DNA of 64,000 bases. Source: Chrysomallon squamiferum. Its lineage: Eukaryota; Animalia; Mollusca. The position numbers and the translations under genes were made by a program. The notes below the pieces were generated by a model, which saw only the letters and a program-made list of their open reading frames with translations, ran no database searches and was not told where the DNA came from. Location: the NCBI GenBank assembly GCA_012295275.1, contig CM022675.1:5890001-5954000 (forward strand), written 5' to 3'. This document shows positions 1 to 64,000 of this stretch, one piece after another. Within the stretch, counting starts at the first letter, position 1, and each line of letters starts with the position of its first letter.

Positions 1-58
1 AGAGAGGAAACAGGTAAATTAGTTTAATACACATAATACATATAATAATACATTTAAA

Positions 59-121
<63 letters not shown>

Positions 122-292
122 GTAAATAAAACAAAATAAACAAAACAGACATAAATGAATTAAGTTAAATTAAAATAAACGATACTATCATAAAAATGTT
201 TTAAAACTGTCGTATAGTTTTGTTACGATTGTGCATACTGTATGTTTAATGATGTTAGAGCTTGGAAATACGTATACTTTCAGTTCACTTAC

Positions 293-355
293 CTTTAACA
301 AAAGTAGAAAAAGCTTGAATAGTTAAAATTAAGAACAGCGGATATACCTTAAGAT
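293..355 (-). other. Candidate 63-nt internal exon of an unresolved minus-strand transcript running off the window start
   Basis: Minus strand reads ttatttcag|...AAG|gtaagt, with strong acceptor and donor. The phase-1 frame is open and hydrophobic (xLKVYPLFLILTIQAFSTFVK). Partner exons not established. Confidence 0.35.
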
Positions 356-1079
356 CTGAAATAATAATAATAAAAATAATAATAATGACGATTGTGAAGA
401 TGAAGAAGGTGATGATGATGACGATGATACTAATCTCATTACCGCAACTACCAAAATGAACCACAATGATAATGACGGTGGTGTTGATGATTATGATGAT
501 GATGATGGTAAAACAAAAAAAGCAAATGGAAAAATATATTTAATTTGGTTACTCTTTGGTGCGATTAAAAAGAACTGGTTGAAATATACTCTTCAAAAAA
601 AAAAAAAAAAAAAAAAGAAAGAAAGAAAAAGAATTTTTGATAAAAATTTACAATTACCAAATCTCTAAGGTATGTTTTAGTATCTAATAAAATAATTATG
701 TTTTATGTGAAGTGGAAATGTTGTTATGATTAATTATAAACTATATGTTATATATACATTTAATTTTAATACATTTTACTAAAGTTTTTGTATGAAGTAC
801 AAAATAAAAACAAATTAAAGTCTAATTAACGTAGCATATCAGTTGAGTTTATTTTATTATACAGTCTGGTTTTTTTTGTTTGTGTGTGTGTGTGTGTGTG
901 TGTGTTTTGTGTTTTTTTCTAAGCCACCATTTTATCTCTCTGTAATTTGTTGTTCTTGTTGTTGGTGTTGTTATTCGTCTATCATAATCATCATCATGTG
1001 TTTTAAAATAACTTACAGCAAACCTGTTAAGTCTTGTTTTGTCATCCGAATGGTATGTTAAGTGCGCAATAGAAAAATT

Positions 1080-1174
<95 letters not shown>

Positions 1175-1362
1175 ACAGTAACCTCACTAATTCATCTTTG
1201 AAAAGAACGTTTTAACAGTAACGGGCGTAGTCACTTTACATAACTGTTCTACGTGTTGCTTTTCAATTTCCTTTCTTTCGTTCTTTCTTTTTTTTTCTTC
1301 TTCTTCATCTGTCTACTAATTTTAAATTATGCGGCACACGGATTATAAATGAAACACTCTTT

Positions 1363-1641
1363 TTAAAGCACAATGCACGGGTCAACAAACCTGTGCAGTG
1401 AAGAAGCAATGGTTGAGTGGGTTCGTGCTAGGATTGTAATTGCTGGCTGCACAAACGACTGTTTACTTTGTGTGCAGGTTCTGTCATCTATCAAGCGTCT
1501 ATTAATACGTCGTAAGAATGCGGAGCGTTTGAAAAGGTGGGGAGGAAATTTGAGAAGCAGAGACCTAGCGTAACGCGCGTGCACCAGTTTTTCATTTTGA
1601 AGACATAATAAAGAAAAGAAAACGAAGATGAAAAGAACCAT
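1363..1641 (-). CDS. Possible small secreted protein or first coding exon, function unknown
   Basis: Non-repetitive ORF with signal-like N-terminus MVLFIFVFFSLLCLQNEKLVHA and a basic mature part. Possible donor CAG|GTTTG at ~1390. No family recognised. Confidence 0.3.
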   Translation of the reverse strand: MVLFIFVFFSLLCLQNEKLVHARYARSLLLKFPPHLFKRSAFLRRINRRLIDDRTCTQSKQSFVQPAITILARTHSTIASSLHRFVDPCIVL

Positions 1642-2354
1642 AATATTAAATGTTACTAAGGCTTATATATATATAGATACACACACATAATATTAAAAAA
1701 AGAGAACATTTAGGAATAATATGAGATCATTTTATTAGACCACCTGAACCACGTGTACTTATTTCCAGTTAAAACAATCCGGTTTAACATAACCTGTGAT
1801 GTGTGCTTCTAACTGTGGGAAGCTGCATATAAATAACCTTTTTGCTAATAGTAATATTAACCTTAATAATAATAATAATAACAACAACAACAACAACAAC
1901 AACTACAACCGTAGTAGTAGCAGTAGTAGTAGTATAATGGTAGTAATAGTGGAATTTGTTGTTGTTATATACTCGTGTACTAAAGTATTCTCTCATAAAA
2001 TGTATATAATAATAACAGCAGCAACAATAGTAGAAATAGTAGTGGTGGTAGCAGTAGTAGTCTTAGTAACGGTAATAATAATAAATAATCATAATAATAA
2101 TAATAATAGTAATAATAATTATAATAATAATAATAAGATGAAAAAAGTTCAAAAAGTAGACGCAGAAGAAGAAGGACAACAGCAACAACAATAACAACAA
2201 CAGTAACAACACAAATAATAACAATACTTACTACTATAAATATTTCAATCAGAGAAAATACTGAGAAACAGAACACGCAAGAAAACGAAAGAAAAATATC
2301 CACAGTCGTATCTGTGCAGTTTTCTATCTGTGAGACAAAGTCTAGCTCCTGCTG

Positions 2355-2364
2355 CTTTTATATA
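2355..2364 (-). promoter_or_regulatory. TATA-box candidate (TATATAAAAG) for the minus-strand transcript toward the window start
   Basis: Consensus TATA on the minus strand, in a non-repetitive island upstream of the 1641 ORF. Confidence 0.3.
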
Positions 2365-2498
2365 AACATTTGGGTGGGCTGGAAAAATGCATATGCTAAT
2401 AATAATCTGCTTTAGTTGACGATAATTTCTTCTGATTTCAGCGAGAAAGCGTCAAATACATGGCTTTTCATGAGTAGGCTGTAGTGAATCCATGAGGC

Positions 2499-2571
<73 letters not shown>

Positions 2572-3427
2572 ATTTCGAGAATAATAATTACTATTATAAA
2601 TAAAACGACAAGTCATTCTGGGTGTGTAGTGATAAAAAGGTGGAAAATGAAAAAAAGTAATTTCAAATTTAAAATGGAGGAAGAAAGCAGGATGTACAAC
2701 AGAACAAGCCTAGCTTCTCTCTTTTTTTTTAATTTCCTTTTTTTTTTCTTTTTTACCACAGAGAATGACGCCTGCTGAGCAGATCGAATAGAAAGAAAGA
2801 AAGAAACAGAAAAGCAATTAGAAAAAAGAAGTGACGGATAAATGACATTTTGTTAGTTTGATGCTCGAGCACGATTTACAACTAAGAACGCTGTTACAAA
2901 AAGAATAAATAAATAAAATTAAATTAAAATAAAATACGCTACATCATCATAAAAGTATTATACCCCGATGAACTAGATATGAATTTTCTGAAGCTTGTTT
3001 ATTAGTTTATAGGCGGAAAAATCTATAATAATAATAATAATAATTATAATAATAATAACTTGCAGGTTCCGCACAAAGGAAGGAAAGAAAAGGAAAAGAA
3101 ATGAAATACATAAAGAACACAAGTGATGAAAGAAAGAAACAGAAAAGGGAGAAAGAAGGAAGTAATAAAGAAGGATCAAATGAAGGAATGAATAAAAGGA
3201 AAGATGGAAGGATAGGTGCAGAAATAAAGGAAGAAGGATAAGAAATAATGAAAAAAAAAATAATAATGTGTGTGTATTTGTGTAACTTTTATTAACCCTT
3301 ATTACATGAGATAACATCAATATCTAATTTTAAAACTATCTTTTCATGATGTAAGTTAGCGATTCGGTTGGTTGGTGTTGCGGTTACTAAAACGACTAAA
3401 CGACAAAAAAAAAAAAAAAAAAATAAA

Positions 3428-3479
<52 letters not shown>

Positions 3480-3624
3480 TTGATTTCTGCTTAAACGTTA
3501 AACAAAAACAAAAAAACAGTGGCGAAATATTTCGCTTGTTTTTCATTCTTTAATTCAGTTCAAATGTATGTATGTATGTATGTATGTATGTATGTATGTA
3601 TGTATGTATGTATGTATGTATATA

Positions 3625-4516
3625 TACTCTCCAAAAAAAGAAACGCAAAATGGTTGATTTCTTAGATAACTATTGTAAACTGACACATATCGATGGCACA
3701 AACTATGAATATGATGATTCAAACGTACAGCTTTTGTTACAGTTGCCAAAAAGCAGGTAACACAAAATAAAGGCTATGATCGTGTTTATTGGCCAAAACG
3801 TCCCCGCATGCAAACCACGTTACCACGTTACCAGTCGTGGTGAACGTTTTGCTGCAAACTGCATAAATGAAGCGGACAGATTTGGCGGTGGCAGTGTGAT
3901 GGTGTGGGCAGCAATCTCATACACTGGCAGGACCAACCTGGTTCACCTCCAAGGCAACTTAACAGCACAGAGATACCGAGATGAAATTTTGCAGCCACAT
4001 TCGCTCCAATTATGAATAATGGTAACGCTGTATTCCAGCACGACAATGCGAGACCACATACAGCCAGACTCACAACAGCGTACCTACACAACAATAACAT
4101 TCAGGTCCTGCCCTGGCCCTCTAAATATCCGGATTTTAACCCTATAGAGCATTTATGGGACGAGTTGGATAGACGACTGAGGCAGCATCAACCACAACCA
4201 CAGAATCGTGCTCAGTTGACATTATTACTACAGACAGAGTGGGCCACCATTCCACAAGGTGTAATTCGTAATGTCATTACTGCCATGGGAAGGAGATGTC
4301 AGGCAGTTCTGGACTCCCATGGTGGGCACACAAGGTATTGATATTATGCTGTTATAACCTTGAACTTTAACCTTTTCAATGTAATACCATCAATATTAAT
4401 GAATTGCGAAAGTGTGAGTAAAATGTGAACATTCTGCTGCTTTCTGTTGATCCATTAGATAGATATATTCCCAATGTCAATAAAATCTACTTTTGCGTTT
4501 CTTTTTTGTTAGAGTA
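3625..4516 (+). mobile_element. Tc1/mariner (DD34E) DNA transposon, internally deleted (~890 bp)
   Basis: 26-bp TIRs TACTCTCCAAAAAAAGAAACGCAAAA (3625-3650) and TTTTGCGTTTCTTTTTTGTTAGAGTA (4491-4516), flanked by TA. Transposase motifs GGGSVMVWAAIS, FQHDNARPH and WPSKYPDFNPIEHLW, with 34 residues between D and E. Confidence 0.93.
3830..4341 (+). pseudogene. Truncated, frameshifted Tc1-family transposase (catalytic C-terminal half)
   Basis: Two overlapping ORFs (3776-4015, 4012-4341) join across a frameshift at ~4010. The N-terminal DNA-binding region and first catalytic D region are missing. Confidence 0.9.
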
Positions 4517-4640
4517 TATGTATATATGTATGTGCTTGGATAAATGGATAGATGTATATATGTATATACGTTGGCCAAATTGGACTCTACGATCACAGAA
4601 TTCATTAAAACTAGTAACACGAAGAAAAAGAAAAATACGC

Positions 4641-4828
4641 TCAGAGATGTGACAATTGTGCTGCACCGACTTTGTGGAACTCTCCGCCAACTTCTTTCAA
4701 AACCACTTTGTTAATATAGAGTTATGTTTTATTTTTACAATTTTAAAATGTTCAACCCAGTCTTTTAATTACCTTAAACAATTTTTAAATGTAGCTCATT
4801 TGTTTTTACCACCATTTTAACAAGTTCA
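4641..4828 (+). repeat. Dispersed repeat, copy 1 (copy 2 at ~8501-8742)
   Basis: cagagatg..aattgtgctgcaccgactttgtggaa and ctttcaaaaccactttg..tttttaccaccattttaacaagttc align with 8501-8742, which carries a ~55-nt extra segment. Confidence 0.75.
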
Positions 4829-5342
4829 TCTAAGATCATCGTATATAGAAGAAAATAATAAAAGTGAAATTCATTTTAAATCGGGTTCTTAGAAGAAGGA
4901 CTAAAACGTTATTTTGAAGGCATACACGGTCTGTTATGTATTTCTATTTCAGTGTTTAAGTGAAGGTTAAAAATTTTTTTATATTGTCTGGGATTAATTA
5001 TTTTAGTATATAATTCGGAGTACATTTCATTTTCTTTTCTTTAAATAGTCTACAATTTTATTTATTTATTACAATTTAACTCGTTTCTATTGTTTGTGAC
5101 AAGCTATAATTCGTTTGATGACAAACAACTGACACGATATATGTGTGTATATGTGTGTGTGTGTGTGTCTTTCATTTATGAGTGATGTCACAGGTAAATA
5201 ATTATTTATTATTTATCAGGACTTGACTGAAAGCTACATACACACACAAATGATACTATTTGACAAAACGAAGGAAAACGCAAAACAGAAAAGGAAAATG
5301 AAAAACAATAACGTGCTTACAATTGTTGTATATATATAAGTC

Positions 5343-5377
<35 letters not shown>

Positions 5378-5519
5378 TTTAATATCATGAAGACACGGCA
5401 ATGAGAAAGTCACAGATATCGGTAACACAACGTGGATTACAACTGGACGTTCTCAAGTCTTTTACAGTGAAAAGGAAAGGAAAAGTTAAATAACGAAAAT
5501 CGTCATTCATAATTAGAAA

Positions 5520-6170
5520 TAATTGTTCAGCACAAGAAACAAGCACGTGATTAAATTTACTGTGAAAACATGTATTAAATTCTTCTTTGCACATATTATT
5601 TTAATTTACTGTGAAAATATGTATTAAATACTTTATATAAATTCCTTAAATGTGCTATGAAAGAAAATGAATTAAATCTTTCTTACGCAAATTGTTTAGT
5701 TACTGTGTAAAAATATATCAAATATTCTTTACATAAATTGTTTAAAGTTAGTGTGTAAAAATGTACTAACTATTCTTTACACAGATTATTAAACTGACTA
5801 TGAAAAATATATTATTGTTTATAAAAACTGTTTTAATTATCCACGAAAAAAATATGAAATAAGAAAAAAAAAAAAAAAATAATAATAATAAAATAAATCT
5901 TACTAATACAAAAAAAAAAAAAAAGAAAGTTCTTCTTCTTCAAAACAAAAAAATGTATTAAATATTCTTTACAAAAAAGCATTTTGTATGAAGAAAAAAA
6001 ATCTTTACACGCTGTTTTAATTTACTATGAAAAAAAAATGCATCAGGTATTCTTTACACAAGCAGTTTTAATCTATTATGGAAAAGAAAAATGCAACAGA
6101 TATTATTTACACAGTTTAAATTACTAAAAATGTATAAAATATTATTGATACACATTATTTTAATTTGTTA
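5520..6170. repeat. Degenerate AT-rich tandem repeat (~40-45 bp unit)
   Basis: Recurrent tttaatttactgtgaaaa.atgtattaaat.ttctttacac motif, about a dozen decayed units. Confidence 0.6.
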
Positions 6171-6774
6171 GAACTTACCACAGAGTTTCATGTTATGAAC
6201 ATTCACGATCCAAGACGAGTTATTCTGAAATATATCTGTTCTCCAACTAATTATTGTTATTTCTTTTTTTGTTCTCAGTTTTTAAATAACACTGTACACA
6301 CTGGTATTTCCTTCACAATACGTATCAAAATTGAACTAAAATGTTCCGGTCTAAAGTTATAAATTAGCCGTGCATATGATTAATTTAGTTTCGTCATAAC
6401 TTTCAACCAATCGTCTGCAACGAAATTTTTTGGGGTCCAGTAACATGCACAATCATGGTACAGCCTGACAACATGAATGTATTTCTGCAAAATATTGCAT
6501 CTCATAGTGCAGATGAAACCAGAATTTAGCCAGGCTAGATGTAATATACCCTTGCAGTCCTGTTTTACACCTTTAATGTTCCTAGGTTAGGTATAGCGTG
6601 ATAAGTCAGTATTTTTTTATAAATATAATTTATTATTTTTCTTTTTTTTTTGCTCTTTTTTTCTCGAACTAGAAAGCAACTCACCGTGAAGTAAAAGTAA
6701 CAATGTTTTCTCAGCAGCATCTTGAAGATTCGGAAGTCACGTTTGTTAGTACCGTGCTCCAGATAGTAACAATA

Positions 6775-6809
<35 letters not shown>

Positions 6810-7472
6810 AGCTCCTGTAAATACGCACACATACCAGACATATTCATACATAAACAAACTCGCAAACTCGCACTCTGAAACAAGCCGTGTGACAACATTT
6901 AAATGAAACAATAACAATTTTTTTTTTTTAACCTGCAGAAATACAAGAAAATTAAATTAACAAAAGTGATGAAAAAAAAAAAAAAAATCATTTATTTGAG
7001 AAAATAGGGACAATCACAACCAACTTTTGTGTTCTCAGGTAACGTTTAAAAATCCCTCCAGAGGAGTTCAAACACAAATAGAGTTTTAGGCAAGAACAGT
7101 TTGAATCAGATACCTTGTGTTTGATAAAAATTGTTCAGTGTTTTTGAGGTAACACCGGTTGCAAATATAAATGATTTAAACAGTTTGAATCAATGGGATT
7201 AAAAAAAAAAGTAAAGTTTTGAGAAACACCGGTTGCAAAAAAAAAAAAATAAAAAAAAAAAAAAAGTTTAAAAAAAAAAAAAAAAAAAAAAGTTACGTAG
7301 ATAAAAATAACTTTAATATAAAAACAAACAGACATGTAAACACAAACAGATAAACATAAGCAGGTACGTAAACCAAAAAAAAAAAGGATTTAAAATGAAC
7401 AGAGGAAGACACACATATACATTGGAATATATAAAATAAACTCATATATATATTATAACCCTATATACTTAA

Positions 7473-7533
<61 letters not shown>

Positions 7534-8500
7534 TAGTAATAATAAATAAATAATTAAATTAAATTAAATAACAAAAGCTTTCAGTTCAAAGTTACGTAAA
7601 TACTTTATTGATTAGAAACTGGCAGACCAAGTTGAAATTGTATGTTTCGCTTTCGGTTTGATTTTCACCGTGCACCCTCACATCCATATATATACGTAAG
7701 TACAGTTAAATATCACAAACCAAATAAAATTTATAATTGTATCAATACATTTGAAAAGAAGATGCAGTTTATGCACGGAGCCATTTTCACAGGAAATATG
7801 CATTCATTTCTCTACATGCACATGCATCTATTGTATGTTAACATGTAGTTAGGTAGGGGCCTTGTTTGTGAGTGTGCGTGTGTGAAGAGAGACAGAGAGA
7901 TCTGACATAGAAATACGCATAATGCAAACGTCTCAAACATTACCTCCCTGCCCTTCCTGTTTCGTTTCTGTATCAAGTCTGTACAAGCATTCTGACATAA
8001 GGTCAAGGCTGCACAAATCCACGCATGTGTAACAGCTCAGCGGGAAACCTGTGATTTTTATTACAGTTACTGCCAAACAGTCACCAAGAGAGAAAGATAA
8101 ATAAATAAATAAAAGGTACGCGCATACTTTCTTTTTTACTTTACCTTTCTTTTCATTTGTAATTGGTTTGCTGAGAGCCCTTAGAGAACTGCACACACGC
8201 ACATAACAAGCTAAAAGAAGGACATGCTGTATGACACTCCATATTTTATTGACGGTTAAATAGCAGGCGTTTCTCACAGATAATAATGATTGTCGTCTGC
8301 TGATGAAAAGGCAGGCTGGCTGTACAACGTAACAGTTGAAAAGAAAATTGTTCGCGCTTTTTCGATTTCGTGTTTTCAGCTTTCGCATCGAGTTTATGAG
8401 TGTTTGCTATTGTGCATTGATCAGCGAGAATAACACTTAGAGAAAGAAAAAAAAAAAAAAAAAAAAACCATAACAAAAAAAACGACACAATTACATACAG

Positions 8501-8742
8501 CCAGAGATGTTTCAATTATGCTGCACCAACTTTGTGGAAGTCACTCTCAAGTAACACCACGGAGGTTGAAAGGACAACTACACTGAAAACACTACTGCAG
8601 TCCCATTTCTTTCAAATCCACTTTGATAATATATAGTTATGTTTTATTTTTCTACCTTTAAAATCTTCAAGCCAGTTTTTTAATTATCTTAAACAAATTT
8701 TAAATATGACTCATTTATTTTTACCACCATTCTAACATGTTC
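8501..8742 (+). repeat. Dispersed repeat, copy 2
   Basis: Same-orientation homolog of 4641-4828. Confidence 0.75.
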
Positions 8743-9437
8743 GCCATTATGTTTACATTTATTTTAATGTTTACGACCATGTCTTTTTATATTTTAGTTT
8801 ATTATTTTACACTTATTGTCTATGTGCAGAGTCTCTAATATAAAGGACTAAAAAGGGGAAAGGTAAAATGGTAATGTTTTCCAATAATTCTATCAAGTCG
8901 CATCTTTCACAATTTTAAACACAAAAGCTTGAAAATGCAAACTTCAAACATTTAGCATATATAGATACTGCTTATTATTATTTTTTTTTTCTTCCAGATT
9001 CATCCATTGTTGAAATCAAATTTAGCGAATCAACAAAAATATGGCGTTTAAACCCAAACATTGGACCGCATCTTCACTAAATGTTACAAACTGCAATAAA
9101 ATTATAATTTATAATCCGCTTTATGTAATTCGAACGGCATTTTGTTCACAATGAAAATACCTGTTATAAGTCATACTTCTAAATACAAACATGACAAGGC
9201 ATTTTAACTGGGGGGTGGGGTGTCAAATGACTGAGCTCACTTGAATGAAACGATATGGTTCGTTTCAGCAGCCTATTTTAAAGTAGCAATATGCTTATAA
9301 AGCTATGTCTATATCAGTTTGTATGTCTCAAGGGAATTATCAAGTTCTTGAAGTTTATCCAGTTTCTACATGCCACTATTTCATGTTAACATCACATAAC
9401 TTTAATACGTGCCAATTTATTAGGTTCTTACCAAAAA

Positions 9438-9472
<35 letters not shown>

Positions 9473-9950
9473 GTTGTTGTTGTTTTTAATAAACTTTTAT
9501 GAAAACATATGCAATTATTCGCCAGAATAGAATGAAATTTAGGCTTAAAACAAGATAGTGTTAAAGTCAGACTCAAACAGGTTAAAATCCGAGACCCTTG
9601 AAATCATTAAGCAACTTTCTCAAACAGAAAACTATTAGTGCTCCTTTATCATATCATATTATCATCTCTTATTTTCAAGATGTCTCCTGATACAAGTTTG
9701 TCGCTCGTAGTTTCCCCCCTTTCGCACCCATCTGCACAGTGACAGTGTAGATCTATGTTGAATTTCATTTCTGATTAGCAAGAGACGCTCATTTAACGAT
9801 CACCGCAATGTCGTCGTTTGAGCCTAATGTGTATCTGTGTATACGTCTAAATATGTATGTATACTTGCATGCGTGTATGACTTTCTATGTATATATGTAT
9901 CTGTGTGTCTGTGTATATATGTATGCATATGTTTCTATGCATACATGCAT

Positions 9951-9986
<36 letters not shown>

Positions 9987-10021
9987 AAAGTAATATTATT
10001 TTTCTGATTTTTCTGTTTCAG

Positions 10022-10070
10022 CATGATTTCGTTGTTTGTATTCTCTTACTCAGCACTAAGCTGGGACAGG
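10022..10070 (+). pseudogene. Relic signal-peptide exon paralogous to exon 1 of gene A
   Basis: tttcag|cATGATTTCGTTGTTTGTATTCTCTTACTCAGCACTAAG (MISLFVFSYSALS) aligns to gene A ATGTACTTGTTGTTTGTATTATGTTACTCTGCACTGAG (MYLLFVLCYSALS). It is followed by the same 3' flank block as gene A. Confidence 0.6.
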
Positions 10071-10245
10071 TTACAGTTGTGATATCCTTCAGTTGTTCTA
10101 CAGGATTGTTGAAATATCCCATTAAATGTCCCAGTGTATATTTATCTCAGTGTTTTATATATCATCATGTTTTTTTGTTGTTGGGTGTTTTTTTCTGAAT
10201 GTCTTTTCAGATGCTGAAATTTGGCATGCATGTCTATAATGTGTG

Positions 10246-10280
<35 letters not shown>

Positions 10281-10283
<3 letters not shown>

Positions 10284-10788
10284 TGACTGCCTACTGAATC
10301 ATTTGCAATGTAAGCCTGTGCTTTATAATTGGACACGGCTCGTGGTTTTGTAAGGTCAGACTGACATCCTGTCGTGAACCTTCTGACTTATTTGTTACAA
10401 TTTGTTGTAATCAAGATCGTGGTATTTACTCTTCAAACTATCTGTTAAAATGAGCAATAAACTGTCATAAGCCTTCTCTGTTTTAGTGTGCTTGTCACTT
10501 ACTTTCTCTTGTTTAATAACATATAAGTATTATGTGTATGTGAGTGTGTGTGAGTGTGTGTGTATGTACAGTCAACCCGCCATTTAACAGACATTATATA
10601 TATATATGTATGTACAGTGGACCTACCATTTAACACATCAGTTTTTCCACAATTTCAGAAAGCGTTGACAAAATCTGGGAGACATACAAATATTCTCGAA
10701 GGTCCAAACAATGTTTACAGTGACCACTTGTCCATTCTTGATGTAGAACCTCTGTGTTTTATCTTAGGATTTTCTACATATATTATTA

Positions 10789-10843
<55 letters not shown>

Positions 10844-10915
10844 GTGTGTGTGTGTGTGTGTGTGTTTGTTGTGTTTTTCACACTGACAATAACACATAAA
10901 ATGTAGAACTCTCCA
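10281..10915 (+). repeat. ~630-bp duplicated block, copy 1 (copy 2 at ~23100-23790)
   Basis: From ctctgactgcctactgaatcatttgcaatgtaagcc to ttttcacactgacaataacac, colinear and highly similar to 23100-23790. Confidence 0.9.
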
Positions 10916-12129
10916 CTGACTGTTGAGTATTGACTGTCTTGTGTATGTCTGATTAGACTCTGCACATTTAGACAATATTCTGTAACACACTGGCACAGGA
11001 GGACAAAGTCCAATCATAACCTCACACCAGTCAAAAATCAAACATACAACATTCATACACCCACAAATTACTGACACATGTATGTGTGTGTGTATATCTG
11101 AAATTATCCTTATGTATGTATGTGTGTATATATGTTTGTATGTCTTTCTATAATATGTATACTGTATGTATTTCGATATGTAGATACTTATAACTACACT
11201 TATGTCTGTGTGTGTATTATGTGTGTATGTATGTATGTATATATACTGTATGGATGGATGGATGTGTGTGGATGTGTATGTATAGAGGTATTTTCTGTTT
11301 TAATGATCATGAATGGTGGGTGTACAACAGAAGTGAGTAGTACTACAGAGAAGTACTTGTTAATTTGTCATCTTCCTTCTTCATTTATTTATTTATTTAT
11401 ATATTTTCTTTTATTCATTTTATTTTTTTATTTTTTTTTTTTTTAGATAGTGCTATAATCAGTGCAGTCATAATGAAAATTTTCAGTTCCAGCATAAAAC
11501 CAAAACAAACGGAAAATAAATAATATGTATGTACATATATGTGTATATATATATATATTTGTGTATGTGTGTTTAACTGAAATACAAGGAATTTCATTAA
11601 CAGATAAATAAAGAATGAAACAGATGAACAAACAAACACATAAATAAAAAAATAAATAAATAAATAAATAAATAAATAAGCAAGCAAGCAAGGATGTAAA
11701 TAAGTATGTAAGTAAACAACAATGACAAATATACAAATAAATAAATGAAATTAATAAGTAAATTAGTAGGTGAATAAATAAATAAATGACATGTAAATAT
11801 CAAATTAAGTAAGTAATTAAGTAAATAAATAAGATACTAAGTAACCAAGTAAAAAAAATAAAAAAAAAACAAACATATGATGACTCAGTGTGTTAAAATA
11901 TTTCATTTGAAATGTTCTCTTGTCTGCTTCACTATTTACTGATGATAAATAAAAATTGTGTTTATAAAAATGTTCATAAAAGCAGACAAATGTTACCTCT
12001 TCCTCGATGTAACAGCTTCAGACTTGAATATTGCCTCTTTGTTCTTGATCATCATTACCAACCATTGGCTACCATGATGTAAGAATAACTTAGTTTAATA
12101 TTTAATATTTAATAATAAAATTATTATTA

Positions 12130-14710
12130 GGGTCATTCTGTGTCAATTCACCCCCAAAAAAAAAAAAAAAAAAAAAAAAAAATTTAAACCTTACCATTTC
12201 AGATTTGTATGATACAGCATCAAATCCAAAATTTTAGGCCAATCAGACTAGTGGTGTGGGAGATATGCCCCCCCCCCCAAATTTTGAGAGTTTCGGCCAA
12301 TTGAAATTGACTTTGTGGATCACGTGACCTTGAGATGACCTTTTTTGAAATTTAATCTCCCACATGTTAACTAAAACATATAAAAGTTTCAGAGGTGTAA
12401 TCTTTTTTGTTTAATTCAAGTAGAGATTTTAAAAATGCATACATGCATGGATGATTGATACAGTGCATTACAATGTACATTTTCTACATGTATACACTTC
12501 TCTGAGACCAAATACTCATCTTTGGAGTCAAAATCCACTTGACATGCCTGAAGGATGTGAAAAGATGCCAAGTGGCATGACATGTTCTACACAATCAGGG
12601 AGTGTGGCTGCAGGCATGTCAGGAACTCCTTGAAATCCCATGATAAAATCCCTGGCATATGGCAATTAGAAGTTTCTACTACTAATTTTTCTGTCTGTTC
12701 TTCCCACTACCTTTGTTCCTAACTATTTCTACTAATACTACCTCATTTGGTACTAGTAGTTACTATTATATCTACCATTAGGCTCCTGTTATTACCTGCC
12801 ACCACCAGTACTTCTACCATTACTACTGTTACTAGTGGTGCTATTATTACTTTTATTATTACAACAACTACCACTGTCACCATCATTGCCACTACTGCTA
12901 CTTTTATTATCACAAATACTGTTACTACCTCTACTACTACTAGCATCACCATTTTATCAACAACTACTTCAATAGCTATTTCTTATTTTGCTGCTTCTAC
13001 TGACACTACTTCTTCTACTACTAGCACTATGATTAATCCTACCACTTCTTCTTGTACTAGTAATTATACTAACACTCCCTCTACATTACTGTTATATCTC
13101 CTACTACCTATTGCCACTACTACAACTACTACATCTGAGAGTACTTCCATGATTTCTACTACTACTTGTAGCATTAATAATTGCTTTAATTATCATTATG
13201 ATTATTATTATCATTGTTATTGTTATCCTCATCATCATTATCATCATCATCATTATTATTAATACTGGCAGTAGTAGTAATAATACTAGTACTAGTACTA
13301 GAATAAAAATACTTCTATGGGTATTACAACACTGATACTTCTACAATTACAACTTTTACTATTATTACTTCAACTACTATTATGTCTAATATAAAAATAG
13401 TGTACATTTAATAGTATTATGACTGCTATATTTTAAAATAATACAGTCATTATGCCTGAGATAAAACTAATCTCAAGATCAGTTCAGTTCACTGAGCTAT
13501 TTCATGCTGGACCACATAAAAATAAGAGCAATTTTGTTAACCTGTGCCATCATGAAGAGCACTTTGGGTTGGGAGGTGAATGGAACTTTTTTGTGACAAG
13601 CCTCTGCAAAAATGCCTGTGATGGAATTAGGGGGATGGTGAAGAGGTTTGCAGTGTCCCTACTCATACCCAATCCTGACCAGTGAGGCTATCAAGCAACT
13701 CTGCATCAACAGTATTCACTTTTTCAATGTCACACCAGAACACATAGCAAAGCATGAGTTGGAACTACAAGGGAGGTTTCAAGTGGCTAAAATGGTCAAA
13801 GGAACACAGCAACTGAACCAGTTAGTTCCAGTGTGTAAGTCAAAGATGCATGCTACAAGCTGAGCCTGCAGAGTGACCCACCAGAAACAGTATCTGTCCA
13901 GGATTGAGAGGATGATATGACAGAGTTACCAGAGAAGCCAAGAAACAAAACTATGTTTGTTGTCTGTATGACAATGAGGCATGGGTTGGGCTAGTTGAGG
14001 ACATGACAAGAACATGGAGACTTCTTCATTCATTTCATACACCCTCATGGACCTTCTAAGTTAGTTCACTGGCCAAATGAAGAAGACACTTGTTGGACTA
14101 GTGAAGGGGACATCTTCTGTGTCATTGATACACCTTCTGTTGCATCTTATCAACGGATGTACTGTCTGAGCAAAAAGGATGATGCCAGAATTGCAAGACT
14201 ATGGGGGAAGTGGGTGACAGAGTAATTCTGTGACTGCTGAACTGGTGAGAAGGCAATGAGGGAAGTAGTTTGATGTCATATGGCCTACAATGTATTACTC
14301 AGTGATCAAGAGATATGGTGATTCCTACTGTCAGGAATTGGTCATTCAGGTTTTAGCTAATCAGATGTTAATGGCAGAAAAGGTGTTATTTTCATGGTTA
14401 TGCACTTTTTTAATGTGTGTTGCTGCTAAATAAAGACTATTACACCTCTGAAACTTTTATATGTTTTAATTAACATGTGGGAGATTAAATTTCAAGAAAG
14501 TTCATCTCAAGGTCATGTGATCCACAAAGTTAGTTTTAAGGTCATAACAAGGTCAGAAGGTCAATAATGGCAGATTTGGAATCCTTGTCATATTGCCTTT
14601 TCAGCAATACCAATTTTACGAAGATTGGACCAGCAGTTCCTGAGATATGAGCGTTCAAAGGTTCTGACAGTCAGGTTTAACCAATTGGGTGATTTGACAT
14701 GGAATGACCC
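12130..14710 (+). mobile_element. Decayed Sola2-like DNA transposon
   Basis: TIRs GGGTCATTCTGTGTCAATTCACCC (12130-) and GGGTGATTTGACATGGAATGACCC (-14710) fit the GRG..CYC termini of Sola2. Internal ~90-bp inverted repeats lie at 12310-12401 and 14439-14530. Transposase remnants: HKNKSNFVNLCHHEEHFG..EWNFFVTSLCKNACDGIRGMVKR and YVCCLYDNEAWVG..FIHPHGPS..WPNEEDTCW. No TSD preserved. Confidence 0.78.
13452..14225 (+). pseudogene. Frameshifted C-terminal part of a Sola2-type transposase
   Basis: Motifs resemble the W-x-FF-x-TSHGK-x-x-CDG-x-GG-x-VKR signature, spread over several frames with stops. Confidence 0.75.
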
Positions 14711-14865
14711 TGTACTAAATAGTTGATCTAAGAAAATTAGTAATGATACTAAATACTTAAGATAATAATAAAATGACTGAGGAAACTAAAATTTTATAAT
14801 AAAACAAAAAAATTTAATTATAATAAATATTCAATATAATATAATCACAATAAACTAAACATTTA

Positions 14866-14913
<48 letters not shown>

Positions 14914-14985
14914 AAAGCATACATATAATTAAATTAAAAATATTATAATTAGTAATAATAATTATATTAAAATGTTATCATTAAC

Positions 14986-15019
<34 letters not shown>

Positions 15020-15614
15020 AAAAAACCTATGGGATTTAACTGACAAAGACAATATAAAATTCCTTCAGCCTTAATAATGCCTGTAATGCAACTGTGTAAT
15101 TGTATATCACTGAAGTGAGTTTGTTACCTTATGTTATCATGGCTAAAATACGATTTGTGACTGTCGTTCTTGCAGTAAATTAATGAGAGAAGTCTGGAGA
15201 CTCAGGCTTTTAAAACATTTTGCACGAAAAGCAGTTTAACGTCTGCGACACCTCTCAGATCAGTCCGATGTGTAACGCTTTGTATTTTTCTTTCAATTTT
15301 TCTTTCACTTGCTGGAAACGTATGAAAGGAAATTATCTCAAGCAAAACCAGCGAAATCCTGAAAAGATGAACTAGATAATCAGTAGAGAGGAACCTACTA
15401 CTACTACTACTGCTGCTATTAATAGTGTTGTTGTGGCGGTTGGGATGTGTGATGTATATTAACCATTCTGACAAAAGTATAAAATGTCCGTCCAGTACAG
15501 CTTCAACCCTCAGTGATTCTGTTGTATACAATATTATTATTATTATTATTATTATTATTTCTCTATAAATATTTAAAATGTTTTATATACAGTTTGGTCA
15601 CTATATACAAAGCT

Positions 15615-16930
15615 TCATCTAATTTACAACTAGAATTTCATTTTAATTCTTGAAAAAAAAAAATAACTAAACAAAAAAAAAAATTTTTTTTTTTTTTCGC
15701 ATATCAAGTAATGCCATTAACAAATTTATTATGATAATTAATATTAGTTTTATTTATTTATTTTTATTTTATTTCATTTCAACTGTATTTTATTATTCAT
15801 TTATTTTCTATTTTTTTATTTTTTTATTTATTACTCTTTATTATTATTATTATTAATTTAATTCAAAATTTTTTGTTATTTATTTATCTACAATATCTAT
15901 TTATTTATTTATGTATTTACTTATTTATTTTTAGAACAATATTTAACAAAATGGGATAGTAATAAAATAAATGAAGGTATGGATTTCTTTCTTTCATGAC
16001 TATAACTTAGTGAATTCATTCTTCTGCGCATCAGTACACACAATATCAGTACAAAAAAATAACAACAAAAAACCCTTTATGTATATAGTTCACATATCCA
16101 CTTGTTTCCAAAAAGGAAGTTTCTCTTCAGAATATTTTATTATTTTTTTATGGTTATTATTAAATTCTTCATTGTATATGAACGAGGATTCTTACAAGTA
16201 TATAAGGTAGGTATTAAACTTTCTATTTTATTCTCTTACACTTTTTTTTATTTATTTATTTACAATATCTATATATTTGATTAGACACTAGAGTAATAAC
16301 TATAATAATAATAACAACAACAACAATAGTAACAATATTAATAAAAAGAAGAAGAAGAAAATGATAAAGAATAAGGAAAACAAAAAGATTCATCTAACTT
16401 ACAACTAGAATTTCATTTTAATCATTGAAAAAATAAGGAACTAAATAAAATTTTATCATGAAAATCTTTATTTTTATTTATTTATTTTATTTCATTTCAA
16501 TTGTATTTTATTATTCATTTATTTTTTTATTTTTTGATATTTATTTATCTACAATATCTATTTATTTATTTATGTATTTACTTATTTATTTTTAGAACAA
16601 TATTTAACAAAATGGGATAGTAATAAAATAAATGAAGGTATGGATTTCTTTCTTTCTTGACTATAACTTAGTGAATTCATTCTTCTGCGCATCAGTACAC
16701 ACAATATCAGCACAAAAAAACAAAACAAAAAAAAACTTTATGTATTCAGTACACGATATAGGTCACATACCCACTTGTTTCCAAACAGGAAGTTTTGCAT
16801 CAGAATTTTTTTTAATTTTTTGTTTATGGTTATTATTAAATTCTTCATTGGATATGAACGAGGATTCTTACAAGTATATAAGGTAGGTATTAAACTTTCT
16901 GTTCTCTTACATATATATTGATTAGACACT
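15615..16930 (+). repeat. Local tandem duplication (two ~550-670 bp units) upstream of gene A
   Basis: ttcatctaa.ttacaactagaatttcattttaat at ~15615 and ~16389. Segments 15880-16290 and 16540-16930 are nearly identical, hence the paired ORFs MKVWISFF...YKYIR. Confidence 0.88.
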
Positions 16931-16983
16931 AGATTATATATTGTCTCTTTAACTTTCTTCTTAACATCAGAGGCTAACATTCT

Positions 16984-17024
<41 letters not shown>

Positions 17025-17461
17025 AAAAAAAAAAGAAAAAAAAAGAAAAAGAAAAAAAAAGAAAAGAAAGAAAACAAGGAAGAAATGTCCTTTAGCCTGT
17101 TAAATTAATTTTTATAATGTCATTGACACGTGAATCCATGGTTACCAAATGTGACTCAGGAATCAGTTTTATATACACTCTGTATAGTATAAATAAATAC
17201 ATATATAATATGGTATTTATGCCCAACAAAAGTGAAGATTCCACTAGACATTATTACAGAGGAGGCCTGACAATGAAAGTAGAAATATTAAAATTATTTA
17301 ACAGTTAAATCATTAACTTTAGTCTCTCTTACTCAGTTCTGTTTATAGTAAGATATAAACATGTGGGAAATATTTGTTTTCTTCGTTTATCATCATAACC
17401 ATCCTCAAAAGTATTATCATTGTTGTTGCTGTTGTTGTTGCTATTATTATTATTACTGATG

Positions 17462-17504
<43 letters not shown>

Positions 17505-17642
17505 CATCATCATCATTATTATTATTACTGTAGTTGTTGTTGCTAATGTTGTTTTGGTGATCTTCTTCGAATGAGGCCTGGTATGTTTGTGTGTGTGATC
17601 TAAAGCCATTTTGTTATGTTTTCAGATTAAAATACTATTACC

Positions 17643-17849
17643 ATGGAGATGTACTTGTTGTTTGTATTATGTTACTCTGCACTGAGTGTTGCTGGTTCAA
17701 CACAAGGTAAATTTAATGATTTATTTGTACAGGATGCTTATCAAATATCAGGGTATATCTCTCAGTGTGGATTTATATCACTGTTTTAAGTAACATTATA
17801 TTTTTTCTGTATGTATGTAGCAGTCACAATTATCTTTAAAGTATAATTA

Positions 17850-17935
<86 letters not shown>

Positions 17936-18288
17936 ATAAAGAAAACTGCCTGCAAATGCAGAGAGAAGACAATGTATAATTTTGTTTTGTCTAATTCAGG
18001 TAACAGTAAATACAAAACTCAAACACAGATTCCTCTCTTGAATGTTCTACTACCAGCGCATGAACATGAACAGACAGCTTTTGATTTCTATCAGGGCAAA
18101 AGATTTTTAGAAATGTCGTACAACACCAACTCCAAGAACAACGGCATTGAGCTAGCAGCAATGGGATCAGACCTGCTTCAAGATTCTGGCAGTGGAAGTG
18201 GTAGTGGTAGTGGTGATGGAGGTATAAATATAGATACACAAAATAACTTCATCTTTTTCTCTCTCTTCTTCTGTGTCCATCTGTCTTT

Positions 18289-18336
<48 letters not shown>

Positions 18337-18714
18337 GTGTAAAACCAAAATAACAGCAATAAACTGAAAACAATATAAACATACTCACAAGTACATGCAC
18401 ACAGGTATGCATTTAATGGGCACAAAATTATTCAGAAATATATTATTATCATTAGTAGAGTAGTAGTATTACAACTACTGCTGTTGCTACTATTATTGTT
18501 GTTGTTGTTGTTGTTGTTATGATCATTTTTTTTTATATTTTTTTTTTACAGATGACACATCTCCTCCTGAAAGTAATAGTTTATAATTTACTGTTATTAT
18601 AGAAAAACACATGCATGCACACCCACACTTACACACACACACACACATAACTACACACTCACACCTCACACATTACACAGACATGCATACATACACACAC
18701 ATATACACACACAA

Positions 18715-18770
<56 letters not shown>

Positions 18771-19100
18771 TCATAACACACTGTATACCCACCAAACAAA
18801 CAAAGAAAACACTCACAGCCAGAAAACACAATGAGTGGGATGAATGTATTAATGTTGTTTAAAAACTTGATCTCTCTGCTTGGATTTCAGATACAAACCT
18901 GATCATTGGTCTTGTTGTAGGTATTGTAATAGTGGTGGCAATATCAGCTGTACTACTTTTTTTTATCTTAAAACGGTAACTATTGAAAAAAAGAAGACCC
19001 CAAACACACACACACACAAACATCCAGATATTAAAACAAACTGACAAACCTGAGCATGTAGATATAGCAGTAAATAAAACACAGAAATAAACACATCATC

Positions 19101-19142
<42 letters not shown>

Positions 19143-19912
19143 TTAATAATAATAATAATTATAATTATAATAGTAATAGTAATAACAAGAAGAAATACTA
19201 TTATTAGTATTACTACTATTACAGTTATCATTCTTAGTATTAATGATACTACCTCTACTACCACAACTAGAACCACTATTACTAATTACTACTATCTCTA
19301 CTGTTAGTACTTCTGCTACTACTACTACTATTACTGCTAGTGTTACTACTATCAATAGTATATTCTTCTGTTCCTATTATTATTGCTACTGCAAATATTG
19401 TTGTAAGTACTACTGCTACTACTACTACTACTACTACTACTATGACTACTACTATTCCTAATACTACTTCTGTCATTAACAATGATACTATTACTATTAT
19501 TACTGTTACCACTGCTAGTACAACTACAACAACATACTACTACTACTATTTTACAGGAGAAAAGCTGGGAAAAAGAAGAGACTTTTAGCTAGATTTGAAC
19601 AGAAGCAGTTAGCAGAGGAACCTAATGTCTACATAGATATTGTTCAAGAACATGATGCCAAAGAGTATGAACAGATTTTGTATTATTTTTATTTCTTTAT
19701 TTTAGTTTTTATTTTATTTTATTTTTATTTTATTTATTTATTTACATTTTATTAGTATTATTGTTTTTTTTTATTTATATTGCTTTTTATCTTTTTAATC
19801 ATATGAAAATGTTTTCTTCATTTTTATTAAAATGGCATCTTCATTTTTTTTTCATGAAGATAAGTTGAGTTATAAATAAATAAATAAATTTATTTATATG
19901 AACTTTTTAATA

Positions 19913-19953
<41 letters not shown>

Positions 19954-21424
19954 GCCTGTTTTTCTATACATAACATAGAAATACAAATAAACATTTGCAG
20001 AGATGATGTGACAAACACAAGGCAGACAACACACAATGAAGGAGACTATGACATCATCCAGAATGCTAGCTACGAGAACTCTAGGTAATTAACTTTTATT
20101 AGAATTAATATGTCTGTCTGTCTGTCTTTCCCTTTGTATCTCTTTCTGCACATCTATAATATATACATATGTATGTATGTGTGTGTGTATGTATCTGTGT
20201 GTGTCTGTGTCAACATAGCTACTTTTCTATGTACACATCTATCTATTTAGAAATATGCATCCTAATCTGTCTATCTATCTGTGTCTGTATCTGCTGTGTC
20301 TGTCTGTCTGTCTGTCTGACTGTCTGCCTGAAATTATTGTAACTATATATCTTTCACTTCATATATGCATAAACTAATCGACAGATATATACAAACATAC
20401 ATACATACACACATACATACACACATACATACATATATATATATATAAACTGTTTACAGACTGATGGAGAATGCTAACACAGGTGACACAAAAGAGCCTG
20501 AATATGAAAATGAACCTAGCACTAATAACGACGATACAAGGTGATTGATATTTTATATTTTCTGTCTGCCTATCTATATATAATTATCCATCTGCTTCTC
20601 TCTTCACAAACATACATACACAAACATATCTTACTGTCTATCTATGTATATGTCTATCTACACTTCTGCCCATCTAGAAATATGAGTCCTAGTCTATTTA
20701 TTTATCTGTCTCTGTTTTACTGTCTGTCAGTCCACCTTATCTGATTATAACTGCATATATCTTTCATTTCATATATGCATGCACTAATAGACAAAATATG
20801 TATGTATGTATGTACGTGCATATATAAGTGTGTGTGTGTGTGTGTATATAAATGTATATATATACAGACATATACATACATGCATATATATGTATATATA
20901 TATATTGTTTACAGGATGATGAAGATTGCTAATGCAACTGACACAACAGAGCCTGAATATGTAAATGAACTGAGCACTAATAAAGACAATACAAGGTGAC
21001 TGATGTTTCATATTTTCTTCTATCTATCTATCTCTATATCTATATTCATACATACATACATACATACATCTGTCTGTCTCGATGTCTGTCCATCTGTCTC
21101 TCCCAATTTTTCAGGGAAACAACAACTGCCTTTTAAAAACATTAATTACATCCATGAATTATATCCTTCTGTTATATCTTTAAACTAACTTAAATACCCT
21201 GACACTGTTTGATGCACATACATTAGTGATTTCAGACTGGCAAATAGACACGTGGCACTTACTGAAATGTCATTTGTCATGTTTTAAAATAAAAACTCTT
21301 TGCTCTATCAGTAATTCTCTTTTATGTCATGCTTTACCAGATTTACCTAATTTTGAGTGGAAATAACTCTACTTGTTTTAATTTTATTGTATACTGCTTT
21401 TTGTCATGTGTGTGTGTTTGTGTA

Positions 21425-21467
<43 letters not shown>

Positions 21468-21835
21468 ACTGTGTGTGTCCATGTATATATATTTATATAT
21501 TTATGTATTCTAATTAGAGAGATGGTGAAATCCATTGGATCAGAATATGAACATGTCAAGTTCGATGACTACATGAACACTAGGTAAATAATATTTTTGT
21601 TTATATTATACTTCTATCTGGTTTTTTATTTGTATTTTTTAATTTTATTTATTAATTTTTTATTTATTTCTGTTAAATTTAGTTTCAATTTTTTATTGTT
21701 TCCTGTTTGTGTGTGTATGTGTGTTTATATGCATTTGAGAAAATAGTACTGTGAGATATAAATTCGAACATTTGTTTTTCACATCCATTCAGTCATTTAA
21801 AATAAATCATTCATAAATTAAAACCCACTGCTTCA

Positions 21836-21910
<75 letters not shown>

Positions 21911-21957
21911 GTTTTTGTTTACATTTTAGGGAGAATGAATATGAAACACTCTCCTGA
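17643..21957 (+). CDS. Gene A: single-pass membrane protein with Ser-Gly ectodomain and multi-tyrosine cytoplasmic tail (transmembrane-adaptor-like), ~279 aa, 10 coding exons
   Basis: Phase-consistent GT-AG exons: 17643-17706 (signal MEMYLLFVLCYSALSVAG), 18000-18221 (..DSGSGSGSGSGDG), 18552-18572 (21-nt microexon), 18891-18975 (TM LIIGLVVGIVIVVAISAVLLFFIL), 19557-19664 (alternative donor 19679 adds a YEQI motif), 20001-20084, 20460-20540, 20915-20995, 21518-21583, 21930-21957 (..ENEYETLS*). Total 840 nt, open frame throughout. Confidence 0.85.
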
Positions 21958-22156
21958 ACATCTTAAATAGAAACACCATCAAGAGATGCAAAAGCATAAA
22001 GAAAGAAAAGAAAGACAACTATGTACAGTTGATCCCAGTAATTCAAATCACCTAACTTTTCAAGTGGATATTTAATTTGTCAAGTGGATATTAGTTTTTG
22101 CACTGCCCACATTCTTGTAACTTTATTTTGTACCTAATATTATTTTACTGCATCAT

Positions 22157-22211
<55 letters not shown>

Positions 22212-22463
22212 TCTTTTCTTTTTAATATATTTTTTTTAATTTTAATTTAATTTAATTTAATTTAATATCTGCACCTAATTTCTGAAATAGATGAAAAATT
22301 TTCTCTGTATCTAGTATTTTATAATGTATAATAGTTATTTGCTTAAATCACATACTGGTGTATATCCCAAAATGTTTCATAGACATATTGATAAATAAAT
22401 ATGTAGACATAAGCATGAAAGACTTTTTATTCCTATTCATGGATCCATACTACAACATACAAG

Positions 22464-24078
<1,615 letters not shown>

Positions 24079-24315
24079 CTTCCCAGTACCTCACGTATTT
24101 CTAATTATAAGTATCATATTTATATATATAGGATCTTTTTATCTGTTTATCTCTTTCTGTTAGTATTATCCCTATTTCTTTTATCTCTCTATCAGTGCTG
24201 CCTGTCTTGTGTTCCTCTCAATAAAATCAGTATGTTCTGTTTCTCTCTGTCTGTAACCGTTATCGCTTTGTCTCTTTTCTCTGACTATAACCACCTGTCT
24301 GACTGGTTACGTTAC

Positions 24316-24446
24316 CTCCAAGACAACAACTGTTAAATTCGTACATGTATTTGACAGAATTGTTCGTGTTTGAAAAGCAAATATTGACCCACACGCAAGT
24401 ACACAGACAGACACACGGTCCAGTTCAATCTCGGACATAATGAAAA
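24316..24446 (-). other. Candidate first coding exon on the minus strand, degenerate Rossmann beta-alpha-beta-like (MSEIELDRVSVCVLACGSIFAFQTRTILSNTCTNLTVVVLE)
   Basis: Acceptor atcag, ATG at 24438, donor GAG|gtaacg. Further upstream minus-strand donors (gtgagt) at ~24550 and ~24723. No downstream coding exon identified. Confidence 0.35.
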
Positions 24447-24755
24447 CTGATACTCTTAAATAATCGTAATTTTTAAAAACAAAGGTATAAAAGTTATTAT
24501 TTGTTTGAGACATTATCGTTTTCAACAAATCGGTAGAAATATGAATACTCACCCAGAAGTCTTAGGAAAACTCACGTTAAGCGAATTTCTTTAAAATATT
24601 GTATCAGAGGTTATTAGATAGCTTGATATAAACATAGTTCAATAACAAAAGAAATTTGAAGCAAATGAAAACAACTGTTTAAGGAAAACACAAATTTTAA
24701 AACAATTCCAAAATAAATAACTCACAGACGTCTGCTTCGATTCGAAATAGGTCCG

Positions 24756-24782
24756 TGACGTCATGTTTCATACATTACGTCA
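24756..24782. promoter_or_regulatory. Paired CRE/ATF-like sites (TGACGTCA, TTACGTCA)
   Basis: Perfect palindrome at 24756-24763 and near-match at 24775-24782, in a CpG-enriched island between the minus-strand exons and gene B. Confidence 0.4.
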
Positions 24783-25014
24783 TACATTTCTGTGAGAAGA
24801 ATTCTGGAGTAAAGTGATTATGTTCTGTTTTCTTTGTTTTGTTAAATTAACAAATCCGTAACCATAATATGTCCGACGCGATTTAGTCGTAAATACAGTT
24901 TGATAAGTTCAACAATACACTAGAGTGGACATTTTGTAAATATAAATATGGGAGGTATCTCAATCTGACATCATATCATAGACATTTGTAAATAACAGAA
25001 ACGACAATAACAGC

Positions 25015-25073
<59 letters not shown>

Positions 25074-26521
25074 AGAGAAAGAAGATGAGGAATAGGACAT
25101 ACATAGGTACACACAAACGTACAAACATACCAATATTATGATACTACTATTACTACTTCTGATACTACTGCAGCTACAAAAACTACTACCACGTCTACCA
25201 CTAATACTACTTCCACCACAATGTATACAACTGCTGCTACTACAACTACTACTATCATTACTACTGCTGCTGTTATCTACCATAGAACGACTATTACTAA
25301 TACTATTACCATTATAACTATTGTTATTAGTACTACTATTACAACCATAACTAATACTACTAGTACTACTATTACAACCATAACTAATACTACTAGTACC
25401 ACTACAACAACTACTACTGCCATCGCACTCCTCCTATTACTACTATTATTACTACTACTATTTCTATGACTATTCCAGCAGTTTCAACTACTATTCTGTT
25501 GTCAATACTGCATTTGTTTCTACTGTTACTACTATCTGTACGACTACTCATACATGACAACAACAACAACAACTACTACTACTACTTCTACTACTAGTTC
25601 TGTCTACCTACAACGAAGGTTTCCCTAAACTTTTCTTTCTCTGAGGCTGTTTTTATTTAATTTCAATAAACGAAAAAAAAAACAAAAAAAAATAAATAAT
25701 AATAATAATAAAATAAAAAATAAAAAACACGCAGTAAAATTTCTAACGCATAGTCAGCCATTTTATTCTTGAATCTGTAAATTGTGAATATATTGCTCTT
25801 GGCAACAGGAAAGAGTCACTGGAGTTTGAAAATGAAATTTTATAGACTGTTACTAATGTTCTTGCATAGCAACCATGTCAAGTTAATATCTTTAAGATAT
25901 TATTCTTTCTGTCTGGCAGTCTGTCTATTATTTATTTATCTAGTATATATTCATCTTCCTACTCGCCTATTCGTTATGTGTATCTGTGTATTTGTGAATA
26001 CGCGTGTGTATATATATATATTGTTGTGTGTATGTCAGTATCTGTGCACATGAGTATGTGTCAGTATTAGTGCGTATTGTATTTTTTGTTTAAGTACTTG
26101 TATGTATTGCGTAATTTTGTTTGTGAGTGTATGTATATTGATGTTGGTTTATGTGTGAGTGTATGTGTGTATTGTGTATTTGTATGTGGATGTGTGTGTG
26201 TATATATATATATATATATAAAGTTAGTGTGCGTGTGTATTTGAGTATTTTGTTTATTTTTGTGTGTGTGCATTTGTATATATATTAAAGTTAGTGTTTA
26301 TGAGTATTTGCATGTTCCTATCCTATTCATAATCATATTTACAAAACTACACGTTTGTATTCTGCCTCTGCATATTATACGTAATGAAGTGTTCTTCCTA
26401 GATGTAAGATAACAATTACTGACCTACGTAACGCTTGGAGCACTATTACTTCCTTCTGCAGTAGTTGCGAGACAGACTAACTTTGTAATATTATTTGTTT
26501 AACTCAGCTGTGAACAAAGTC

Positions 26522-26676
26522 ATGACAGCGTTGATCCCAGTTTTGTGTTTTTGTTTTTTGTTAACAGCGTTTTCAGAAAAACTCGGTAAGTACCGTTAAT
26601 TGTATCTGAAGAATGCTGGCTTATCTCGGTTCATATCAAACAGACAAATAATTGTATAAACATAAACATTCATTCA

Positions 26677-26712
<36 letters not shown>

Positions 26713-27253
26713 TATATATTTATTTACTCACGCACGTGTGTTTGTCTATTTTCTTCAAATTCATTTTAAAATAATATTAAAGTAACTATATTAAATATAT
26801 TAATTATTTTATTATTGTGAAAAAAAAAGTAATATAAATACTTAAATATGTAAAGGGATTACCGATGTGTATAATTATCTAGAATTAACTAACTCAACTT
26901 TCAGTGTGTTCGGAAATGTGTTTTACATAATAAATACACACGTACATACATATAGATATACAATCACAGAAACACACGTACAAATGATATACATACACAC
27001 GTACATACAAACATACACACGTACATACAAACATACACACGTACATACAAACACACACATATATGAATACATACACACATACATACTCACACACAATACA
27101 CACACACATACACATACAAACATACACAGATATATTCACACACATAAAATATACATACGCATACACATACAATCATACATATATGCACACAACACATATA
27201 TACATAAACACTTACTAATCAGACGCACATAAGAAAGAGAATATTCAAATCCT

Positions 27254-27307
<54 letters not shown>

Positions 27308-27653
27308 TACAGACACATACAGAAATACATGGTGACAGAGGGAGAGACATACATCTACGTGAAGAGAGCTGAAGAACTGAGGTGAACGTTTTAAATTTCA
27401 GCTTTCTGGCGGAATCCAAAGAGTACGTTCTTACATGATGAGTCCTTTATCACCGAGCCGTTGACGTGGTGGGATGCTGCTGGCGAAGGCTGTGGCGACG
27501 ACGGCGTTTTGTTGTCACGCGAAAATATCGATGATGACCTTGGAATAGATATGACACATTCTGAAAAATACTGGATAGGCGCTTTGGAAACTTACACAGC
27601 CTGGATATGGACAGGTACGTGTACTGGGGGTTGGGGGGGTACGTTAATTATTT

Positions 27654-27693
<40 letters not shown>

Positions 27694-29183
27694 TGTGCGT
27701 GTTTATATATACGTGTGTTGGTGAGATGTGACAAAAAAAAATTAAATTAGTGTCTTAGATTTATGATTGAATATATATTTATACATTTATTTTTTCTTAT
27801 TTTCAGGGGGCTAGGGTTCTCTGGAGGTTTATTTTTTTATTTTTTTTTATTTTTTTTTTATTGTTTTTCCTTGTTTGTTTTTGTTTTTCTGTTGTTTATA
27901 TATATATATATATATATATATTTATTTATTTTTTTAAAGTAAAAATAAATGCCAAATAAATAAATTTAACAATAAATGCCATGCAAAAATAAAATAAAGA
28001 TAAAACAAATACAGATGTAGATAGAGACCAACAGATAAATATATCAATAGATAGATATTTTAAAAAAGATAGCTAGATAGATATAGATATATAAAACAAT
28101 AAAATGAACTAATAAAATGCACGCTGATACTTTTGTGTTTACATTTCAGAAGATAATTCGTCACTCTTTGTTCTTAATGGATCCTTGAATGCTTCCGTTA
28201 AACAATTGTTCACTTCCGTTGAAGAGATCAGTGACAACGCCCCCTATCAGTGTTACAGAAGATGCAAGAGGGCTTCTATAGGTTTACAGGTTATAAACAA
28301 AAAATAAAATCTTATAAAATAATTATAATTTCATTTATATTATTATTATTATTATTATTATTATATTGTTCTTGTTGCTGTTATGTCATTGTATTTGTGT
28401 TAAATGTTTGTTAAAGTGCGTTATAATGTCCGCATATTAGAGTTTATATAATATTGTGTTTACATTAAACTGGTTATGACACATAGTTAATGTTATATTT
28501 ATATTAGAGTGTTTATGATATAACGTGTGTGTTATAGTGTCTATATTACAGTGTTCGAAATATAGTGTTTGTTCTAAAGTGTATATGTAATGGTGTTTCT
28601 AATACAGTGTCTGTGTTAGAGTATTTATATTGCAGTGTACTATAGTATGCGGTTTATATCAAAGCGTCAACATTACAGTGGATATGTTGCAGTTGTTTAT
28701 GTTATAGTGTTTATATTGCAGCGTCCAGATTACAATGTTTATGTTAGATTGTAAATGCTATAGTGTTTTTATTACTGCGACTGCATTATAGTGTTTACGT
28801 TACCGTGAATATGTTATAGTGTGTTCCATTACCGTATGTGTTTGATGATTATGTTAGAGGCTGTTTCTTAGCTTTTGTAATGACGGAGTATATGATACAG
28901 AGTTTATAACACAGGGAAAGAAATGCTATTGTCTGACGTCATCACCGCCAACCACACGTCATATTGATGACGTCAAATGTCCTGGCTCGTTCTATCAGTT
29001 CTGTGGAAGTGCCGACGTCATGTCAGTTTATAATATAGGTAAATCTGCGCATATGTTTGTGCGTGTGCGTATGTGTGTGTGGTTTCTTTTATAAATAATA
29101 ATAGTAATTTTCAGTGGCTAACAATGTGTTTTTTATAAATTTTGTAGTTGATAAAATGAAAGTTATTAATTTATTTATTTGCA

Positions 29184-29237
<54 letters not shown>

Positions 29238-30545
29238 CATCATCATCATTATTATTATTATCATCATTATTATTATTGTTATAATTATAATTGTTATTAT
29301 TGTTATTATTATTATTTAATTGTTTTAATTGTTTTCCTTTTTTTTTTTTTTTTTTTAATCTGTTCATTATTCCACTAATATTTCCAGATTTACCCAAAGA
29401 TCTGAAGTTTGACAACCTCGAAGATGTCAGTTGCGGATATCTTTACGGAAAACATCATCTTATTTTCAAAAATGATTTTGAACTAAGATGTGACAAATCG
29501 TGTGATAGTGAACTGTATTACACTTGTCCAGGTGATCTCCTAATGTCTTTGTTGTTGCTGTTGCTGCTGCTATTACCACTACTACAACTATTACTACTAC
29601 AGGCACTACTGCTCCTTCTACGATTAGTGGTACTGCTGATACTATCACGACGACTACCACTCTACTACATCTAATACTACTACTACTAATATTACTATTG
29701 GCTCTAGTACTATTACTTCTATTACTTTTATTACTACTACCAGTGGTACTAATGCCACTGTTTTAAAGTTAAATGCAGTATTATTTCTAATACCAGTTTT
29801 TCATGCCTTTTAGCCCAATACAAAAAACAAAACAGAATAAAAAAATAAAAATAAAAAACAACAAAAACAACAACAATAAGGTTAAACGTAAATAAATAAA
29901 TATAATTATAGCATCATTATCATCATCAATAACAACATCAGCAGCAACAACAACGACAACAGCAATAATAATAATAACAACAAATCTTTACAGAAAGGAA
30001 AAAAACGATCAAACACAAAAAGTAATAAAACTTGATGAATAAAACAACAACAAACAACAAAAAAAAAAAAAAAAAAAAAAAAAAAATAAAAAAAAAAAAA
30101 AAATAAATAAATGAAAAAAATAAATAAATAAATAAATAAAAATAAAACGAAAACGGAAAATGAAATAGAATAATATACACACAAAATATTTACATCTTAC
30201 ATAGAAAAACGTTACGACGGTGATGACGCTGATTGTAAAAATGGAGTCTGTGTGTCTACAGAGAGAGCAACGTGGAATATCTCCATGTCTAAGTGCGATA
30301 ATCAGCTTTACAAACTGACAGATGACGTCATCAGTGACATCACCAATTTGATATCAGACCACCTCGGTCTGTTAAAAGGGACGAAAGAGTACTGGGTTGG
30401 ACTGAAGAGATCCAGAAAGTTTAAATGGACGGATGGTAAGAAACGGTGTCAGAATCTTGTTTTGTTCATTAGACGTTAATGAAAATACCCTACAAGAATT
30501 CAGTTCCATAGATATAACTCTGAAATACTGTATTTTTTTTATTTT

Positions 30546-30602
<57 letters not shown>

Positions 30603-31240
30603 TAAAATATATGGCTGTTGTGATTTTAGCATATTTGTTTTATTTTATTTTTGTTTCGTTTTATTTAATATCGTTTTTTCTTCTTCTTTTTTTGTTGTTG
30701 TTGTTGTTCTTCTTCTTTCTTCTTCTTCTTCTTCTTCTTCTTCTTCTTCTTCTTCTTCTTCTATTATTATTATTATTAGATAATGTTTTCTAACTGTTTT
30801 AAAATTATATATATATATTTGCGGGGTTTTTTTTAATTTACACTTCAGGCATTGACTTTGAAGAAATGTTTCAAAATGAAAACAGCAACTCGCTGAAATG
30901 TGTCTATATGCTCCTGACAGAAACAGGACAAAGAAAATTTGGATTCTTGGACTGTAACAAAGAACTCCGTGCAATTTGTCTTACGAGTACGTCTGCATTT
31001 TTATGAAAATAATTTCGATAAAGTTGGAATTCAAGTCGATTAGTTGTTGGGATTGCTTCAATCTGTGTACATTCAGACTTTATTATTATAAAGTTTCATC
31101 TGTTAAAAAAAAAAGATGTTGTCATTATTGTTGTTGTTGTCGCTGCTGCTGCTGTTGTTATTATTATTACTATGATTGCTTATTTGCTGTGTTCTCTTTT
31201 CTTCTTACTTACTTACTTACTCATATTAATACTATTACAC

Positions 31241-31297
<57 letters not shown>

Positions 31298-34178
31298 AAT
31301 CATCGCCATCACATCAACATCACCATCATTATCATCATCATTATTATTACAGTTTACATCAAAAATACTTTTTATTTTCAACTGTGTATTGTGACTTGGG
31401 TTTATTTTGTAGAAAAACGTATTACAACAACATCCACCCAAACTTCAACACAACGTCCACAGTCGACTGTTACTATTGATCAGTCTACGATGTACACAGT
31501 GAACACCAGGAGAACATCGACGTCGTCAACAGTAACACCAGCATCAATAGCAAAATCTGATAATGCAGAATATATTTCAGGCAAGTTAATAACTACAGTA
31601 GTAGTAACAGCATCACTAGTCTTACTAGAGTACTTCATAGCAGTTAGAGTAGCAGCATAGCTCAAGAGTAGTACAGTAGAAGTAGCAGTTCTATTAGCAG
31701 TGGTAGCAGTAACAGCAACAGCAGTCTTAAATGAGTAATTCCCTATAGTAGGAGTTGTAGCATAGTCATAATAGAGGAATCTAAGGATTGATCAGCCATT
31801 TTAAAGATATTTGGCTATTTCACCCAAACCTTGATAGCTGTTGACTGAAAAGCTGTTGATGCTTATTGCTCTCGATTACAATAGAGAGTTTGATAGTTGC
31901 CTTCAACAACATCGTTGTGGGATACACGTATAATAAGAGGTCCATTTCAGCCCATCGAAGCCCAGGGTAAGGGGCCAATGAGCCACCCACCAGGGTCCTA
32001 CGGGCAACGATCTCAAACAGTGAAACTAGCTAGAAACAACAAACAGTAAAATTCCTTTTTTTAATTCCTGCCATAAATTTCTTCTGAGATGCTCGTACTG
32101 TAATAAACTAAGGAGTGAATTACATTTTCAGCACACTGACCTCAGTCTATGACATACTGTGCTACTGGCTCATGTTTTCAGTGTAGTTTCAAGAGTCCTA
32201 AACTAATGCTTGAATATTATTCAAGACTGAACCTGTGAAAACTGCCACTGAATTGTATGATTTACCTTCTGCCTTTTGGTAGTTTGCACAACAGAAAATT
32301 AAATCTGCCTCAGCTGAGTTTATTTCTTCCTGGACAGGCTCAATAAATGCGTATGACATAGTGTCCCTGGGAAATTTTTCCGAGAAATTATACTTCATTG
32401 TCCACAGTGTCATCTTTTGGTTGTATGATTACATCGATGTAGTAAACAGTGCTTTTCATTAGCTCTGTTTGTCTTCCATTCTTCCTCTCTAGGCATTCTT
32501 TTTATACCAGACACAGCACTTTAGTCTTTCCTGGACAAAAGTAATACCAGTAATTAATTATATAAAAAGTAATATTGATTTTTGTAGCTATATGTTCCTC
32601 TGAAATGCAGTGGGATCCAATGACACACCAGCCCATGGGTCCCCTTTGAAAATGGCTCATTGTTCCCCAACACCATTTTCATTATGTTAGCCCATGAAAT
32701 AAAAACTGTATTAAATTTTAGAAGTCAAAAGAAATAACTAAAAAAAAAAATAAAAAAAAAAAAAAAAAAAAAAAACGTTACAGGATCTATGAATGATGTA
32801 TTATTATCTTAATATTAAATTGTAACCAAAACACAAAAGAAATTGCTCAAGTTACTCAAAACTGATATGTTGATCAATAGCTCAGCTTTCTAAACACTAC
32901 GGTGAAGATCATATCTATAGTAGTTGCATTGATGGTGGATATAATCATGTCACTATCATTTTGCAGTCAGACGTCTATGGCCCATAGCTCATCGAACCCC
33001 AGTTTTCCCTAGTAGTCTCACTATAGTACCTGTTCTAGTAGTAATCACCTTTGCAGTGGTAGCAATAGTTGTAGTGGTAATAGTAGTAAGAGTAGCAGTA
33101 GTAGTTGTAGTAGTAGTAGTAGTCGCAGTTGTGATTGTAGTAATAGTAGTAATACGAGTAGTATGTAGCAGTGGTAGTAACAACAGTAGTGATAAAACCT
33201 GTACTTCTGTGATTATTTTCAGGAGGTCAGGTGACTGGTGTTGCAGTTGGAGGTGTGATAGTCTTTTTAGTTGGTGTTGTTGTAGTAGTAATCTGGATGA
33301 GAAGGTAAGTTTTGTTTTCAACAGTGATACCATACAATGTACCTTGTGCTCGTATGAACAAATGGTTCAGTACCAATTTCTCACTTTAAATGTATTTTGC
33401 TGTTGCCATGGGCGACCTATCATCACGTTTAACGAAGTATCGCAAAATGTGAATGCCGCCATCTTATCCCGTCACAATAAAACTATGACGTCATTTTTTT
33501 CCTTTCTCACAACATAAAAGAAAGAAAAGCAAATTGGTTCCCATTGTACGCGATGACGTCATCACTTCTATAGAAATAAAACTAAATGGCGACGCCCAGA
33601 TATTTCAAAAGTGAACTGTTTTACTGTTATATTTTATTAATGATAATAAAACTGACTTTATTATATTTCAGTAAAAAGAGATGTTGTTTCAAATCGCTAA
33701 AATCGTACGACATCTCCAGCAACGTTGAACTCCAGTCAGTCGGTACATCTAGAGAAACCCAGTAGGTTTACTTTTTAATTTACGGACACGTCAGAATTAC
33801 GAGAATAAATGTGTATATATTTCATTTTTGCATGCATATACCACATAAAACAATAAGTAGATAGATAGACTGATTCACACACACACGTACACACATATAC
33901 ACACATAAAATAATATATGTGCTGATTTCCATACAGACGGACATACAGACGGACAGAAAGACAGAAATAAATACATATAATAGTTAGTTTTCGTAGGACT
34001 GTGTTCAACTTTTGTGGTATGTGTGTACTGCAAAACAGTAGCTAGTTATTCTCAAAACAAACAAAATGCTCAGCTAAGGTGAGGCTCTACAGAGCTGCAT
34101 CGCGCATTTCGACCTGAGCTGGATACAACTTGTATCTTAAGCCCGTAACTATGTACAATGCTGCAGGACACACACACA

Positions 34179-34222
<44 letters not shown>

Positions 34223-35053
34223 TACATACATGCATATATGCGTATATATATAAACATCACATATTCCAGACATATGGACGAATACGCACAACCGATGAAA
34301 AGTCGTAAAGTAGCTACATCGACAGCCTCGGACGAAAATACTTATTACAACGTTGCCATGGCATCTACAGAGACACCCGATTACATCCTTGACGTTTACC
34401 AGCTTGCAGCATCTCCTGGTACCAATCTTCAAGCGGATCGTTTGAACATGACCAGTTTCAGTAATGACTATGAACCGGAACTTTCCCTTGATGAGCGTTC
34501 TAAAACCAGTCTTCAGGCGAGTAATGTTAAGACAACTAATTTAGATAATGTCTACGAACTAGCCGCATCCTCCGATGAACGTTCCACAGCCACGTTTCAA
34601 GCGGATAATGTCAACATAACCAGTTCAGATAATGTCTACGAACTGCCAGTGTCTCCTGACTATATTTCTAAAACCCATCATCAAGCGGATCATTTCTACA
34701 AAACCAACCCAGACAACGATTACGAGCTTGCTGTCTCCCCTGACTCAAACGATGAACCCAGCGTGTCCGCGGAACATTTCAATAAAACCAGTGGACAAGA
34801 TGATTACGAGGCTGTCAGTACAGGAAGTGACGTAAGGTATGAAAATCCGAAAGACTTTTTGAGTGAAGACTATGACACGTTCAGTGGGGAAAAAAATATT
34901 GGAGACCTAGGTGAGACTTACAGTCATATTGCAGATGTCGTCGTGAACGATGATTTGTATAACACGACAGAAAGAAAACCACGTGAACACGGTGATGACT
35001 ATCTCTACAATCACATGAACGGAGATGAGTTGCTGAAGGACGAAATAACATAA
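26522..35053 (+). CDS. Gene B: type I membrane receptor (signal, CTL-like domain split by WSC, second CTL-like domain, S/T stalk, TM, Tyr-repeat tail), ~725 aa, 11 coding exons
   Basis: Exons: 26522-26585 (signal MTALIPVLCFCFLLTAFS), 27402-27614 (LTWWDAAGEGC..YWIG..WIWT), 28150-28289 and 28915-29038 (WSC: QCYRRC..IGLQGKKCYC..KCPG..FCGS..MSVY), 29388-29531 (C..C..C), 30205-30435 and 30849-30986 (TWNISMSKC..YWVGL..FKWTDG..KCV..LDC..RAIC), 31413-31580 (S/T-rich, GC donor), 33223-33304 (TM), 33672-33761, 34270-35053. Total 2178 nt, phases consistent. Confidence 0.88.
28390..28830. repeat. Degenerate ~20-bp tandem repeat in an intron of gene B
   Basis: Recurrent gtt/attatagtgtttatat units. Confidence 0.55.
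31740..33010. mobile_element. Probable decayed transposon insertion in the GC-AG intron of gene B
   Basis: Complex, higher-GC block with broken minus-strand frames. It interrupts a (GTA)n-type tract and ends in ...ccccagttttccc. No TIR pair or TSD recognised. Confidence 0.3.
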
Positions 35054-35096
35054 ACAATGTAGACAAACATCCGGATAACAAGTTCGTTTAGTGGTC

Positions 35097-35223
<127 letters not shown>

Positions 35224-35228
35224 GGAGG

Positions 35229-35313
<85 letters not shown>

Positions 35314-36986
35314 TGTTGAATAAAGATAGGTTCTGTGAATAGTTGCGAGTCTGTCTTTAATTACTAATTTTTCAGTGAACCTGGGTCCGGTCTACGCTGT
35401 TAAAAGTTAGATAACTTTGACGAGAACAAGACATGACAAAATTAGGATATGAACCTTATCAGATTTAATTGCTGAGATAGATTATCATAGATTGAAAACC
35501 TCTAAATGACATTTAGATGTTGTAAACACTTATAGATATTCTAACAACAACATCTACAAAAAAAATGATGGTAATAACAACAACAATAATAGTAACAGAT
35601 CAATCATAACACAGATGTGTCACATTTTATATCTTCGTATCAGTAACAAGTTTTCACTGCATATTTCTTTACTCCAATTTCTCCGCAAGTGAGGATTATG
35701 TCAAGGATTATCTCCCTTCCATAAAAATGTAATTAACTGTTCCAAATACAGAGAAAGGATTTTTTTTAAACAATAATAAATAAATAAATAAAAATAAATT
35801 AATGATGTATCAACCATAGAGAATACATGCCACATTTCTTCATATCCTAATTTACTTTTTAAATGTGAGCTACTACCAGTACAACATCTACAAGAACAAC
35901 ACCAAACACTACCACTTCTTCTAGTATTAATAATAATAATAATAGTAATAATAATAAAGTAACAAAAACATATCTCAGTAATGCACGTTTTCGAACAGTA
36001 TCTCTCTGCATGCAGCTACATTCCTTTATATCTTAATATCTTTTAAAATTTACAAAAGTAAAACTTCCAAACTTCTTAAATGAAATAAAAAATAATAATA
36101 ATTAAAAAAAGAAAAAAAAGAAAGAAACTCTTTTGAATGTGAATTTTACTGTATTTTTTTAGTTCATAAAATAAGTAGTTCATTATTATCAAAAGTATGT
36201 AAATGATTCTTTTACTTACCTTTCTTTCTGCCCTGTACATTTCTCACTAACAAATACAGAGTAACTGTGGTAACATTGTATTTTATTTAATTAGTGAGGT
36301 AGCAACAGCAATATCATTAATATTTACAATTTTTTATATTTACAAATATTTATATTTGTATGAAATGCAGTGTTGATTACACCCTTAAAACTATAAAATA
36401 GTTATCATATAATAACTGTTACCAACAGCTGAAATAGTGATCACCTTGTTACTTGTGAGCAGTGACTTGTCATAATGTTACATTAATATTCTGAATGTTA
36501 ACTGAAAAGCAGATCACTCTGTTTTGTATATATATATCACTATGATCAGAAATAGTCATTAGTTTCTTATATTTTTCATTAGCATCAAGTGAAACCAAGA
36601 TTTATATTTAAATTTTATTAACAAATGAAATAGTGATCAGTTTATAATACTTGTACCTGTGAAAAATAAAACTGTAATTACTACATTACATCCATTGTTA
36701 TAATACAAATAAAAATAAAATAAAATAAATAAATAAATAAAGTATAATAAATATAAATATAAATATAATATTTCTATCAATAAAACAAGAAATGATCTGT
36801 TATAAATATGTACCTGATTAGTGGTTTATAAATATATGTTACAAACAACTGAAATAGTGATTGCATCACATAGAAACTTCACTAGTGATGATTAAATAAA
36901 ACTGGGTTTCTTACCAGTACAAAGAATGGTCATGTTCTAATAGATATTTGTGATCATGCTGATATAAAATAGAGACCAACAAGTAC

Positions 36987-38455
36987 AACAGTGATCACAC
37001 TGAAATAAATATTAGTTACTGACAAGTGAAACAGTGATCACACTGATATAAATATTAGTTACTGACAAGTAAAACAGTGATCACACTGATATAAATATTA
37101 GTTACTGACAAGTGAAACAGTGATCACACTGATATAAATATTAGTTACTGACAAGTAAAATAGTGATCACACAGATATAAATATTAGTTACTGGTAAGTA
37201 AAACAGTGATCACACTGATATAAATATTAGTTACTGACAAGTAAAATAGTGATCACACAGATATAAATATTAGTTACTGGTGATCTCACTGATATAAGTA
37301 AAACAGTGATCACACTGATATAAATATTAGTTACTGACAGGTAGATAAATATTAGTTACTGATAAGTAAAATAGTGATCACACTGATATAAATATTAGTT
37401 ACTGAAAAGTGAAACAGTGATCACACTGATATAAAGATTAGTTACTGACAAGTGAAACAGTGATCTCACTGATATAAATATTAGTTACTGACAAGTGAAA
37501 CAGCGATCACACTAATATAAAGATTAGTTACTGACAAGTGAAACAGTGATCACACTTATATAAAGATTAGTTACTGACAAGTAAAACAGTGATCACTCTG
37601 ATATAAAGATTAGTTACTGACACATGAAATAGTGATCACACTGATATAGATATTAGTTACTGACAAGTAAAACTGATCACTCTGATATAAATATTAGTTA
37701 CTGACAAGTAAAATAGTGATCACAGATATAAATATTAGTTACTGACACATGAAATAGTGATCACATTGATATAGATATTAGTTAATGAAAAGTAAAACAG
37801 TGATCACACTAATATAAAGATTAGTTACTGACAAGTAAAACAGTGATCACACTGATATAAATATTAGTTACTGACAAGTAAAACAGTGATCACACTGATA
37901 TAAATATTAGTTACTGACAAGTAAAACAGTGATCACACTGATATAAATATTAGTTACTGACAAGTGAAACAGTGATCACTCTGATATAAATATTAGTTAC
38001 TGACAAGTAAAACAGTGATCTGATATAAATATTAGTTACTGACAAGTAAAACAGTGATCACACTGATATAAATATTAGTTACTGAAAAGTAAAACAGTGA
38101 TCACACTGATATAAATATTAGTTACTGACAAGTAAAACAGTGATCTCACAGATATAAATATTAGTTACTGACAAGTGAAACAGTGATCACTCTGATATAA
38201 ATATTAGTTACTGACAAGTAAAACAGTGATCTGATATAAATATTAGTTACTGACAAGTAAAACAGTGATCACACTGATATAAATATTAATTACTGAAAAG
38301 TAAAACAGTGATCACACTGATATAAATATTAGTTACTGACAAGTAAAACAGTGATCACACTAATATAAAGATTAGTTACTGACAAGTGAAACAGTGATCA
38401 CACTGATATAAATATTAGTTACTGACAAGTAAAATAGTGATCACTCTGATATAAA
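36987..38455. repeat. 43-bp minisatellite, ~34 copies
   Basis: Unit aaacagtgatcacactgatataaatattagttactgacaagt(a/g); period 43 measured between GTGATC at 36991 and 37034. Degenerate units extend left to ~36430. Confidence 0.96.
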
Positions 38456-39090
38456 TTGTTCAGTTACTTTTAAATTTACAAAGAAAACACTGATGTGAAT
38501 ATTAGTTTCTGACAAATAAAGCTATGATCACTCATATTAGCTATATATCAATAAAATAATGATCATAGTAATGAGAAAGATTAAGAAAGCACAAATGGTA
38601 ATGTACTCTTTGAGAAGTCGGTTTCAAATTAACAAAGACACTGTAGTAAATATAATCTTACATGATCCACTAAATAAAATTATGTTTAATATTTATTTAC
38701 AGTCTGTTTGAGGGAAACAGTTGTTTATTATGAGAAAATGAAGCAGAAAAGTTGGAAGTAAATATGTTTGTTGTTATGTTTTTACTCCACAATCCGACCA
38801 GTTTAATTAAAATTAATATAAACTTCAACCCGGCCAAAATTAAAATTTTATATTTGCAAGAATAATTAATAATTATCTCTGTGTTAAACGTACATTAGAA
38901 AATAATAAAATTTGGTAAAACTTCACTTCTTTCCATTTATTTATTATTATTATTTTATTTTTATTTCTTTATTTACTTTTTAAAACTTTTTAATTTATTT
39001 ATTATTATTATTATTATTTTTTTTTTTTTATTTTTTTTTTTTATTTTAGACTGTTATTTCATAAAGACAAATTCAGGTTTTGATAATCTG

Positions 39091-41039
39091 TTACTCTTTG
39101 CTCCAAGTGAATATTTTGACTTGACCACCCTGCTGTGCTGCATAAAGTACATTTTTATGAAAACAGACACAAAGTGGTCTGTACAGTCCATCCTGGTCAG
39201 TGATAATGTTTCGGACAATTTCTCCATCAGCTGATAACTGGACAATATAATTTCTATGAAAACTGCAGACATAAACAAACCCGTCTGGGTCACATGTAAC
39301 ACCAAACAGAGGATAAAACAACATATTTTCAGGATGTGACCTCCAAGTAACGACACCTGACAATGTCATACACGTTACCGTCTTTGCAGAAACAACAAAC
39401 AGAGACTGTCCTGTCACTGTTAGAGCATTGACTTTTTTAAACACTTCTGAAAATGACTGAATGATATGACCCTCCTCATCCAGGATGTCCACATAATTAT
39501 TATCAAACCACCATATATAGCTGACTGCCAGATGGTTGCCTGGTAACATTGAAATATACCTGTATTTTTTATCCGTTTTCAGTTTTTTTGTCACATGTAA
39601 AATTCACCTTCAAGTTGTAAATATAAAATTGTATAGATATATGGCAAAGTGATAACAACCTGACTGTCAGGTGATTCACAAAGACCAAATGGTTGACTTT
39701 CAAGTTTGTATTCACTAAGACATTTAGAATCTTCAAAGGAGAAACATTTGACAGATTTTTGGTAATAGTCAGTCAAAAGAATTATACTTTCTTTTTCTTT
39801 TCCTAAAACTAGGATGGAGCATGGATAATATACCTGTGTGTCAATTATTTTAATTATTTTCAATCTGTCTGTCTCTCTGTGTGCTTGTGTGCATGTTAAG
39901 TGCAATTGTGCACTTTGTGTTTCTAGCACAGATTTAATATTTGCTTTCTGAACTTCAACAACCTGAATTTGACTTTTTGACTTTTGACAGGAAATCTGAT
40001 ATTTCTTTTCGTTGATTGACAAATGTCGAAATGTTTTCCTGAATTTTATCAGCTGAAGAATTAACTGAAAGATCCTCACCGAATTTGATCATCTCCTGAC
40101 ATGCACTAATCAGTTCTCTGTGTTTTTTAAAACTGTTTGCGATTTCTTTTTCAATATTTTGTTCTGATTTTTCAAGTTCTTTTTTTAATTTCTTCCCTTC
40201 TTCTTGGATTGATTGCATTAACTCGTTCACCTTTCTGTCTATCTCCTGGCCTGACTTGTCTACGGTCATTTTTAAGTCTCTTCGAATTCTTTCTGTCTTG
40301 GACTCCATGTTTTCTGTTAAATTACATTTTAAAGACTTCAGAGCCTCACAGATTGATTGTAGGGTTTCAGTTTTCGGATGAACATCATCACCTCGAAATA
40401 TAAATATTTACATTAATTTCTTATTAGCAACAGCAGTAGTAAAACATTTAAAAAATTTACAGTGTGAACAATAATTTATTATTTACTGTTTCATGATACA
40501 AATGTGTGTATATATATATATGTACATGTTTATTGAAAACAACAATGATATTTCTAATAATGTTTCATAAAAAAAATTAAAAAAAAAAAAAAATTCTATG
40601 TTTTAACAAATAAGTCTTTTAATGCCAATTATGATATATGTACAATTAACACAATTCAGTCTATAAACACTTGACCTGTCAGTCATTGTTCACCAATGAG
40701 CATTTTCTTTTTTTTTTTTTACTTACTTATTTTCGTTTTCCTCAATGTACTTATAATGTTCATCAATGTGATGTTTTCTGGAAACTCGTCTGCCCACGAC
40801 GACTTTGGTCTTGTGCTATGTGATATGTTTATTATGTTCCCGCAGACAGGACATACAAAATTGTTGTCGTCATTGCTGCTGTTGATGTGATTTTGCAAAC
40901 ACAGTTTGCAAAATGAGTGACCACATGCAAGTATTTTGGGGTCTTGGTAAACATCCAAACAGAGACTGCAGGTAACATCATCCACTATGTGGGCAAACGC
41001 TGTGGCCATATCTGAAATATTTTTAACGTCTCTGAACAT
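39091..41039 (-). pseudogene. TRIM-like E3 ligase (RING, coiled coil, NHL/SGL-type beta-propeller; no B-box) with two 1-nt frameshifts
   Basis: Exon 41039-40727 has C3HC4 RING CSLC..PKILACGHSFCKLC..CPVC and donor A|gtaagt. Exon 40391-39091 has a coiled coil, then repeats PCSILV, PFGLC, PLFGVTCDPDGFVYVC, PLCVCF. Frame breaks at ~39975 and ~39600; acceptor is a non-consensus GAG. Confidence 0.82.
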
Positions 41040-41218
41040 TGTAATAACTAATTATAATAATGAAAAGTTAATTCTATTTAAACAGGTCACGTGATGTATG
41101 ATATTTAATTAGTTCCTTAAAACTTTATTTTAAGAAAATTATCAACATTTTTAATCTTTTGTTATTTCTACTTCACACTTTATTATTTTAACATAAATAC
41201 ATAACATTGTTTTAAATT

Positions 41219-41271
<53 letters not shown>

Positions 41272-41681
41272 TTAAATTATCTTTTTGACGGAATAACAAT
41301 AACAATTACAACGGCAGCCGTAACCGATTATTCATCCTATTGAGCTATTTCTAATCAGTGTATCAATAACAATTAACTTATCATTGTGATAAGAAACAAG
41401 TCAGTATACCATCAATGATCAATCATGGCGGTTGTTTTGTCATGCCAGACTGTTTTAGAGTTATCTCCCGTTATATAAAATTTGCCCAATATGTACATGA
41501 TTAAGTATGTCTAAAATGCACAAAATACACAGAAAAATATATAAATATATAAATAAATAAATAAATAAATAAGGATGATTTTAGTTTTCAGTCAGTAATA
41601 TATGTTTATTGGTTTGAAATGATGTCCAGATATCTTGTAATAACTATTATATTTCTTTACATTGTTACTAAAATGAATGAA

Positions 41682-41712
<31 letters not shown>

Positions 41713-42519
41713 ATACAAAATGTGTTTACATCATTTTTTGTGTCATTAATTGACTGCAGAATTTATTTATTTATTTATTTATATTTAATATATAGGAAGT
41801 AGTAACTTTTAATTTTTTTTTTTTTTTTTGTATTAACTTAAGATGTAGGTGCAGAAGATAGAGTTTATCTCTCTCACTGCTTTAACTGTTGGTGTGAATT
41901 TCGATATTTGAAAAAAGAAAAAGGTAAGTCCTTTCCTAACTCGTATGTGACAAAGCTCACGCCAAGCGGGTCATGTGAAGAAGATCACGTGACCATTATT
42001 ATTATTTTTATTGGACGATTAGATTCAGGGGTAAATACTTTTATTTCATATTTGTTTAAACTATTGCTATTTTTGTTATTGTTTGTTTAACAATTAAATG
42101 TTTAATTATTCATTCGTATATTATTTATTTATTTATTTATTATTATTTTATGAAAACCGTTAGCGGTTAAATGAGGAAAAATGAAAATAAATATTGGAAA
42201 TGGTTTACATCTCTAAAAATTCTGACAAATATCACTACTACTATAAGGACAACAACAACTACTACTAATACTACTATTACTAATTATTATTAATATTATT
42301 ATTATTGTTGTTGGTGGTGTTTTTAGTATTAAATATTAAACCACTGCATATGTTAAATGGGCTTACATGAGTAAAATTTATAAATCTGACAAAAATTCAT
42401 TATAACGCAAAAGGAAATTCGTCATTTTAAAGCGGTTTGACTTTCACATTAAATAATAAACATCACGTACAAAACGTGACAAAATATGACGTGAAATACT
42501 TCAGAGTTAATGTCATGTG

Positions 42520-42551
<32 letters not shown>

Positions 42552-42575
42552 GAACACAACAGAAGATTTGCTTAC

Positions 42576-42690
42576 CTGAGGTAGGAATTTTTTAAAACAA
42601 ATCTTGTTTTTCTAGAACTAACAAAATGCGACGTTTCTTCATGTCGTCTGCACGCTGTCTGAATATTTTCAGTTAACGATAGCATCACGT
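42576..42690 (-). other. Likely non-coding 5' exon of the TRIM-like gene
   Basis: Minus-strand donor CAG|GTAAG at ~42575. The same ~35 nt (cttacctgaggtaggaattttttaaaacaaatctt) recurs at ~48110, upstream of the decayed paralog. Confidence 0.45.
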
Positions 42691-42704
42691 GACACATTAT
42701 GTAG

Positions 42705-42744
<40 letters not shown>

Positions 42745-43083
42745 TAATCTCGGTTACAAGGTTTACCGATATTTTCTCTTGTCTGAGTTACAATTTACAA
42801 TTTGATAAAACAGACACACCAACACAAAAATGTCTAGACATCTTGTGAATACACACGTGTTATGAACAATACAGTGACCTGAAAAACTCGCTAAAATTGA
42901 TAACGATATTAACTTTATTTACGGAATTTTTATTTTTCTTGTTTAAATTATTATTATTATTATTATTATTACTTTATTTTCGGAGTTTTTTTTTTAAACA
43001 CCTTTCCATATAAATATCAGTATTGAGCATCCAATAATTATAATAATCAATATCTACAAAATCTACTGAATAACGAAATATTA

Positions 43084-43145
<62 letters not shown>

Positions 43146-43496
43146 TATTTATTATCTGGCAACCAACAAACACATCTGTCGTGATCTTGTGTACATACTT
43201 GAGTTCAGTGTAGGCCACCGTTCTAGTCGCATAAAAACAACAATAACTGATAAAGATATTGATTTATTTACACAGTCCTGTACCACTTCCCACGTCCTTC
43301 TTATTGATTTTTAATTTTGTTTTTTTCCCTATTTTTATTTATTTATTTGGATTTTTTTGTTTAGTTTTTTCAAATGCACAAAAAAGAACAAAACTTTTAA
43401 ATATTAATTAGTTATATATCTAGTCAACAGTTTTATATGGAGACAATGATAAATACTTCCTGAAAATAAAACATCACGGGAGTAATAAAAAAAAAT

Positions 43497-43560
<64 letters not shown>

Positions 43561-44572
43561 TCATTTTGTACAGAGGACTGTAATAAACAGTTTTCAAATT
43601 TCCGAGGCGTGGTTGTTTTTACATTCACGTCACGTGTATCAATATTGCCTGTCAACAGACGAAGATTTATTGTTTTAGCATGAAGTTCACATGAAATTCA
43701 TTTTTTACCATTAATAATGTATATAACACACACCATTATTAACAATAAAATAGTGATCACCTAGTATGAGTAAAATAAGTGATCACTATTATTATTATTA
43801 CTACTACTGTTATTATTATTATTATTATTAATATTATCATTATTATTATTATTTTTATTTATAAAGGTTACACTATTGTCAGCCAAGAGTCCTTCTTTTA
43901 AATAAATGAAACACTTTCTGAGTTTCTCTTTTACTACAGCCTTCTCCAGTCTTCTCCATTCAACATAATTATCTCAATTAGGGCACAGTGACATTACGTC
44001 TGGAAAAATGTTTGTGTTGTTATTTAGACTCTAGAAAGAGCAAGTCAGTGCAGAATTCTCACTGCAACATCACAGTGGTATTGCGTCCGGTCAAATTTTA
44101 TGTTGTTACTTAAGAGCAAGTGAAGACAGAATTAGGCAGAATTAGCACAGTGACAAAGATATGTTGTTAAGGAAAGTAAGACAGAGTTAGCAGAAAATAA
44201 CGCTGAAGTTGATAATCGTGAAATGAACATCAATATAAATTGCTGTTAGAAGCAATCACGTGATCGTAAAGTTGTAATTACTAACAGCAACAAAAACTTT
44301 AATAACAATGAGAAGAGTATCACACATTTTTTTTTTTTTTTTTTTTTTTTCTACATTTGTCATTCAAAATAATAGGGAAATAGTGATCACGTATCATGTT
44401 TTACATTATCAGTGAAATCAGAATAACTGTATTTCAAACGAATGAAAAATCGATCACGGAATAATGGATCTCGCCAAAAACTGAATTAGCTCTCGTCTTT
44501 GTATTTGTCTACAGCGACGTCATTACTCGTAATGTTATACAAATATTCCGAATATTTATAAAGTACAGACCG

Positions 44573-44609
<37 letters not shown>

Positions 44610-45099
44610 TATATACTGAAACAGTCATCACAAAAATCAATCTGTCTATGTAACATAAAGGGTGATCATATTGACATAGATATTCGTGATTAAGAACTTA
44701 AAAATAGTGACAACAATATATAAATATTAACAACAACAACAACAAAATGGTACATTACGTAACGGACAAAATTATTACTGACATAAAAAATAGTGGTTGA
44801 CCAATTCACAAGCCAAACAAAAACCATTATTGTAAAACAGAGAAAATGATGTCAAAGACTTTAATATCTTGTCTTAATGATATAAGTAAAAAAATATATA
44901 TTATGAGTAGTATTATAAATATGTTTCTGTCCAAATGAAAAACTGATGTCAGTATGATGAAAATTTCCTAAAATGAATACAAATACAAAATGTCGTGTAA
45001 TTGTAAATATTATTAAAGCGATAAAAAAAAAAGTGATCAGTCTATATAAAAAAATAGGTATTACCAAATAAAATGTTGATGATAATAAAATAATTAAAT

Positions 45100-45345
45100 T
45101 AGTGATTATTGATACAAATATTAGTTACTGACAAGTAAAATAGTGATCACACTGATATAAATATTAGTTACTGACAAGTAAAATAGTGATCACACTGATA
45201 TACATATTAGTTACTGACAAGTAAAATAGTGATCACACTGATATAAATATTAGTTAGTGACAAGTAAAATAGTGATCACACTGATATAAATATTAGTTAC
45301 TGAGATGTGTAATAGTGATCATGCTGATATAAATATTAGTTATAG
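45100..45345. repeat. Second, short array (~5-6 copies) of the 43-bp minisatellite
   Basis: Same unit tagtgatcacactgatataaatattagttactgacaagtaaaa. Confidence 0.93.
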
Positions 45346-45765
45346 TGTTGAGAAAAATTAAAACAGCCATGCTTGTAGTTCACTCTTTGTTAAGTCAGTT
45401 TCAAATTTGCATAAAAGCTGTAGCATACATTATCTTACACCGTCCACAAAAGATTTATGATATTTATTTACAAGCTTTTTGAAAAAAAACCCATATATTT
45501 GTACTCCATAATCAAACCAAACAGAAAAGTCGCGAAGTGAACTGTTTTTCCCGTTCAGACCACTATAAATTAAAATAATGCAACATGCATGTAAATTAAA
45601 AGTAAATTTGTTACAGTGAAAAACATATCCATAGCTGTTTGATTCTACTTAATTTAAGAAATTATTTCACTCGAGGAACTATAAATAAACAAATAAATAA
45701 AATTAAAATTAAAATTAAATTAAAAATTAAAAGTTAAAAAATATAGGAAAGAAAATAATTACAGA

Positions 45766-45823
<58 letters not shown>

Positions 45824-45949
45824 TTATTTTTATTTATTTATTTATTTAACTTTTTTTTTACTCAATACCATGCTCTACACATAGTAATTGATCAAAATAA
45901 ATCAGTTTCCTAAAACTTTGTGCAAAAACATAAACTTTTAAGATACTAG

Positions 45950-46300
45950 GGAAATTATCTATTAACTGCAATTTAAACTTTGTGTTTGTACTTTTATTCT
46001 TGATTCTGAAATTTCAACAATCTGAGTTCGACCTTGTTTGTTTTTTACACAGGAAATTTCTTTCTTGTACTACTTTAATAGATTTTGAAATATTTTTCTG
46101 AATTTCATTATTTGACAAAAATTAACTAAGGGATTTTCACCAAAAAGCTGATAATTTTTTCACCTGCACTAAATCAGCTCTGGAATTTCTTTTTCAATAT
46201 TTACTTTTGACTTTTCAAGTTCCGGCTTTAGCTCCTTCGCCATTTTGTTTATTTACCGCGATGACGTGTCTGCAATGAAGTTTCAATCTCAGACTCCATA
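45950..46300 (-). pseudogene. Decayed paralog of the TRIM-like gene (coiled-coil remnant)
   Basis: ttctgaaatttcaacaatctgagttcgac, tgcactaaatcagctct, tttctttttcaatattt and agactccat align with 39945-40310. Flank 45350-45450 matches 38570-38670, and 46650-46700 matches 41930-41970. Confidence 0.7.
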
Positions 46301-47304
46301 TATATATATATATATATAATATTAAATAATAAATAAATGAATAAATTTAATAATGAATGAGTAATTAAATAAATAAATAAATAAATAAATAATGTTGGCG
46401 GATCACTGATTTATATATTTCAATTAAAATGATGGCCGCTAATACATGTTTGGGGCTTTTAACATAAATGGTTATACACCAGCGTAGCATAAAATTAACA
46501 TATTTTGTAGATAAATTGTTAGAAGTTAAATTTAATAACAGCATTTTTTTAAATTATCATTTATGTTTTTTTTTTTTTATTTTATTTATGGATTTTTTTT
46601 TTTTTTTTTTTTATTATTATTTTGTATTATTATCAATAAGGTTTATTCTTTCGTAACTCGTGTCTACGTGACAAACTTCACGTTCAGCATTTCAAACCGG
46701 TTCATATCTCGATCAGGTGTCACTGACAAAACATGATCTTATCGTGGGGAAAAAAACAAAATAATAATAAATATTTCATTTTCAGACATTTATAATATCA
46801 TTTGGTATTTTATTCTGTTTATCGCGAGGTTTATATAAATAATACATTTTTTATGGAGTATACGAATCAAATGCGAATCATTCGTGACGTTGCTAAGAAT
46901 ATTTTTCTTTTATTTTATTTCTTTTTTTTTAAGTCCTTATTTTACAAATATTTATTATTTATATTTGTTTATTTGTATTTATTTATTTATATTTATTCAT
47001 TTATTACACTGATTTGTTTTTTTTTTTTTTTTTTTTCTGAGATGTTGAAAATAATGCTAAAAAAATGGGAACATTATTATTATTATTATTAGTAGTAGTA
47101 GTAGTAGTAGTAGTAGTATCATCATCATTATTATTATTACTTATTAATTTATTTATTTATTTACTCATTTACTTCTTTCATTCATTCATTCAATTTATTA
47201 TTATTTTATTGTTTTTTAATTTATTTAATTCGTACTGGTGTGCAAAATCTTTCGAATAAGCTTTCCGGGGCTAATTTACAAGCCCTCCCCCCCTAGATTT
47301 CATA

Positions 47305-47416
<112 letters not shown>

Positions 47417-47792
47417 GAAAAGAAGGTAAAAAATATAAAATTAATTTTATTACTATAAAGAATTAACCGTCCGTATGATGGTCTAAGAAAATAGAAAGAA
47501 ATAGTTCTGGATGGTCCCCTATTCCTGGGTGGTGCCTGCCCTCCCTTTGAATAACCAGATAAACTGATAACATACAGAGAGACATTAACAAACAGTGTGA
47601 ATCTAAAAATTATAATCACAAAAATATCTATCAGACAATGATGATGATGCCAACGAAAATGCAGACGAGGTAATGGGCATTTGACTACATCTATGAAATA
47701 ACATAAGACTAACTGGAAGCATGATGTTTGCCCTATTGTGATCGGAAATCAAAGTGTTTCATTATTTTTATTTTTATTTTTATTTATATTCT

Positions 47793-47842
<50 letters not shown>

Positions 47843-47919
47843 AAAACAAATTTAATAAGTAATACAGCAGTGTATTATCGCTAATTCCTACGAAAGTATG
47901 CCTGGCGATAATAATAATA

Positions 47920-49103
47920 ATATTCATTCATGGTTATCTTGGTTATTATTTCTTAACTGTCGTTGCGTGAATTGGTTTTAAATGAAGAGAGAAACGAAAG
48001 CGGTTTTAATGACCATAGACTTCGGTATATGCAAAGACAGTTTATCATTATTTCAAAACAAAGAAATAAGAATTAGTCTCTACTAAAATAAGCACAGAAT
48101 AAGTTATTCTTACCTGAGGTAGGAATTTTTTAAAACAAATCTTTTCTCTGCAATTGTTATTGTTATTGTTGTTGGTATTGTTATTATTATTGTTGTTGTT
48201 GTTGTTGTTGCTTTGCTGTTGCTGCTGATGATGATTCTTAGTTGTTGTATTGTAAGTATAAGTAGGCTTTTTGAATGGTTCATGAATTACTATTTATTTA
48301 TTTATGAATTAATTATTCACCCGATTATGCACCCGATTATGCACCCGATTATTCACCAGATTTTAATACAAAATTAAAATGCAGTTAGAAACTGGTATAG
48401 CAGAGTGTAAAACAAACAAACAAACAAACAAACAAACAAACAAATAAATAAATAAATAAACGAACGAACGAACGAATGAATAAACAAAAACATAAATAAA
48501 TAAATTCGTGTTTTTATTATTTATTTATTTATTATTATATTTTATCTGTTGTATTTGCTGCTCACGATCAGATAAAATAAATAATAAAAACAAAATGTGT
48601 TTGAAATTTCTAGATTTACAACGTGACTATTAAACTGGAAAAATAAATAGACGAAATCAGACAAAACAATTTGGAAAACATTTTCTATTAAAAAAAATAT
48701 TAAAATATTAAAATAAGTAAAAAATAAAAAAAATAGAAATTGATAATTTAAGTTGCAGACTTCTATGAAAAATCTAATAACATTACCTCCCATTATTGCT
48801 TTCGAAAAAACAGAAGAAAAAAAAAGAGTAATAATAAAAACATAAAATTTATAAAAATGAAACATTTTACTCTGTATACAATTGTCGTAAAAATACTCTT
48901 GCAGTGTATACCATGACATGTTTCCATCCGGAAATTCTTAGAATTGCTTCCAAGAACATGTTTTATCTAAGAATAATTTTTTATGAGATGTTACACTTTT
49001 ATAGATAATGGGAAAGTTTTTTCAATTAATTCTGAATACGAAATATTTTGTATTTTCCAGAAGTTTCCTAATTTTTGGTCTGTTTGTTATTATTATTATT
49101 ATC

Positions 49104-49171
<68 letters not shown>

Positions 49172-50218
49172 CATTATGATGATGATTATTATTATTACTA
49201 TTATCATTATGATGATGATGATGATGATGATTATTATTATTATTATTATTTTTACAATCCTTCTCTATCTCTTAAAATTATTTTAAAATTTTGAAAATGT
49301 AATGAAAAGTAATAAATATGCAACAAGCCAGTATAACATAATTAGCTTTAAAAGCAAACGGAACAAAAACGATTGTACTATACATTACAACGCCCACCAC
49401 CCATACATACATGTATATACATATATATTTTGGTACATAGCTACTTACGTAATTTATATAAATTATATATAATCACACACACACAAAAACACACACTCAA
49501 ACATACACATATACACGTAAGTACGCACATTTTTATTTCCATACATATATTCTTACGTATTGTTAGCTACATACGTACTAACACACATACATGCACACAC
49601 AAACTCAAACATACATTAATTTTATCAGATCGCATAAATGAATAGTCAATCTTCTCGTTTATGTTTTTATATCTTTTTTATATATTTTTATAAATAAATA
49701 TATATATATATATATAGACACATAATTTTAAAGCATTAATTATTATTAACAATTAAAAAAATAAATAACAGAAAACATGAAACAGTGGTCTGTAGTCATA
49801 AACGTCAGATATTTTAGATAGTGGAGAACGGTTATATTTTTATAGTTAAACAGCTGGTACTAACTGACATTCTCATTGGAGGTAAATGTTGGAAAGCAGA
49901 CATACCAGCATCACAAAACAGCGACTGTTTTAAAGTGAGCGCCTTTTTCTTTTTCTCTGAAAATTAACAAGTTTTAATTCATAATGCACACATGTACAGA
50001 CGAGCAAAACAACCATATATATACAAAACAAATATACACACACACAGAGACAGACATACAGAAAAAAACACACAAGAAAAATCTCACGAACAGACTCACA
50101 CAATCACTCACAAACTCGCAGACAAAGAATACAGAAGAAAATTCCATATACAGATTCACACATGCAAATGGACATAACATTCACTAACATCACAAAGACG
50201 TTTTTGAAGTATAACGAC

Positions 50219-50310
<92 letters not shown>

Positions 50311-50602
50311 ATTTTAATTTCAACTATATTTATTCTTTGTCTTTCAAGGGATGACTTCAGTACACACAGAAGTTCTCAGACTCGTGGGTTTGTTGTTTGT
50401 TGTGTGTTTAATACTTGTCACCCCGTCAAAAAAAGAACGTCAGTGTGAAGAGAAATGTGCAAAGATCGACATTCGTCTATCCAGAATGATGCACAAATGG
50501 GCAAGAATGCGTCCCAGAATAGGTAGGTACAGCTTGATATTTAAAACATTTCAAACTGTATGTAATAGGTGCAGATCAGAAAATAAATGGACAGCGAGGT
50601 TT

Positions 50603-50687
<85 letters not shown>

Positions 50688-51772
50688 TAGGTAGAAATTA
50701 AAATAGATGAATATATAGACAGACAGACCAGATATATGTATATTGCACATATACATGTTTGTAATTTTATGAATATATATACATATAGACAGGTAGTTAG
50801 GCAGACATGTAGATATTCAAAGAGGCAGACAAATAATAAGAAAGATAGATACAGACACTGACAAGATACATAAAACTGACAAACAAGCAAGCAAGCAGAT
50901 TGAATAAATAAGAAAACCACAACAGAATCACTGGCTCAGAAATCTTTTATTTCTTCTTTTATTAAAGAGTTATTATATAAGGGAGATAACCAATACATAA
51001 CATAAATGGTCGCGCCAACTTGAGTCACTCAGATAAATTCTTAAGTACGAATCAAATTGTTGGTAAATTATTTTCCTTTTTCGTGTAGGAAGCACGTTCG
51101 ACAAACTACTTCACATTATGGAATCAAAATCAAACGAGTGGAAGTATGTGCCGAAGCAGCACAAGCAATTTTTGGCACTGGTAAGAAAGTTCAGAAGATG
51201 CATGAAGAAATGTAAGAAGACGTAACCGATGCACTGTTGTCAGAGAAGAATTTTTTTTTATAAAAGACTGTGTAAGTTTTTGGTTGATAACTAGATATTC
51301 TATCATACAGGTGTCATTACTGCTATCACCCTTACTACTATTACTGCTAATACTGTTATTACTATTACCACGTTTGGTAGAAATAATACTATTACTACAG
51401 CTGTCGATGTTTGTGCTACTACAAAATATATTATTATTAATCTGCTAGTGCTACTACTACTGTTACTGCTAATACTTCTACCACTACTACCAATACTACT
51501 GCAATTAGTGCTACTGCAACTTAAACTTGTACCACGATGCAGAACAAAAACAACAATAAAATAATCATATTGAAAACAAAAATGAGAAATTATCAAACAA
51601 TAATTATTTTAAAATGTAGATGTATATTTATCATATATGCAAGATATAAATTTTTGATCTTTCTTTAAAGTACATATTTATTTTCTTCTAACGAATTTTC
51701 AGGTAGACGTCTGAATAAAAAAAACTGAATAAAGATTATTTGCATGTTATTTATTTATCATCATCATCATCA

Positions 51773-51821
<49 letters not shown>

Positions 51822-52305
51822 CTTGACATCCATTTGAATAAGGAAAAAATATCAAACAAGGGAGATAATCCTAATTTCTCAAAAGTATCTGCACGCGGGG
51901 CGGAAATACAAAACAGTTTAACAAGTGATATAATTGTAGACAGTAAATGAAGATGTGAATTGATCACAGACGAAGCAAATTAATTATTTTATTATTATCC
52001 TTGTTCCGTTCATTTCTTATTTTTTTTATTCTTTGTTACTATTGCTACTACTACTAATATTACTATTACCATTACTTCTAATACAACAAAAGTAGTGTTA
52101 TTACTTCTACAACTAGAACTACTGCTACTACCACTACTATTTCAACAACTACTACCACAGCTACAACTTATACTATTATCACTGAGAGTAACAAAAGCAA
52201 TAACGAGATAAATAATGATAATTAAAACAAAAATGAGAAATGTCAAGTGAAATTAATCATTTAATAATGTCAGTTTATTATAATGCAAGATGGATATAAA
52301 TTTTT

Positions 52306-52336
<31 letters not shown>

Positions 52337-52532
52337 CTTATAAAAAGTTCTTGTTTTCTTGTAATGGAATTTTCAGATAGATGTCATCAGAAATATTAAG
52401 GAACAAATAAAAATCTTATTTTCAGAATATGGAAACTGTAATGAAATCAAAAGAGGGACAAACTAAATTAATAAAAGTAAAATAAATAAATAAATAAATA
52501 AATAAGTAATATAATAATATAAACTTTTCATC

Positions 52533-52571
<39 letters not shown>

Positions 52572-53445
52572 TAATTTTATTATTTCATCGACACATATAT
52601 TTGAAGAAGGACAAGATATCAAAACAAAGACGATAATCCTAATTTCACATGATTATCTGTTCATGGGGTTGCAATTACTACTATTCTTGCTACTATTACT
52701 ACTTTTCCTACTACTCTGTTACTATTACCACTACTGCTACTACTATTACTACTACTACAACTACAAATATTGCTATTATTTTTTATAACTGATAAAAACA
52801 GTTATCTCTGCATTAATTAAAAATCTTAAGCGCGCTCCTATATCATAACTGAAAAATGTTTTTGCAAAGCACGTGCAGCCTCTTTCCCATGGTGCACGAA
52901 AATCAGCTGATCCTACAAGTTCACAAATCGTCTTTTGTTTATTGTCTACAACTGAAACGAAATTTATATTTTCAAACGAAATTATGAAATGGTAAACGAT
53001 AGTGGTGTAAAATAACTGGAACAAACAATACAGAAATATGATGCTGGGCTCTGGCGAAACAACTGGGTCAGAGGTCACAACCATTTTGAACATTAGAGCT
53101 ACTTCATAGATACTGAGTCAAACAAAGGGCTATCAGTTTGTTACACTCTTCTGAAATAACAAATTTGTTCAGTTTATCTTTAGTTATATATTATTATTAA
53201 TGATACCCATCTATGTGAAGACACTGATCATGTTAATGATTTCTCACAGTAATGATCACCAGTGACGTAACAAGGTTGGATACAGATAATATCAGTGTTC
53301 AGCCTTTAATTCTACTGATCCCTGCGGGAGACTCACGTGGTTCTTGGCGGCGACCTGCTGCCCGAGGTCACCGTGTTGGTAAACCCTGAGCTAGGATGTT
53401 ACCGTTGATTATCATTAGAAAACAAGCTAACACCATCAAGATCCA
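47920..53445 (+). repeat. Segmental duplication unit 1 (carries peptide gene copy 1)
   Basis: From tcatggttatcttggttattatttctt (~47928) to gctaggatgttaccgttga (~53390), colinear with 54878-59585. Confidence 0.88.
50351..51225 (+). CDS. Secreted cationic twin-CX3C peptide, copy 1 (102 aa, intact)
   Basis: Exons 50351-50522 and 51089-51225 (phase 1): MTSVHTEVLRLVGLLFVVCLILVTPS-KKERQCEEKCAKIDIRLSRMMHKWARMRPRIGSTFDKLLHIMESKSNEWKYVPKQHKQFLALVRKFRRCMKKCKKT*. Upstream non-coding exon donor at 49935; 3'-UTR donor at 51272. Confidence 0.85.
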
Positions 53446-53723
53446 GAAAATCATTTTAAAAAACCCACAAAAAAAACCAAGTAAAAACACACACAAAAAA
53501 AAAACCCCAATACATAACAAGAAAAAAAAAAATGAAGATTTATAAAAACATTCCCCCCATAACCAGTTGCATCTGAACTTGGGTACAAATGGAACAGCAA
53601 AAGACTAAACTCGTATCAAGGCTGAGTAATCCCTGAACGTCTGATGCAGTGCAGAAATCAGATTGGATGAAGAATCGTTCTCTGGAGAAGTATCGGTTGG
53701 TGAGATGAGTTTAAGATGCCATT

Positions 53724-54775
<1,052 letters not shown>

Positions 54776-54798
54776 ATCTAATTCCTATGAAAGGATGC

Positions 54799-54843
<45 letters not shown>

Positions 54844-54877
54844 TAATAATAATAATAATAATGATAATAATAATAAT

Positions 54878-59585
<4,708 letters not shown>

Positions 59586-59624
59586 AAAGATCTATATAAA
59601 AAAAAATGTATTTAAAATATAACA

Positions 59625-59673
<49 letters not shown>

Positions 59674-59688
59674 CTGTTCAAGAAAGAA

Positions 59689-59766
<78 letters not shown>

Positions 59767-59871
59767 AACTTGTTGATAACATTTTGCTAAGGATTTTCTA
59801 TAATAATTCTGAAAAATTGCAAACAAATCATTAAAAACTTTTGCTGTCTAATACATACTCGTTACTGCCAG

Positions 59872-59937
<66 letters not shown>

Positions 59938-60014
59938 ACAGATGCACAGAAAAATGAAGAAAGACAAGGGAAGCGATGATTACCCTCGCTTATTGGGCAG
60001 CTTGTTTTAATGTT

Positions 60015-60083
60015 GTCTTGATGGCCGAATGGTAGTGCAGTGCGGGGGAATGGACGTCATACGTTCAAACCGCGTCAGCGACA
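60015..60083 (+). mobile_element. tRNA-derived SINE head or tRNA pseudogene remnant
   Basis: A-box-like TGGCCGAATGG (60022) and B-box-like GTTCAAACC (60063) at tRNA spacing, with partial acceptor stem GTC..GAC. No proper anticodon arm. Confidence 0.4.
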
Positions 60084-60837
60084 TCTGACGAGTTTGGACT
60101 TATACTTAGAATATACATACATACAAACATACAAACATACATACCAACATACATACCTACATTACATACTTAGTAATATAGGTTCTTACGCACATACAAA
60201 CAAATATATACTTCTTGAAAAGCGTAAATAATTACATTCATTTATATATATTACACACATGTGGATATATAGTAATGTGCAGAGGTATATATGTATATAT
60301 ATATATATAAATGTTTGCATATATAATAAATGAAGACTAAAAAAATATTTTAAAAAAATAATTAATAATATGAAATCTATAGCAGTACGAAAAGCGCCTA
60401 GATGCATAAATGTCAGTTTTATTACTATTAAGCTGATCAAAGTGATTTTCGAGGCCAGGCTGGTAATAAATGAGCCTTTTGATGAGGTTTGTCAGAAAGA
60501 AGAGACAAATACCAGTAGACAGCCACTGAAACAGAACAGTTTTAAAACGAAATCGCCGCTGATTTATTGTGAGTGTTTTGTTGTTGTTGTTGTTGTTGTT
60601 TTTTTTGTTTTTTATCGGAATGTTTGCCTTTACTGAAAACACACAGACATCTCTATGAACACTGACATTTTAAAAAAAAAAACTACGAGCAAAAATTGTT
60701 TTAATTCTATGTGTATATATATATGTGTGTGTATACATTAAAATTTTCACTAATGTATACTCAAATTTATTTATTTATTTAATTTATTATTATTGCTGTT
60801 GTTGTTGTTATTATTATTAATATTATTATCATTGTTA

Positions 60838-60883
<46 letters not shown>

Positions 60884-60934
60884 TGGTTGTTGTTGCTGCT
60901 GTTGTTTTTGTTGATGTTATTAGTATTGCTTTTA

Positions 60935-60975
<41 letters not shown>

Positions 60976-61014
60976 TGTGCCTGTCTGTGTTTGTCTGTGT
61001 GTGTATTTCAGGAG

Positions 61015-61183
61015 ATGACTTCAGTGTATACAGAAGATTTCAGACACGTGAGTTTGTTGTTTATGGTGTGTTTAATACTGATCAACCCGTCAACAGCCAG
61101 TAGGTGTGAAAATAGATGTCTAACCGTCAGCACGGTGATGTACAAACTTATGGTCGAGTACAGAAATGAATACTCAAAAGTAG
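61015..61183 (+). CDS. Twin-CX3C peptide copy 3, first coding exon (second coding exon not found in window)
   Basis: tttcag|gagATG: MTSVYTEDFRHVSLLFMVCLILINPSTASRCENRCLTVSTVMYKLMVEYRNEYSKVG, with donor TAG|gtacgt in the same phase 1 as copies 1 and 2. Confidence 0.75.
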
Positions 61184-62170
61184 GTACGTACAACGTATGA
61201 GTTAAAACTACTCAAAAGTAGGCGCGTGCAACGTATTAGTTAATAATACTCAAAAGTAGGTACGTGCAACGTATTATTTGAAAATACTCAAAAGTAGGTA
61301 CGTCAAACGTATTAGTTAAACATACTCAAAAGTAGGTACGAGCAACGTATGAGTTAAAAAATACTCAAATGTAGGTACGTGCAAATTATTAGTTAAAAAT
61401 ACTCAAAAGTAGGTACGAGCAACGTATGAGTTAAAAAATACTCAAAAGTAGGTACGTGCAACGTATTATTTAAAAATACTCAAAAGTAGGTACGTACAAC
61501 GTATGAGTTAAAAAAATACTCAAAAGTAGGTACGAGCAACGTATTAGTTAAAAATACTCAAAAGTAGGTACGAGCAACGTATGAGTTAAAAAATACTCAA
61601 AAGTAGGTACGAGCAACGTATTATTTAAAAATACTCAAAAGTAGGTACGTACAACGTATGAATTAAAAAAAATACTCAAAAGTAGGTACGAGCAACGTAT
61701 TATTTAAAAATACTCAAAAGTAGGTACGTACAACGTATGAGTTAAAAAATACTCAAAAGTAGGTACGAGCAACGTATTATTTAAAAATACTCAAAAGTAG
61801 GTACGTACAACGTATGAATTAAAAAAATACTCAAAAGTAGGTACGAGCAACGTATTATTTAAAAATACTCAAAAGTAGGTACGTACAACGTATGAGTTAA
61901 AAAAATACTCAAAAGTAGGTACGAGCAACGTATTATTTAAAAATACTCAAAAGTAGGTACATACAGCATATTAGTTAAAATACTCAAAAGAAGGTACGAG
62001 CAACGCATTAGTTAAAAATACTCAAAAGTAGGCGCGTGCAACGTATTAGTTAAAAATGCTCAAAAGTAGGTACATACAGCATATTAGTTAAAATATTCAA
62101 AAGTAGGTACGTACAACGTATGAGTTAAAAAAATACTCAAAAGTAGGTACGAGCAACGTATTAGTTAAAA
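61169..62170. repeat. ~38-bp minisatellite (~26 units) built from the exon end and 5' splice site of peptide copy 3
   Basis: Unit aatactcaaaagtag|gtacg(t/a)(a/g)caacgtat(g/t)a(g/t)ttaaaa. The first unit is the genuine exon-intron junction. Confidence 0.93.
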
Positions 62171-62334
62171 ACTTAGCAGAATGAAGTACCCGAGGACTTG
62201 ACTTTAAACAGATAATCAGATATACGTACAGAGGGACGAAGAAGAGCACGTAAAGAATGAAACAGAAACAGACTGACATACAGATGAAACGAAACGTATT
62301 GGGGAACTGACAAGAAGACTTGGATGAGGGGCAG

Positions 62335-62411
<77 letters not shown>

Positions 62412-62661
62412 CTGTTATAAATATATATCTACAAACCTGTAGGGTATAGGATATTTTATGAGGAAATTGATTTGACTGACCAATCGGGCCATTGACAGCA
62501 TCACTTTCACTGTCACCCGACTGAATTTCGTTTTTTACTTAAACTGCACTTAAAAAAACATGTTACATAAAAATTGTAACGGCAATACAAAGGAAGGACC
62601 AGGAACGTGTTTTATTTTATTTGTTTATACTTTGTATTTAAATTATTATTATTATTAATAC

Positions 62662-62721
<60 letters not shown>

Positions 62722-63061
62722 GTTGTCAAGGGACCCACACAATCAAACATCTGCAATGTTTTACCTAGGCTCCATATTGGAATTATAAAGTGTTTTTAAT
62801 GGCTGAAATGATTAACAGTAAATTGTTTTGTTTACAGGTGACCTGTCAAGAGTTCAGTTAATTTGAACTTCCCACAACAATAACACGTGTAGAGGCAATG
62901 ATAGTTTTTGTCGACCTCATTTGCAGTGATTAATTGTTAATGTAGACTCGATATATTCCAGTAAATTATAAAGTAAAAACGTCATGGCCATATCACGGAC
63001 ATGGCCGAGGTTTACCGATTGAACCTACGAATACGTTTATGTGGGCGAAGTTTTCCGAATT

Positions 63062-63140
63062 CAGTGGTACCTGTCTTTTACAGCCCCCGAGATAAACGGC
63101 CACCTGCGATTTACGGACACTTTAGTTTTTTCAGTGGATA
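63062..63140 (+). mobile_element. Possible pogo/Tigger-type MITE end fragment (related fragment at ~63625-63675)
   Basis: cagtggtacctgtc..cggccacctgcgatttacggacacttt resembles ggacacctgcgatgttcggacacttt at ~63638. The CAGTGG start is typical of pogo-like TIRs. Confidence 0.3.
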
Positions 63141-63565
63141 TGTCCCTTAGATCAGCGGACACTTACTGATCACGTAAGAGGACTGCATTTTTGTTATTAT
63201 TGTCCTACTGCTGAAGCAGACACACACCGATTTTGATTCTTTTCTCCAAAATAAAGAATTGTATTGTTGTACGCCATCTTTATCGATATTTATTGGTACA
63301 TAATTTTGATAAGTGAATCATTCAAGATCATTCTAAGCAGATTAATATCTCGTAAAAACCGCGGACTTTAGAGGTGGATTTGGGTTTCAGACGCAATATT
63401 GTGTAAAACATATACTTATGCCTGTAATGAGTTCTAACGTCATAACGTGCAAAACAGGTTTCATTTACATCGATAAATGAACTCGATTAGTTTGCAATTG
63501 TGTTTGAAGAGAAAGCCATGAAACTTGCTGCAAATGGTGGACATGAAAAAAAAAATTGTGAATAC

Positions 63566-63600
<35 letters not shown>

Positions 63601-64000
63601 ATAATCAATTTCTGTAACTTTTGACCCTCTGAAGAGAGGACACCTGCGATGTTCGGACACTTTTGTTCGGTCCCACATGAGTACCAAAAAGACACTGTAC
63701 TTTCAGACTGTTCCATAAACAGGGTAAAGTGGCTACTATTGTGTCCTACATGAGTTTAGTTGAACAGATACTAAAAGGAACCAGCAGAAAACAATGAATA
63801 AAAATATAAGTTCCCAGTCTCTTTCAAACATTAGTTTTTAATTCAATACGCGGAAATATTCGGTCGTCAAGGTGGCAGGACGAGTTAAAATTTTGACCAT
63901 AAAATATTATAAATAAACACATGCATAGACAAACAGACTATTATTAAAACAGATAACTATATAGATAGCCAGAGTGAAAGAGGCAGACAGGTATATAGAT

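Follow-up and report, generated by a model that had tools for sequence, protein, structure and literature searches.

Ca2+-dependent sugar binding by a C-type lectin (CTL) depends on an EPN or QPD motif in the long loop and on WND in strand 4 (PMC6468738). The canonical WSC domain contains eight cysteines, joined in four disulfides (PMC9024836, PMC5014086). In yeast Wsc1 no apparent glycan pocket is seen (PMC9024836), and the WSC domain of Kremen1 binds a protein, DKK1 (PMC5014086). Both modules were found within one molluscan protein among the bivalve CTL-domain-containing proteins, and this combination was listed as a unique bivalve architecture (Saco et al., 2023, PMC10140915). Those proteins are presented as a domain list; the sections consulted give no nesting, split halves or swap, and the supplement examined has no occurrence of the term WSC (PMC10140915). 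As to the exchange of halves between neighbouring repeats, the tandem domain swap was described in a review as a way in which near-identical repeats misfold; as of 2019 none had been solved structurally, and a precedent was called needed (Lafita et al., 2019, PMC6863430). In the literature searched, no description of the lectin–WSC architecture presented below was found, and neither were natural swapped repeats of the C-type lectin fold.

The window, the whole 64-kb stretch of Chrysomallon squamiferum DNA analysed here, contains a spliced gene for a single-pass membrane receptor, as read from the joined exons and RNA contigs (Table 1). The exons lie where the original prediction had placed them, and joining all 11 yields one uninterrupted reading frame, exactly 725 aa long, whose introns have, in order, the phases 1,1,0,1,1,1,1,1,2,2. 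RNA contigs from three runs of one study (X1, X2, X3) span 10 of the 10 exon joints, although the exon 4–5 joint has a single supporting contig, whose shorter arm is 28 letters long, and the exon 7–8 joint also has only one; the exon 8–9 intron is of the GC-AG type. An opposite-strand joint in run X2 was taken as an assembly chimera and set aside. No paralogues were detected by tblastn within the 64-kb window. That the gene encodes a real receptor is close to certain. The proposed linear order was confirmed: a signal peptide is followed by a CTL N-half, WSC, a CTL C-half, a further CTL N-half and C-half, a Ser/Thr stalk, one transmembrane (TM) helix and a tail, and all the motifs quoted for the exons are present. 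Two details of exon structure stood only in part. The exon 3–4 pair is indeed flanked by phase-1 introns; however, this is not specific to WSC, as seven of the first eight introns have phase 1. Both repeats are indeed divided between two exons, but, measured from the W-x-W motif, the positions of the introns after exons 2 and 6 differ by one codon.

Table 1. Exons of the receptor gene, in positions of the window
Feature	Position	Strand	Content
Exon 1	26522..26585	+	start codon, signal-peptide-like hydrophobic stretch aa 1-21; joint in X1, X2, X3
Exon 2	27402..27614	+	CTL N-half N1: beta1, alpha1 with C52, alpha2, YWIG strand, W-x-W
Exon 3	28150..28289	+	WSC first half: C127, C131, GLQ
Exon 4	28915..29038	+	WSC second half: C143, C145, C161, C169; CGS replaces CGG; Pfam WSC E=0.012, below cut-off
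Exon 5	29388..29531	+	loop remnant and CTL C-half C1: C196, C219, C227
Exon 6	30205..30435	+	CTL N-half N2: C239-C244 hairpin, C259, YWVG; variable alpha2 region; Lectin_C E=0.008
Exon 7	30849..30986	+	short loop and CTL C-half C2: C323, C341, C349; Lectin_C E=0.014
Exon 8	31413..31580	+	mucin-like stalk, 45% Ser/Thr; GC-AG intron after
Exon 9	33223..33304	+	single transmembrane helix, about aa 410-433; hydropathy peak 3.0
Exon 10	33672..33761	+	basic juxtamembrane stretch, Cys-Cys pair
Exon 11, coding part and stop	34270..35053	+	acidic cytoplasmic tail, 18/19 tail tyrosines

The named relatives of this protein are all uncharacterised proteins of Gigantopelta aegis, a snail of deep-sea vents. 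In profile searches 8/8 matches came from this species and no other species was reached; one of these proteins, XP_041372371.1, is 32% identical over 715 columns. A phmmer search with exon 2 gave eight matches, seven being relatives and the eighth (P0006) a spurious hit with unrelated repeats, which was dropped; P0007 was omitted from all alignments. A word-indexed search with exon 2 returned nothing among longer proteins (8 candidates), and a metagenome scan gave three pattern matches and no relatives. The ESM Atlas provided leads only: no feature match exceeded 0.81, and a molluscan cluster of 60 members reached a TM-score of 0.39, too low for naming.

The assignment of exons 3–4 to WSC is supported by structure. 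Of 23 structural matches, the best four are WSC-bearing chains, with middling values (Z 6.0-6.3, rmsd 3.4-5.4, 80-90 aligned), and the next entry has Z 3.7. The best Foldseek match of the region is Wsc1 (prob 0.97, E=0.034), and the predicted structure shows the PAN/apple-type fold with a long L5 loop. At the sequence level the domain is divergent. It has six of the eight WSC cysteines, whose spacing fits three of the four known bonds, and in place of the CGG motif, which P0008 keeps, the window protein and most relatives have CGS and P0021 has CGD. Against a curated Pfam cut-off of 27.8 bits (WSC, PF01822), exon 4 scores 16.2 bits and the relatives with any match 13.1-19.4 bits, all of them below it; exon 4 found no match among PDB sequences.

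The lectin repeats retain the core marks of the fold, namely YWIG and YWVG, with C52, C259, C196/C219, C323/C341 and C349 invariant. Fifteen of the 17 ectodomain cysteines are conserved in every relative covering them; C227 is kept in 6/8 relatives (7/9 rows counting the window protein), and C215 is an extra cysteine of the window protein, present in 0/8 relatives. It had been noted that no Ca2+-binding motifs were visible, and this extends to the family: EPN, QPD, WND, WSD, EPD and QPN are absent from 9/9 ectodomains. Exon 5 does supply three C-half cysteines, as was claimed. The suggestion that WSC may take the place of the sugar-binding loop needs qualifying, since exon 5 retains about 15 residues before its first cysteine and the long loop thus seems to have been interrupted and not entirely replaced. 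Against the Pfam Lectin_C cut-off (PF00059, 22.6 bits), exons 6 and 7 taken singly score 17.3 and 16.6 bits, both below it; in the same per-exon scans exon 2 gave no Pfam match and exon 5 no Pfam lectin match. Nine relatives, full or partial G. aegis proteins, were scanned with exons 6+7 or more, and two exceed the cut-off (P0014 with 28.3 and P0008 with 24.9), the rest having no match. The halves of the two repeats are about 20% identical, and their profile comparison is weak (N1 vs. N2 E=0.002, probability 5.5%; C1 vs. C2 E=0.2).

The main issue is which halves pair. The simplest reading of the exon order is that of the original prediction, in which exons 2+5 form one CTL with WSC looped out, followed by an ordinary, uninterrupted CTL from exons 6+7. 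It is favoured by the three C-half cysteines kept in exon 5, by the short relative P0018 (262 aa), which stops soon after the exon-5 part and may be a fragment, and by the match of exons 6+7, read in line, to Lectin_C and to NK-receptor-type CTLs: in a PDB sequence search their alignment with NKR-P1 covers the full length (E=1e-7), the best matches of the second repeat being NKR-P1, CLEC2D/LLT1, CLEC5A and Ly49. Such matches count against a swap, as ordinary tandem folding fits them equally well. The structure predictions point to a different arrangement. The topology is probably a tandem domain swap, with an outer domain from exons 2+7, a circularly permuted inner domain from exons 5+6 and WSC on one hinge. 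Pairing of exon 2 with exon 7 is predicted by two methods, and we infer that exons 5 and 6 would pair as a circular permutant because, with exon 7 already engaged, each of them is still folded with confidence.

The first method is AlphaFold2 applied to the ectodomain of P0009, a relative 30-56% identical per exon to the window gene, so the single-chain fold is that of P0009 and not of the window gene. It gave pLDDT 81.6 and pTM 0.76 (five models: 81.6, 77.1, 74.1, 63.9, 55.9) from a shallow alignment of 21 rows, mostly of one species, and the pairing was taken from alignment ranges of the best of the five models, not from coordinates. All the CTL structures listed by VIA-align (50/50 in each of two listings) align across the whole span between the region of exon 2 and the last residues of exon 7, with starts at 1-20 and 8-16 in the two listings and ends at 327-329 of 329. 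E-selectin, for instance, aligns to the exon 2 + exon 7 unit with Z 12.2 and rmsd 2.3 (107 aligned, range 16-328). Foldseek recovered CTL halves only (55-59 columns at 2.9-4.6 Å), while its alignments of 117-184 columns to CTLs fit at 18-24 Å; therefore, exons 6+7 do not form one compact domain in the P0009 model, which gives exon 7 to exon 2. The putative central permuted domain (residues 171-250) has a block pLDDT of 86-95. When exons 2–5 of P0009 were folded alone, from an alignment judged sound, the overall pLDDT was 45, with 27-46 in both CTL halves, and no CTL match was obtained. Thus, the AlphaFold check that had been proposed for the pairing of exons 2+5 came out against it in silico.

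The second method is a complex prediction with exons 2, 5 and 7 of the window gene itself, run without alignments and without exon 6. It scored 0.62 (runs 0.57-0.64), the best of three controls reaching 0.02, and the runs share at least 78% of contacts, with a partner pLDDT of at least 60. The only interface listed is that of exon 2 with exon 7, placing Y78-W79-I80 on V324-M326 and L345-I348; in this competition among the window's own exons for exon 2, exon 7 beat exon 5. The pass mark of the predictor is reached by 51/78 solved complexes and 2/108 mismatched pairs (71/105 and 2/126 for eukaryotes), but the two parts of one split domain tend to succeed because they resemble structures already solved, and success does not identify the binding member of a family. 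The evidence on topology consists wholly of predictions, and a more general caution also bears against the swap, as AlphaFold has produced false swaps in tandem domains before: AlphaFold 3 gave a swap of the whirlin PDZ tandem in 5/5 models (pTM 0.52-0.53), unlike the experimental model (PMC13664925). Cysteine covariation does not separate the topologies, as C227 is lost in 2/8 relatives without matching loss of C52 or C259. Given the two predictions and the failure of exons 2–5 to fold alone, the nesting of exons 2+5 is considered unlikely.

The joining of exons 2 and 7 as separate chains could also mean that halves pair between molecules, or that both pairings coexist, leading to swapped dimers or open/closed switching. 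Dimerisation by long-loop swap is established for the lectin-like CTL domains of snake venoms (PMC6468738), and a RefSeq isoform of the closest relative is devoid of the exon-7 part (P0004 vs. P0009), so that one half would be left unpaired under either topology. Nevertheless, a single P0009 chain folds completely and confidently in the model, and this reading appears very improbable.

With the swapped topology preferred, the following history may be proposed. A two-exon CTL unit would have been duplicated, a class 1-1 WSC module would have been inserted into the intron where the first long loop begins, and re-pairing of the CTL halves would have followed. The disulfides predicted under the swap are C52-C349 and C259-C227. 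The three lobes might then form one compact head on the mucin stalk, the permuted domain lying on its membrane-distal side, and the variable alpha2 loop of exon 6 together with hairpins of exons 5 and 7 could contact ligands. Recognition of an outside ligand would likely be Ca2+-independent, and clustering may lead to tyrosine phosphorylation and SH2 docking. The tail has 19 tyrosines, 17 of them directly preceded by an acidic residue, with two YxN motifs and one YxxM; Y[SN]Hx is common to 6/6 relatives checked. No canonical ITIM or ITAM occurs in the tail of the window protein, and ITIM-like motifs in 6/6 and ITAM-like motifs in 5/6 relatives were counted with a loose pattern without a chance control.

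A role in recognition or immune-type signalling is quite likely. The statement that both folds bind glycans was too strong, given the Wsc1 and Kremen1 data above and the resemblance of the second repeat to NK-receptor-type CTLs, and a putative glycan ligand is conceivable but somewhat doubtful. The same protein ligand of Kremen1 WSC, together with the absence of Ca2+/sugar motifs in all the ectodomains and the NK-receptor matches in PDB, would suit a head that serves structure or adhesion by binding to a protein of the host and does not sense microbes, under any topology. Against this stand the expansion of the family (5 loci on one 35-Mb G. aegis scaffold), indel-rich loops across it, and a contig from one RNA run in which 13/15 changed exon-6 codons alter the amino acid, a pattern typical of non-self recognition; host-protein binding is thus regarded as the less probable function. 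In exon 6 the surplus of amino-acid-altering over synonymous changes does not reach significance (p=0.37), and the higher divergence of exon 6 is partly biased, as likeness cut-offs differed between the RNA contig searches. As a whole, a swapped-repeat receptor with putative Ca2+-independent recognition and signalling through tail tyrosines is the best explanation and is modestly favoured. The fuller proposal, a native fixed CTL swap following WSC insertion at the long-loop intron, with a permuted CTL and WSC nested in another CTL to form the receptor head in an expanded, polymorphic family of vent snails that reads microbes or symbionts, is plausible but falls slightly short of even chances.

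If the swap is true, it would offer a rare example from nature of adjacent domains whose folds are permanently intertwined, and would show exon shuffling rewiring which exons build a domain. It would also make clear how annotating domains in linear order goes wrong in such proteins; the closest relative has no Lectin_C or WSC match at all. As the disulfides expected under the two topologies differ, a natural example locked in this way would lend itself readily to testing. The data point to an unannotated, expanded receptor family in a snail for which symbiont recognition has been raised as a question (PMC7895826). Should the swap prove an artefact of prediction, a WSC inside a lectin domain would still be an undescribed, though more modest, architecture.

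Natural swapped repeats are already known in other folds. In potato type II inhibitors (PMC2259423) and PAA/OAA lectins (PMC11186620) the repeats of the structure do not coincide with those of the sequence, being swapped or permuted, as proposed here, although these are unrelated folds, soluble and without an inserted domain. The swap of Lafita et al. (2019, PMC6863430) shares the terminal domain built of outer halves, the circularly permuted central domain and the hinge loops; here, in contrast, the halves are about 20% identical, the predicted swap would be the native state, and an entire domain sits on one of the hinges. Snake-venom C-type lectin-like proteins likewise place two CTL domains without sugar motifs face to face via the long loop, but they are two secreted chains that swap only the loop, without WSC, so the likeness is geometric only (PMC6468738). 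The WSC domains of Kremen1 and yeast Wsc1 share the PAN-type fold (Z 6.2-6.3) and belong to type I membrane proteins with a stalk, as here, whereas the window WSC is without the strand 1–loop L5 disulfide and is inserted inside a CTL repeat. CTLs of the NK-receptor type (NKR-P1, CLEC2D) have the same short long-loop and absence of Ca2+ motifs, with no orthology implied; NKR-P1 and CLEC2D are single-domain type II proteins. Compared with the G. aegis proteins, which are unannotated, the protein encoded in the window forms a long branch (at best 44% across the ectodomain) and carries its additional C215, yet the products of LOC121385671/675/676/366/124 and LOC121392484/030/031 have the same module order, cysteines, TM helix and Tyr-rich tail.

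The window consists of AT-rich animal DNA (GC 0.24-0.39). When the exons of the lectin-WSC receptor gene were joined by script, an open frame of 725 amino acids was obtained, the same length as in the original prediction, with intron phases, in order, of 1,1,0,1,1,1,1,1,2,2. The product comprises a signal-peptide-like start, an ectodomain of ~330 amino acids, a stalk of 45% Ser/Thr, one transmembrane helix, and an acidic 291-aa tail with 19 tyrosines. Four public runs cover portions of the window, three of them RNA from a single study, and RNA-run contigs span all ten joints, in agreement with the predicted exon joining. Joints 1-2, 9-10, and 10-11 are spanned in three runs, joints 2-3, 3-4, 5-6, 6-7, and 8-9 in two, and joints 4-5 and 7-8 in one, the short side of the contig across 4-5 being only 28 letters; as contigs, these data carry no information on expression level. 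A GC donor is used at the intron separating the stalk exon from the transmembrane exon, and RNA contigs span this intron in two runs.

A phmmer search with exon 2 against 1.84 billion representatives returned eight matches, seven relatives and one spurious, the full-length relatives being uncharacterised Gigantopelta aegis proteins. Two further searches returned 6 and 8 matches, every one from G. aegis, a single 35-Mb scaffold of which carries five family loci. The closest relative, P0009 (XP_041372371.1), shows 32% identity over 715 columns. These matches make a gastropod related to G. aegis the likely source of the window. Among the ectodomain cysteines, 15 of 17 are invariant; C227 (numbered in the 725-aa product) is shared by 6 of 8 relatives, and C215 occurs in the window protein alone. 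Compared with P0009, its RefSeq isoform X2 (P0004) lacks the exon-7-equivalent half, so one lectin half would stay unpaired whichever topology is correct.

Exons scanned singly with Pfam gave sub-threshold matches to WSC on exon 4 and to Lectin_C on exons 6 and 7, and nothing relevant on exons 2, 3, and 5. Over the second repeat, the family profile matched NK-receptor-type C-type lectin (CTL) domains (best E=1e-7); its match to yeast Wsc1 was weak (E=0.57). The proposed WSC identity of the insert is supported by its predicted model, which matches Kremen1, Wsc1, and fungal glyoxal oxidase at Z 6.0-6.3 (other PAN domains, at most 3.7), and by the presence of six of the eight WSC cysteines. Judged by cysteine spacing, the insert lacks the strand 1-loop L5 bond described for Wsc1 (PMC9024836). 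As first noted for the window gene, EPN, QPD, and WND-type motifs are lacking, and this holds for all nine ectodomains compared.

It was also proposed that exons 2 and 5 (halves N1 and C1) co-fold as one CTL domain around the WSC domain, followed by a CTL domain from exons 6 and 7 (N2 and C2). By sequence, exons 6 and 7 read in line do look like a normal CTL domain. However, when the N1-WSC-C1 piece was folded alone from an alignment that was checked and found sound, pLDDT collapsed to 45, with only the WSC part at 60-73, and structural searches with this piece gave no CTL match. The 329-aa ectodomain of P0009 was modelled by AlphaFold2 with pLDDT 81.6 and pTM 0.76. In a wide structural search, all 50 listed matches were CTL domains spanning model residues 1-20 to 327-329 (87-116 residues aligned, rmsd 2.0-4.4), and a second structural look at the model gave the same start-to-end span in 50 of 50 listed matches. 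Since the first strand of a CTL domain pairs with the last (PMC6468738), alignments running from model start to end suggest that N1 and C2 share one domain. Foldseek results agree with this predicted pairing: good superposition, at 2.9-4.6 A, is limited to halves of 55-59 columns, and alignments across a whole domain come out at 18-24 A.

Exons 2, 5, and 7 of the window gene, without exon 6, were also folded as three chains by a program other than AlphaFold2 and without alignments. Exon 7 scored 0.62 vs 0.02 for the best control, the score mark being reached by 51 of 78 solved pairs and 2 of 108 mismatched pairs, although split halves tend to pass complex prediction through likeness to solved structures. 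Contact agreement between runs was at least 78% and partner pLDDT at least 60. The only interface listed for exon 7 was with exon 2, through usual CTL contacts, which argues against the pairing of exons 2 and 5. In the full model, C1 directly precedes N2 and both are folded with confidence, which makes a circularly permuted domain built from the two the likeliest arrangement. The evidence on pairing comprises predictions, a shallow alignment, and one model of a relative, read via ranges instead of coordinates; it makes a swapped topology of the lectin halves probable and the nesting of WSC within exons 2 and 5 rather unlikely, and intermolecular or mixed pairing of the halves appears more improbable still. 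Thus, the WSC domain does sit between lectin halves, but these most likely pair crosswise. For the whirlin PDZ tandem, a swap predicted by AlphaFold 3, with pTM lower than here, was at odds with the experimental model (PMC13664925).

Variation is concentrated in loops, and the columns for residues 280-289 hold long insertions in relatives. In two runs, exon 6 varies more than the sequence around it: run X3 shows 21 differences in 263 bases, and run X4 shows 16 in 353 bases vs 70 in 4066 for the remaining pieces listed (p=0.001). In one X3 contig, perhaps from another allele or from a paralogue, 13 exon 6 codons change the amino acid and 2 are silent (18 of 21 differences listed), an excess that is not significant; 9 of these 13 fall in residues 271-289.

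In the swapped arrangement, the head would be a single compact unit of three lobes, with the exon 2+7 domain adjoining the stalk. Seventeen of the 19 tail tyrosines lie in acidic context. The tail contains two YxN motifs, one YxxM, and Y[SN]Hx common to relatives, and no canonical ITIM or ITAM is found in that of the window protein. Such tyrosine motifs dock SH2 proteins. The best reading of the putative role is a Ca2+-independent recognition receptor signalling through tyrosine phosphorylation. Its ligand could be a protein as well as a glycan, because no glycan pocket is apparent in the published account of Wsc1 available in part (PMC9024836) and the Kremen1 WSC domain binds DKK1 (PMC5014086).

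The predicted small membrane gene upstream would encode a signal peptide, a short ectodomain in which a run of Ser-Gly repeats may offer glycosaminoglycan sites, and a tail assembled from short exons that all carry Tyr-Glu motifs. Pfam gave only a doubtful match on its ectodomain exon, and its product may be a co-receptor or adaptor. The parts of the TRIM-like remnant are spread over several frames, so it is likely a broken gene or intron-poor pseudogene.

Coordinates of features in the window
Feature	Position	Strand	Basis
Receptor gene, 11 exons	26522-35053	+	region read
Receptor exon 6	30205-30435	+	
Receptor intron with GC donor	31581-33222		RNA contigs
Predicted small single-pass membrane gene, ~10 exons, upstream	17644-21958	+	sequence reading
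Transmembrane exon of the small gene	near 18891-18976		
TRIM-like gene remnant: RING finger, coiled coil, beta-propeller-like end	39094-41051	-	RING finger E=1e-11
DDE_3 (Tc1/mariner-type) transposase fragments, two frames	3761-4338	+	E=2.7e-9
Long tandem array, ~40-base unit, downstream of receptor gene	about 36990-38450		read from sequence
Local duplication, ~350 bases, two similar open frames	about 15870-16240 and 16530-16910		
Short open frame, signal-peptide-like stretch, four cysteines	50318-50698	+	Pfam: no match

CTL with WSC is among listed bivalve architectures, without nesting in the accessible part of that source (PMC10140915), and a mussel transcriptome contains a 'WSC domain-containing protein 2' in gill (PMC4581086). 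In the G. aegis genome paper, C-type lectins are treated as pattern-recognition receptors, and WSC does not come up in the main text as far as available (PMC7895826). No description of WSC inside a CTL domain, or of a swapped CTL tandem, was found in the literature covered, with subscription papers mostly outside it. Natural swapped or permuted repeats occur in potato type II inhibitors (PMC2259423) and PAA lectins (PMC11186620), and the predicted arrangement fits a tandem domain swap as defined through its terminal and central domains (PMC6863430).
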